In this document: positions 1 through 64,000 of the stretch, in pieces
How positions within the stretch are numbered: the first letter of the stretch is position 1
How the letters are laid out: each line of letters starts with the position of its first letter
DNA from: Stegostoma tigrinum
Taxonomy: Eukaryota
Assembly (NCBI RefSeq): GCF_030684315.1
Contig: NC_081380.1
Coordinates: forward strand, 25,293,951 to 25,357,950
DNA: 64,000 nt
Reading direction: 5' to 3'
The notes under the pieces: model-generated
What the model saw: only the letters and a program-made list of their open reading frames with translations
Databases searched by the model: none
What the model was told of the DNA's origin: nothing
Translations under genes and position numbers: made by a program

Positions 1-3000
1 CAGCCAGAACAGAAGCAGAGGATGGGTTTCATGGATGGGATGAGGTCAGACAGACCATGAGGGGCAATAAGATGGCGCAAGAGAATGAGGTGAAGTCAGG
101 GCCAGACCAGTGGGAAACTAAAGCTAGTTTAACTAGGTGGCCTACTGAAAAGGAGCAATGTGGCAGAGACAGCTGAATGGCTGGTCTTGGTCGTAGTGAT
201 AAAGAAGACCAAAAACCCCATGCGCATATTGTTAAAGATATGAATGGAGGGGATGATGAAAAGGGGTTTCAGAAAATTGAAGAAGGGAAAAGATACCTGG
301 GTTTATCTTTGCATTGATCCCGGGACAGTATGTAGTTTTAGCAGATGAGAAGTCGGAGCCCATGGTGTTGAATTTGTCAATTGATGCTAAAGCAATTGCC
401 CATCAGAGCTGAGTACTGTGCCAGGAAACAGGCAATGTCAAACAGAATAATGGTCATTTTGGATGTCAGGCATTAACGATAGAATTTGAGTAAATCGGTA
501 GCTGCAGAAGTGTTGTGACTAGCGGAGAGCCAAAGCTGATTTTTGGGATTTGGTGAGTGCAATTTTAAGTGAATTTGGAAAATTTTTTTTGTACTGCTGA
601 GTAAAACATGAGTTATGGTTGGGGGAATAGAAGGAGTTGAAGGAGGATAGTTGTGCAAGGAAAATCAGAGATGGCCATATGTATAGCTCATACAATAGGG
701 GGAATATTATAGGGATCTGAGTGACGAGGGCTACATAAAATGTTTAGCAGAATTGGCAACAAGATACATTTCATCGTCAGGAGTAACCCATGCTATCTCT
801 TATACTTCTCACAAACGGTGTGACGAGATTCTCACTAGACAGTGAGAGTGAGGCCAATTTATGGGGATTTACGCTTGTTAGATGATTTGTTAATGCTGCA
901 ACTTGCCTCTTTAATATTGAAACTTCTATATTATTTATCTCACTAAACAACTTAAGTGTTTGGAAAAGTTTGACAAGGAAACCAGAGTAAGCACTTCGCA
1001 AATTTAGCACACCGTTTGTTCCAAACAATATCTAATTTGAAATTGGGCACCGACATCTCAGGGTGCGCTACATGGATGCTGACTACATGCATTCGACATT
1101 CATGAACATTGGCATCCAACATGTGTCAGCCTCTAAGAATTTTCATGGAACATCTCCGAACCACTTGCAGGATGTTTCTGCACTTCAGCGTTGCTGTAAT
1201 GCTGCAGCAATGACACTGTGTGCTCAGGAATACGCACCCAGCTCATGGGCTGGACCAGACTGCATCTCTGTACTTGCTGTTACAGTGCACGTTCATTCAC
1301 CCCACCTTGCATTGCCTTAGCTTGCTGTTTCACGCCTGACCTTGAGACAGAGATACCAGGCTCCTATTGCTGCATTCTTGCTTGTTTCTGCCTACTGTGG
1401 GCTGTTTTCCTCGTGGAATGAGACAGAGGCAGTTATTACAGAAGATGAAAGTGGGTGTTACAGTTATTGTGGTGGTGGTGGTGGGGGCGTAGGTTCCTTA
1501 ACGATTGAGTAGGCAGCATTGAGGGCATGCAGTGTTAGTGATGTTGGTGAGGGTGAACGAGGGAGGATGTTTCAGGCAGTAGTGAAAGTGGTAGAGCATG
1601 AGCCTTCATGGGAGGTGGAAAAGGTAGCTAAGATAGAGTGAATGTGTGGTATCGGAAAGCAGATGGTGGCGGAGAGGGTAGTGGAGTCAGCCTCATTAGG
1701 GCAATTTAAGCGGCTACTAGATAGGCACATAGATAATAGTATAAGGTAGGGGTGGACGTTAGATAGATCCTAGGTTTAGGGTAAAAGTTCAGCACAACAT
1801 CATCGGCTGTGCTGTACTGTTCTATGTTCTATGTTCTATGTTCTAGTAACACCAGGGCAGTGGGGCAAACCATTAACTTTCTTCCTACACTGACGGGCAT
1901 TCCTGTACATAGCATGCACTGCTTTGCACTCGCTGGCACTCTCAGACCAGGTTGGCATATCTGGTGTTAAGGTCTCCACTGATGTTCCTGGGGGGAGAGA
2001 AGTCATGTGCACTCATGCACCATGTCCTGTATGATCTCCAGGAACTGCCTGCAAAGCAGGGCACTGATTTCCTTCTTTACTCTGTCTGGAGCAAATGGCT
2101 TCATCTATACGGTGCAGCTCAGGACTGACAGTGTTTATCCAGGGCTTTCAAAGATAGAATGGGTGCAGGTGAAGCCAATGAATTCAGGGTTATCCACTGA
2201 GTGGTGAGCCGTTCCACTGTGTGGTAAAATGGGGCAGAATTTGGATGTGAGATGCCAAGTAGGTAATTAACGAGGGAAGTTTGTGATGATGGGGCAAGAA
2301 ATGCACTAGGCTTCGCAGCAAGAAATCCTCCATAAAACCTAATGCAATTCAGAATTAGCAAGACATTGTAACCCGATTGAATTAGCGAGACTGTGAGATA
2401 CCACAGTGCTTGTGAATATGTGTTGAGGTTGTTTCCATGATTGAGGATAGGAAGGCAGTGGATTTAGAGAGTACAGTTCAATGAGTTGAAATAGAGGTTG
2501 CAAAAAACAGGTTCCATACTAAAATGGAACATTTTTTTCAAAAGTAAAACAGTTTTGATGAAAGATATCTCCTGTTATCCTGACAATGAACAAAATGTCT
2601 ATTCTGTAAAGTCTCCTCATGAAAACTTAAAAATTCTAATGCAGCATTATTGATTAAAAGCTCTGTACATGTGTCTGTGGTGAATGTACTCACTATAGTG
2701 ACTACTGTCGAATCACAAATCAACTCCAACATTAATCTCTGTTAGGATGCATTCCCTTGAGGTGACACCTAGAGAGTAGGACAGCGTTTGCGAACAGTGG
2801 GCATGTCATTCTCCATTATATAAATTGACCATCTGAACCAGTCTGCTCTGCTGGTCCATTTGGCCAGAAAGGTCTCCTTTTCCTCAATATTCTGTAACCC
2901 TATCTGCACAGTCTTCTGTTTTGTTTTCTGCGTGTACACATAGTTTCCCCTGTTGAGGCATCGTCAGAAATCATGAAAGATAACAGCCCATCTGAGAACT

Positions 3001-3989
3001 GAGACCAATTATGGAGAGTTCACATGCTCCACCATGTTTTAGATTTTTCAGATTCAGTAACTGACTGTAAAACAAGATAAAACCACAGATACAGGAGCAA
3101 AATTAGGCCATTCAGTCCATCAGGTCCACTCGATCATTTGATCATGGCTGATCTGTTTCTCAACTGTATTCTCCTGCCATTTCCCCATAACCCTTGATCC
3201 CCTTACTAATCAAAAACTTATCTCTATCTTAACTGCACTCAATGACATGGCCTCCACAGCTCTCTGCAGCAATGAGTCAAAAGATTCACCAATCTTTGGC
3301 TGAAGAAATTCCTCCTCAACTCAGTTCTAAAGAGCTGTTCCCTTCACACTGAGGCTATGCCCTGGGTTCTATCTCTTACAACACTGCGTTGTTCCCTTAT
3401 TCTTGTTTCTTGATTACTTTTTGTAGCCCATTTGACAATCAACAATTAATCTTATTTACTTTACTGCCATCTCCAGCCACTTCATCCAGTTTCATGTCAC
3501 CTTTCCCAGTACTCTCTTCGGTTATAACTGGACCTGAAACATTAAATCTGATTTCTCTTCACAGATGCTGCCAGACCTAGTGTGCTTTTCTAACTACTTT
3601 TGTTTCAGCTATTGTACAAAATGGTTTTTGGGCATCAGTCTACTGATCGCTGCAGAGCACTTGTGCAAAATGCTTATTGATTTCATTCAGGGACTGTGTC
3701 AGACCCACGATCTTTCGGCAGAATTGGGACAGGTAATAAATTTAATAGATTTTAGGCGAGAAAGATGGTGAGGCGGTGGAGTGAGAGAAGGTGGGAAAAA
3801 CGCACAGAAGTGGGGTCTGTGATTAGGTAGAAGATAGAAGAGACTAAATGATGAAAAGGTTCATGACGGAGGACCAGAGGAACTGGTTATGCAACACCCA
3901 AAGAAAACAAAATGTATCCGGGGGCACTGTGACTGGCAGAATAATGATCAGCTGCTGTTTACAACCAAAATGAAGAGAAAAATCAGAGA

Positions 3990-4270
3990 TGGCAGCACAG
4001 TGGTAATGTTACAGGTCTGGTAATCCAGAGGCTCAGGCTAATACTTTGGAGCACAGGTTCAATTTCCACCACAGCAGCTGGTGAAATTTCAATTCTGCTA
4101 ATATTCTGGTTACAGAAGGAAATCTGCTATCCTTGCCTGGTCTGACTCCAGACCTAAAGCAATGTGTCTGACACTTAACTACCTTCTGAAATGGCCTAAT
4201 AAGTACTGTGTTGAAAGGAATTAGGGATAGGCAACAAATGCTGATCTTGCCTACATTCCATTTAATAAAA
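3990..4270 (+). mobile_element. Old tRNA-headed SINE-like repeat
   Basis: ggcagcacagtggtaa head, ggttcaatttcc B-box-like, AT-rich tail; related tail sequence reversed near 4700-4830 and 13580-13800. Confidence 0.5.
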
Positions 4271-6744
4271 ACAGTAAAATGCTAAGAAAATGTAAACAAA
4301 GTGATGAGCCCGTTTGTGAATTCAGCAGATTGTAAAATGCCAAATCAACAGATAATGTGCCATCTCATGCTCTTATATTGGATATCATTGGAACCCACAA
4401 GAGGCCAAGGACAGAGAGGTCAGTGTGACCAAGGTGAAGAATGTCCAAGGATAATTCGCACTCATTCCATGAGGTCTTTTATAGTCATTAAAATTGCAGA
4501 CAGGGCTTTGGTTTACCATTTCATCTGAAAGGCAACATTCCCTCAGTGTTATTGTCTAGTAAGCTCTGGGAGGGACATTTGAGGACAAGTAGAACTAGTA
4601 AACAGGGAATGGTATCGGGTATGCAAATTGATGGAAGTTGCGTAAGAACTTTACTGCATGTATATGTACATGTTAGTTCCCGTGCTGGGTGTGGGTGTTC
4701 AGGCTGACCAGCATATAATGCCCATCCCTAATTGCCTTTGAGAAGGTGGTGGTGAGCTGTTTTTTCAAACTGCTGAAATCCATGAGCTATAAGTAGACCC
4801 ACAATGCTGTTAGAGAGTAGATTCTAAAGGAATATGTAATGTTGGATGGAATTGTATATGTCCAAATTGAAACAAAACTTTGACCAGAACAGCACACATG
4901 TAGACTCTGCCTAACCAAGTTTTTAACTGCTGGTTTGTATCACTCAGTACTGCACTGGAGTATCAATCTTGATCTCTACAATCAGGTTCTGGAGCGGAAC
5001 TTAAACCGATAACCTTTTGACTCTGAGGGGAGAACCTGCTGACACATCGAAGGCTGACAACGGAGCATTTGAATGGCATAGTCCTTTCAATACCAAGTTT
5101 GTGTGTAGCCAAAATAGATTAGTTGTTAGAACTCATACTAATCAGAAAAACTGTCAAATAAATCAAAAAACCTCTAACTTACTGTTACATTATCAGCAAA
5201 AACATAATAACAAAAAATGCAAGACTTCATACTGCCACAGACTCTAAGTTGTTGTAAGATTTGCAAATTTGAGACACCAAAATTTATCAGGGATGTCGGA
5301 AAACCACAGAGCACCTTTTGAATTTTTTTACATGATAAGGTTACTGCTGATTGATTCTAACATACATTTTAAGACAAATTGAAGATTCTTAATTTATTCA
5401 ACTTGATTAAAATTAGCAAATTCCAAGCCATTATCTGATAAATGCAAATATTCGATTTATTATATGTTATTACATTTGAGTGAAATGAAAATCTAATGTA
5501 AAATGCAGCAGCAGCAGCAATCAAGGAGTCAAATTCCTGAAATAATTCTTTTCTTAATCTGTTATTTGGTGGCCAGTCTTAGTATACAATTAAAATATAA
5601 AATAAGCATGTCTAAAGAAGATCAAACTAAACTCAGTTGCCACAAATGCCTGTAACAATGTTTCTTCACACTTCTGTTCTCTCAGTTACCTGATTTTGTA
5701 CACCTCCATAAGCAGTTGTTTTGTCAGGCCTTGACTTTCTTTTTGTGCATGTTCAACCTTAATCTTTTCTGCTCATCATATGTGCAGTGCAGTTCTGAAC
5801 AAACTTTTGTGCTTTGGAAAATGAAATTTATGCGTTTCTTTTATGGCGACTGAGTTGTGCAACATCCCAGTAATGAGGTGAAGCACACCACGTTAGTGTA
5901 CTGGCAGTGAGTACAAACCGGTCTATCCAACTTTAATTCAGAATATACTGCAATTACAACCAGCTGAAAGCTTTGGCCACACTGCCTAAATAACATTTGC
6001 CAGTAACTTCCTCAGTTGTTGTGAGGGAAAATGAGGGAAAACGAATGAAATGATCTGTAATTTGACTGCACCTTATCTAATGCTTGTTAAAAGAAATAAT
6101 TTTTCCTCACTTTTTTTAAAATCATGAATGCTGAAATGATATCATCTGCCCTTGAAATCTAGTAATGTTCGACCAGAACGTTACATTTTGAACCATGGCT
6201 CTGTACAGAATCATTTTTGACAGCAGGAGAAAATATCCTTGCGATTGCACCAGATACCAGGGATAGAGGATAGCTGATATCTCAGACTTGTGAGGTTGGA
6301 GAAGGTTACGGAGATAAGGAGGGGCAAAATCTGGAGCAATTTGAAAACAAGGATGAGAATTTCAAAATCACGACATTGCTGGATTGGCAGCTAATGTGGC
6401 TCAGTGAACATTTCAGTTTTAGGACAAGGAATCTTGGGACGATCTCAAGTTAACAGCAAATGTGTGAAACAATCCAGAAACCAGTAAAATAGCTGACATT
6501 TCTCAGCACTGTCATTGCGCAGATAGTATGCAGGAGAGCTGAAAGTAGCCCCCGATAGGTTACCGAGCAACTGTGCAGAAAATGGATCACAGCAGCATCC
6601 ATTTGTAGGCCCTGACTTTATAGAAGTAAAGACAATCTCAGTAGTAATTAGAGCAGTGAGTCCTCAATTTCCAAAACTTTCAGCTGATTCAGCGCCACAC
6701 AACTTTATCCAGCTAGAACGCAGTTGTATAGTTCCAAGCCAAAC

Positions 6745-9228
6745 CATACTGCTCACGTTTGGATGTTGAGCAGTTTTTCTGCCGCCACCACCTCCGTGCT
6801 TACTTCTTTAACCTTGAGCCTAACCCTCCCCCTACTGACTCCTTCTCCTGCCTACAACAAAACCCCTCCCCCTGAACACCACCCCAAGGTCTCCTACCCT
6901 CCCTCGACCTCTTCATCTCCAACTGCCATTGAGACATAAATCGCCTCAACCTCTCCACCTCTCTTACCCACTCCAACCTCTCCCTCACAGAACGTGCAGC
7001 CCTCTGCTCCCTCCGCTCCAATCCCAACCTCACACTAAACCCGCGGACAAGGGAGACGCAGTTGTAGTATGGCATACTGACCACTACATCGCCGAGGCCA
7101 GATGCCTGCTATCTGCCACTTCCTCCTACCGCCCCCTTGACCATGACCTCATCCCTGACCACCAAACCATCATCTCTCAAACCATCCACAACCTCGTCAC
7201 CTTGGGTGACCTCCCATGTGCAGCCTCCAACCTCATTGTTCCCTAACCTCACACCACCTGCTTCTATCCCCTTCCCAAAATCCACAAACCTGTCTTCCCT
7301 GGTTGACCCATTGTCTCTGCCTGCTCCTGCCACACTGAACTCATCTCCACCTGTCTCAACTCCATTTTCTCCCCTTGGTCCAGGGACCCACTACCTACGT
7401 CCATGAACCACCCACACCTTCCACCTCCTCTAAAACTTCCAATTCCCTGGTCCCAAACACCTCATCTTTACCATGGACATTCAGTTCCTTTACACCTGCT
7501 TTCACCATGCGGATGGCCTAAAAGCCCTCCGCTTCTTCCTGTCCCACAGGCCCGACCAGTCCCCCTCCACTGACACCCTCATCCACTTAGCCAAACTCAT
7601 CCTCACTCTCAACAACTTCTCTTTCAATTCCTCCCACTTCCTACAGACAAAGGGGTTGGCCGTGGGTACCCGCATGGGCCCCATCTATGCCTGCCTCATT
7701 GTAGGTTACGTGGAATAATCCCTCTTCGAGACCTACACTGGACCTAAACCCCACCTCTTCCTCCGTTACACTGATGACTGTATTGGTGCCACCTCGTGCT
7801 CCCATGAAGAGCTCAAACAGTCCATCCACTTCACCAACACCTTTCACCCCAACCTGGACCATCTCTGAGACCTTTCTTTCCTTCCTGCACCTCTCTGTTT
7901 CTATCTGTGGGAACCACCTGGAAACTAATATCCATTTCAAACCCAACAACTCCCACAGCTACCTAGAATACAACTCCTCCCACCCACCTTCCTGCAAAAA
8001 TGCCATTCTCTATTCCCAATTCCTCCGCCTCCACCGCATCTGCTCCCACGATAAGGCATTCCACTCCCGCACATCCCAGATGTCCTCGTTTTTCAAGGAC
8101 CACAATCCACCCCCCCAAGTGGTCGAGAATGCCCTTGACCATGTCTCCCGCATTTACCACAACTCATCCCTCACACCCCCTCCCCGCAATAACAACCAAA
8201 ACAGAATCCCTCTTGTCCTCAAGTACCACCCCACCAACCTCCAGATCCAACGCATCATCCTCCAACACTTTGGCCATCTGCAATCCAAACCCACCACCAA
8301 AGACATTTTTCCCTCCCCACCCTTATCTGCTTTCTGGAGGGACCACTCTCTCAGTAACTCCCTTGTCTGCTCCACACTCCGCTCCAGCCCCACCACACCC
8401 GGTACTTTTCCCTATAACCACAGGAAGTGCTACACCTGCCCCTACACCTCAACCCCAAACCAGGCCCCAAGAAGACTTTTCACATCAAGCAGATGTTTGC
8501 CTGCACATCTGCCAATGTGGAATACTGTATCCACTGTTCTTGTTGTGGCCTCCTCTACATCGGGGAAACCAAGCGGGGGCTTGGGGACCACTTTGCAGAA
8601 CACCTACACTTGGTTCACACTAAACAACTGCATCTCCCAGTCGCAAACCATTTTAACTCCCCCTCCCATTCTTCAGACAACATGTCCATCCTGGGCTTCC
8701 TGCAGTGCCACAATGATATCACCCGAAGGTTGCAGGAACAGCAACTCATATTCTGCTTGGGAACCCTGCATTCCAATGGTATCAATGTGGACTTCACAAG
8801 CTTCAAAATCTTCCCTTCCCCCACCGCATCCCAAAACCAGCCCAGCTTGTCCCTGCCTCCCTAGCCTGCTCTTCCTCCCATCTATCCCCTCTTCTCACCT
8901 CAAGCCCCACTCCCATCTCCTACCTACTAGCCTCATTCTGCCCCTTTGACCTGTCTATCCTCCCTGGACTAACCTATCACCTCCCTAACTCCCCACCTAC
9001 ACACACCTTTACTGGCTTCATCCCCACCTCTTTGACCTGTCTGTCACCTCTCCACTTTTTTTCTCCTCTATCCATCTTCTATCCGCCTCCCCTTTCTCCC
9101 TATTTATTTCAGAGCCCCCCTTCCCCTCCCCCATTTTTGAAGAAGGGTCTAAGCCCAAAACGTCAGCTTTCCTGCTTTGATGCTGCCTAGCCTGCTGTGT
9201 TCACCTAGCTCTACAACTTGTTATGTTA
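6745..9228 (+). mobile_element. Penelope-like element, degenerate (RT + GIY-YIG endonuclease, C-rich 3' region)
   Basis: KPADKG, MDIQFLYT, GTRMGPIYA RT motifs; YIGETKRGLGDHFAEH GIY-YIG motif; many frameshifts; ends approximate. Confidence 0.88.
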
Positions 9229-9554
9229 TATCTGAAATACTGCATTGTTGAATTGAGATTTGACAGGACATGAGTCGGGCCATGGCATAATATACAATCA
9301 AAATGCCTAATGGTTACATTCATCATAATGGGTATCCACAGGAGAGGGGAATTCAATTCTTAAATGATGAAAACTCTTACCCATTGAGATTGATGTTGAG
9401 GAATGTGTTATATAAGGCAGGTTGTCATCATAGAGATTGTGCAATAGTGTCTAATTATGAAGATAAAATTGGAGAATCATTTAAAGCTAATAGAAATTAT
9501 AGGTACAGTGCCACAGGGACCAGTGTAAAAGCCTCAATTATTTACAATCAATAT

Positions 9555-10790
9555 CAATGACTTGGATGAAGGGAACAAATGTATGGTTGTTAAACTGGTT
9601 GATAACACAAAAGTAGTCAGGAAGTAAGTTGTGAAAAGGACATAAGAAGTCCGAGACAAAGGGATATAAATGGGTTAAGTGAGTGGACAAAAACTGGTAG
9701 ATGAATTATGATGTGGGAGTAGTGAACTTTTCCATTTTGGCTAGAAGAATAGAAAAGCGAAGTATTATTTAAATGGAGAGAGATTGCAGGATGCTGAGTT
9801 ACAGAGGGATCTGGGTGTCAGGTATATGAATCACAGAACATTAGTGTGCAGATATAGCAAGTGATTAAGAAGGTAAACAAAATGTCATTTATTGAAAGAA
9901 GAGTTGAGTATGTTTAGATTAGATTCCCTACAGTGTGGAAACAGGTTCTTCGGCCCAACAAGTTCACACTGCCCCTTGGAGCATCCCACCCAGACCCATC
10001 CCCCTATACCCCACACACCCCTGAACACTACGGGCGATTTAGCATGGCTGATCCACTGAGCCTGCACATCTTTGGACTGTGGGAGGAAGCCGGAGCACCC
10101 GGAGGAAACCCACGCAGACACAGGGAGAATTGCACACTCTGCACAGGCCGTTACCCGACGCTGGAATCGAACCCAGTTCCCTGGTGCTGTGAGGCTGCAG
10201 TGCTAACCACTGAGCCACCGTGCCACCCGTAAGGAGGAAAGTTTGGCTGCAGTTATCAGGGTGTTGCTCAGACCACATTCGGAATACTTGGTATAATTTT
10301 GGTCCTGTTACTTTGTAAAGGATATAACTGCATTGGAAGTAGTTCAGAGAAAGTTCATTTTGACTGATTTCTGGGAGAAAGGGGTTATTTTATCAGGAAA
10401 GTTGGGACAAGTCGAGTCGTTATCCATTGGAGTTTAGAAATATGAGAGATGATCTTATCGAAACAGAGATCGTGAGGACATTTGACAGGGTGGATGCTGA
10501 AAAGATCTTAGGGGAGAAACTTGAACTAGGGGATGCAGTTTAAAAATAATGAATTTTCTGTTTCAGATGGAAAGGAGGAGAAGTTTTTCTCTTACAGGTT
10601 CACTTGTGTGTACAGTTGTCATTTCCAGACAGGACATCGGAACGTTAAGTGTTTTTAAGGCTCTTCATTGAAAAGAAAATTCCATTCTGGAGAGTGGACA
10701 GTGATGAAGTCACAATCAGATTAGTCTTGATCTTATAAAATGACAGAGCAGACTTGAGGGGCTGAATGGCCTACTGTTGATTCTATTTCA
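9555..10790 (+). mobile_element. Old CR1-type LINE 3' fragment interrupted by SINE
   Basis: INDLDEG...DNTK-like and QRDLGV-like remnants; ggctgaatggcctact tail. Confidence 0.65.
9915..10229 (-). mobile_element. tRNA-derived V-SINE (HE1-like) nested in a CR1 relic
   Basis: On -: A box TGGCTCAGTGG, B box GGTTCGATTCC, V-domain GTGGGTTTCCTCCGGGTGCTCCGG..TCCTCCCACAGTCCAAAGA, (TCTAA)n tail. Confidence 0.85.
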
Positions 10791-11493
10791 GGTGGTCTGA
10801 AAACTTAACATTAAACTTAATTTTTTATATATTGTTCAGCAGTGACAGCAGAGTGGCTTGATTCTCTGAAGATTGTGCAATAGAGGATACTGAATGGTTA
10901 TCAGGGTTATACACAGCACCCACTGGAAAGCTGCATCATTAACCATGAAGCAAACCTTGACCAGTTTGCGACTCGAGTGAACTCAGCAATGTATTGCTGC
11001 CTGCAATTCGGAACTGACACCTTGAATGAAGAATTGCTGTAGTGAGAATGAAGCAAGATCATAAATGTAATCAAAAAGAGTGTTTATGAAGTTGTAACAC
11101 ATAGGCCATGGCAACTTATTCGCAGGATTGTTGATGCTGCAGCCAGTAAGTTTTAGAGTTTCTAATCATTTTGTTTTTAAGTTGGAGAACCCTGACAATG
11201 ACTTTTGGACTTGGCAAAAATCTGTTCCGATGGTGATGTAGTGTCTCACGGGGGCTTGTGTTATTTTAGATAGCGAGTTTATTATTTTAGGCTTCCACTG
11301 TTCAATACTGTGGCCGTCAAAAGATGCTGAATACCTCCTGTCAGCCATGGTATGAAACAGCTCCCATCCATGGGGAGCTATGTCAGTGATACAAACAGCA
11401 AAGATTGATCATTTTTATTTCTTTCATAACAGCGAATGAATTCTACCTCCCAAAGCAGCACTTTTACACTCTGCTGTTTGTCATGCTGTGCAG

Positions 11494-11642
11494 GTTGACA
11501 TTCTACTCATGACACAGCCACCCTCAGGAAGGTGGGCATATTTTGACACTGAGATCACCAGTAACAGTGGCAGGATCCTGTACACCATTCCAGATGGAAA
11601 GAAGCTCAGTGTTGGTGTTTATCCGGTGAAGATGGTTGTAAG
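11494..11642 (+). CDS. PITPNM3: PITPNM3 internal coding exon (first visible in window; VDILLMTQPPSGRW...GVYPVKMVV)
   Basis: tgtgcag| acceptor, ag|gtatat donor, 149 nt; translation closely matches recalled human PITPNM3 VDILVMAEPSSGRW...GVYPVKMVVR; phase 2 joins next exon. Confidence 0.93.
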
Positions 11643-14600
11643 GTATATCTATATATATTGCATGTATTCTTTTCTGAGTTGACCTTCACAGTTGACCTTT
11701 TGTGGTTTGAAAAGAACTTGAGTTATGTTCTGGCTGCTGTGAAATTATCTTGTTTGGCACTGTGTTAATGTGAGTCATTAAAATCTAGTGCGCGGGTTCA
11801 AAGCAATCAAACTCACCAAACAGACCTCACCTCAAGGTAATTGAAATACAGAAGTGTGAAGGTAATGTATCAGATGTTCAGATCCCACCTGGAGAATTGG
11901 TTTCATTTTGGGCATTGCATCTCAGCAATAAGATTTACATCAAAATTCACCATTATTAACATTGGGGCTCAAAGAGCTGAAGTAGGCAGAAAGGTTGCAT
12001 GAATTTAATCTGCATTCCATGCAGTTCAGAAGGTTTATCAGTGACAAAATTGTGGAGTTTAAAAGGGATTTGATAGAGTAGGCATCGAGAAACCAATTCC
12101 TCTAATTAGTAAGTCCAGAATGGGGATCAAGGTCTTGAAATTACCAACATTTCCAATAGCTGGGGTAGTCAGGAGTACTTTTCACAGAACAATAATCAAA
12201 TGCATTCTCCCAAAATGCTATAGGTGCTGGGGAAATTGAAATCTATAAGCCTGAAATTGACAGACTTTATTGAGGAATATAAAGATACAGTGGGTATATG
12301 TAGTTGTTGTAAAGATCAGTCAAAATGTAATATGGTGATGGTACCATGTAAAGATGTTGAAAGTTCTACCACTCCTCAATGTGGCAAACATATTATTTGT
12401 TACCTATATGTTGATGTGATTCAAAAGCACATATGAATTTTTATTAGTTAAATGTTAAAGTCATGGTAATTTGATCTTCATAGGCCTTTCTCTTTATAGA
12501 TGAGGAACTTAGAATGGAAATAGATCTGTGTAGAATATTAAGCTCAGCACAGACTATTTGTGCTGAATGGCCTGATTCTGTGTTGTATAGTGTGCAGAAT
12601 GCTGTGAAATGTAAATTGAGTTTACCTTTATACATTTGCCAAACTCTCTTTAAAAACTTCATGTTCTGTTGCCAATAACACACAGAAATATAATTGGAAA
12701 TATTGAAAATTAAATTTGAACCAATTCAACAGCAATTGAAGGTCTCTTGAACTCATTTTGTGAAGCTTGCAATGTCATTTTCAGATCAGTTCTCCTCCAA
12801 CTCCAGATGGCACTTGCACCTACTCTGCACAGCAGAGTATTATTTTAAAGTGCATGAAAATATTTAAGGTGTTTCTGTTGGAGCAGGAAATGAGCCATTT
12901 GAAGATATCTCAAAGGCAATATAATGTAACTGGAAACAGATTTGAAATCGTCCAGACATCTCAAGATATCATAAAAATGAATTGTGATATTCGTAAAATG
13001 CATTTGAAATATCCTGTCTGCTTTCTTGTCCTTGATTAAGAAGAGGAAGGAACAGCAGGGACTGTTGTTTCTGTCACTAGCAGGCCCTGCTACAATTAAC
13101 TTGTGTCAACACCAACATGCACAGAATCAGGAGTGGGTGCACTTTGATTCTCTGATTGGTTATTGAACCTTGCACACATGGGTTCACATATTAATGACAA
13201 TTGAGTTATGAATAGGCATGTGGATGATAGTATAAGATAAGGGTGGAGCTGAGATAGACCTGAGGTTTAGGGTAAAAGTTCAGCACCACATTGTGGGCCG
13301 ATGGGCCTGTACTGTGCTGTACAGATCTATGTTCTATGTTCTATGTTCTACCCCTGTGAAGACGAATAACATAAAAGAATTGAACTTCCCACATGCCTCA
13401 CTGTGGGGGAAAAAAAACACATTGGACAAGATTCCATGTTCTTAAGATCACTTTTACTTTAAAAGTCTAATCACAACCAACATAAATATGATTGAACAGG
13501 CTTTGGACATAAATCAAATGTGCATTTTCAACGGCTCACATAACTGAGATATAGATTAACAGCCAGGTTTTTGTTTAATTCATTTGTGGGATGACGGCAT
13601 GACTGTCTGGGTCAGCATTTCTTGCCCATTCCCCTAGTTGCCCTTGAGAAGGCTGTGGTGAGCAACCTTCTTGAACCACTGCAGACCACCTGCTGTTGAT
13701 TGACCCACAATGCCATTAGGGAGGGAATTCCAGGATTTTGACCCAGAGGCAGTGAAAGACTGGCAATGTATTTACAAGTCAGGACGGTGAGTGGCTTGTT
13801 ACAACACAGATAGATCTCATGAATTTACTGACAGTTCCCTTAGTACACATGAGACCATGTGCAGCTTTAAAAATCTTTTAAAATCTTCCTCAGCAGAGTT
13901 CAACTGATTTTCTTCCAGCATATTTGACCCTTAGATCACCTGCAGTTTTGGCTTTACTGTATTCCAGTTCCAGGAATACAGAGCTCAGCAGAAGGACACA
14001 TTCAGCTCACATCGGTGTTGATGCATGGAATTCCCAGAGGCCCTTTCCTCTCACCCCTCTTAAACACTCTGCTAAACCTTAGGGCCAGCTCTAGTTAAAC
14101 AAACATTCAAACGCTAGAAGTACTTTTATGTCACCTTTGTTGCTTCTAAACTTAGTCTTCAGTTTCCAGTGTTTGTCAGTGCTCTCAATCACAGCTCCTC
14201 AGCTTGTCTGTATTTTTCTGTTGGCTATTACTGAAAATGTATTTGTTTTTTTCTGCACAGCTTTTGTTTTCTTGTCAAGTGAATACTACAGCCTGATTTC
14301 TCAGGAGTCAGATATCTCTGGCAGGAATTCAGGGTTATAGCCACAACCCCCAAACCATGACAACTCCTGTTTTCCCCAGAAACCTGAAGTTTGATTTTTT
14401 TTTCAGTTAGGGATTGTGGGAAGGAAGTTCATAATATGTGATAGTTTGCAAACTTACTTCTGAAGTAGATGTAAATAGATGTTTTGGTTTCCAATTCTGT
14501 GAAGTTGACTTTCTCATAATGGTTAGAAATTCATTCTTTAGAAGAGAGAGTTTAAAAGAGTCTTCCCAAGTAAACCACTGACTTCAGTTAAATGCTTAGC

Positions 14601-15384
14601 AACTCCCGGGGGATAATTGCTGAGGTATTTACTAAGCTGACTTTTTGCAGTACAATTAATGATATTACACGGGAAGATCCCAACCATAGGTATCATTATG
14701 TATTTTGTGTAAAAATGGGGATAAAATAGTCATGTCTATCCCTTGATTTTTTTATTGTAAACAAAGGTAGCTCCCATTTAATACACTGCCTTTACAGTAA
14801 GGAGAACTGCACTTCTATAGTGGCTTTAGTTCTCAAGTAAGGAAGACATTTAAATTCAAGTTCATATTTTATTGCTTGGTTGCATTTTCACAACTGTTAG
14901 AAGTTCATTTGAAGTAGAAGTTTGCCAATTTCAGACTTATTTTTGATAAGGTTTTCTGATGTTAACTGTAGTTTTCTTTGGGCTGACAATATCAATAATC
15001 ATAAAGTTCACAACTACTGTTAGTGTTATTAAAGGAAATATGGTAATGTTTTAGTGTATTTCGACAAGGTTTTGTTTTTGTCATTTTTACATTTCAATAG
15101 TTGGAAGAACTAGGTCAGAAAAATACCATGTAGGTCTTGAAAACATGTTGTATATGGAACATTGATCAATTGAGCCACATTTAAACATTCCTCTATGAGG
15201 GACCTTTTCATCTGAATCCCAGGGGAACTAATCTATGTTGAGGAATGCTGATTTACAGTGATTAATCAGTGTAATCTGATTAATGAAATTTCATTATTAT
15301 GTACATCCAGATTTGATTGAACTTAATTGTACTCACCATACTTAAAGTGGTAATGTCTAATCCTTGAATTTTAATTCTACCTAG

Positions 15385-15534
15385 AGGCGACCAGACCTCT
15401 GCAGAGAGCTACCTTACAGTATTGCCAAAGGGGATGGAATGTGTTGTTTTCAGCATCGATGGTTCTTTTGCTGCTAGTGTCTCTATCATGGGCAGTGACC
15501 CGAAGGTCAGAGCTGGAGCTGTGGATGTGGTCAG
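15385..15534 (+). CDS. PITPNM3: PITPNM3 exon, start of LNS2 domain (GDQTSAESYLTVLPKGMECVVFSIDGSFAASVSIMGSDPKVRAGAVDVV)
   Basis: ctag| acceptor, ag|gtac donor, 150 nt, phase 2 to 2; VVFSIDGSF motif of Nir/RdgB LNS2 domain. Confidence 0.95.
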
Positions 15535-17231
15535 GTACAATGTGCACAAGCTTTCACATTTATTGCATTTCTACATGTCATGTTTTGAGACAATAAACAA
15601 TCACAAATTGTGTAAAGAATGCTGGATTCTTTCTAACAAGTTACAATTCCTGCCATCATAATGGTTATCGCAGTATTATGTTTGTGTGTTGCCATTGTGT
15701 ATTGCAATCTCAATAATTCTGATTCAAATTTTCAATGTTTGTTATTTTAATGCACTTCCAGGCTCTTGGCACTTGGTCCTATGGCACTGATTAATGAGCT
15801 CTTTGTGTGAATGTTATGGTATTTACCCAGACCTCCTGATACTTTACTCTACTTGCCATTTCTGCCAATGTGTCGTACTGGGTAAGGGTTCATTGAGTTA
15901 GTTCTCTGCCATCAATTCTCCTTTGTCTTTGTTTCAGCCAGGGCCTATGCAGTGATTCATGCTCCTGTGGAGTATCTACAGAAAAGGCATTGTTCTCGGA
16001 TAACAAGATGATTCATTTCAGGATAATCATCAGAGCAACTGTATTTGGTCAGGCATCATTATTAGGACTTTGAGGAGCTGGTACAGACCCATCTGCTCCC
16101 TCTGAAAGCCAGAATAGAACCCATGGACTGTTTGTGATATCAGTAGACTAGCTGGAGTGAATGTAACAGGAGTATTACCCTCTTCAGAACCATTACCCTA
16201 TACGACAAACAAAACCATATGAATATACAGATTATATATAAAAATCAACTTCCCATTAGTAATGACACTTTGTTCGCCAACATCTTCTCAAGGATGATGA
16301 TTGATAGACAATAAAGGCTAGCCTTGGCAGCGATATTCATGTATCAAGAAGATTGAGTAAAGGCAATTTACAAGTTGAATGGACTCATGCTTTAAACACA
16401 AATCACTGATTTACAGGAAGGCTATAATGAGCATCAGCAATGAAGACAGAGTGAGCCCATGCCAGAAATTTGTTCTTCAGATCTGTGTGTTGACTTTTGA
16501 TTAGTATATTTGAAAATGCAGCTGCTAATCCAACTGCTTCAGGCTAGAGTTCTGTATTCCCTTGTTCTCCTTATCTCGTTTCATGGTGGTAACTCCTGTC
16601 TCCTATGATCTAACATTACACTTATTTTCTGATATCTTAGTCTTGCATGTTAAGGGAGACAGTCACTCTAACATCAAGGACCTGAATAATGGATCAATTT
16701 TTGACCTACATTTTTTGAGCTTGCTCATTTACAAAGGCTACAGTTTTGAAAATACCTGTTTACAACAATGTAAGAGAACAAAATGTTAAAGGCAAACTGA
16801 TAGAAACAAACACCAAGCATAATACTATTGCCTCAAAGCTTCCATTATTCTTTCTATAACAATTTCCCTGAAATTTATTCAATGGGGTAACTTTGGGTAT
16901 TAAAAGACTAAGATCCCTTACTTTGATAGTCATTCAAGATAAAGCATTGGGTTAGATTTTAAACTTCCTGCTGGTGTAAACCTCAGTTTGTAAATCAACA
17001 GCAGGTGTAGAAACTGCACAGGATTCAAATTTCTCTTCATTAGAGATGGTGCAATGTTATTCTCACACAGTCATCCTCATGGAGAATGGGAAAACCACAG
17101 GCAGTTTCTGGAACATACGGCCCAAACTCATCTAAATCAGTAACAGCTCTTACATTGCTGTCCCATTTGTAATGCTGTCATTTTTCTCAGTGCAAGAATG
17201 GGGCTTTCAATGAAGTTTCTTCTTTTTAAAG

Positions 17232-17415
17232 ACATTGGCAGGAGCTGGGCTACCTCATCATTTACATTACTGGACGCCCAGACATGCAGAAGCAAAGGGT
17301 GGTTTCCTGGCTGGGTCAGCATAACTTTCCCCAGGGAATGATCTTCTTCTCTGAAGGCCTGGTCCATGATCCCCTGCGACAAAAAACAATCTTTCTACGC
17401 AATCTTGTGCAAGAG
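17232..17415 (+). CDS. PITPNM3: PITPNM3 LNS2 exon (HWQELGYLIIYITGRPDMQKQRVVSWLGQHNFPQGMIFFSEGLVHDPLRQKTIFLRNLVQE)
   Basis: tttttaaag| acceptor, gag|gtaatc donor, 184 nt, phase 2 to 0; translated by hand, not in ORF track. Confidence 0.95.
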
Positions 17416-18838
17416 GTAATCTCTGATCAGGCGTTATGTATAGAATACCCTTAGGAAAACAATTTTAGAACAGTAAAGAACACAAGACTTTCTGATAAAG
17501 CTGAATAAGCTCCCAATTTCAGGCTGATATGGAGTTTTTAAAATATAGAATAATGTGGATGAAGGAAATGGATTAACACTTTTCATTTGTGCTTAAAACC
17601 TGCTGAGATAGCTGGAGTGAAAGTCTCTGCTGTCTATGAAAGGGTTCTAAGTAAGAGATCGGGCCTGAGGTGAAATGGGTTTGAGTAATATTTGCTGACT
17701 TCCTAGGGAGCACAAAGCTGCTTGTAATTTGATGCTAAATGAGACTTGTAACTGAGACTAATTGATACTTTCACTCCGTGATGCTGTTGTGTAATTGTTA
17801 GTTTGTTACATATTTGATGTATTTGATTTACCTCACAGTATTTCAGAGATGGCACTTGTACTAAGTCTGCAACAGATTTATTTACAGTGCAGTTACTATA
17901 TAAATCTTATGTATTCAAATACTTGTTACATAAAACACACTTTACCTTACTGAATGCCCTGACCTACCTATTACCTGAGAAAAGCTAAGTCCCTGTGAGT
18001 TTTATTGTATATGCTGTTTCTAGTCTACTTCAAAATAACTACTTATAACAGCACAACCTAAAATCCAAGGCTGGGATTTATGGACTTGGGAGGAGTCCCA
18101 CCACTGGCATTGAAAAAAGGGCAGTGAATCTGCCTCAGCGGGCACTGGGACCTGGTGCTACCTTTTGGTGACAGTTGCCAAGTTTAAGAGGCTCCCACTG
18201 AGACTGCCATCCTTCTTAAGGATGACATTCAGGCCCCAAGATCCATTAGCCCTATCAGAAGACCAGTACCATCACCAGCATTACTACCCTGAGGATGAAG
18301 GCACACAAGATGGGTAGCAAAGTTGAGAGCAGGTGACACTCTCATTATGTGACTAAGAAGTGTCTGAAAAGGAGCTCCCACCCATATTGGTTTCATTGCT
18401 GTCACATTCAAATGTGGGGAGCCCCTAGCAGCTGGTAGAATGCCAGCAAGGATGAGAAGAAATCCTTACATGGACACTTAAATGGCTCGATTGGGCTTCT
18501 GGTGGGCAAGCCATGTGCCATCTTTCCCATCATTGGCAAAATGAGATGGCAGTGGGAAGTCAGTGGGCATTACACCTATTGCTTTCTCATGCCAATTTCT
18601 GAACTCCTAATATATCCCTAAAACAGCTGGTAAATTCTAGTTCTAAAATTTCAGAAAAAAAAGGTGTTTGTAAGTTTTAACATTTATGTCTATCTACTTT
18701 CGAGGAGCTTTCCTGCTCCTCGGATGCTGCCTGATCTGCTGTGTTCCTTCAGCTCCACACTGTATTGAGCTTCTTTGGTTCCTGGTCTGCAGTTGATTTT
18801 CAATAATGCACAGCTTTGCATTTTTGTTCTCTCCTTAG

Positions 18839-18967
18839 TCCCATATTAAGATCTCTGCTGCGTATGGCTCCATGAAAGACATTTCAGTTTACAATGTCCT
18901 AGGATTGCCAGCGTCTCAGATCTACATTGTTGGACGCCCGTCAAAAAAATATCAGAACCAGTGTCAG
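18839..18967 (+). CDS. PITPNM3: PITPNM3 exon (SHIKISAAYGSMKDISVYNVLGLPASQIYIVGRPSKKYQNQCQ)
   Basis: ctctccttag| acceptor, cag|gtaatg donor, 129 nt, phase 0 to 0; AAYGS.KD motif. Confidence 0.95.
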
Positions 18968-19474
18968 GTAATGAGTCTCTTTATTCCATGATAGAGAGTT
19001 GAATTAAATTGAGGAATTTAAAACAAAATCTATGACAAGAAACCTGTCAATTACCTCTCAGAGATACCACATTGATTGCAATAACCAGCTATTGTTTGCA
19101 CTTTCCCCCAATTTCTCTTACATTCATATTCAGTTCTTGTTTCTGTTTTTATTTAAGGTTTTTTCTTCCTTCTGCTTGATGCCTTCCTTTGCTTCACAGC
19201 TAGATGCTTAATGCTTGTATTTTTTACCTCTCCAGTCACCTGTAACTTTGTCCCTCTGTTCAGTGAACAGAGAACAGCATGTGGGAAATTGCTGTACTTC
19301 TAACCGGCTCAATGATTTTACGAGCCTTTTGAAGGGGACTGACTGGAGAGATAAACAACCATGATGATGCTTTTTCCTGTGGATTTTCCTCCACACTGAG
19401 ACCACAAACGATCCCAGACATCACCGGAAATTCAGCCTCCGCACGTAAGAGCGCCACCAAGCGGTACAATGGTC

Positions 19475-19496
19475 TACTACACTTGATCTTAGCCAA
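19475..19496 (-). pseudogene. U2 snRNA 5' fragment (nt 17-38)
   Basis: Minus strand TTGGCTAAGATCAAGTGTAGTA, 22/22 to U2 sequence as recalled. Confidence 0.88.
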
Positions 19497-19774
19497 TTTT
19501 TTTTTAAATTTAAAAAATATACTTTATTCACAGAATATACAAAAAATAAACATATTTATACACCTACCCCATCACGCTAGCTGCTCTGGGTTACCCTGGG
19601 GGTATGCACACGAACTAAAGGAAAGAAGCAAAAACAAGAACAAAGAAAGACAAAGAAAATACCCCGGCGGTCATCCCCTCGCACAGTCCCCGTTGGCCCC
19701 CTGACCAGTTGGGGAAGGTGCCAGCTGGGCCCAGTTACTGAGTGAGGCCCCTGTTACACTGTGGTCGAGGGGTC

Positions 19775-20255
19775 TCATACAGTGGTCTTTCCCCACCGCG
19801 CCTTGGTGGCGGCTGCCCCAAGCTTTAGCGCGTCCCTCAGCACATAGTCCTGGACCTTGGAGTGCGCCAGTCTACAACATTCGGTCGGGGTCAGTTCTTT
19901 CAGCTGGCAGACCAGCAAGTTGCGGGCAGACCAAAGAGCATCTTTCACCGCATTGATGGTCCTCCAGGTGCAGTTGATGTTGGTCTCGGTGTGCGTCCCG
20001 GGAAACAGCCCGTAGAGCACGGAGTCCCATGTCACGGAGCTGCTCGGGACGAACCTTGACAAGTAGCACTGCATTCCTCTCCAGACCTCCTGCGCATAGG
20101 CACACTCCAGAAGGAGGTGATAGACAGTCTCATCCCCCCCCCCGCAGCCGCCTCGAGGTGGTGCAGAGATTCCGGGCATGCATAAAGGATCTCTCACATC
20201 GTGCAGTAGACTTTACACTTTGCATATTAACACTCACAACTCGTACCCCCACTGT
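19775..20255 (-). pseudogene. ORF2 remnant: about 18 codons of endonuclease N-terminus joined to C-terminal zf-RVT-like region
   Basis: VGVRVVSVNMQSVKSTARC runs directly into RSFMHARNLC...HLLLEC...ARWGKTTV*; no RT motifs between. Confidence 0.75.
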
Positions 20256-20990
20256 GAGCAGTGACCGCGGTACCCTCCCCGAGTCCAAGGTCCAGCCCCT
20301 CCATCCGTCCCTGCATGCCCGTTGCCCGGGCAAACTGCTGGATGCTCTCTGGGCTGAGGAAACTGTCCGTGCTGCCTTCCGGGTCACACCCCCCTGTCGG
20401 GGGTACGGAGGCAGGAGAGTCCGGCTTTGGGTCAGGGTGGTGACATGCTGTTTCCAGCTTCCCGCCTGAAGGTCTGCTGCTCCCAGTCGCCTGGAGCTCT
20501 GGTTCGAGGGGTCCCGGCAGGGCCCCTGTGGCGAGTGGCTGGGTGTTGGAGCGATCTTCAGGACATCCCCTGTCACCAGGAAGCGGGGGGTGGGTGCTGC
20601 TCTCCTTCTCGCTGGCGATTTTCAACTTCTGCTTCGGACGGCCCTCCTCCGAATCCCCCTCATCAGAGGAGCTTTTATAGCCCCCCTGTAGCTACCTCTT
20701 CCCGCCTGATGGTTGTGGTGCCGGGGCCCGCTGGCGTGCCTTCCTCCTCACCTTCCGGACCGTCGTCCACTCCCCTGGGTTGCCTGTTGCCTCGTCCATC
20801 GACTCCAGGTTATCGGCGGGGGGGAGCGGAGCCTGCAGAGGCACTTTGCTGGCCTCAGGTCCATCCTGCGGGGCTGGGCCCTCCTGTACGCTGGGGGGTG
20901 GGGGGGGGGCGCTATATCCTTGCAGGGGCCTGGTGTCTTCCTCTCCTCTGGGGGGGCTTGCCCTGTGTTGCCCTTGCTGGCGACCTGGGT

Positions 20991-21728
20991 TTAGGTGGTC
21001 CCCCGCTGCGGGCATGCCCTATAGAAGTGGCCTGCTTCCCCGCAAAGGTTGCAGCTTTTCTCTTGTGGGCAATCCTTTGCAAGGTGTCCCTCCTCCCTGC
21101 AGTTCCTGCAGATGGTGGCTTTGCAGTCGGCCGCCATGTGACCTGACCTACCACTGGCATGGCAGACTTTAGGTTGCCCTGCGTAGGCCAGGTAGCCCCT
21201 GCTCCCACCGATCGCGAAGCTGGACGGTGGGTGTATGACATTCCCGTCCGCGCCCATCCTCAGCGTCACCTTGACCTGCCTCTTACTGGTCCAGATGCCA
21301 AAGGGGTCCATGATGTCAGTTAGGTCCCCTTCCACCTTCACGTGCCTTCCAAGGAAGGTCAGGACATCAACTGCTGGCACATGCGGGTTACACATGTGTA
21401 CAGTCACCATACGGCTCCTCTGCACCAGCATCACAAACAGCGGGACGGCGGTCAGTACAGAGAGGGGGCCCTCACCTTCTTTCTCCTTGAATACCTCCAG
21501 GAAGCGCTGGCAAAGCTTGGCACTCCTGAAGGTTACATCAAAGAATCCTCCCCCGGGGAAATCCTGCAGGCAGTAAATGTCCGCAGCAGCGAACCCACAA
21601 CAGTCCAACAGGACCCACTTCATGAAGAAGGTGCGGTCCACAGGTGCAACCTCATCCACTTTCTTCATAGCCACTCTGATAGTGCTCCGGACCCCCTGTC
21701 CTGGGGCACGAGCACTCGCCACAGCCAT
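20991..21728 (-). CDS. Retrotransposon ORF1 (gag-like/ZCCHC3-like), N-terminal open part; continues through frameshifts to about 20230
   Basis: ATG 21728 MAVASARAPG; CRNCREEGHLAKDC and CNLCGEAGHFYRAC CCHC knuckles plus a degenerate third (CHASGRSGHMAADC). Confidence 0.8.
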   Translation of the reverse strand: MAVASARAPGQGVRSTIRVAMKKVDEVAPVDRTFFMKWVLLDCCGFAAADIYCLQDFPGGGFFDVTFRSAKLCQRFLEVFKEKEGEGPLSVLTAVPLFVMLVQRSRMVTVHMCNPHVPAVDVLTFLGRHVKVEGDLTDIMDPFGIWTSKRQVKVTLRMGADGNVIHPPSSFAIGGSRGYLAYAGQPKVCHASGRSGHMAADCKATICRNCREEGHLAKDCPQEKSCNLCGEAGHFYRACPQRGTT

Positions 21729-21894
21729 CGTTGCAGGTCGGCTGCTGCCCTGAACCAGTGTTAGGCCGATGCCAGCATTAAGATCCACCGCTTGCAAGGG
21801 TGCACAGCCAACCCGACGTCTTCCTTCTGCTTCCAACGCAGTCGCTCTATCCTCTTCTCGGTCCACGCTGAGCCACCAAGTGTTACACTTGGTC

Positions 21895-21920
21895 TACTAC
21901 ACTTGATTTTAGCCAAAAGG
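21895..21920 (-). pseudogene. U2 snRNA 5' fragment (nt 13-38)
   Basis: Minus strand CCTTTTGGCTAAAATCAAGTGTAGTA, 25/26 to U2 as recalled. Confidence 0.88.
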
Positions 21921-23344
21921 GGCAGTTGCAGGTCTGAAAGTTAGAGAATTGGATGGATGTAAGCCAGCAGTACTGTGGAAAGCAATGGATGGAATCATTC
22001 TTTTCAATCAAAGTGGTCCTCAGAAACTGCAAAAAAGAATTATTTTTTCCTCAATATCTTATTTTAAGAAATTTCTATTTCAACAATAACTTTTCCCGAA
22101 TGGCTCATTTCAGGATGGTCCTATGTTCAATTATATTGTCTGATGCAATAGTTAGGTTAAAAATATTTTAAAATGCAAATTTGACATGGGCATAAAATAC
22201 AGTAGCAAGATTGATCATATCAGAGAGCAAAAGCAGCTACTGTCAAAACACTTTGTTACTTCTCACAAACATTTCATGCTGCATTTATTTCAATTACAAC
22301 AGGGAATTTAGCTAAACTACAGTAAAAAAAACTGCCAAAATTTACTCTTAAATACATGGTCAGTTACGTTTTTATCAAATTGACAATAGCTTTGCCTCAG
22401 CATCAAATTAACAGCTACACCATCAATTTATTATGGATAAATAATGTAAACCATTCGCTGCTATTTTTATATGCCAAAAATTATTGTGTCAGTTGCTAAT
22501 TGGTTAAGATCATTCCTTTCATGCTTAACAACACAATATTCATACCTCAGGCATGATGTGAACAGGAAATAATGACAGATGAATAACGTTTTGGGGGAAA
22601 CTTCTCTTTGCTATTTTGGGAAGGAGCTTTCAAAAATAAAATTAACTATTTTAACTGTTAATTCTTTCATTATGGGAGCAAAAGCATTTGGCCAGTCACA
22701 TTCACCCAACACAATGTCAAGCCCATGATCTTAATGCTGTAGCTGGATTTTCCTTTCTTAATAGTAGTGAATGCTGGGAGATTCACTGCTATTGAAGGAT
22801 GCAGTGAAGAGGCTTTGGTGCATCACATCGGGCTCCACAAAAATCCACACTGAAGGCCCTGTCATTCTACTTCCTATGGTGGCACAGAGCTTCAATATGT
22901 ATGCTTCGTTGAGAGCCCAGTCTCCCATTACAGATTTTCCTTTAATTACACACCTGGAGAGAAGTGAGAACTCTTTCTAATTGACAGCTTGAAAATGGCA
23001 TAATACTTTACTTTTTGTGTGATCTCTTTTGTCAATGGCTCAATATATACACACAATAGAAAATGGTGTTGGCATGTTATTTCTGATATTGATATTGATG
23101 TTGATACTTTAAACATCTGATTGACTCGACCCCTTATATGTTTGTAGCAACAGGTTATTTTTACTAAACGTTATGGGTATTTGCAAGCAGATCCATGTCG
23201 CCATTATTACTATTGGGTTCATTATTTCTGTAAAGGTTGCATAATGTGTGAGTGGGCATGGAAGTGCCAGGAGTTGGCATGGAAGATTTGAATGGCCATT
23301 GGGAGTGGATGAGAGAAATGAGTTGGCATGGAGGCACATGTATG

Positions 23345-24520
23345 ATCTTTTGAACTGATTGAATTCTTTGAAGGAGAAATGGAGAGGATTGATGAAGGCA
23401 GAGCGGCGGACGTGATCTGTGTGGACTTTAGTAATGCATTTGACAAGATTCTGCAAGAAAGGCTGGTTGGCAAGATTAGATTGCATGGAATTTGGGGACA
23501 ACAAGCCATTTGAATACAGAACTGGCTCAAAAGTAGGAGACACAGGGTGATGGTGGAGGGTGACTTTTCAAATGGGGAAGTCTGTGACCGGTGGTGTGCC
23601 ACAAGGATTACTGCTGGGTCCTTGCTTTTTGTAGTGGACAGTGAAGAAGGTTACCTTGGAATTCAACGGGATCTTGATCAAGCAGGCCAATGGGCCAAGG
23701 AGTGACAAATGGAGTTTAATTTAAATAAATTGGAGGTATCGTGTATTGGAAAGGCAAATCATGAAAGGACTTGTACACTGAATGGTAAGGTTCTGGGGAG
23801 TGATGTTGAATAAAAACACCTTGGTGTGCAGGTTCCTAGTTCCTTGAAAATGGAGACACAGATAGATAGGATAGTGAAGAAGGCATTTAGTATGATTGCC
23901 TTTATTGGCCGGTGCATTGACTATAGGAGTTGGGAGGTCATGATGAGGCTGTACAGGACATTGACTAGGCCACTTTTGGAATGCTGAGTTCACTTCTGGT
24001 CTCCCTGCGATAGGTAGAATGTTGTGAAACTTGAAAAAGGTTCATAAAAAATTTACGAGGATGTTGTCAGGTTTGGAGGGTTTGAGCTATAGGGAGCGGC
24101 TGAATAGGCTGGGGGCTTTTTTCTCTGGAACATCAGAGGCTGAGGGTTGACCTTATAGAGATTTATAAAACCATGAGGGGTATAAGTAGGGTGAATAGCC
24201 AAGGTGTTTTTCCCAGTGTAGGGCAGTCCAGAACTAGAGGGCATTTGTTTAAGGTGAGAGGGGTAAGATTTAAAAAGGGACTTAATGGGTAACATCTTCA
24301 CATAGAGAGTGTTGTGTGTGTAGAATGAGTTGCCAGAGGAAGTGGTAGAGGCTGATACAATACAACATTCCAAAGGCATCTGGAAGGGTATATAGATAGG
24401 AAAGGTTTGGAGGGATATGGGCCAACTGCTGGTGATTGGAACTAGGTTAATATCTGGTTGGCATGGACAAGTTGGAATGAAGTGTCTTTTTCCATTCAAT
24501 ACAGTTCTATGACTCCACAA
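23345..24520 (+). mobile_element. CR1-type LINE 3' fragment, degenerate RT
   Basis: DEGRAADVICVDFSNAFDK and GVPQG..LGP motifs, CR1-like C-terminus, ctatgactc tail. Confidence 0.8.
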
Positions 24521-25160
24521 CTCAAATGGCTTCAGAGTACAAATAATAATTCATGCCTTGCTTGAGAAGCTATGGACCGTGAGTTGGGATAAAAGTGGGC
24601 CCAACTCCATGAAAATGGCAGTGATGTAGTTTCTAGGATGTGCCTAAACTTGAAATGCAACCGAACACATAGGCAGCCCTGGTGTATGCTATAAATAGCT
24701 TATACCACATTTCCTTCCTGATCATGAGCCACATCTTGTGGTGGAAACTCAGTATTGCACCAGTCTTTATATTCTTAGCCAATAAAATCCTTTGGATTAA
24801 GCATTGTTTTGCATCTTTTTATCCTCTCTTCAGCGCTTTAAAATTACTTGGAAGAGAGCTCCAATTTGTTCTGTGCTTTTGAATTATTATTGTTACTTTA
24901 GTCAGAAGACTGTAGTGATAACAACAACAACTGAACCATCATAGAAAAAGGTGCAAAAAGCTGAAAGATTTTCTTCAAACAGTTGTCTTGAGAGGCCAGT
25001 ACAGACCTCAAGATTATGTTGCTGCCTGCATTTTAGGACTCAAGAAGTAATTTTTTTTGTTATAAGTTCATAACTTTTAAAATCAAAAATGATTAAACTG
25101 TAAGGCAGATTGCATAGAGTGGGCTGGTATTCCTTTGAATATAGAAGAGTAAAGAGTGAT

Positions 25161-25437
25161 CTAGATTAGATTAGATTCCCTACAGTGTGGAAACAGGCCC
25201 TTCGACCCATCAAGTCCACACCACCCCTTGAAGCATCCCACCCACCCCTGAACACTACAGGCAATTTAGCATGGCCAATCCATCTAGCCTGCACATCTTT
25301 GGACTGTGGGAGGAAACCAGAGCACACAGACATGGGGAGAATGTGCAAACTCCGCACAGGCAGTTACCCGAGGCGGGAATCAAACCCAGGTCCCTGGCGC
25401 TGTGTGACTTCAGTGCTAACCACTGAGCCACTGTGTT
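25161..25437 (-). mobile_element. V-SINE (HE1-like)
   Basis: Same head, V-domain and (TCTAA)n tail as 9915-10229. Confidence 0.85.
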
Positions 25438-26117
25438 GAGATATTTCAGATTATCCAAGGATTTGACAGTGTACGCCCTGATTATGTCTGTGTTGGGGAG
25501 GCCCACCCACATTATTTAATCTCACCACCAATTGAAACCCCTAATGGGCAATTAATGTCCACTTAAGGACCTCATTACAGACCTCCAGTATTAACCCAAC
25601 AGTGGACTGGGGTGGTCAACACATAGAGCACGTCAAGCAGACGAGTCGTGGCTTGCTTTCAGGCCCCTGGGAGATATGGAGTACCTAGTTTAAAGGAATG
25701 CAATGTTGGCATTGGGAAGGTGGTGACACACTGAATATCCAGCCTTTTCTGCTGACCCCTCTGGGTGACTGCCTCCCACCATCACACATCTGTGGCCTAG
25801 GATCCAGTGAAAGCCCTGATCCCATAGAAATGCTTGCTGCTGTCAAGTGCCTGAGGGAAAGGCGAAGATGTTGAACTTCCCCTGTAAAGGTGATGTGAAG
25901 CCCTTGCCTCCCCTCCAGTTGTACAAGGTTCCACCCCAGATTTCCTGGCAGGGGGAATAGAGAATAAAGGGAAGTAGTCTTCAGAATAGAGTTTGTCCTG
26001 TCAGGAGCAAAATCAGGAAACACTTCCTCACACAAAATAGAAATTCTCTCTGTTGAAAGGCTGTTAATGCTGGGGCTATTAAAGCTTTTGAGCCATAGAT
26101 TCTTAATCTTTGAATAG

Positions 26118-26258
26118 GGAGCGAAGTTGGGAACATGGAGGTGAGATGGAACAAAGGTGGGAACATGGAGGTGAGATGGAACAAAGGTGGGAACGTGGAG
26201 CAAAGTTGGGAACATGGAGGTGAGATGGAGGCAAGGTGGGAACATGGAGATGAGAAAT
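26118..26258 (+). repeat. Purine-rich minisatellite, about 30-bp unit GGGAACATGGAGGTGAGATGGAACAAAGGT
   Basis: 4-5 imperfect units about 190 bp upstream of the last PITPNM3 acceptor. Confidence 0.85.
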
Positions 26259-26445
26259 GGATCAGCCATAGTCGAATTGCATGGCGGAAAGGGCTGAAAT
26301 AACGGAACAGACTAATTCTGTTCATAATATCCCAAGAAGTTTGTTAAAACTTGAAAAATTCAGAATAAGAAGTTGGACACTGCATGGTTCCCTGATGGTT
26401 AGTTTCTGTTTGCTTGACAGTCAATGTCATTTCTTCCTCTTACAG

Positions 26446-26751
26446 TTTCTGTCTGAAGGTTATGCTGCTCACCTGGCCCAGCTGGAGTTCAGTCGCCGCT
26501 CCCGCCCGAAGAAGAGCAACTCGCGAATGATTTTACGGAAGGGGAGCTTTGGCCTGTCTGCTCAACCTGACTTCCTTCGGAAAAGAAACCACTTGCGCAG
26601 GACTATGTCAGTGCAGCAGCCGGACCCACCGTCCTGCAACCCTAAGCCGGAGCGAGCCCAGAGTCAACCAGAATCGTATAAGGAGGAGAGACACCCCCAC
26701 AGCATCGCCTGGGCCCGGAGCGGAGGCTCCAAATCAGAGCCAGGCGTTTGA
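26446..26751 (+). CDS. PITPNM3: PITPNM3 terminal coding exon (FLSEGYAAHLAQLE...RMILRKGSFGL...KPERAQSQPE...PGV*)
   Basis: ttcctcttacag| acceptor, 306 nt to TGA; tail RNHLRRTMSVQQPDPP matches recalled PITPNM3 rather than PITPNM1/2. Confidence 0.95.
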   Translation, partial: FLSEGYAAHLAQLEFSRRSRPKKSNSRMILRKGSFGLSAQPDFLRKRNHLRRTMSVQQPDPPSCNPKPERAQSQPESYKEERHPHSIAWARSGGSKSEPGV

Positions 26752-29700
26752 GCAGTGTACCATGGGCAACAGAGAGTTCCAGGCTATGTCCAGGTTCTGA
26801 AGGTGCGCTCAGAAAAGCAGCTTGTGCATTATGATGCCCATTCTTGTTCCAAAAGATATTGGGCTAGAATTTCATCTAGTGTCCAATAAATGGCAGAAGT
26901 GGCTTGGGCAGCACTTCTACCCGTGCAAATGACCAGGCGTTGACCACTGCAAATCTTCATTTAACTAAGGGAGCCAAGGATTTGGAAGGCTGCCAGTGTG
27001 GGGGGAGAAGCTTTGCCTTCCAGGAGGGTATATTGGGGAATTCACAGATGGAAATCGTTAGGAGCATCTTCGTAGTTTCCCAATATGCGCTCCCAGTGGG
27101 TGTGTTCCCCCACCGTGAGCATCCGTTCATAACCTCAGCTGAATATCTTTACCAGTGATCGTGGCCTTTAGATAGTTACTGAGCCAGACCTCAGTCACAC
27201 CTATAGCACAGGTGAGTTACTAGTCCTTCCAGCATGTCAAAGACGACTGTGGTTCTCTGTTGCCAATGAGATACTCCAAAAGATCGTTTATACCTGTTCT
27301 ATGTCTAAGCTTGATACATAGAATAACACAATGTAATGTTGGCATAACCTCTGGACAAGAACTGAATATTTATCACTTCTCTCAAAAGCACTCTGGGTCT
27401 TTGCTTTCCAGAACTGTAATGGAAACCTTGTAGACGGATGCCCAGTTTGACATGTGAGTGTTGGCAGGACAGAGAATCCCTGCCTTTACTTTAAGATTTG
27501 TTGCTAAGACTTGGATTGATTAAGATCAAGTGGACTTCACAGCAATTTGTTTCACTCACTTGTTTAAATGGAAAAGCTTCTCCAAGCTTCAAGATCAAAG
27601 TGACGAACAAAAACGGTTCAGGCCATTTTGGCATGGCATAAGGTCAGGTTGTCTGAACAGTCATCTGTAACCCAGTCTCCCATAACCTGTGGTTATACAG
27701 AGCATAGCCCCTGGCACTATTTGTATAATGGAAATGACTCAGCTACCCAATCAGATGAAGATGATGAAGGAAAATGCTCTTGTTCAATTAGATTTGCTTT
27801 GATTAACTTGTTACAGACATGATTAAACTAAATCACTTTCTTTAATCCTGCTAATTTGTAATCATTTAGTCAGAGCTTCTACTTTGCAATCAAGCTAGAT
27901 TTAAAAATTCTTTTCTTCTAAAAACTAAATCCTTGCTGTTGTGAAGTTACCGTTTCTTATGAGGCATCCTTAATAAAGGAAAGGGCCCACAGTCAAGATG
28001 TGAATTCCTCAGTTCTCTGTAGCCTGATCTAAGGGTGCCTGATTTTTTTTTAACTCAGTTTCATAATTTCCAAAATTGACAAGTTTTTTGTTCCCTTTCA
28101 GTACTTTTATCTTTGCAAGGAAAGAATTCATTATTTTACAAACAAAATACCTGAACAAGTTATTCACCAGAACTTGCAGAGCCAAGTGGGATAATTAAAA
28201 AAAATTAAACGGCTAATTCAAAGTGACATAAATAGTGCAGGGCTGGGGTTCTCGTTAATGTTGGAACTGTTAAAAATCAGATGGAAGGGTTTGGGCCTTT
28301 TGTTGTTGGATGTAGTCATTATGTAGCTCTTGTGAGGTACAAGTATTACTAGCCACTTGTTTGTCCAAACCTGAATGTCGCTCTTGTCTAAGGTGGTGTA
28401 AATAACCATTAGAAGGGCAACCGTTGTGCCCTATTGTTATACCCAGGCAACACTGCCCTGAAATTGAAGTCCAATTCCTCAAAGCTACCTTTTGCATGAC
28501 ATTTTTGCATCCATTCCTGAATGAAGGCTGTGATAAGGTGTAGAGTTGAAATGTGCTGGTGGGGCATTCATTGAGTATTGATGAGTAGGTGCTGATTGAC
28601 TTATTTCATTACTTTATTGAGGATTGATAGCTGTTGTAATTAGTTTGTTTAGAATTAGTCAACTGGAATTTCTAGTGGGGTTCTCACAATCCCATGCTGT
28701 AAATTTGCTAAACCTAGAGAAATTGTGTACATAGCTTTTGTTGCCATTCCTATGGTCTTATTATATAACACTTTTCACTGTATTTTAACAGATACATGTG
28801 ACAATCAATCAATTACAACCCCAATAGAGTTCTACTCTACTGGGGTTGTAATTTTTTGCCATTAAGGTCAATCTAGACAATTTTCAATAACACCAGGTAG
28901 TTGACAATGGTAGCAGCTATTCAAGCCATTGGACTAAGGGAGGAACATTTGGTGTCACATTGTCAGTACTGCAAACAAGATGTTATTAGGCCACTTAGCC
29001 TTCAATATGTCCAGTTCATTCAACAAGTTCATAATGTCAGGCAAAGTGAGCATAAGTAGCAAGACAGTGGCATGTATCATAGTGGAGTCATGGGAAAAGG
29101 CTGTCCTTGTGGCATTTTTAGCTGAAGAGACTGGCAAAGAATTTTGTCTTGATCCTTGAATTTAAATTGTAAGGCTTCATCATTGTTAAAACTTGAGATG
29201 TTCATGCAGCCTGCTCTTCCAGTTAGTTGTCTATGCTCTATTCTGCTCCACTGGTGGGTTGGGAGGCTTCATTCGCAGCTTTTAAATGTGAAATCATGTG
29301 TTCTTTCAATGACCTTCTACTTCTGGTGTTTAGCACATGTGTACTGTAGTGTCAGTGCTTGATGCTGCTGCCGCCACACTTTTCTGCTATCCTTGGTGGA
29401 CCAGAGTTGGTTTCCTAGCCTGATGCTGATGGAGAAGCGTAGGTTGTGAGGTTGCAGATTTTGTTTGTACAAAACTTCTTACTGCTGATATCCCATAATG
29501 CCTCACAGATGTCCCATCCTTAGACTGGATAATGGAGGGAACCCTCAGGTGATAAGACTTGATCAGCCTTAAAGGCGATGCAGTGAGAATTCCTACCAGT
29601 GCTGGATAAATGTGTCTGTGACAAGGTGTGTGGGTGAAAAAGATCAGAAATGAATCTGACCACAAGAATTGTGTTACCTTTGATTTTAATCAAAATAGTT

Positions 29701-31436
29701 CAATATTGAAACCAACATATGTCTTCTGCCTTCATCGATCACTCATGCTATGCTTTCCCCTTTCCCACCATAATCTTTCTCATTCTCACTGCGTCACTTT
29801 TGAGGTTGAACCGTTGAATGGTCTTGTTGTCCATTATCGAATCCAGTGGAACCACCTCAAGCAAAAGTGCCTTTTTCCTTCTTTCCAGTCAAATCATCTT
29901 ACTTCATCAAAATTATCATCAAAGATGATCCTGGATCCCTCAAAAGAAAACTTTTTTCCTCAATCTCCTTTTGTTCTTTCTGGCTTTGCCTCCGAATCTG
30001 CGGTACCCATTGTGATATGATTAAGGACATGCAGTTTGTCGCCTTTGGCCCTTTCTACTTCTGGTGCATGAGCCTTGATACCTTAACCACATATCATACC
30101 ACAGCTTCTTCCCCAGTTTCTGCTGTGCTCATTTGTTGCTAAATATGCTCTTCCTACTGCAGTCAATACACAATGATAAAAAAAACCTTGTATTTCATGG
30201 TGTTTGTTGATTTAGATCCCTTTGCACAACAGTCCTTCTTAACCCTGCCTTCTCCCCTTCCCTAAAAGTCCATCCTTAACACCTTTATTCTCTCCAGATT
30301 TACAAAATCCCTTTCTCTTCTCAAGGATCTTGAAAACGTAAGTATTACTGATCTACACTTGCATTGCCACTATTTCAGGTTTCAAATACTTTAATTAGAT
30401 GTCTACTCCTTCCATAGCATCAAATCTATGTCCAGAATCATCAGTTGCATTGGATATATATGTAGGATGAACTTTCTCCCCTTGATCTGTACCTGCCCGA
30501 TTTGAAATGGTTGATTGCTGCTTGAAACTAACGTATTCCCACCTATCCCAGCAATGTCAGTATATTTCTGGTGGTGACCTTTCTTCCCACATCTGTGTTA
30601 ATATCTTTGATCAGCTAAGCTTTCACCCTTGATTCCTGTTTTCCATGATGGCCTTTAGTGATCTTGTCCATAAGCACCAAATCAGCTTCCAGTATATGCT
30701 GCTGATGCCAAGCTCCACTTCATTTCCAGGACCAGTGCTATTCTATGTATATTTTTTGTTTGGGTATAGCTGTGCTGGAACATTTCCCTACTTAAATGGC
30801 AAGACTGAAACTGTTCCAATAATCTTCCAACAAAAAGTCACATCCTTAAGACACACCTTCCCAGCTTCAACAGTTTTCAGAGTGAACATTCAGATGAAGA
30901 TTCAGATCCTAATATCCCAACCATCATAATGACCTTCACTGCTACTACTGCAACATCATCTAACTGTACCTGAACCTAATCTCCACTGTCACTGAAATGA
31001 TTATGGCTTCAAAACTTTCATACTGTTAATACCCTTAAAAACATTATTTTAGACAGGAAACCACCATCAAGATTGCTTCTAAAACTGCCCTCTTGCAAAT
31101 TAGTTCCAGCTATTTTGGTCTTGCTGAAAGTGCATTGTAAAGTAGCCAGACAATCCAAGACTATTGATTTCTACTTTCCATACATGAAGATGTTTACAAA
31201 TTCTCCCACATGCATCCTGTCCCACTCATTTTGCTTATTTTGAATAATATCCATTGCTCCATTGTCAATGCATTGCATTCAGACTTCATTCTGGCACCTT
31301 TCATGGTCCTTTATCTACATTCCTGCAGACCAATATCCCGAATTATGCTGCTGTATCTTCCAAAATTAGCCTCTTGCATATTCTGCCTTCCTTTGTCCTT
31401 TGCTGGACCTCACCATATATGCCTTGGTCCCAACCT

Positions 31437-31765
31437 TAGTACTGCTGCCTCACAGTGCCAGGCAACCAGGTTTGATTCTAGCCTCGGACGACTGTCTGGT
31501 TGGAGTTTGCACATTCTTCCTCTGTCTGTGTGGGTTTCCTTCAGGTACTCCAGTTTCTTCTCACAGTCCAAAGATGTGCAGTCCAGGTGAATTCGCAATG
31601 CTAATTTGCCCATAGTGTCCAAGGATATGTAGGCTAGATAGATTAGTCATGGGAAATGATTGGTTACAGGGATAGGGTTGGGGGTGGGATGCTCTTCAGA
31701 GAGACAGTGTGGACTTGATGGGCCAAATCGCCTGTGTCTAAACTACAGGCATTCTGTGATTCTAC
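31437..31765 (+). mobile_element. V-SINE (HE1-like), 5'-truncated
   Basis: gtgggtttccttcaggtactccagtttcttctcacagtccaaagatgtgcag V-domain. Confidence 0.75.
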
Positions 31766-33984
31766 CTTGCTAACTTTCAAAGTCTTTCTATGTGACAATA
31801 TTTTTCATTTCTGCTCTTACCATCCCATTAACTGTTGCCACACATTTCTAATGTTTTCTCTATTAAAGGTGCTGTTTAATTTGTTTAGTTAAGATCAATT
31901 GATAGCCTTCTTTCTAGGTTCCACTGGTGGTTTGTTATAACCCGAACCAAGCTGTCCAAAAGTAGCCTTCACTGTTCCGACTTATAACATTCCCATCTTG
32001 GGCCGAAATATATCCTAACCTTTTTCCTGTGTGGCAGGTGTTTGCTTACATTGCTCATATACAAGTAGCGTTGTGCCAAAGGAACTTTGAGGTAAGTTGC
32101 AGTTTCAGAACATGTCCATTGGTCCTATTGCCTCTACTGTAATTTATGGCACAATGACCATTTCAACTTGGTGAATGAATCAGGCAGAACTGCAGTTACT
32201 GTGCATTCCCTATGAAGAATCCAAATCATTGTTTTGTTTAGTTTGTCTATATTTGTACAATGTAAATGTGAATAACGGCAAGAGGATACTCACTAAGTCA
32301 ACTGCAATCTCTAAAAGAAAGTTATCAGATATTGCAAAGAAAGACAATTTCCAAATCATCAGTTGTACATATTGCATGCACACAAGATTCTTTAGCTGAT
32401 TCTATATGGAATAAGCAAATATAACCAAACAGAAATTGTCAGGGTGGGATGGTTGCATTGACCCCAATCTCCCTGCTCCCACCCTTTCCAAATCCCAAAC
32501 TAACCGATTCCCAACTGTTTATTTGCCTAGAAGTTTCAATTTATATCATGACTCAGCCGTAAATTTGAGGGTCTTCGGTACTGAGAGTTTGGAAAATAAT
32601 CAGCATTTCAAACCTTCAGCAAAAGTAGCTGATGAGCTGCTGACCACTTGCCAGCCCAAAAGAGAGTTTGTGACAAGTTAACTGCAAATGACAATAACTT
32701 CATAAGCCAGAGCTGCACTTACTTACTGAGGGAGCCTTGATTTTTGGCTCATTCAATCAGCCACGCAGATTAACAGAACAAAATTGGAGGAATGAGAAGG
32801 ATGCCGAAGACTCTCATTTAACTCCTGTATAGATTGATGTGTGACTTTTACACATCTACAATGAGTATTGTGAAGGACTTCTTTCTGAAGAATAGATATA
32901 TTGATATTTGTTATTTCACTTGCGTGTATTTGACCTGGTCACAATAGTATAATTGTTCACAAATGTTTAAAGATAATTGTCTGATTGTTTCACTATATTA
33001 AAAGACTGCAGTGTTTCATGTAGTTGCATATCTGCTTGACCAAAGTATCTCATCCCTTACAAAGTGCAATGTGTTGAGTATTTAATAATTTATTTTTGTA
33101 TAGAGTACATGGTGTAAAACTGTAAAACTGTGTTTTGCTTGTGTTCCTTTGTGATATGACAGACCGATGCTGTATTTTGTGTATCAGGTGGTCTAGATTT
33201 TTATGTGTACAGTTTTGCATTGCGTGTACTCGAGATGAAAAGTTGACTGTACGGTGCTAGTACAGTTTCTAAGAGAATGGTTTTATTTGTTTAACTGATT
33301 TGAACACGTTTATTAAAGTTATAACGTGGTTTTTGTACAGAAACTGCATGGAATATGGTTTCTTAGTCCTTGGCAAGTTAGGAATTAAAGACTGGGGCTT
33401 TTTTGGGAGTCAGGAGAAAAGTAATAAATATGACCAGTAAAATGGAGAATTGGCATTAGTAATGTAAAATTGAAAGGTTAAATCTTGAACATTGTTTAGC
33501 CACTTTGACACCTGACAGCAATAGTATCAGCAGCTCACTCAACATCATTTGGTACAATTGATGGTATAAATCAAATTTGGAGACTTGGAATTCCATAATA
33601 GGATAACAGGACTTCTCAACAATAGTAAATGTTCCCAGCACAATTATTTCCTGGATACATTTTTTTGTACAGCCTTACATTGAATTTTAAGGTGGGGGGG
33701 TGCGGGGCAGTGAGTTGCCTGTATTCTGTACACCTCTTAAGTAACACAGCTAAAAATCTGCATTCCCAATCTTTCAGTCTCTCTTCTGACCAAATTCTAA
33801 CTTTTTAGTTCTATGGATAGTGACTAAATATCGTTAATTAGTCATTTCTTAAGTGGCAGGTGGTAATTATAGACAGACATCCTTTTTCAGTGGATTGACA
33901 GCGTATTCTAATAGATAGTCTGCATATTCTTAAATCCATCCTTTGCTTGTTTCTGATGTGGAAGTGCCAGTGTTGGACTGGGAT

Positions 33985-34147
33985 GGACAAGCTCAGAAGT
34001 GACGCCAAACCAGGTTATAGACCAAGAGGTTTATTTGAAATCACAAGCTTTTGAAGCACTGCTCCTTTTGCGAAGGGCTATCCTTCTGTGAAGGAGCAGT
34101 GCTGATAGCTTGTGATTTCAATTATACCTCTTGGATTGGAACCTGGA
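33985..34147. repeat. Degenerate inverted-repeat mini-element
   Basis: tgaaatcacaagct...agcactgctcctt / aaggagcagtgct...agcttgtgatttca inverted arms. Confidence 0.65.
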
Positions 34148-37100
34148 GTCATGTGACTTCTGACCTTGATTGTTCCTGAATGTGACTCCAGCAAACGTAA
34201 CTCACATTGATTTTCAGAATGGTCATTTGCTTACTACTCATTCAAGGCTGTAAGAAATGAGCCAGTATTTGAATCAGGGAGCACAAAAGCAGAACCTTGA
34301 GGACTTGTATACTACTGGGCCAAAGAGACTGGTTTGGGTTGGGAATGTGATTTCCTTATAGGCAGGTTTTGCTGAGGATCTTTCCTGTAGCAACATAATA
34401 AACATTCCATTTGTGGGCTCCCCAAAAATTGGGGAGTAAAGGATGGCTATTCTGTTCAGTCAATCAAATCAAAAAATTTTAATTGCTAGAGCTATGTTAC
34501 AGATTACAGCGATTGTACAGATTACACAACAGCATTTCGATCTTGCAGTTGTAACTACTGCAGGAATGAATAGGAGTCTGTGAAGGCTTTTGCAGATTCC
34601 TCACTCTTTCCTGGACGTTCTGCTGTTGGATCTTCAGGATTGCTGTGAGAGTGAACTCTCGCAAAGCCAAGAGGAAGAGAACAACTCCTTCACTCAAACA
34701 AACATGGATGTAAGTAGTCATCAGCAGCAGGAACCTGTTAGTAGTCTGTCACTAGACAGGACGCAAGATGATTCAGGAGCTCGGGAGGGAATGACAGGCA
34801 AATACTACAACGTGCTCAGGAAACAAGGCCCATTCTCAACCTGTCCAGCATTTTCCTGTACTGCAGCCCTCGGGACTTCAACATGTGCAGTCCATCCCTC
34901 TCCTGGCACCATCTGAACAACGATCGCTCAGACACCCCAAATGTCCACTTACAGTTAAACAGCCTCTCCATAAAAGTAATTTAGGGTACCTTCCTGCTTT
35001 TTGACTTGGGGAAGAGGGTGCTCAAATTGTCAAGAGACATAGGATGCAACAGGTAGCTTGTTAGCTGCTGCCATATACTATACTATATTGCGAAGGCCTT
35101 GTTTAAGCAGGCTGCAGTCATCAGCAGTGACTCATATGAATACCTGTGCCTCAGGAAATGTAGAGGCAACTCATCTGCTGCTTGTAATAGTGTTGAGGGG
35201 TTCGTTCACCTCCCACTGTCCTTTGGAGTGTAGTTGCACAGGCAGATCATGCTGCTGCTGGGAACGACCTTGCTCCTCCTGCCTGTTTTTGGAGAATGAA
35301 CAATGCAGCTGTAGGAGCTGCTTTCATGTTGAGCTGAAGGCTGGCAGCAGGAAAGTGCAATTTACGACGAGTGAAGTGTTAGGCAGTTGAACTGCTTTCA
35401 AGAATTTAGGATTTCGTATAGGCACAGATGAGTTGGACCAAAGGGTCTGCTTCCATGCTGTACATCTCTATGACTAAGTTGATAAAGCATCCTGAGAGAA
35501 AAACTATGAACAGCAGTGTCTCATCTGGCCATGCCTAGAGTGCTTCATGTGTAATTGATCAAAGGGTTCCTAGCTTGTTAGTTTTACTTGAGCTGTCCCC
35601 ACTGTGCATTCCCCTCAGCAACTATGATAAGCTGCTGTTTGGAAAGGAGGGTCAAAAAAAAGAGTCCAGATATATTTGTTCTCCATTGGATCCATTACTT
35701 TCTGCCAGATATAGAGGATTGCTTGCTAGATTCTGGACCTGCATGGTGGGGTGGGGAAGGAAAGAGAAAATGAAAGCAGGTGGGATGATCATCAATCCAA
35801 CATGAAAATGCAGGAGACTTAACTTAGCCCAGCTGGGAAGCTGGCCAAAGCTTCCAATCACATTATTGGTATTAAAGAACAGGCTAAAAGTGTCTGTAGC
35901 TGTAAGTTACAAATCCACAACTTCAAGTTCCTGGTTTATTAATGCAAGCTATTTGTTTAAATATGCATTATAATTATAAGCTATCATGGCAGGGCATAAT
36001 CAATGTGATTTATTGTGCAAAATTATGATAGCAACACATTAATTTATAATGACTCAGATTAACCACAATACAAGTGATAGACAGACATCTTCAGTGCAGT
36101 ACTCTGGCACTTGCCTCACAAAAGCAAATAATTGCCTATGCTTATAATTCTACTGTTGGATTCCCATACTCAATGAAGGGAAGAAACTCAATCTGTGGAG
36201 TACCTTCCTGTGGGAGTGTGGTGTGGAATTGGTGGAAGGTGTCTTAATTTTTCCTACCAGGACAGAAAGCAAGTCAGTCAATCTTCAACCTTTATTTGAA
36301 AGGCAAATAGCAAATATTCTATTCTTTAAACATGTAACCAACTTTGTGGCTGGTCAAAATATTAAGGACACAAAGTTGACCTCTGCGTGAACAATCCCTT
36401 CCTGTGCTGTGTTAACATTCCAGTCAATTAAAGAAACATCAGTCATGAGATCTCATGCTTTATCCAAAAAATGCTGCAGGACACAAGCTTTGTTACAGAT
36501 ATGAATGTTTAATCAAATATGATTATATTTTGAAAAGTTACAAGACGTTTTCAAATAAACATTGCTTTCACAGTGAATACACTTACATGTGAAACATCTG
36601 GAAATCCTCTGCATTGAAGTGAAGTCAATTGAACTCATTTTTACATTATAATCTACTTTCATTTCATTACATGGTTATGATTTTCAATTTGGAGCAGAGC
36701 TTACAAAAATTATCCATGTCAGTTATGACAATGCATTTTTCAGCATTAGATCATAAACCTCATGCAGTTGTCAAAGTCATTTGTAATTCCCAAAATGACC
36801 AATATGCTGAAAACTAATCCTTTATTATGCCATGAGAATACATGAGATTCTTTTTGTAAATCTAAAAGAAATGCAGATAATCTTGCACTCTATCCTGTGA
36901 TCGGAAGATTCTAAAACTGTAAAAATGTTTTGGTTACAAATATAAAAGATCAAATTTCATGCCAGATGCACAATTGCAGAATACAACAATGTTGTATGTT
37001 AAAAAAAGCTTAGCTAAAATGCTATTAGAGCTCCTAAAACATATGGCTTAAGGTAACTTATAATAACTGCACCATAACGCCAAAGAGCTTACGTCAATTA

Positions 37101-38616
37101 AAAAAAATTGATATTAAATTCCTTCATAATGAATTGACACATATAAAAACGAAGTGTCACACAACTTCTGAGTGTAAGTGGCTTACCCAGCACTAAATTT
37201 CAAAATACATCAAAAATCAAATCTGCAGTGTGACTGAGGAAATGAAAATTTACATGAAAACTGGCAGAGGACCAAAGATATGAGCTTCTGGAATTTGTTG
37301 CATTCCATTACCCCTATTTTTCAATCCAGTACAAGTCACATGGCAAGAAATCACATGCAATTCTTGTTCTCTACCCAAGTCTTTCAAAAAAAAAATCTAA
37401 CCTCTCCTACAAAAAAGCCCTTTGAGACGACTGTATATTTCAACCAGAGAAATGTCTATTGACTAATCATTTTTTGCACAGTAATTTGACTGAAAAAGAG
37501 AACATTAGCTACAAAAATAAAGTTTAAATTGGAAAATGTCAATGTACAGGAACAGAGTAGTATACGAATTAGTCAATTCCAGACTTTAGGTTCAACAACA
37601 CAAATATACACTCACTCTTAACACAGTACCTATTCTCAGCACTTGGCCAATCACATGCAGCATCTTACTGGTTTAAACTATAAATTTATGCCAATTTAAT
37701 AAACATGCTAAAATACAAATAAAATGGCATTTATTTGGTTAAAGGAATTTGTGTTGCTTGATCAAGTGGTATCGATCAAGCAACACAATGTAAAAAGAAA
37801 TAAAATTCTAAACATTCTTTGCTAACACTTAATTGGTAAATTCTCCGGTCTGTAATTTTAATAATCCCATTTTAAATTATGCTTTATAATTTAAAAAAAT
37901 TCAGAGTCCCTGCCAAAAACAAAGTTGTTCCATTCATGCAGTGATCAATTTTTAAAGTCTGTTAATCATAAGTAACCTTTTGAAACTCAAACTGCTACAA
38001 AACAAATTCACAATCATTTTCATGCACGAAGCTTTGATGTTTTAAAATAGTTTAGCAACTGAGAAACAACATTTACACAATATTGTGTTTAGAAATTAAA
38101 TTAATAAAAAAGGGACAACTAGATCTCTAGAAAACATTTAATCATCCCCTTTACACTAACTGCCCCTAGAACAGAAGTATGCTGGTTTATAAACCACTGT
38201 GTACACCACTGGTTAATTCCAACAGCATTTTCTCAAAACTTTTCATCCTAAAATTGTGAGTAGTTTTAATTTAGTTGAATAGAATCCCAAACCAGGAGCA
38301 GATAATACTTCACCTATAATGATTATGAATGGCGAACAAACTAATTTTGCTCAAGTACTGGAGAACAAATGCCTTACCCTGCAGTAAAATTCAAAGTACT
38401 TGCAGGTGAGACCAAAAGTAGCCAGTCGTCATGAGATAATCATAATTATGAAATTACTGTAGGTGTCCATATAATTCTACAAATTGTATTCATGTTTAGA
38501 ATAATAGAACAAAACAAAAAAAAATACAAAGCAGACAAAACCAGTGAGGCAAAAAACAGCATTTGGTAACACACTAGGCAGATTGCCAAGTGAAAGCCAG
38601 AGAAGACAATCTTTGT

Positions 38617-38800
38617 TCAGTTCAAGCCTTTTCTCTGCTCTGCAATGCTTGACAAAGCCTCATCTGCCCAGCTGTTTATGGTTGAGCGAAGCTTTTTTGC
38701 TTTTATTCTAATGGATGAAGCCAACATTTTTTGAGCCTGAATCTTAGACAGATGCATGTTTTCTGACATGATATAACGATAATTTTCAATTGCCAGTTTC
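38617..38800 (-). CDS. PIMREG: PIMREG terminal coding exon (KLAIENYRYIMSENMHLSK...EQRKGLN*)
   Basis: ttgttcttttccag| acceptor, 184 nt to stop, phase compatible; spliced CDS 258+293+96+184=831 nt, 276 aa. Confidence 0.75.
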
Positions 38801-41340
38801 CTGGAAAAGAACAAGGGAAATAATTTAGTTGGGAGTGGCGGAGGAATTGAGACTCTTCTGAACAATGCAAACGTGATCAAGTTGAAGCACAGTACAATGT
38901 GTCATCAACAGCCTGCCTCTTGGTGAGGGTGGTTAGAATTAGTAGTGTAAGCATTTTAAAACAAACATGCACAAGTTATTTTAATAAACCATTAACACTG
39001 GATCTAAGTGTATCAGGCATATTGAAGCCAAAAAAAAAGTGAGCTTTTTAAAAAGAAGCTGCTGACTGAGAAGCACAACATGTAAACATTCATAGCTGCA
39101 AAAGAAGACTGATGCAGTGAACCAGCTCAGCAAAATTACAGCTTTCTATAATGCTGTAATTAAAGGCTGTCTGCTTAGAACAGTGAACATTCCAAGAAGG
39201 CTGCAATTGTTAAAAATGATTTAAAATCAATCATATTAAACAGAAACTGGATCATTTTGTAAGTGGGATACTGAATCACTGGTGATGCAACAACTAACTT
39301 CAAATGGTTTTAGAACTAAAAATGGATTCCAAGGAGGAAATTTCAGTGAGATATTTAATCAATGATGCTTTGACATTTAATGTTCCATACAACTATTGTG
39401 GTCACCCTATTCAATATCCCAACTGCATGAATGTCTGACACCATGTAGACCATCTAGCCAATGTCCTCTTAAATAATATGTATTGGCTTCTAACATGCAA
39501 ACTTTACCTCACTTGCATTTTCTTCAGTCATCAGTTAGAGAAAGAGTCATGTCACTGACAATGAATAAAAGATTGATAATGAATTAGAAGCTTGCATACA
39601 GTTTACTTCCTTAAACTGAATATGAAGTATCCACTAAAAAGAGAGATTACGGTTTGGGTGTTCACCTCAGAACAACATGGCACTTCAACAATCCCCAGGT
39701 AGCAGTTGTATGCAAAAACTGATTTCTGAAATGGTGAGTGAAACAACCTTCCCGTATCTTTCACAAAGTACTAGCAATTGCAGTAAACAAACAAAAGCTG
39801 TTCTTAATATTAAGGCAAAAACGTTGGTAGCTTCAGGTCACAAGCTGTTAGGAGTTCTGCATCTCCACAGTACACAGAACTGAACACAAATCAAAAGGCC
39901 CACAGATATCAGTGCCAGAATGGAGTGTGCCACATAAGAGAGGAACAATAATGTCTAAGCTAGACGCTTAGATAGATTTTCCTGATTCCACAGTGGAGAC
40001 GTTATGTTGTTCTGGAAAACTGTTCTAAAGATAATGCAGAGCAGCTAACCAGACAAAAGGTTTGCAAGATTATGAAAGGGTTAATTTCGGGATGTTTCCA
40101 TTTACAAACACGTTCATAAAGTAGGAGTCAATATTCTCATTAGAATACAGTCAAAGTCAATAAGAAATTTATGAGAAACTACCCTATCTAGATTAGTTAG
40201 AGGATAGAACTTGCTACCACCAGGGACAGTGGAGGTGAATCGCATGAATGAACTTGGGAAAGCTGGTTAACCATGCATGAGTGAGAAAGGGAGACAAGGA
40301 ATCAGAAGTTACAGCACATTTGGGAAGAGACTCATGTAGAGCATAAACACCTGCCTACACCAGATGTGAAGAATGACCTTTTTCTGTGCGGTGTATTCTA
40401 TGGGACTGTGACTGTTGGCATGGTTTATAAATCTAACAGAATAGGACTGTCACGTTTATTGTTGAACCTCAGTCTTCAAACCTCACAAACAACAAGTAGA
40501 ACAAAGTAGGGGCCACAATTACACTGAAGACACTATTATATTAAATGGAACAGGCCCAAGAAGCTGAATGGCTGATCCACACCTCTTATTAGGATGAAGA
40601 TTCTGTCTCATGCAAGATATGATCCGCTTGTGAAAACAGCCTGAATGTTGCCTTTTCCTGCTAACTCTGGCAGCTCCAATTGCTCAGGTCCAACTTCACA
40701 GCAGTCCTTTGATCATTCCACAGCAACTCAAAACATGTTAAGATATAGTATACAGCTTCAATTCTTGTACCAGTCTTGGTGCAAGGTAGTGCCATTTGCT
40801 TTTGACGTGCTGTGTGAAGCACAGAAATGTTTTAACATGTAAAAGCACCAGATAAATGTATATGTAAACATGTTGCGTGCGATCATTTACCACACAACAT
40901 TTGGGATTTAATGGACACTAACAGCAGGGTGACTTTCCTAATTGTCACTGATTAATATACAAATAAAGGTGTCTCTACAAACAAATAAACAAATCTGTAA
41001 ATCATGAATGAATTTTAAGGATCAAGATCAGTCAATGATGAACAAGACACTAAGGGAGAGATGACATGGTCTGCTGGCACTTGCAAGCAGGATTTTACCT
41101 ATTGTAGAGAGGACTCAAGTGATAATCTTAAAAAAAAAAGTTAAGAACTAGCAGCAACTTAACATCATTCATAAAAACAATTGAATTGTTTCAATGGGAC
41201 TGTTTAATAATTCGTTTCCTGTTATAGATTACAAACTGAAAAGATGTTCAAAGTGGGAATTCAGAAGAAGCCAAATCTGAAACACAGATCACTGGCCAAA
41301 TGCATGACAGATGTAGTGCAAACACTGAAACTCTGACAAT

Positions 41341-41572
41341 GAGACAGTAGGACCTGCAGATACTGGAGGATCTGAGATGACGAGGAGGTGTAGAGCTGGA
41401 TGAACACAGCAGGCCAAGCAGCATCAGAGGAGCAGGAAAGCTGATGTTTTGGGCCCCGACCCTTCTTCAGAAATCACAATTCAGAAATTTCTGAAGGAGG
41501 GCCTAGGCTTTCCTGCTCCTCTGATGCTGCTTGGTCTGCTGTGTTCATCCAGCTCTACACCTTGGTATCTCA
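41341..41572. mobile_element. Palindromic non-autonomous PLE derivative with 14-bp TSD
   Basis: Two inverted copies of the PLE terminal segment; GAAACTCTGACAAT at 41327-40 and 41573-86. Confidence 0.85.
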
Positions 41573-44500
41573 GAAACTCTGACAATACTCATTTGATGAT
41601 GATTTCAAAGGTTAGAAGTTAGCACAAGAAAGATAGAAAGATGCACGGACTGATCACGGATAATCAAAGTGCTGAAATATACTTCAGTTGGATACAGTAG
41701 GCAGTAGGACCAGAAATATGTTGACCGTTATTTAACCCAACTACTCCTTAAAACAGGTTTCAGTTGAATATTTCAACAGGCTTCAACTGAATCCCAGAGG
41801 AAGTGCCTCAAAGTATTCCAAGAATTTTGAGATAATGCATTCTGTGTCTGCATTTAGCCCGAGGCAGTCTGCAATAGCCTGCTAGAGGGATTTGCTTCTA
41901 ATGATTACTTGTTTCCAGGCAAGAAAAACAGCAGTTTGACTGTTTTAAAATTAATTGTGCCAATGACAGTGTAAATGTATTTAGTAGATTTTGAATTTTC
42001 TAAGTTTTGCACTTTGCACAACTCAGGATTCATGAAAATCAAACCAAACAATGATAAAATCTCAAACAGAAAATAGTAATGTTTAAAAATCAAACAAGGA
42101 AAGCAAGAAGGATGTCATCCAGTGATAAAGCATGAATGGAAGCAGTGCCTTGAAATGATGAAATTCTGCTCACAAAATTATCAGAACAAACCACACAGTA
42201 ACTCACTGTCTCCCCGAAGCTTGTCCACCACTTAAAAGGCAAAAGTCAGGAGTAATGAAACTTGCTTGGTCATCAGCTTTAGGACAAAAAAGCCCGCTTG
42301 ATTGATACCACATTGTAGAGAGGGTTAATGCTGAAAGGTTGTCAATGAGAAGTGTGTACCATATACAAAACATACTCCAGTAACTCAGCAAGCCATCTCC
42401 AACAACAGCTTTCAGGTCCACTGTCTCTACTAAAGAGGCAGGCAGCTAACGCCATGGGAACACCATCCACTGTAAGCCCCCCTCTAAGCCAAACACAATC
42501 CTTACTTGAAAGGATTTTTTAAAAATTCACTTGTGAGGTGCAAGTGTCACAGACTCACGTTGCATTGACTATGCAACCCTAATTGCTGTGTAGACAATGG
42601 TGAGGAGCCTTATTGAAGTGCTGGCAAGGAGGTATTTCTAGAATATTGACCCAGCAACAGTGAAATAACAGCTATACTGTCATTGTACCTTCTCTGTTGC
42701 GTCAAAATCCTTGAACTCCTTTTGTAACAGCACTGTGTATATATGTTCTTACACCCGAAAACTGCAGTAGTTTAGAACGGCAACTCACTATTAGCCTTTT
42801 ATGGGTGATTAGGGATTAACAATAAATTCTGGCCTACCCTCTGATGCCCACAATCACATGAATGAATAAAACAAAAAAGCTCCCAATTAGAACCACCATC
42901 TTGAATACCCATCCCAGTGATGAATAATTGAAATCAAACTGAAAATAAATTCAACCTCCAATCAGACATCCTCATATGTTGTTTCTGGGAGTTTAGAATC
43001 AGGGGCAAGGACTTGCTTAATTTAAAAATGATCTACATTTTTTCAGTTGAGCCCCACACTGGTTCTTTTTCCCCTCTGCTCATCACTGATTGGCTCAATG
43101 TGTATGTGCTTCCATTTGTCAAAAAAGTGCCCATTTTGTTACTCCTCCCAGTGAGATCTTGTGTTGACAATGCTCTAAGCCTAATCTCCATTTGGGCTGC
43201 AGCAGATTACATTGGAAAGTTGCTCCTCACTGGCAATGTGTTTTTTTTCTCTTTAAATTTAATTCAGTAAAATTAATTATTGAATTAAATACTATATTGG
43301 TCATGTTGTATGCATCGCTCAGTACCTCTTCAGAATTGTTACATATTGATGTTAACATTATTTATTATATGGTGGTAATTATTAAAAATCATTTAGTGTA
43401 AATCAGTTTTACTGAAACTCCGGTAACATACATTTTTATCACCATGAGAAAGTAATTAAATATGTTGAGCTTCTTTCCTGAATTGCTACAGTCCTTAAAG
43501 TGCTGTTATGAATGGTCTTCCAAGTTATGGAACAAAGGACAGTGACAACCTGGTAACACAGGTCTGGGGAGGGAGGGGGGAGGGAGGTTATGCTGCCATG
43601 CATTTGTTTTTCTAGGTAGTAGAGAGCACATTTTTTGGAAGATGGCTTAGTTACTGCATTGCATTTCGTAGGTGCTACAGACTAGTGCACATTTGCATCA
43701 GTAGTGAAGGGATTGAATATCGCTTTGAATACTAACTAAATGGCCTGCTTTTCCCTGGATGGCGTCAAGCTTGAATGATGTTGGAACTGCACTGACCCAG
43801 GCAACTGGACAGCATTCTGTCATACTCCTGACTTGTGCCTTGTAGATTTTGGGCAGACTTTGGAGAAAACAGGAGGGGAGTTATTCCCTGCATCCAACTC
43901 CTCATGGGTTCTGAATCAAGAGGTAATATCAAAATACAAAAACAAATTGCTGTAGGTCTGGCAGCATCTATAGAGACAAGTAGAGTTAACATTTCAGGAT
44001 CACAAACCGATACGTTAACTCTATTTTTTCACCTATGATGTTGCCAGACCTGATGAGTTTTCCAACAGTTTCTGTTTTTGTTTCAGATTTCCAGTAGGTA
44101 ATTTTTTGTTTTATTTTGAAATCCAAGGTTAGTTTCAGATCCACTCTTAAATCCTGATCTGATGGGCCTCATTCTTGGCCCATAGTAACTTGTTCTAGCA
44201 CACTCCAGTGCCAACACATTCTCCTCCAATCAACTCCATTTCTCAGCCACCCATTTATCAATTTCCCTGACCCAACCCATGCTAATTGTCATCTTAAAGC
44301 ATCTCCAAAAAAAGTGTCACTATGCTGCAGATAAAGTTCACAACGATAACTGCATCAGATGTAATGAATTTGAAATTTTCACCTAAAGGGACAAATTGTA
44401 TTGGACCAATCAAATACAAGTTGCTATCTGAAGAACTATGAAGAGTCAGGAGACCATCTCCCAGCCTGCACTTACAACCATTCTTCCCACAATCCACTGG

Positions 44501-46974
44501 ATAGACAACTTCATTGACTACTCAAGGGAAGACATAGTGGAAGAAATCAAATGGTGGAAAATTCTACCAGAATAGAGTTAACAACTCTGAACAAACAAAC
44601 AATTGTGCTTTTTAAACAAAAATTAAGAACAAAAGCACAAAGAATTATTTATTTTTATTGAAACAGCCACATTCTCAGTCAATTTGCTTCCTGTCATCTC
44701 TGTGCTCTCCTCACAGAATTCTGCTCTGATACACTTTTTTTATTTGTCTCTACCTCACCTTGCTCTGGAAGGACAAGATATCTTTATTCAACGCATGTGT
44801 TAGAATAGGGCACATCTGACATCAGATGGGGAGAACTGGGAGAAGACCGTTAATGGTCATGAGTCAGAAAACTGAAGCTGATGAAAGTTGTATTTCTTTT
44901 TCCTCAGTCCCTGCATTCACTGGGTTTTGATACATGCAGGAGTGTAAACAAAAATAAAATACAATTCTTTCAAATCAAATTTTTCTCTTCAAATCTAAAG
45001 CAAACTGATCTTGTGAGCAGAACAGAAACCCCATGACAGAGCTCTCATTTTATTAAATCAGTGCAGTCAAGAGACAGGAAATTCAAACTTCCGTTTTAAG
45101 CAAAAACATTTTACAAGGCCCCTATAGGGGCTTTTGAGGCTGACTCATACAATTACAGATTGTTACTACTGAGTCAAAAAGGAACTGGTGTACGGATAAA
45201 ATCTCAGAACTTTTCAGCCAATGACTGACTTCTGGAATTGTAGCTTCTGTTGACATATGGCAAATATAGTTGCCAACCTGAACATGTAGTGAACTCCCAC
45301 AACCAGTAGCGCAGTACTCACCAGATTATCTGACTTGTTGAGGCAAAAATATTGGTCAAGGCTAATACAGGAGGTAGCACGCCTCCACTCTTCTTTGAAA
45401 GGCGACCGTGGGATCTTTTACAGTCATCTGCATGAGCAGCCTGAGCCCCAATTTAATGTGTCAACCCAATGGTGCCATTGGTGACAAGTGCAGTACTCCT
45501 GCCACTCTGTAATGGCTAGAAATTTAAGTCCCTAGAATGGCTCTTTTAGCCACAAACCTCCGAGCCAGAGGCAAAAATTACACCAGATGTATCACAGCTT
45601 ACATTGGGAATCTCTTGCCATTGTAAATAGGCAAGAGTACCAATATCATAGTAAAAATACTCAGTATAATCCTCTTCCTTTGTCTAGAAGGAGCTACAGG
45701 TCAAAAAAGGTAGTTCATGGTCTCCCAGAACCCCTCAAACAAACATTCTTCACGTCCAAATAAATAGGAGATTGACTGACAAGGTGCAGCAGCAGCAGGA
45801 AAGGAGGGGGACGTTGTGGGGGTTGGGGATATGTAGAGAGATATTTCAATGTCAAAAATTCAGTTAAGACAGATTGCATACTCAATTATTTAAGTCTCAA
45901 GTTATTTTTATGCTCAAGTTTTGAAACATCATATTTTGACTACCTTTCAAGCCAGAAATTACTGATGACTATCAGGAACAGGCAACCACAGACACAGTCA
46001 TTTATGTCACCAGTAGGGGAAATACAGAAGCTAATCACAGGCAAAGCCGACCAGTAAAAAATCCAGGGAGTTTGAACCAGAGCTAGCCCTGTTTTGTAAA
46101 GTTCCAATCTTCTCTGTACAGCCACATGGTATGTATATCTGAGACATGTTCAAACAAGGTGTGGTAATTGGCAATGAATCAGAGGGGAGATTTCAACTCA
46201 TCTTAATGCATCATCTGGCATTTACTGTCTGAAATTAAATTCCCTAATCGCTTTCAAAACAGAATTGTACAGATGTTGAAAAATGAAACATTGGAGGGCT
46301 ATGGGGGAAAACAAAACAAGATTAAAAAACAGCTATGGCTCAGTTGGCAGCACTCAGAGACAAGGTTTCTGTTCACATCACTCAGCTGAAGATAGAAGTC
46401 AAAGTTGAAACTCCACTGAAGGGGTGCTGCACTGTCAGAGTTGTCATCATTCACATGAGATTTTAAACTTAGGCCCTGCTTGGACGTACAGTAAAAATTC
46501 CCTGGTGCTATTTTGAAGAACACAATGGAAATGCCCCTGATGTGCCAACCAATGCTTCTCTTTCAGCCAACAGAACAAACTGACTGTCATTATCCTTGCA
46601 TTACAAGCATGACAACACCTTAAAAAGTATTGAGTTGGTTGTGAAACACAGACACTCAGCAGTCATGAAAAGTGTTGCATAAAACTACAGTTTCCTTTTT
46701 TTAAAATTTCTTGTTTCAAAAAGCCAAATACAAAGATGATAGAGACTGAAGGCTCCTTGATTCCAAGGCTGATGTCAAATGATTAAATATTCCCAATAGA
46801 GTTATATAAAATTTCTTTTCCAAAAATAATATTCTATCAAGGACGAACTTTTGAATGAAGCTGTTTGAACTGAGTGCATGATTGGATTTGTACATCATGT
46901 CCAAGACAGTTTTTAAACCAAAGGATGAACTACAGAGAATGAAAGAACTGTAGATGCTGTAACTCAGGGACAAA

Positions 46975-47122
46975 ACCACAAGTTACTGAAAAAGCTGAGC
47001 TGGTCTGGCAGCATCTAATGAAGGAAGATCAGAGTTAATGTCTCGGGTCTGGTGACCCTTCCTCAGGAGCTTCTGACCTGAAGCATTAAATCTGACTTTT
47101 CCCTCACAGATGCTGCCAGACA
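46975..47122. mobile_element. Palindromic PLE-terminus mini-element, second subfamily
   Basis: tctggcagcatct ... agatgctgccaga inverted arms; CTGAGGAAGGGTCACCAGACCCGAGAC on -; relatives near 3530-3610, 43930-44100, 49915-50040, 60745-60870. Confidence 0.65.
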
Positions 47123-47897
47123 AACTATAGAATAAGGTATGCAAGTAAATAGTATTCTTCTAGCTTTTCAATGTTTCAATAATAATGACACTGAACTTTG
47201 GCCTACCTCAGAATAGTTTGATTAATGGCACAAATTGACTTGTAACTTTGAGATTAAGGAAACATCGTTGCTGAAGGCGGTTATGGAATTCCATCCAATT
47301 AACACGCTTCAAAACACGTGAGAAGTGAAGGCAGTAGTTGGAAATGTTGTTTATGGGTAATTTCTTTGCTCAACTTCAGTTCCACACATTGGAAAAAGGG
47401 GTCATGACAACGAATCATTATTCCTAATTACTTACAAACAAACTGAATGGGTAGAAATTTTGTTTTTGTTTACAAAGTACATACAAGTCAAAGATGGTTG
47501 GGAGTGTAAGTTCTGAGAGTTTAATTCAGTGTCCATCTGGAAATTTCTTGTGTGGATTATGCTCAATCCCGAGATTGAGCATGGGAATATTGCATCTGGA
47601 AGAAATTCAGACAGAGACTCTTCAAAAAAGGAAGAGACACTGCAAAACTGAAATGTAGTCTCCCATGGTCACAGAAACTTGAGGCTGATTACAATCTCAG
47701 TCACATGCTGTATTGAGTTATACCCCAGACTGGATGTGACGTGTGGCAAAAGAAAGTGGTCTGCACTGACACCAGTGCATGCAATCTACATGCCACTTTT
47801 ATGTGCACAAATACTGTGGGAGGAGGCAGGGAATGAGGGAACTCAAAATCAGTGGGGGAGGGGGAACACAGAAGAGAGAGGGTCGGTGGTGGGGTGG

Positions 47898-47995
47898 GAG
47901 AGAGCGAGAGAGAGCGAGAGAGAGCGAGAGAGAGCGAGAGAGAGCGAGAGAGAGCGAGAGAGAGCGAGAGAGAGCGAGAGAGAGCGAGAGAGAGC
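47898..47995 (+). repeat. Perfect (AGAGCGAGAG)n 10-mer tandem repeat, about 9.8 units
   Basis: Directly visible; lies in PIMREG intron 3. Confidence 0.97.
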
Positions 47996-49036
47996 CCTCC
48001 TTGATCCCCCCGCCTCACTTCGGCCTTTCCATGGGTCCTGGGCACTTCCTGTTGCTTCTCCATTCCCCAGCTTCTGTGGCCACATCCCTTCTCACACGAG
48101 GGGATTTCTCTCTCTCTCCCTCCCTGCCACACTGTGCGGCAATCCCTCTCCATCCAATTGAAACCCAGCTCAAAAATCACATTCCCTTCCTGCACACTGC
48201 TGCATTTAGTGTATGACACCACATTTGAAGTCTGTGAATGATGACAGAGAGTGTTTGGACCCATGCACTCATGAATGAATAGCTGCTCGTAGTTGCCAAA
48301 AGGCAAGCAATTCTGGGTGAAAGCTATGTTTGTACTTTTCTCCAAAAACCCAACTGCAATCCAGCTATCAGTGTGCTGCTCTGGTATTCTAATTCTACTG
48401 GGATGCCATTTGGTGTGAAGTCTTTAGCTAAAGAACATCCACCAGGCACCCCAGCAATTGTTGGAAGCACGTCTTGAGTTAGCAAAACCACCAAAAAGAA
48501 AACAAGGCAACTCCCTTTGGCTAAACTGCAGAAACAAGAGTATTCAGACAAACTGCTCTACGCTTAAGGTAGTGCCACTGGAACTAAGTGCATCCTTTCA
48601 CCAGCCTCACAGACAAGCCAAAAGACTGACTCGCATATTCTCTCAAGAATCATATAAGCAAAAGACCCTCATCTGGGACCTTTAGTAACAAAGGAAACCC
48701 ATGCAGGAATTATCCCATTTTGTTAGCAGTTTAAAATCTATTATGCAGAGGAAACACACAAATTTCAGAGGTCTGCCTGTTTACTCCCACCTTGCCTTCT
48801 CAGTCATCCTGCTGTAGATTTTCTAACTTTGCTCAGATATTGAATCTCTGGGATACAATACTACAATAAATGCATCAGCCCTCTGAAACTGAAGTGGTCA
48901 TTATATAGATGTATCATGTAGACGCATGTTTCAGTGCCTAATAACCCAAATTCAAACCCAGGACCCCAGAGCATCACCTAGGTCTCTCGACCCCCACTGG
49001 GAACTGAAACAAAGATTTACATTAACCATACAATAC

Positions 49037-49132
49037 CTTTCCTCCTTGGTGATGGCTTCGTCAAATACCTGGGACAGGCACTTTAATTGTCTAATTCCAA
49101 AAGACACCGATTCCAGATCACGATCGAACTGC
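49037..49132 (-). CDS. PIMREG: PIMREG coding exon 3 (QFDRDLESVSFGIRQLKCLSQVFDEAITKEE)
   Basis: tttgttaacag| acceptor, ag|gtattg donor, 96 nt, phase 2 to 2; aligns with recalled human DSDLEPVGAGIQHLQKLSQELDEAIMAEE; not in ORF track. Confidence 0.87.
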
Positions 49133-51209
49133 CTGTTAACAAACAGAAATGAGTACTTGGGTTGTATTTTACAACTGTAGTTCCTGACTTGAAGCCATTA
49201 CAATCAGGACTCTCAACCAACTTCCATCAACTTTAGTTAACGGTTGATTCTAGTACCAGTAAATTAGGTCTGCAAAATCCTATTAACAGACAAGCCCTCT
49301 ACCCCCAAAGGAAGAAAGCCTAGCAGGGGGCGGGGGGCAGAATTTCTTCTTGTTAGTCTAAACTAAAGCAAAGTGTGATTTTTAGCCACATTGTAATTTT
49401 CCTGAATATTATAAAGCTCTGGGTGAAACTCCTCAGGAAAAAGAAATGCACGCTTTAGGAGATTTCCATCTTTTGTGATTATTGCCTCACACTTCATTTT
49501 CCAAGGAAATAGGCTGCAAAGTGACTATTCAAGTAAAACCAACAGTCTCATAATAACCGCCAGTGCGGCAGAGACTGCACTGGCTATTTACCACTTACAA
49601 ATATTGACTAAAGCAGGCTAGGTCACGTGATCTGCATATGAGACTGCTCCTGGGCCAGGCCAAAGTGGTCACCCACAGCTCATGGTAATTTGGTTTGATC
49701 ACTCTAGATGCCACCTCCCCTTTCTTTCTGGAGCAAAAGGACATTTTACACTTTGAAAATATTCTGATTTAAGATGTTAAGCTTCCCTGGTTTTATTCAG
49801 AATAGAGGTTTTTAATAGGTGGTATTTTAAAAAAAAACTTGTTAAATTAGTTTTATTTAGCTGTGTGGCACTGAGACATTCTAGTGTTGTCTTAAATCAG
49901 ATTATCAGAAGTTGAGTTCTGAGGAAGGGTCCGCTGCACCTGAAACATTGTCCACGATTTCTCTCCACAGAGAGGTCAGCTTTTCCAACAATTCCTATTT
50001 TTGTTTCTGGTTTCCAGCATCCGCAGTTCTTCTGGTTTTATTCAGAAGATGAGAGTTGCTTTTGTGATCCAAAGTACTCCCCTCCACAACCGAGAAGTTA
50101 GTAGTGAACATTTCAGCTAACAGTCCTGAAGGACAAATACCTTCATGGACACTTGATTGGAGCATTACTAAACAAAGAAAAGAAATCACTAATCCTGTCA
50201 TTGTTGATGATCATTCACTAACAGATAAGCAAGAATCCCCAAGTTACAGCTCATTCTCAATGCATGCACTCACTCCAATCTTCTTTAGGGACAATAAGTG
50301 GAGGATTTTTGCCAATTCGATCAGCTGGAGCTTGCTCACAGCCCTTCCGTTTACCAGGGTGCCACTCAAAACACTGACCAGCTACAAGACTGGGAGAGCC
50401 TTTGGCTGACCATCACAGCTCATTAGTTCCAGGGCTGAGTAATTAAACCAGCATTCACATTTAATTCAGATCACAGTCACAGCTACTGAGGGGATTGCTG
50501 AACCACATTACATGCTCATTTTTGCAGCTGGTTGTGTCAGGATTGGTGTAGAGGGGTCAGAACTGAATCAAATAAATGTAGCTTTCATCCATGGCTGTCG
50601 GTCTTCATAACATGGAAGCATTGTTGTGGCTGTTAAGCTACTGGCAACTGGGTCAGAAATAATAATGCCAGCTATACTTCCACAGCATTTCACGCAAATA
50701 ATTAACAATGCAAAAATTAACAATAAGCTGCTCTCCTGTCATTCAAATAGAAGAGAGATAATCATGTCTATATCCTACATGACAAAATTTAATCTTGTCT
50801 GCCTGCAAACAAAATTGACTCCTTGACTAATGCAGACTATGTATTCCTCTGGGCTGCATGAAATGAGCTTAATTCAAAACTTTACACCATCACTAGGACA
50901 AGATCCAGTGTAAGGCAGTCCCATTTTCAACTGATTTAGCCTCCTGCATGACAAACACTTAATAAGTGCAACCATTGACCAAGTTGGTTTTGGGGTTTCA
51001 TGGCCTTTAGAGCCAAACTTGGTTCATTTAAGAATTTTGTAATGTGGACTTTAAAACTAATTGAATACTTCCTCCGGTTAACCAGCAATGAAAAACCAAT
51101 GCAGCTTAGTCAGAGTATCAATGTTTTATTTGTCATCTTCTATATTCCCCACTATTGTCAGTCTCTTATACAATTGGCCCTGGGCAAAATGCTATGACAG
51201 TTTCTGTAC

Positions 51210-51502
51210 CTTGTCCTACTAATTCCAGTGGGCGAGGCATAGGGGCTCTTCAATGCAGCAGACCTAACTGATCTCCGCAGAGGAAGGCCATCCTGATTGA
51301 GCAGCCGAGCAACGTCCGTCCACTTGGGAGTGTGAGTCATGCTAGATGGTGTGGTATTGGTTCTCCCCTCTCTGCTGTAACGGGATCTTGATGGAGTGCC
51401 TTTCTTTGATGCCGATGCCTTGCTGCGTCTCCGAGGTGTTTGAGCCTTTGAAGGAGTGATGACCAGGCACTCATTGCGACTTTGTCGTCTTTTCTGCAGT
51501 TT
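51210..51502 (-). CDS. PIMREG: PIMREG coding exon 2 (KLQKRRQSRNECLVITPSK...LPLRRSVRSAALKSPYASPTGISRT)
   Basis: pyrimidine tract + ccccgtag| acceptor, ag|gtacag donor, 293 nt open, phase 0 to 2; LRRS.R.AA..SPY motif as in human PIMREG. Confidence 0.87.
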
Positions 51503-54500
51503 CTACGGGGGTGGGGTTGAGAGAGAAGAAACAATCATTAGTGCAGAAGGCCAGTATATTTTTTGAACTGTGGCGGAATTCTTCTAATGAAAGCCTTTCT
51601 TTAGAAACACAAGGTTGAATCTCCCTCACTTACACTCATTCCAGTTTGAGATCACTTGGTGTGAAATGACATTTTTTTCTGATGTTACCTTGACTTCTTT
51701 GATCAATCATTTTAAACTAGTGTCATCTCGTTCTTCAACCTTCCACAAAACAGGAAGCGTCTCTCCATCTGGTCCATCTAGATTCCTCACGTTTGAACAC
51801 CAAATCTACACTCAAATCACCTCTTCTTCAAGGAGAAAACCCTATTCTCTCCAAACGTTCCAAACAAAAAATTCCCCAAATCCCTCATTCTTGAGAACAA
51901 TCTTATAACTCTCTTTTGCATATCTCTAAAGCCTTCATATCCTTCTGGAAGGAAGGGTGGTGCCTGTAATAGGAGATAATGCTTCAGTTTAGGCTAAATT
52001 GCAGTTTCATAAAGGGTTCTAGAGTAAGTTCCTTGCTTTTGCAGTCCTTGCCTATACTTAATTAGGAGAAACGTGTATCCTGTTCAACTAATTCCTCAAT
52101 TTACGCTGTTCCCTTCAAATGATTTGTGTGTACATATCCTTAGCTCTCGCTGTTCCTGCATGTGTCTTTTATTTCATATTCCCCTTCTTCATTGCTCTTA
52201 TCAAAAGCCTATCTTTACCCACCTCAGGGTTCACAAGATTGGAGTTTGAATTTTTGCCTTCTGCAAATGCTGACATTGTGGGCTGCACAATCAAGTCTAG
52301 GCCACAAGTACAGATCAAGAAAATTAGCAATCCTACTAGTGACTTTGAACATCACATATGGTTGTGCTTTAGATAGCAGGAAGGTGTATAGTGATCACGC
52401 AGCTGAATGACAGAAAGCAAATTTCATATCAGCACTCCCACTGTCCCCTTTATCCCACAGATTTCAATGTTGCTAGGAAACTGGTTATGTGGAACTTCAT
52501 TAAATGCCTTTTAGAAGTCTATGTACACAACAATCAATTCAAGTACCCTCACCAATCTGCTTGAATCACGTTATGATCCTCAAGATGGCCAATAGCATGA
52601 AATAATCAAACTTCCCATATAATCACAACAGAAGAAACTGCCAGACAAATTTCAGTTTTGAAAACTTTACATTTCTGCAACAAATCAAAACAATACAAGC
52701 AACCTAGATTCAGTACAAACTATGAACACTTTAAATAGCTGTAACAAACAAGATAAATCTTAGAGAGCTTTCAGGTGGCAGTCAAATATGCAGTAGCACA
52801 TACAGTCTTGTTATCTCCCACAGCACTATCCACATCAGGTGCAATTCTAACCATTGTCATGCCACACTTAGTCTTTAAGTGGCCTCTGATAATCACTTGA
52901 TTCCATCCAAAATCTACAGATGCAATTATCACCAATAAGGCACTTCTGTAGAGCCTGTTTCAGTTGACTCATCATATCATTGGTGATGTAACTTTCTAGA
53001 ATCCCCTTTGTAAACATACTACAGCTTTAAGGGTGTATTTTGTCCTTTTTTTGGGGGAAAGAGATGTTTTAAAACAGTTGTGATGAGTAGTCTATTTGGA
53101 TCCAATAAAATAAATAACTTAGGAGGCATGGTTTTTTTTTAAAATATTAAGATATTGGAACAATAAAAGCAACCAGAATGGGTGGGGTCAAGCTCCCACA
53201 GAATCAGGGATTTGCACTTTTAGCTTTCAGCAGTTGTTGCTGAGGGCTTTGAAGCTGTACATGGAAGCTACAGTACATCTCACCCTCAGTTTTCTCCTGA
53301 TGTTTTTCCTCCCGAGCTGCTAGAATTACGCAAGGCAATTTATTGACTTTACCTTTGCCAAGGGTGTGTTTACGGGATGTTCCTATATTGGAAGTGTTAT
53401 TGTTTAGTAGTAAAATAATTAAATATTATTCTGTTAGATTTTCCAGTAGAGAGTTAAGCTATTCCAATTTCTTCTTTCTTTTGCTGCATCTTAACCACAG
53501 TGCATGAATAAAATGTGGTTTGTTTCAAGACTGGTTAGTTCAACAAGTGAACTGCAACCTGAACACAACACTTTGCACTTGCCTTCAATTATGAAAAGGG
53601 TAGGGGTCTAGGCTATCTTCTTAATATGCATTAAGGGGGTTTAGCCTGCTCCATAAAACTTTCATCTACCCACCTGTGAATAGTATGTGCTCAGTCCTGG
53701 TAAAATCCAGCCAGCTCTTTGTATGCATAGGCAGCTCATATGGTTTTACTTAAGTTTCATTGTTTTCAGGTGCCTCACTCACACAACTTCAACAAAATCC
53801 CCACCTGTTCTGACAATGCACACCAAAGCCTGATCTTCCAATTAGCTTCCATTTCCCTAGTAATCTAGATGTCTGTCAGAAATTAGATGTCACAACCAAG
53901 AAATCTAAGTGAGGAAAGTCCTCCTAGAGATATTGTTTCAGACTGTGTTTCAGCTAGAAGAACAAATCTCAAAAATAAAAAAAGTATAGGCTTTGAAACT
54001 CTTTATTAATTACCAGAACAAACTGAATAAATCAAAAACTGACTTGATTAAAAGAGAACAGTCTGTGTTGGTTTTCCAGCATTAATCCACATTTATCCCA
54101 AGTGACAATGTTATTCCAGATTATCACTTCAACATCTTCCTAGTACTGAAGTTAGCCTGACTTGCCCACTAGCAAAATCTTATTCCAGCAGCCTAGAAAT
54201 ACCACCACCATGACAACCTTTTACCATTTCCTACCATGGTTGGTTTATTTATAATTAAAAGATGTTGGATTTTGAGAAATAATTAAGTGCACATTCCTGA
54301 AAATTCAAAACAAAATGGAAATGACACAAACTAGCAGTCACTTAGTATTAGCTCCCTTCACCCAATATCTGGGTCATTCTCCCTTCGTGGGTATGTTGAC
54401 TTCAGCAGATATTTATCCTCAGACTTTTTACTTACACTAAGCCACTCTTAACAGAACATTTGCAATAGCAAAGCCTTCCCTGCAGATTCTCCTACAGAAC

Positions 54501-54544
54501 AGCTAAATCGTTCAGTCTTTCCACCAGTGATTCAAATGAATGCA

Positions 54545-55140
54545 GGTATGTGGTGGTGGGGATTGTTTAGTGAGGTGGGAGAGAAGATGGACAGGTCAGG
54601 GAGGCAGGGATGAGAGGGATGGTTGTTCTTGTGATGAGGCCAGCAGTGGCGAGATTTTGGAATAGTAAAGTCCACATTGAGACCATTGGGTTGTAGGCAT
54701 CCCCCGAGGCCGAATATGAGGTGCTGCTCCTTCAGTTTCAGGGTGGCATCATTGTGACACAGGATGGACACGTCGTGTGGGGAGTGGGGAGTGGGAACGG
54801 ACAGGTGGAGTCGAAATGGTTCGCGACTGGAAGGTGTTGTCGTTTGTCGCAAACAGAGCGCAGGATCTCCACAAAGCAGTCTCCCAGCCACCAACATGTC
54901 ACTGACCAATCCGGCCTACTGTATTCACCGATCCTCGTCCCGTCCCGTCCCTGGCTTCTGTGTCCATCTTCTCTCCCACCTCACTGACCAATCCCCATCA
55001 CCATCCCCCCTATTTATTTCAGTGCCCCCTCCCCCATTTTCTGAAGAAGGGTCCTGACCTGAAATGTCAGCTTTCTCGCTCCACTGATGCTGCTTGGCCT
55101 GCTGTGTTCTCCAACTACACGCTGTGCTGTGCTATCTCAG
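54545..55140. mobile_element. Short Penelope-like relic with internal inversion
   Basis: GIY-YIG C-terminal sequence on - (about 54545-54900), 3' tail with hammerhead-like core on + (about 54900-55140). Confidence 0.75.
55041..55068 (+). ncRNA. Minimal hammerhead-like core
   Basis: CTGAAGA-A-GGGT(CCTG)ACCT-GAAA-TGTC. Confidence 0.5.
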
Positions 55141-55677
55141 AAGCAATGAAGTACTGTTATCAGCTGTAGGCATTGTTGTAGGATGTCAAGGAAGCAGTTT
55201 GCTAACAGCAAGCTCCTAAAGCTCACACCCATCCATATATTAAAGCACATGGGGAAAAACAAACCAAGGTGTAAGTTTTAAGTTATTTTGAAAAGAGAAC
55301 AGATGTAGAAAGCCAGAAAAGTTCAGGGACCTTACTTGAAGGCACAGCCGCCAACAGAAGACAGTCAAGATGCCAGAATTAACAGAGTACAGATATTTGA
55401 GGGTTTTTGGGGCTGAAGGGGATTACTGCAATAAGGGGAGTCAAAAATTTGAAAACAAAACAATGATGTGAATTTTAAAATCTTGCAGCTGTTTTACTGT
55501 GAGTCAGTGTAGGTCAACAACAGGACTTGATCTTAGTTAAGACAGGGAGCTGTAGAGTTTAGGGTGACCCAAAGATTATAGGGATCTCACAAACAGCAAT
55601 GAAGTATAAACCATATAACAAAATGTGAGGCTGGATGAACACAGCAGGCCAAGCAGCATCTCAGGAGCACAAAAGCT

Positions 55678-55705
55678 GACGTTTCGGGCCTAGACCCTTC
55701 ATCAG
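55678..55705 (-). ncRNA. Minimal hammerhead ribozyme core, intact
   Basis: CTGATGA-A-GGGT(CTAG)GCCC-GAAA-C-GTC; palindromic ACGT in place of stem III, as described for PLE minimal hammerheads. Confidence 0.7.
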
Positions 55706-57882
55706 AGAGGGGGATGGGGTGAGGGTTCTGAAATAAATAGGGAGAGAGGGGGAGGCGGACCGAAGATGGAGAGTAAAGAAGATAGGTGGAGAGGTAGGGA
55801 GGGGATAGGTCAGTCCAGGGAAGACGGACAGGTCAAGGAGGTGGGATGAGGTTAGTAGGTAGCTGGGGGTGCGGCTTGGGGTGGGAGGAAGGGATGGGTG
55901 AGAGGAAGAACCGGTTAGGGAGGCAGAGACAGGTTGGACTGGTTTTGGGATGCAGTGGGTGGGGGGGAAGAGCTGGGCTGGTTGTGTGGTGCAGTGGGGG
56001 GAGGGGACGAACTGGGCTGGTTTAGGGATGCAGTAGGGGAAGGGGAGATTTTGAAACTGGTGAAGTCCACATTGATACCATATGGCTGCAGGGTTCCCAG
56101 GCGGAATATGAGTTGCTGTTCCTGCAACCTTCGGGTGACATCATTGTGGCAGTGCAGGAGGCCCATGATGGACATGTCATCTAGAGAATGGGAGGGGGAG
56201 TGGAAATGGTTTGCGACTGGGAGGTGCAGTTGTTTGTTGCGAACTGAGCGGAGGTGTTCTGCAAAGCGGTCCCCAAGCCTCCGCTTGGATTCCCCAATGT
56301 AGAGGAAGCCGCACCGGGTACAGTGGATGCAGTATACCACATTGGCAGATGTGCAGGTGAACCTCTGCTTAATGTGGAATGTCATCTTGGGGCTGGGATA
56401 GGGGTGAGGGAGGAGGTGTGGGGACAAGTGTAGCATTTCCTGCGGTTGCAGGGGAAGGTGCCGGGTGTGGTGGGGTTGGAGGGCAGTGTGGAGCGAACAA
56501 GGGAGTCACGGAGAGAGTGGTCTCTCCGGAAAGCAGACAGGGGAGGGGATGGAAAAATGTCTTGGGTGGTGGGGTCAGATTGTAGATGGTGGAAGTGTCG
56601 GAGGATGATGCGTTGTATCCGGAGGTTGGTGGGGTGGTGTGTGAGAACGAGGGGGATCCTCTTAGGGCGGTTGTGGCGGGGGCGGGGTGTGAGGGATGTG
56701 TTGCGGGAAATACGGGAGATGCGGTCAAGGGCGTTCTCGATCACTGTGGGGGGCAAGTTGCGGTCCTTAAAGAACTTGGACATCTGGGATGTGCGGGAGT
56801 GGAATGTCTTATCGTGGGAGCAGATGCGGCGGAGGTGGAGGAATTGGGAATGGGGATGGAATTTTTGCAGGAGGGTGGGTGGGAGGAGGTGTATTCTAGG
56901 TAGCTGTGGGAGTCGGTGGGCTTGAAATGGACATCAGTTACAAGCTGGTTGCCTGAGATGGAGACTGAGAGTTCTAGGAAGGTGAGGGATGTGCTGGAGA
57001 TGGCCCAGGTGAACTGAAGGTTGGGGTGGAAGGTGTTGGTGAAGTGGATGAACTGTTCGAGCTCCTCTGGGGAGCAAGAGGCGGTGCCGATACAGTCATC
57101 AATGTGCCGGAGGAAGAGGTGGGGTTTAGGGCCTGTGTAGGTGCGGAAGAGGGACTGTTCCACGTAACCTACAAAGAGGCAGGCATAGCTGGGGCCCATG
57201 CGGGTGCCCATGGCCACCCCCTTAGTCTGTAGGAAGTGGGAGGAGTCAAAAGAGAAGTTGTTGAGTCTGAGGACGAGTTCAGCTAGGCGGATGAGAGTGT
57301 CGGTGGAGGGGGACTAGTCGGGCCTGCGGGACAGGAAGAAGCGAAGGGCCTTGAGGCCATCTCCATGCGGAATGCAGGTGTACAGGGACTGGACGTCCAT
57401 GGTGAATATGAGGTGTTGGGGGCCAGGGAATTGGAAGAATTGGATGCCACCCGAAGGTTGCAGGAACAGCAACTCATATTCCGCCTGGGAACCCTGCAGC
57501 CATATGGTATCAATGTGGACTTCACCAGTTTCAAAATCTCCCCTTCCCCTACTGCATCCCTAAACCAGCTCAGTTCGTCCCCTCCCCCCACTGCACCACA
57601 CAACCAGCCCAGCTCTTCCCCCCCACCCACTGCATCCCAAAACCAGTCCAACCTGTCTCTGCCTCCCTAACCTGTTCTTCCTCTCACCCATCCCTTCCTC
57701 GCACCCCCAGCTACCTACTAACTTCATCCCACCTCCTTGACCTGTCCGTCTTCCCTGGACTGACCTATCCCCTCCCTACCTCCCCACCTATACTCTCTCC
57801 ACCTATCTTCTTTACTCTCCATCTTCGGTCCGCCTCCCCCTCTCTCCCTATTTATTCCAGTTCCCTCTCCCCATCCCCCTCT

Positions 57883-57910
57883 CTGATGAAGGGTCTAGGC
57901 CCAAAACGTC
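57883..57910 (+). ncRNA. Minimal hammerhead core, GAAA changed to AAAA
   Basis: CTGATGAAGGGTCTAGGCCCAAAACGTC. Confidence 0.55.
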
Positions 57911-58427
57911 AGCTTTTGTGCTCCTGAGATGCTGCTTGGCCTGCTGTGTTCATCTAGCCTCACATTTTGTTATTTTGGAACTCTCCAGCATCTGCAGTTC
58001 CCATTATCTCTGAAGTATAAACCATATCATTTGTTTAAGCGATGTTGGTTTGGAGATAAGCTTTTGATCAGGACATTATGGAGAAGTAAGCAAAAATTAA
58101 CGTGACACTGTCTGCAATGTAAGGAACGCAGCCAATTGCCACATCAGCCCATGTCAGTGGAACCAGTCATGTATATTTATCGTACAAGTTATATTACAGT
58201 CCACCGCGGTCAGGCACACAGTACGTTATCTGGGAAATGTCTGCCAGCTGAATAGTCTGAATAGTCAATGCTGCTGGCTTCCAAATTACTTTTACACTTT
58301 TCTACTAAAATAAAACTGGAGTCCATATTTTTCTTAAGCAATGTCAGTTTTTGAAACCTTGACGTTTTAAATGGAATAATGGCACTGCTACACTCCATGG
58401 TGTCAAGTGTAAGTAAAAACAAGTTAC

Positions 58428-58685
58428 CAGGGAGACGTTGCCCCATGTGTTCCTCGCAGTCCGACCTATAGTTTGTAAAGCATTAGGTTTCTTGGTGAGC
58501 TCCAGACTCTCCCAAGTCGGGGTGTGGTCGATGTTAAAGTCCACCTGCCCAAGAGGCAGCCTCTTCCTCAGGGACATGCGGATAGTGTTGAGGGAGCTGG
58601 ACGAGGACATCTCCCTGAAAAGATCGGCTGGCGGGCTATCGCCTTCTTCCTGCAGGATCTGATGGTGCTTTCTCCAGCTTGTCAT
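58428..58685 (-). CDS. PIMREG: PIMREG (FAM64A/RCS1) coding exon 1 (MTSWRKHHQ...SSSSLNTIRMSLRKRLPLGQVDFN...WGNVSL)
   Basis: ATG at 58685, ctg|gtaact donor, 258 nt phase 0; RKRLPL..V.(F/L)N and P.W..LE resemble recalled PIMREG N-terminus; adjacent to PITPNM3 as in human. Confidence 0.85.
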
Positions 58686-58737
58686 TACGACCTCCGTGGT
58701 TGGGATCGAACGCCTGAATGTCTGTCCCTTTCTTGTT

Positions 58738-58830
58738 TTTGAATTTGGCGCAACTTTGTAGCGGAGTGAAATTCCCGCGATCCGATTGGTGAAACTGACA
58801 AGATGACGTACTGAGGCCCGCGCTGATTGG
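58738..58830 (-). promoter_or_regulatory. PIMREG cell-cycle promoter: two CCAAT boxes, E2F-like sites, CHR element
   Basis: On +: TTTGAA 58738-43 (CHR), TTTGGCGC 58744-51 (E2F), TTCCCGC 58772-78, ATTGG 58785-89 and 58826-30, TGACGTA 58804-10; CpG-rich island in otherwise CpG-poor DNA. Confidence 0.8.
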
Positions 58831-59119
58831 CCGTCGGTTATGTCACTGGGAGGGGATTGCTCGGGCTCCGGCTACTTTGTTCCCAAGCCTTTGTTTCCCA
58901 ACAGGAAAAAGGATCCGATCAAGTAACAGCAATGTGTCCATTTCTTCCCGGGAGCTGATGGAAATTACCCTTTCATTCTCGTCGTCCCAGCGCCTTCTGG
59001 TGAGACCACGAAACATGGGCTGCTGCCACAGTTCTTAATATTAGAAAGTAAAACACTGCTGCACTCATTTAAAACCAGTGAAACAAATCGTACAGAAAGG
59101 CAAAACGGTTCCAGTGACA

Positions 59120-59420
59120 ATTTCTGAAGAGGGATCACTGGACTCGAAACGTTAACTCTGTTTTCTAACTTCCCAGATGCTGCCAAACCTGCTGAGTTTC
59201 TCCAGAGTTAGTAGGAACTGCCGATGCTGGAGAATCTGAGATAACAAGGTGTAGAGCTGGATCAACGCAGCAGGTCAAGCAGCATCAGAGGAGCAGGAAA
59301 GCTGATGTTTCGGGCCTAGACCCTTCTTCAGAAAGACCCGAAACATCAGCTTTCCTGGTCCCGTTATCTGACTTGCTCTGCACCTCCAGCTCCATATTTT
59401 ATAGACCCAGATTTATCTTC
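59120..59420. mobile_element. Cluster of PLE-terminus mini-elements upstream of PIMREG
   Basis: Hammerhead-like cores at 59124-54 (+) and 59304-31 (-); same terminal sequence as the 41341 element. Confidence 0.7.
59304..59331 (-). ncRNA. Minimal hammerhead-like core (CTGAAGA variant)
   Basis: CTGAAGAAGGGTCTAGGCCCGAAACATC. Confidence 0.55.
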
Positions 59421-59799
59421 GCAAGTTATTGCAAAACACCGAGCTTTAAACATGAATATTGATACGATTTGAACGCAGGTTGTTAATAACTTGGAAGAAA
59501 TAGGGAGAATCCTTTCCAAGCGATCGTTTAACTGGTCGTCCCACGCTTCGAACCGAGTGTCTCTAAGATGTTTGTTATCCTTGGGTTGGGGAAGGGGGGA
59601 TTTGCACATTGTTTTCCGTTACACGCTCTTAATTCTTCACTGAAAACAGGTAAGCAGGGCATTTGTACAGTTAAATCTTCCCTCCACCACGACCGACCTT
59701 AGAGTCATAGAAAGGCGACACAAATGGGAACTATTAAATGAAATCTTACAGGGCCCGAGGATGTGTGCTGTGGTAAAAAGCTCGATTCTGTACCATGCG

Positions 59800-60092
59800 G
59801 GAAGAAGCCATTCGGCCCATCTTTGCTGCACCGACTCTCTGAAAAGAATCCAGCCCAGACCCAAGCCCCTACCCTATTCCTGTAGCCCTGCATATACCCT
59901 TGCTTTCCACACTTAGCTTGCACATTCCAGGGCAGTTCAGTATGACCAGTCAATCTAACCTGCACATCTTTGGACTGAGGGCGGAAACAGGCACATTCTG
60001 CAGAAACAGGGAGTAAATGCAAAATCCACATGGACAGTTACCTGAGGCTGGAATTGAACCTCCCTGGCTCTGTGAGATAAAAGTGCCACCCA
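59800..60092 (-). mobile_element. V-SINE (HE1-like), degenerate
   Basis: acctgcacatctttggactg and ggaattgaacc match the other copies. Confidence 0.65.
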
Positions 60093-60924
60093 TATCTGAG
60101 AGTATCACTGAAAAGTTAACAATGCCGATATGAAGGTTGGGATTGAATTAGTTGTGTTTTCCAGCAGAGTTCAGGAATTGGAGACAGGGTTATTGCTGGG
60201 CAGCTGAGATGCCTATTAGCTGATCGTCTGTCATTCTCTTAAACTGCAAATCTGGCCTTGCAAATATATAGCTTTCTATTGTGCCGCTGCTGTGAGGAAT
60301 ATACACACCTCCAGAATTCCCGACATGAAAGGAAATGGATACTTCATCTCTCTAGCTCACCACTGACTCCGCCAAACCTTCACACCAGTGCTGCTGTCAG
60401 AACATCAGAAGCTTACAGGACCTGGGAGGTTGGCAGTGTCCACAACTTGCTACACCACAGCAACACCTCTTTTTGTTATGGCCAGACCCTGGGATTCACT
60501 ATTCACCAAAACCCACTGGCCCTGTAGAAGTATGCAGAAATTCTGCATTCCCTGGCCCATATAAAACCCTAAACCAAATATTGCCTCAGAGAATGTTACA
60601 TCGTAGGATATGGTCATTTCTGCAATGAAACTATGCCAACTCTGCTGTAAAACCCTAGACATTAAAATGGATACCTGTTGCTTAGCATTCCCCTGCATAC
60701 ACATTGAATTAAAGTGAGCAGAAGTGGGAGAGAATAATACAAAGCACATGCTGGAGATCTGAAACAAACAAAATCAGAAATTGCTGGAGAAACTCAGCAG
60801 ATCTGATGAAGTGTTACTGGATATGAAATTTCTTTCCACAGATACTGTCAGAGCTGCTGAGATAGCACAGAAACAATGGGATGATCTGTGTTTGGGGAGA
60901 GTGCACAAAGTGAATATGAACAGA

Positions 60925-62133
60925 AGCCACCCAAGCCCTCCAGCTCCTCCAGAACTTCCAATTCCCCAGTCCCCAACACCTCATTTTTACCATGGACATC
61001 CAGTCCCTATACACCTGCATTCCCCTTGCAGATGGCCTAAAGGCCCTCCACTTCTTCCTGTCCGGCAGGCCCGACCAGATCCCCTCCACCGACACTCTAA
61101 TCCGCCTAGCCAAACTTGTCCTCACCCTCAACAACTTCTCTTTCGATTCCTCCAACTTCCTACAGACAAAGCGGGTGGCCATGAGTACCCACACGGGCCC
61201 AAGCTATGCCTGTCTCTTTGTAGGTTACGTGAAACAGTCCCTCTTCTGCACCTACACTGGCCCTAAGCCCCAAGTCTTCCTCTGTTATATCGATGACTGC
61301 TTTGGCGCTGCCTCATGCTCCCAAGAGGAGCTTGAACATTTCATCCACTTCACCTACACCTTCCATCCCAACCTCAAGTTCACCTGGGCCATCTCCAACA
61401 CATCCCTCATCTTCCTGGACCTCTCTGTCTCCATCTCAGGCAACCACCTAGAAACAGATATCCATTTCAAGCCCACCGACTCCCACAGCTACCTAGAATA
61501 CACCTCCTCCCACCCAACTTCCTGCAAAAATTCCATCTCCTATTCCCAATTCCTTCACCTCCACCGCATCTGCTCCCAGGGTGAGGCATTCCACTCCTGT
61601 ACATCTCAGATGTCCTCGTTTTTCAAGGACTGAAACATCCCCCCCACAGTGGTTGAGAACACCCTTGACCATGTCTCCCGCATTTCCACAACTCATCCCG
61701 CCCACCCGCCCCTGCAATAACCACCAAAATAGAATCCCCCTCGTCCTCACATACCACCAACCTCCGGATACAATGCATCATCCTCTGACACTTCCGCCAT
61801 CTACAATCCGACCCCACCACCAAAGACATTTTTCCATCCCCACCCTTGTCTGCTTTCCGGAAAGACCACTCTCTCTGTGACTCCCTTGTTCACTCCACAC
61901 TCCCCTCCAACCCAACCACACCTGGCACTTACCCCTGCAACCACAGGAAGTGCTACACTTGCCCCCACACCTCCTCCCTCACCCACATCGCAGGCCCCAA
62001 GATGACTTTCCACATCAAGCACACCTGCCAATGTGGTATACTGCATCCGCTGTACCCGTTGTGGCTTCCTCTACATTGGGGAAGCCAAAGAGAGGCTTGG
62101 GGACCGCTTTGCAGAACACCTCCGCTTGGTTTC
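60925..62133 (+). mobile_element. Penelope-like element fragment (RT core to GIY-YIG)
   Basis: ORF 60992-61633 MDIQSLYT...YIDD...KPTDSHSYL; similar to the 6745 and 55617 copies. Confidence 0.88.
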
Positions 62134-62159
62134 ATGAATGCAGAATTTCATTTTAGTAG

Positions 62160-62590
62160 ATAGATTGGAAATGTTGAGCTTGTTTTACTTGGAGAATGTT
62201 GACAGGCGATTTGTTATAGGTATTCAAAATCATGAGTCGTCTGGATCAAATCGATAGTGAGTAAACTGTTTCTGCTGGTGGAAGAGTCAAGAATGAGAGA
62301 GAGCAGATTTGAAATAATGAACAAATCAAGCACACGTGACAGGGGGAGAAACGTTGTCAAACTGCGAGTTGTTAGAATATGGAATGCCCTGCCAGAGAAT
62401 ATGGTGGATGCAAGTTCAATTGCAGCATTTGAGAAGGAATTGGGTCATCACCTAAAAAGGAAGAAAGTGCAAGACTATGAGAAGAAAGTGTAGCAGTGGC
62501 ACTGGATGCATTGCTCATTTGAAGAGCCAGCTCAGACACAGTGGGCTGAATGGCCCCCTGCTGTAATCCGTTTGTGTTTCTGTGATCAAT
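62160..62590 (+). mobile_element. CR1-type LINE 3' fragment
   Basis: RVVRIWNALPENMVDASSIAAFEKELG motif; gggctgaatggcc tail. Confidence 0.7.
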
Positions 62591-63469
62591 TATTTGTGCA
62601 AATCTCTTTTAATAACAACTGTATCAGAAATGATGCTTCTAAAACTGTTTCCATTTGCACAAAACATTTGATAAGCCCGTATACATACAGTATGACAGAT
62701 TTTCCCAATGTCACCATATTGTTGGTATTTTATTCTCTACTGTTACTGACAAATGGACCAGTTTAAAAATGTTTTCTTTTGTTTCCTATCAAAAACTCCC
62801 TATTATTTTGTGCACATCTTCTGACTTCCACGAGACTAAGTTGATTATTCTGGAGTTGGATTTTGTAACTAAAACAACTGCTATGCAGACATACATTAGG
62901 AGTGTAAGGCCAAAAGACAAGAACAACTTGGAAACTCAGGTGAGAACGCAAATCTTTGGAATTGTGCAAGGTTCAGTTCAGGGTGCTGAAATAGAGGAGA
63001 AAACTTACAAACATGTAGATAAAAGTTTACAGCTGTCTCCAATCAAGTTCACAAAGAAACTGAGAGCAGGAAAAGTGGAGAAGAAAGTTTGAGGAATCAA
63101 TGTAGAAGTTAACAGAGAAGGGGTTGGAGGATGGGGGTAGTTAAGAAAATTAGCAGGCCATGAGATATACTCATTTTATAAAAGACACGTATCAATTACA
63201 GCAGCTGTGAAAAAAGATTGATAACTGGGAAAGGAGTTTTGCAGAAAGTGGACAGCAGATGGAGCAAGTGTAAAGAGAGAACAGTGCCCTTTGAAACAGT
63301 AAAAAAAACTTGGTGTTACTCAAGCTATATGTTAACATTAATCCCTCTTTAATGCAGAGAGATGCAATGCTCCTTTGTAGGCTGTGGCTCATCACTTATT
63401 TGTTTGAAAGATGCATCAAGATTCATCTTCTGTGACTATTGTAATAGATAAAAAGAGATATTTGAATTT

Positions 63470-64000
63470 GTGATAATAAAGTGTGGAGCTGGATGAACAC
63501 AGCAGGCCAAGCAGCATCATAGGAGCACAAAAGCTGACCCTTCATTATAAAAGGCGGATGGGGAGAGGGTTCTAAAATAAATAGGGAGAGAGGGAGAGGT
63601 GGATTGAAGATGGATAGAGGAGAAGATAGGCGGAGAGGAGACAGACAAGTTAAAGGGGCTGGGATGGAGCATGTAGAAGTGAGTATAGGTGGAGAGGTAG
63701 GGAGGGGATAGGTCAGTCCGGGGAGGACGGACAGGTCAGGGGGTGGGCTGAGGTTAGTAGGTAGGAAATGGAGGTGCGGCTTGAGGTGGGAGGAGGGGAT
63801 AGGTGAGAAGAAGAACAGGTTAGGGAGGCGGGGACAGGCTGGGCTGGTTTTGGGATGCAGTGGGGGGAGGGGAGATTTTGAAGCTTGTGAAATCCACATT
63901 GATACCATTGGGCTGCAGGGTTCCCAAGCGGAATATGAGTTGCTGTTCCTGAAACATTCGAGTGGCATCGTTGTGGCACTGCAGGAGGCCCAGGATGGAC
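63470..64000 (-). mobile_element. Penelope-like element 3' end, runs off window
   Basis: Similar to 55620-56170. Confidence 0.85.

Follow-up and report, generated by a model that had tools for sequence, protein, structure and literature searches.

The 64,000-nt stretch of Stegostoma tigrinum DNA analysed here (the window) holds the remains of a Tx1-type LINE whose A-tail runs directly into the 5' end of a short retroelement headed by U2 snRNA sequence. Comparisons with related copies across the genome suggest that the LINE belongs to a small, U2-associated and Keno-like subfamily and that the U2-type head at its 5' end was probably carried in with the element's RNA rather than left by a plain target site duplication (TSD). 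The locus itself is a dead intronic insertion with no evident function now. The host gene belongs to the PITPNM family, and the insertion is antisense to it, in the intron after the exon at 18839..18967; a protein motif places the next exon, presumably, at about 26446. The parts of the locus are as follows:

18839..18967, plus strand: host gene exon, PITPNM family, LNS2 domain (Pfam PF24694, E 3e-8)
19369..19496, minus strand: copy of the short U2-headed tailless retroposon, starting at U2 nt 17 and ending in GAAAAAGC, then ATC
19497..19528, minus strand: AATAAA signal (19528-19523) and A-tail (19505-19497), read from the sequence
19497..21867, minus strand: dead Tx1-type non-LTR retrotransposon, 2.37 kb left from an element of about 5.35 kb, about 84% identical to the full-length copy L182
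19775..20193, minus strand: ORF2 C-terminal remnant (zf-RVT E 2e-4, below the Pfam cutoff)
20193..20195, minus strand: internal deletion junction, about 3.0 kb gone (L182 positions 1681 to 4718), endonuclease and reverse transcriptase (RT) lost
20991..21728, minus strand: N-terminal part of ORF1 with two ZCCHC3-type RNA-binding domains and CCHC knuckles (Pfam PF23057, PF23058, PF00098)
21868..21871, minus strand: TCAG between head and LINE, common to the window and the LINE copy L167 and equal to U2 nt 49-52
21872..21920, minus strand: 5' head, the first part of the short U2-headed element (about nt 13-62 in U2 numbering), by sequence comparison

Full-length relatives of the LINE measure about 5.35 kb. 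ORF1 in the window has a premature stop at the end of its intact part and is broken from there to about 20227, and its named relatives all come from cartilaginous fishes. The ORF2 of L167, a natural copy, retains RVT_1 (E 6e-33), zf-RVT (E 4e-8) and Exo_endo_phos (E 4e-5, just under the cutoff), which gives that copy the Tx1-type layout of CCHC knuckles in ORF1, AP endonuclease, RT and C-terminal zinc motif in ORF2, and an A-tail. These domains and the A-tail bear out the preliminary description of the window, which had placed a Tx1-like LINE between two U2 matches; the Tx1 label itself is a putative one, given by the domain layout.

With L006, a natural U2 gene found elsewhere in the genome, as the reference for numbering, the minus strand reads U2 nt 13-38 at the head (21920-21895, 25/26 identical) and U2 nt 17-38 after the A-tail (19496-19475, 22/22 identical), just as first described. 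Two such matches stand against a mean of 0.00 across 100 shuffles of the window. Genome-wide, the 22-mer of nt 17-38 has 16 exact matches (control 0), which comprise 11 U2 gene-like loci, three U2 retrocopies and the two in the window. GACCA follows both window matches directly and the remaining U2 is missing from the window by BLAST, as also reported earlier; an Rfam scan of 15000-26000 returned neither U2 nor any other family. Both junctions are crossed by Logan contigs from four runs (one sample, possibly the assembly's source), and the composite is therefore not an assembly artefact. No empty site was seen in the only public sample that covered the flank, where the insertion is present. 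An inverted repeat at 22718-22739 was considered as a LINE fragment and rejected, as the repeat does not extend into one.

The short U2-headed element and variant U2 units

Two features of the preliminary description did not survive this comparison: the bare U2 ends and the 27-bp length of their repeat. The window head matches the short element up to about nt 62, so the repeat measures some 45 bp, with identity in 40 of its 45 columns, and both U2 matches form the 5' part of a retroposon of about 155 nt. This element, overlooked at first, accounts for GACCA at both ends, which does not mark where the LINE begins; its body in the window continues from GACCA at 19474-19369. Copies are dispersed through the genome (58 and 99 first-look candidates) and combine a U2-like head with a non-U2 body of 115 nt that stays constant and with one fixed 3' end, GAAAAAGC(A), the end motif being present in 44 of the 45 distinct copies that we examined. 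Some are truncated at the 5' end, and in three (L068, L071 and L132) the U2-like head reaches nt 1. The Rfam U2 model matches L066 with an E value of 7e-6, below the gathering score. Median pairwise identity of the body is 84% among 33 aligned copies, so the short element is old. Stopping at nt 38, which the first reading noted at both ends, does describe the two matches in the window but is no general trait: canonical U2 sequence is followed that far in just one of the 33 aligned copies (the window's), most departing at about nt 35, and the LINE junctions fall at nt 52 (5') and nt 40-43 (3').

The ends of the short element are those of a tailless retroposon. None of the 44 listed ends has an A-tail or polyA, and TSD scores of at least 8 were obtained for 14 of the 44 copies, compared to 1.2% with swapped flanks. 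The bases that follow the end (A in 40, T in 28, C in 25, T in 20 and G in 16 of 44) decay along ATCTG, which is U2 nt 38-42, and ATC follows in 20/44 copies versus a background of 1.6%. DNA and pattern searches for an autonomous element with the same 3' end, with the best candidates scored, led to 11 stretches that held only short truncated copies or chance matches. Four identical copies on unplaced contigs (L137-L140) were examined as source genes and rejected, having neither a U2 head nor a promoter. A Utopia origin of the 3' end was rejected as well, with no match to four short motifs among the entries listed from the Utopia supplements. Six copies of the short element (L050, L057, L065, L074, L075 and L118) and one U2-headed LINE copy (L197) share one ATCTG-like insertion spot, close to the 3' end of another abundant LINE that is presumably CR1-like. 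A further copy of the short element (L135) is embedded in sequence resembling ORF1 from a diverged Tx1 family.

Variant U2 loci retain the short element next to a U2-type promoter. L129 is a degenerate U2 gene whose upstream region shows homology over about 400 bp (score 168, with shuffles reaching 38 at most); the short element interrupts it at nt 38/39, and U2 nt 38-186 comes next. A search with the 3' part of the variant U2 gave 194 first-look candidates, of which 40 were scored and 30 fetched. The short element or a deleted form of it stood directly upstream at nt 38/39, behind promoter homology, in 13 of the 30 loci; the LINE A-tail stood at nt 41-43 in another 13; the last four were fragments and none was intact. 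All 26 informative loci are thus interrupted at the Keno site of U2, counts that represent a few events multiplied by segmental duplication, whereas canonical U2 genes matched by exact pattern are uninterrupted. The promoter-bearing loci of the short element lack U2 nt 1-21 and are therefore not the source of the full-headed copies; we did not find that source. Three matches were obtained to the exact pattern of the window head, and neither of the two examined, the window itself and L167, is a promoter-bearing master.

The variant unit, which has an altered branch-site region, is segmentally amplified (L202, L204-L228, L233-L261 and L265-L287) on contigs C10, C13 and C51 and many unplaced contigs, and one unit carries two stacked LINE insertions. 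Canonical U2 genes (L001-L005 at G000:C2:162.95-162.99 Mb, and L153) occur in a 7.6-kb tandem unit; some hundreds of bases past the gene, this unit also contains old Tx1-like sequence. The genome has tailless U2 retrocopies as well (L013 and L016), which break off around nt 38-40: L013 stops at nt 40 and has a TSD, and in L016 the U2 sequence reaches nt 38, where another piece of the U2 5' end begins. They and L007 occupy roughly one position within a short repeat that is abundant in the genome.

Instead of being a parasite, the short element could derive by retrocopying from a small RNA of sharks, a structured and functional paralog of U2, a reading that we regard as very improbable. Its folding z-scores (-3.2 and -2.5) and the four predicted hairpins (92.9% of cells paired) would suit such an RNA, as would the variable loops and a first hairpin resembling stem IIa. 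Covariation does not rise above shuffles, however (219 of 500 reach the score), and RNAalifold returned a weak and different consensus. Furthermore, no intact promoter-bearing gene was found that lacks a U2 remainder downstream, and the promoter-bearing loci have the element followed by U2 from nt 38 onward, an arrangement like that of an insertion. The first body hairpin (alignment columns 43-62) matches U2 stem IIa in position and size but not in sequence, and loops differ from copy to copy.

U2-type heads of the LINE

Thirty loci carry the diagnostic 5' motif of the U2-associated LINE subfamily, and all have a U2-type head: 26 of them are copies of a single duplicated unit, and the others are the window, L197, L198 and L201. 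Searching for the junction brought in L268 and a further 21 promoter-bearing loci, in two groups. In promoter-bearing variant U2 loci the LINE begins directly behind U2 nt 52, the same point at which the heads of L197, L198 and L268 meet it. Five dispersed copies (window, L167, L197, L198 and L268) have U2-type heads without an upstream U2 promoter. In a tree of 38 LINE copies (916 columns, no row dropped), the window, L167, L197 and L198 form a clade with support of 100/98; the remaining U2-headed rows form a second group. Overall, the U2-headed copies do not emerge as a single clade (two changes), and a single origin is recovered in 37% of the bootstrap trees.

Two of the dispersed copies bear directly on how a head is acquired. 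L198 consists of U2 2-52, the LINE and U2 40-188, with a 13-bp duplication. In L197, a U2 15-52 head lies within a 73-bp duplication of a non-U2 site that starts with ATCTG, and this head has two non-canonical substitutions in common with that of L268. A head inside a non-U2 duplication and substitutions common to two loci indicate that the head travels with the RNA and is inherited from a master. L155 (G000:C59:10058608) is a diverged U2 gene with a promoter and with a 5' variant similar to the L197 and L268 heads.

L167 provides the closest comparison for the window. It has the same short-element-type head and junction (the two heads are identical at 41 of 49 positions). In both copies the A-tail leads into a short element, but the points of contact differ: nt 17 in the window and about nt 41, or nt 26 of a deleted subtype, in L167. 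A common head-LINE junction combined with different tail junctions was counted in favour of an RNA-borne head. In other copies the A-tail meets U2 itself, at nt 40 (L198) or nt 41-43 (L230, L231 and the L240-L256 group). The reuse of U2-like heads as landing sites, proposed in the preliminary description, is also seen, with LINEs stacked into such heads in the window, L167 and the L202 group.

The head of the window might still be local DNA. A U2-type LINE truncated to the last 4 nt of its head could have entered a copy of the short element and produced a plain TSD of about 45 bp (nt 17-62), a reading that would leave the account of the subfamily and of the short element unchanged and that we consider unlikely. 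The 40/45 identity between head and tail speaks for it, and the two have in common the rare form with canonical U2 as far as nt 38, present in 1/33 aligned copies (the window's own) and counted against an RNA-borne head; L197 shows that a duplication of 73 bp can occur. Compared with its own tail and with L048, the head obtains nearly equal scores (33.5 and 34.5), as a true 45-bp duplication also would. On the other hand, L167 repeats the junction, including the same 2-nt shortening, with a head that is unlike its tail and begins well 5' of the point where the tail joins. At unrelated sites, 5'-truncated members of the family have ordinary TSDs of 9-21 bp.

We also weighed the retrotransposition of a composite RNA, transcribed from a short-element gene that already held the LINE and moved as a unit via the 3' end of the short element. 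The composite does end like free short elements (GAAAAAGC then ATC), and L198, which has no promoter upstream, still keeps a U2 3' flank, as could be the case for a co-transcript that has moved. Yet the tail junctions of the window and L167 differ, so one master cannot yield both, and no outer TSD surrounds the window composite, which makes this route decidedly improbable.

Independent template switches to ordinary U2 snRNA, as in U6-L1-type chimeras or tailless retropseudogenes, would produce U2 heads at random sites with neither U2 targeting nor a U2-driven master. The tailless retrocopies L013 and L016 speak for this explanation, and the mechanism has been described in published work (PMC4494074, PMC5322556). 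The interruption of all 26 informative variant loci at the Keno site and the variant heads, with substitutions common to separate copies, largely rule this explanation out, and the fixed nt-52 junction and the constant, non-U2 body of the short element also speak against it; we find it scarcely credible.

In a variant U2 unit with some 400 bp of upstream U2 homology still in place, the LINE subfamily and the short element are both found at the Keno site or beside it, and both are also dispersed with U2-type heads, partly with TSDs. In the scenario that we favor, an RNA-borne head, Pol II read-through from U2-type promoters would have made U2-headed RNAs, which an AP-type endonuclease with a loose preference for U2-like ATCTG would then have inserted. 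A LINE master may have landed in a short-element gene, which would give the longer head of the window and L167. The window LINE would then have entered a copy of the short element between nt 16 and nt 17; alternatively, the two could have been joined end to end by template jumping in one event. ORF2 was deleted at some point. The short element may have been mobilised by the LINE, although it has no 3' tail in common with it, a point counted against this model. The U2 junctions of the two also differ by 1-4 nt (nt 38/39 for the short element and nt 40-43 for the LINE), so another enzyme may have moved the short element.

The wider LINE family and its Penelope-like target

The LINE family is abundant (2086 and 1669 first-look candidates, which are not copy numbers), and family-wide U2 specificity is absent. 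No U2 sequence was detected at the 5' junctions (0/29) or at the 3' junctions (0/29) of the closest other family copies. Of the 29 closest 5' ends, 27 adjoin one Penelope-like target with a hammerhead-like motif, and only the U2 subfamily shows U2-type heads (30/30 loci). Likewise, 17/29 of the closest 3' ends sit in the Penelope-like target. Co-transcription of the head from U2 loci, originally proposed for the family as a whole, is accordingly supported for the LINE subfamily and the short element and does not hold for the family as a whole.

The labels Penelope-like and hammerhead-like are leads from sequence comparison. An exact hammerhead core is present in 6/29 flanks of the target, Rfam did not recognise the hammerhead-like motif, and a GIY-YIG match upstream in the target (E 0.0025) falls below the cutoff. 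Hammerheads have been reported in Penelope-like elements. A literature search found no published account of a Tx1 LINE with a Penelope or hammerhead target.

The main (sister) subfamily (5' ends L018-L046 and L180-L186; 3' ends L084-L106) inserts in the Penelope-like 3' end, at a hammerhead-like hairpin, and carries a target-derived head of about 55 nt with fixed differences from the target. Of its 25 typed 5' heads, 21 have letters found in 0/17 target-type 3' flanks. The main subfamily behaves like the U2 one, but at a different target: its heads and 3' target flanks differ at fixed positions. The two subfamilies, one targeted to U2 and the other to a transposon, coexist at about 90% identity, each with a target-matched head.

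Tentatively, and as a possibility somewhat short of an even chance, we propose that the genomes of cartilaginous fishes contain a short U2-headed retroposon, tailless and so far undescribed, for which hijacked U2 promoters drive Pol II transcription and the Keno site serves as target, plus one Tx1 family that switches targets (U2 gene, short element and Penelope hammerhead-like end) and always carries a copy of the target at its 5' end. If this is true, the carried head supplies both expression and homology-guided 5' joining, and target switching follows from the capture of a promoter or ribozyme.

Comparison with known systems

Keno is a Tx1-clade, APE-type LINE specific for U2 snRNA genes, with a 3' flank that starts at U2 nt 39, according to the papers that describe it (PMC4494074, PMC4640811 and PMC6136364 for the element; PMC4640811 and PMC6136364 for the flank). 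The U2 subfamily resembles Keno in several respects: it has a Tx1-type ORF1, an ORF2 with APE and RT in L167 and insertions in U2 genes, it is low in copy number, and its insertions lie next to the 3' target given as starting at nt 39. It differs from Keno in its 3' junctions (nt 40-43 rather than 39) and in its presence in variant U2 units, not canonical genes, and most of the family lies in the Penelope-like target or at unrelated sites. Utopia elements, which are RLE-type, also target U2 (PMC4640811). Their U2 site at nt 39 coincides with the 3' junction of the short element, and they similarly relax their specificity outside U2 and lose the 5' part of U2 at insertions. Utopia has an RLE and a single ORF, in contrast to the two ORFs and APE-type N-terminal domain of the LINE described here.

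U2-headed retroposons are not new in themselves. Keno, U2-headed Tx1 families and the SINEU elements have all been published (PMC4494074, PMC4640811, PMC6136364), including Tx1-11_Crp, a Tx1 family with a U2 head (PMC4494074). SINEUs are described in the same paper (Kojima 2015) as U1- or U2-headed short retroposons, found only in crocodilians and always with polyA, and it leaves their transcription open. Like them, the shark element is short (<500 nt), has a U2-derived 5' head and a non-U2 body, shows 5' truncation and TSDs, has no autonomous partner with the same 3' end and was likely moved by a Tx1 element. In contrast to SINEUs, it has no polyA, occurs in cartilaginous fish and inserts at the Keno site of U2 with an ATCTG-like preference, and loci behind a U2-type promoter exist. 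SINEU-2 and SINEU-3 are described as mostly snRNA-derived (PMC4494074), which the body of the short element is not. Tailless U2 retropseudogenes (PMC5322556) resemble it in having no A-tail, TSDs and a target that resembles the RNA just past the 3' end; the short element departs from them in its constant 115-nt non-U2 body and fixed 3' end, which are not those of a U2 truncation.

What is new is a SINEU-like element in cartilaginous fish, together with promoter-bearing loci that make SINEU transcription testable. The literature searches turned up no published description of a SINEU-like element in a shark, nor any paper on U2 snRNA and Tx1 in sharks; the short element may already have an entry in Repbase or Dfam. 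A term search of a shark SINE paper (PMC5499810) showed no mention of snRNA, SINEU, Tx1 or Keno. The short element in U2 units that keep their upstream region offers a concrete candidate source for the transcription of snRNA-headed retroposons.

The Tx1-Mar families offer another parallel; they are Keno-related Tx1 LINEs that target another transposon, some with U2 or U1 heads common to a short partner element (PMC4494074). The target is Mariner there and Penelope-like here, and the shark has both a U2-targeted subfamily and one aimed at a transposon, about 90% identical to each other and with target-matched heads. Two such close LINE subfamilies, with different targets and a head to match each, make a compact case for target change in site-specific retrotransposons.

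Follow-up and report, generated by a model that had tools for sequence, protein, structure and literature searches.

How many U2-headed elements lie in the last intron of this shark's PITPNM3, and is the shorter one a SINE? Two sequences that start with a piece of U2 snRNA occupy the intron (18968-26445 of the window, by which we mean the whole stretch of 64,000 nucleotides that was analysed), both antisense to the gene. One adjoins the 5' end of a LINE copy (element A), and the other leads into a short non-coding sequence (B). A preliminary description, made from the letters alone, read them as two related 5' ends in tandem and gave the shorter as a candidate U2-headed SINE-like element at 19220..19496. 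The feature is real. It is a short repeat with a U2 head, low in copy number, half as long or so as proposed and of a general kind already known; a later LINE probably duplicated its head. Coordinates are collected in Table 1, with U2 nucleotides numbered as in the Rfam U2 alignment to a retrieved U2 gene.

Table 1. Features of the locus, with positions in the window
Feature	Position	Strand	Remarks
PITPNM3 penultimate coding exon	18839..18967	+	Bounded by AG/GT
Sequence beyond the short repeat	19220..19386		Depth single-copy (measured 19220-19312, inferred 19313-19386); strongly self-complementary
Body of short low-copy repeat B	19387..19474	-	Rich in CpG; multi-copy in both samples; stops at four A in a row
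Left copy of the duplicated block	19449..19496	-	U2 nt 17-38 plus 26 nt
Left U2 snRNA nt 17-38	19496-19475	-	Exact 22-nt match; start of the left copy
Element A, 2.4-kb non-LTR retrotransposon copy, taken to be Tx1-type	19497..21869	-	Poly(A) at 19497-19505
ORF2 remnant of A	20158-19778	-	About 20 N-terminal codons fused to the last ~126
ORF1 of A	21728-20248	-	One stop and one frameshift relative to the closest relative
Right copy of the duplicated block	21870..21916	-	U2 nt 17-38 with one change, U2-like 11-mer, 8-bp hairpin
U2 nt 13-16	21917..21920	-	Upstream of the right copy only
PITPNM3 last coding exon	26446..26751	+

The stretch is elasmobranch DNA, and its plus strand carries the 3' exons of PITPNM3. 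Three of the four exons match the LNS2 domain, and the last is 97% identical to a shark PITPNM3. The intronic DNA of the locus studied here is most likely inert. Sequence from 18800-19497 was present in four of ten listed sequencing-run rows, all with one species label and from one study; none of the listed runs that contain it is an RNA run, which says nothing either way about expression. Depth was taken from sequencing contigs of two samples (contig sets X1 and X3), and contig depth summed in this way is not a copy number. The contig tool also silently removes matches to human DNA, so that contigs rich in U2 could be lost and A's head could appear shallower than it is. A bisulfite run (X5) had too little depth and too much conversion to tell the heads apart. 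The left junction is contained in an X1 contig (record 1, 18980-19550, 0 other letters), and the right junction in contigs from both sets (X3 record 16, 21842-22300, 0 other letters; X1 record 8, 21771-22300, 11 other letters). The junctions are thus not an assembly artefact, with the reservation that one run may be the window's own sample.

On the minus strand, A's poly(A) (a T-run on the plus strand) is followed directly by the left U2 nt 17-38 and then by GACCATTG...GCGCTC (19474-19449), which resembles A's other end. The left and right copies of this block, 48 and 47 nt long, differ by four substitutions and two indels. That the sequence after the left U2 fragment is similar to the 5' end of the big element, as first described, holds beyond chance: over the 21 nt past GACCA, the match was equalled in 13 of 100,000 GC-matched segments of the window. 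Past GCTC the similarity is at chance level, with the next 15, 25, and 40 nt equalled in 1522, 2623, and 2029 of 5000 draws. We recognized no trace of U2 nt 1-12 beyond 21917-21920 and no Rfam U2 match in the window; two further U2-like 12-mers (27521 and 55536) do not extend. In the right copy, the 11 nt that follow U2 nt 38 match U2 nt 25-35 at ten of eleven positions, a quality of match reached at most 137 times in 200,000 under a null in which the U2 copies of the window itself were left in. By its letters, this 11-mer looks like either an internal duplication or the remains of an earlier, additional U2 fragment.

This genome holds a small number of copies of a U2-headed unit of ~110-135 nt. 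Depth over 18980-19312 is at the single-copy level (5.38 in X1, 15.5-17.4 in X3), rises to 25.9 and 281.2 in the bin 19313-19423, and reaches 66.9 and 819.8 at 19403, or 12 and 50 times single-copy. The next bin (19424-19534; 20,834 and 53,854) pools the head of B and the 3' end of A, so it gives no separate depth for B's first 70 nt. The earlier claim that a U2-headed non-coding sequence occurs here more than once is therefore borne out for ~19387-19496, and these depths speak against a single-copy sequence. The extent proposed for it is not: depth is back at single-copy by 19312 at the latest, which makes B ~110-135 nt rather than 277, and the excess in the bin 19313-19423 fits an edge near 19387. 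Both runs give 19387 for this left boundary, an estimate from one depth bin on the assumption of a flat plateau. The CpG content noted earlier for the non-coding sequence divides in the same place. Six CpGs fall in the 88 nt at 19387-19474, a number reached by 13 of 727 window bins, whereas 19220-19386 has two in 167 nt, the window average. This outer part contains an inverted repeat (19220-19238/19340-19358) and a palindrome (19254-19272).

No other copy of B was found in the 64-kb window with blastn. In X3, a contig whose depth is single-copy (23.2) runs from 19468 straight into 21899; its left part follows B, and 13 of its letters side with A's copy where B changed. As the right-flank contig is unbroken, we take the joining contig to be a third locus rather than an allele lacking A. 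This third U2-headed copy would be a family member close to the common ancestor. Another X3 contig, with a depth of 148.5 and a 3-base insertion at 19403, is absent in X1.

We looked in B for the marks of a retroposon and of a gene. We found no target-site duplication (TSD) around it and no poly(A) tail, with runs of four and five A only, at the estimated end of this copy. Nothing in B matches the motif patterns of the Pol III A and B boxes. ARAGORN reported 0 tRNA genes and Rfam no tRNA, 5S, or 7SL match; in 19150-19520 Rfam gave nothing above E 0.65, and snoRNA or ribozyme origins were likewise at chance level. No ORF remnant was detected downstream of B, either with tblastn (0 matches at E<=0.5 for 41 proteins against 18969-19496) or with the ORF1 HMM (best E 0.88). 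A 70-codon minus-strand frame in B was considered as a gene and rejected. Its best Atlas value was 0.82, with low recognition, and each of its three phmmer matches was to a tandem-repeat protein whose score added up many weak stretches, the best of them at 29.6 bits.

On the minus strand, 19190-19500 has a more stable predicted fold than 100 of 100 shuffles (z -4.9, compared with -1.9 for the plus strand). G.U pairs number 11 among 87 predicted on the element strand and 0 of 76 on the other, counts that favour any G/T-rich strand. The best 150-nt window over B reaches z -5.4, chosen among 152. Since 3 of 320 control windows reach z -5 and 5 of 320 reach -3.8, folding alone is no proof of function. 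Minus-strand helices cross 19387, so B may extend further than the depth suggests. The strongest-folding control windows lie at 34501-34650, 37701-37850, and 1701-1850 (z -7.8, -6.9, and -5.4).

Element A is a dead LINE, which we take to be Tx1-type from its architecture (an ORF1 with RNA-binding and CCHC domains, an ORF2 zinc finger, and poly(A)). Pfam places RBD_ZCCHC3_1st/2nd and zf-CCHC on ORF1; a zf-RVT match in A falls below its cut-off. ORF1 has 15 longer relatives, including some from sharks, rays, and salamanders. The ORF2 remnant is 86% identical to a shark protein; its endonuclease and reverse transcriptase are deleted. RVT_1 is carried by three of 26 relatives of the ORF2 tail. At 20193, the sequence of 23 and 37 contigs departs from that of A, so most copies of the family lack this ORF2 deletion. 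The family is abundant: depth over 19535-21865 runs from 1,563 to 197,891 in X1 and from 2,906 to 761,820 in X3, beside flanks at 5-10 and 15-35. Its 3' flanks are mixed. The 200 reads loose before 19499 agree at 0.67 and have no U2 likeness, and the spacers in tandem copies differ from each other, from which it follows that A is not U2-specific. In six of twelve listed rows (of 19), a 5'-truncated copy of the family lies 6-33 letters from another's tail, which suggests repeated insertion at or near earlier sites. A differs from eight listed pieces in contig set X8 by 5-18% (10.4% overall) and is itself probably 5'-truncated. Many contigs of the family stop aligning at 21826, where A is diverged. 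X8 record 23, aligned with 21584-21826, continues for 149 letters that match neither of the heads (both head bins are at depth 0), which is a further hint of 5' truncation in A.

At U2 nt 38 the locus resembles Keno (of the Tx1 clade) and Utopia, whose insertion site, as described in the accounts we consulted (PMC4640811, PMC6136364), also ends the U2 sequence there. Those accounts place U2 nt 39 onward, inside the U2 gene, in the 3' flank of both elements (PMC4640811, PMC6136364). A differs in that its tail is followed by U2 nt 17-38 and then by non-U2 DNA. We considered A as a Keno insertion and rejected this, as no U2 nt 39 or later follows the tail and the family shows no general U2 target specificity. 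There was no named Keno protein among 41 protein matches.

These observations bear on whether the intron holds two heads or one. We give an even chance to our best reading, in which B was split by the 5'-truncated, internally deleted A, leaving a diverged TSD of 47-48 bp, so that the two apparent heads are one. Under it, B (U2 nt 13-38 or more, then ~88 nt) would already have stood in the intron as a member of a low-copy family, likely a retroposed chimera made by a LINE reverse transcriptase adding U2 5' fragments through template switching. The U2-like 11-mer after nt 38 would be an older, shorter addition of the same sort. A, from an abundant family without U2 specificity, would later have inserted by target priming at U2 nt 16/17, within the head of B. 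A second-strand nick ~48 bp downstream would then have left B's first 47-48 bp on both sides of A, and the two copies would have decayed separately since.

Several details agree with the splitting of B. A's poly(A) abuts the block, and U2 nt 13-16 occur on the far side only, as a split target predicts; we also count the abrupt stop at GCTC in its favour. Depth speaks to A's supposed head directly. The bin that holds it (21866-21976) has depths of 14.9 (X1) and 70.9 (X3), next to 43,705 and 149,557 in A's 5' UTR (21755-21865), and exceeds the flank by at most 5.1 and 8.3 single-copy equivalents. With the head bin near single-copy beside a family depth in the thousands, the A family does not normally carry this head. 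Nor was the head depth simply drawn to B, since most words of a hypothetical shared head were placed on A's side in a placement test (30 of 33 31-mers, 24 of 32 35-mers, 16 of 27 40-mers, and 14 of 17 50-mers). The probability of four or fewer substitutions in 46 sites is 0.51 at 10% pairwise difference, 0.12 at 16%, and 0.03 at 20%. The four found among 46 aligned sites fit A's age, and a long, diverged TSD explains the extended similarity at least as well as shared ancestry of two elements. The preliminary description had argued from similarity past the 27-bp repeat to two related 5' ends; given a family generally without the head, that argument loses its force. The joining contig of X3 and the headless X8 record point the same way as the depth.

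Against the splitting of B stands the length of the duplication. At 47-48 bp, it is two to three times the published TSD lengths that we compared, namely a peak of 14-16 bp reported for L1 (PMC2912911), 16 bp given for SINEU-3 (PMC4494074), and 20 bp given for reptile Utopia (PMC4640811); the L1 account does mention extremely long TSDs with 5'-truncated copies (PMC2912911). The landing of a non-specific LINE inside a rare 130-nt repeat would also be a coincidence, unless such sites are preferred. B's head keeps CpG as well as A does (6.8 and 4.6 per 100 nt), so B need not be the older of the two, and B itself showed neither TSD nor poly(A). The low depth on A's head counts for less because many family contigs end their alignment at 21826 already and U2-rich ones may have been filtered out. 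A reading with two separate heads needs no very long TSD. Here template jumping would have linked A and B in a single integration, or a small subfamily of A would have captured B's head, and the 47-48-nt block would be shared 5' sequence. We find this rather doubtful. The crocodilian SINEU-2 and Tx1-11_Crp, as described in PMC4494074, offer a precedent, the like retention of CpG in A and in B's head agrees with it, and so do the closely spaced tandems in A's family. However, A's near single-copy head and the headless X8 record exclude a family-wide head. The register, with the left copy running from nt 17, the right from nt 13, and the tail abutting nt 17, would have to be coincidental, and no TSD surrounds the A and B composite (no shared 7-mer).

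Where B itself came from is a further matter, and one origin is compatible with its later splitting by A. B could be the 5' junction of a U2-specific LINE of the Keno or Utopia type, that is, U2 nt 1-38 and the 5' UTR of that LINE, whose joint transcript, driven by a U2 promoter, was retroposed as a short copy without a tail; its other copies would lie in U2 gene clusters. The U2 similarity stops at nt 38, where the Utopia and Keno 3' flanks described begin at nt 39 (PMC4640811, PMC6136364), and tailless, 3'-truncated snRNA retrocopies are described as common (PMC2912911). The 148.5-depth contig found only in X3 points to several near-identical copies, and the fourfold depth difference between samples is what arrays would give. 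Yet no ORF1 or ORF2 remnant was found 3' of B by tblastn or HMM, and the U2-like sequence after nt 38 can explain the junction without a LINE; we judge this origin unlikely. Lower still in probability is that a truncated U2 pseudogene and its neighbouring DNA were multiplied passively, by segmental duplication, as a satellite, or inside another transposon. The lack of tail, TSD, and promoter boxes in B and its low copy level would suit such a history, as would the five of seven metagenome loci (L006-L010) in which a U2 5' fragment ends at nt 38 and unrelated DNA follows. Longer repeated flanks would be expected from it, whereas the repeat spans just ~110 nt and is flanked on either side by single-copy DNA. 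We think it most improbable that the plus strand, which is sense to PITPNM3, encoded an intronic C/D-box guide RNA that paired with U2 and was later disrupted by A. The U2 complement is indeed sense to the host gene, and a heptamer like a C box and a tetramer like a D box occur at 19361 and 19396, respectively. But going downstream from the U2 complement, one meets no D-like tetramer within 10 nt, so the complement is not adjacent to a D box; Rfam again gives nothing above E 0.65 in 19150-19520, the plus strand folds poorly (z -1.9 against -4.9), and the head occurs in multiple copies and under a single species label.

The known elements nearest to B in description are SINEU-1, -2, and -3, snRNA-headed SINEs of crocodilians that end in poly(A), number 137-7,700 copies, show TSDs on occasion, and target Mariner (PMC4494074). 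B is like them in being short and non-coding, in having a 5' head that comes from U2, in lacking Pol III boxes, in the partial duplication within its snRNA part, and in the adjoining Tx1-type LINE. For SINEU-1, both a second, older U2 fragment and an internal duplication are described, and recurrent 5' addition and partial duplication of U1 and U2 pieces are reported for SINEU in general (PMC4494074). Unlike SINEU, B has no tail or TSD that we found, apparently far fewer copies, a length of ~110-135 nt, and a shark host; the comparison is by description rather than by sequence. With the tail absent in this copy and the evidence on dispersal and TSDs inconclusive, we do not class B as SINEU. 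It resembles SINEU-type SINEs and is a candidate SINE only. As to a target preference shared with a Tx1 partner, the insertion of A into B's head would be one instance only. The U1- and U2-headed Tx1-Mar LINEs (e.g. Tx1-11_Crp) are described as sharing a U2 head with a short element (PMC4494074), and at face value A does the same; unlike in Tx1-11_Crp, the head is not family-wide in A, and a duplicated target is more likely.

Other classes fit B less closely. The tailless or chimeric snRNA retrocopies made by L1 are described as 3'-truncated snRNA 5' fragments fused to other sequence without poly(A) (PMC2912911, PMC4476161), which is also how B looks, but those are presented as one-off events with TSDs, and B's junction between U2 and body recurs at another locus. 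Pol III SINEs with tRNA, 7SL, or 5S heads have internal A and B boxes, unlike B. The preliminary description stated that snRNA-headed SINEs are known from crocodilians and that none are known in sharks. This agrees with PMC4494074, where the text on distribution reports that SINEU was not detected outside crocodilians, and the passages on snRNA-headed SINEs in PMC5381603 repeat the crocodilian case only. The listings of our literature search, which covered papers rather than repeat databases, likewise showed no shark U2-headed SINE.

A bolder interpretation is that B belongs to an undescribed shark SINE family, with U2 heads acquired independently of SINEU, that was mobilized by A's Tx1-type family and served it as a preferred target at nt 16/17. 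We hold this to be unlikely, somewhat more so than an origin of B at a LINE junction. It would entail repeated U2 additions (nt 13-38 onto nt 25-35), a site unused by Keno and Utopia, and an RNA that perhaps reached ~19220, folded over 280 nt. If it were true, this would be an independent, shark case of an snRNA-headed SINE, and Tx1-type LINEs would repeatedly create snRNA-headed short retroposons; the shark family would also be a test system for the transcription of elements without an internal promoter. As it stands, the intron contains one decayed copy of a low-copy repeat and a dead LINE that is probably flanked by a TSD of unusual length. The lesson is that a U2 fragment before a Tx1 copy can be a duplicated target rather than the element's own head.

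We also scanned metagenomes and viral sequences for such junctions. U2 nt 17-38 followed by GACCA occurred at 0 loci in the metagenomes, and U2 nt 14-38 not followed by T at seven, of which none resembles B or the 5' UTR of A or gives a match to ORF1. In L006-L010, an exact U2 fragment of nt ~11-38 gives way to non-U2 DNA. The flanks of L007 are only 70-82% alike with those of L008 and L009 over more than 1 kb, so the U2 fragment is better conserved than its surroundings. A 17-nt junction pattern was found at eight viral loci (L012-L019), which we take as chance in long contigs. Four IMG/VR contigs of 1,753-1,862 bases (L001-L004) carry U2 nt ~12-40 near 965-1078 in A/T-rich DNA. The motif lies beside an apparent gene end, which is unexpected in contigs of small-virus size.

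Elsewhere in the window, a common short repeat occurs in inverted pairs at 41386-41579 and 55615-57973, together with inverted LINE fragments whose arms are up to 98% complementary. One of the inverted pairs forms a long hairpin and has a weak match to MIR3704 (E 0.0032, below cut-off).
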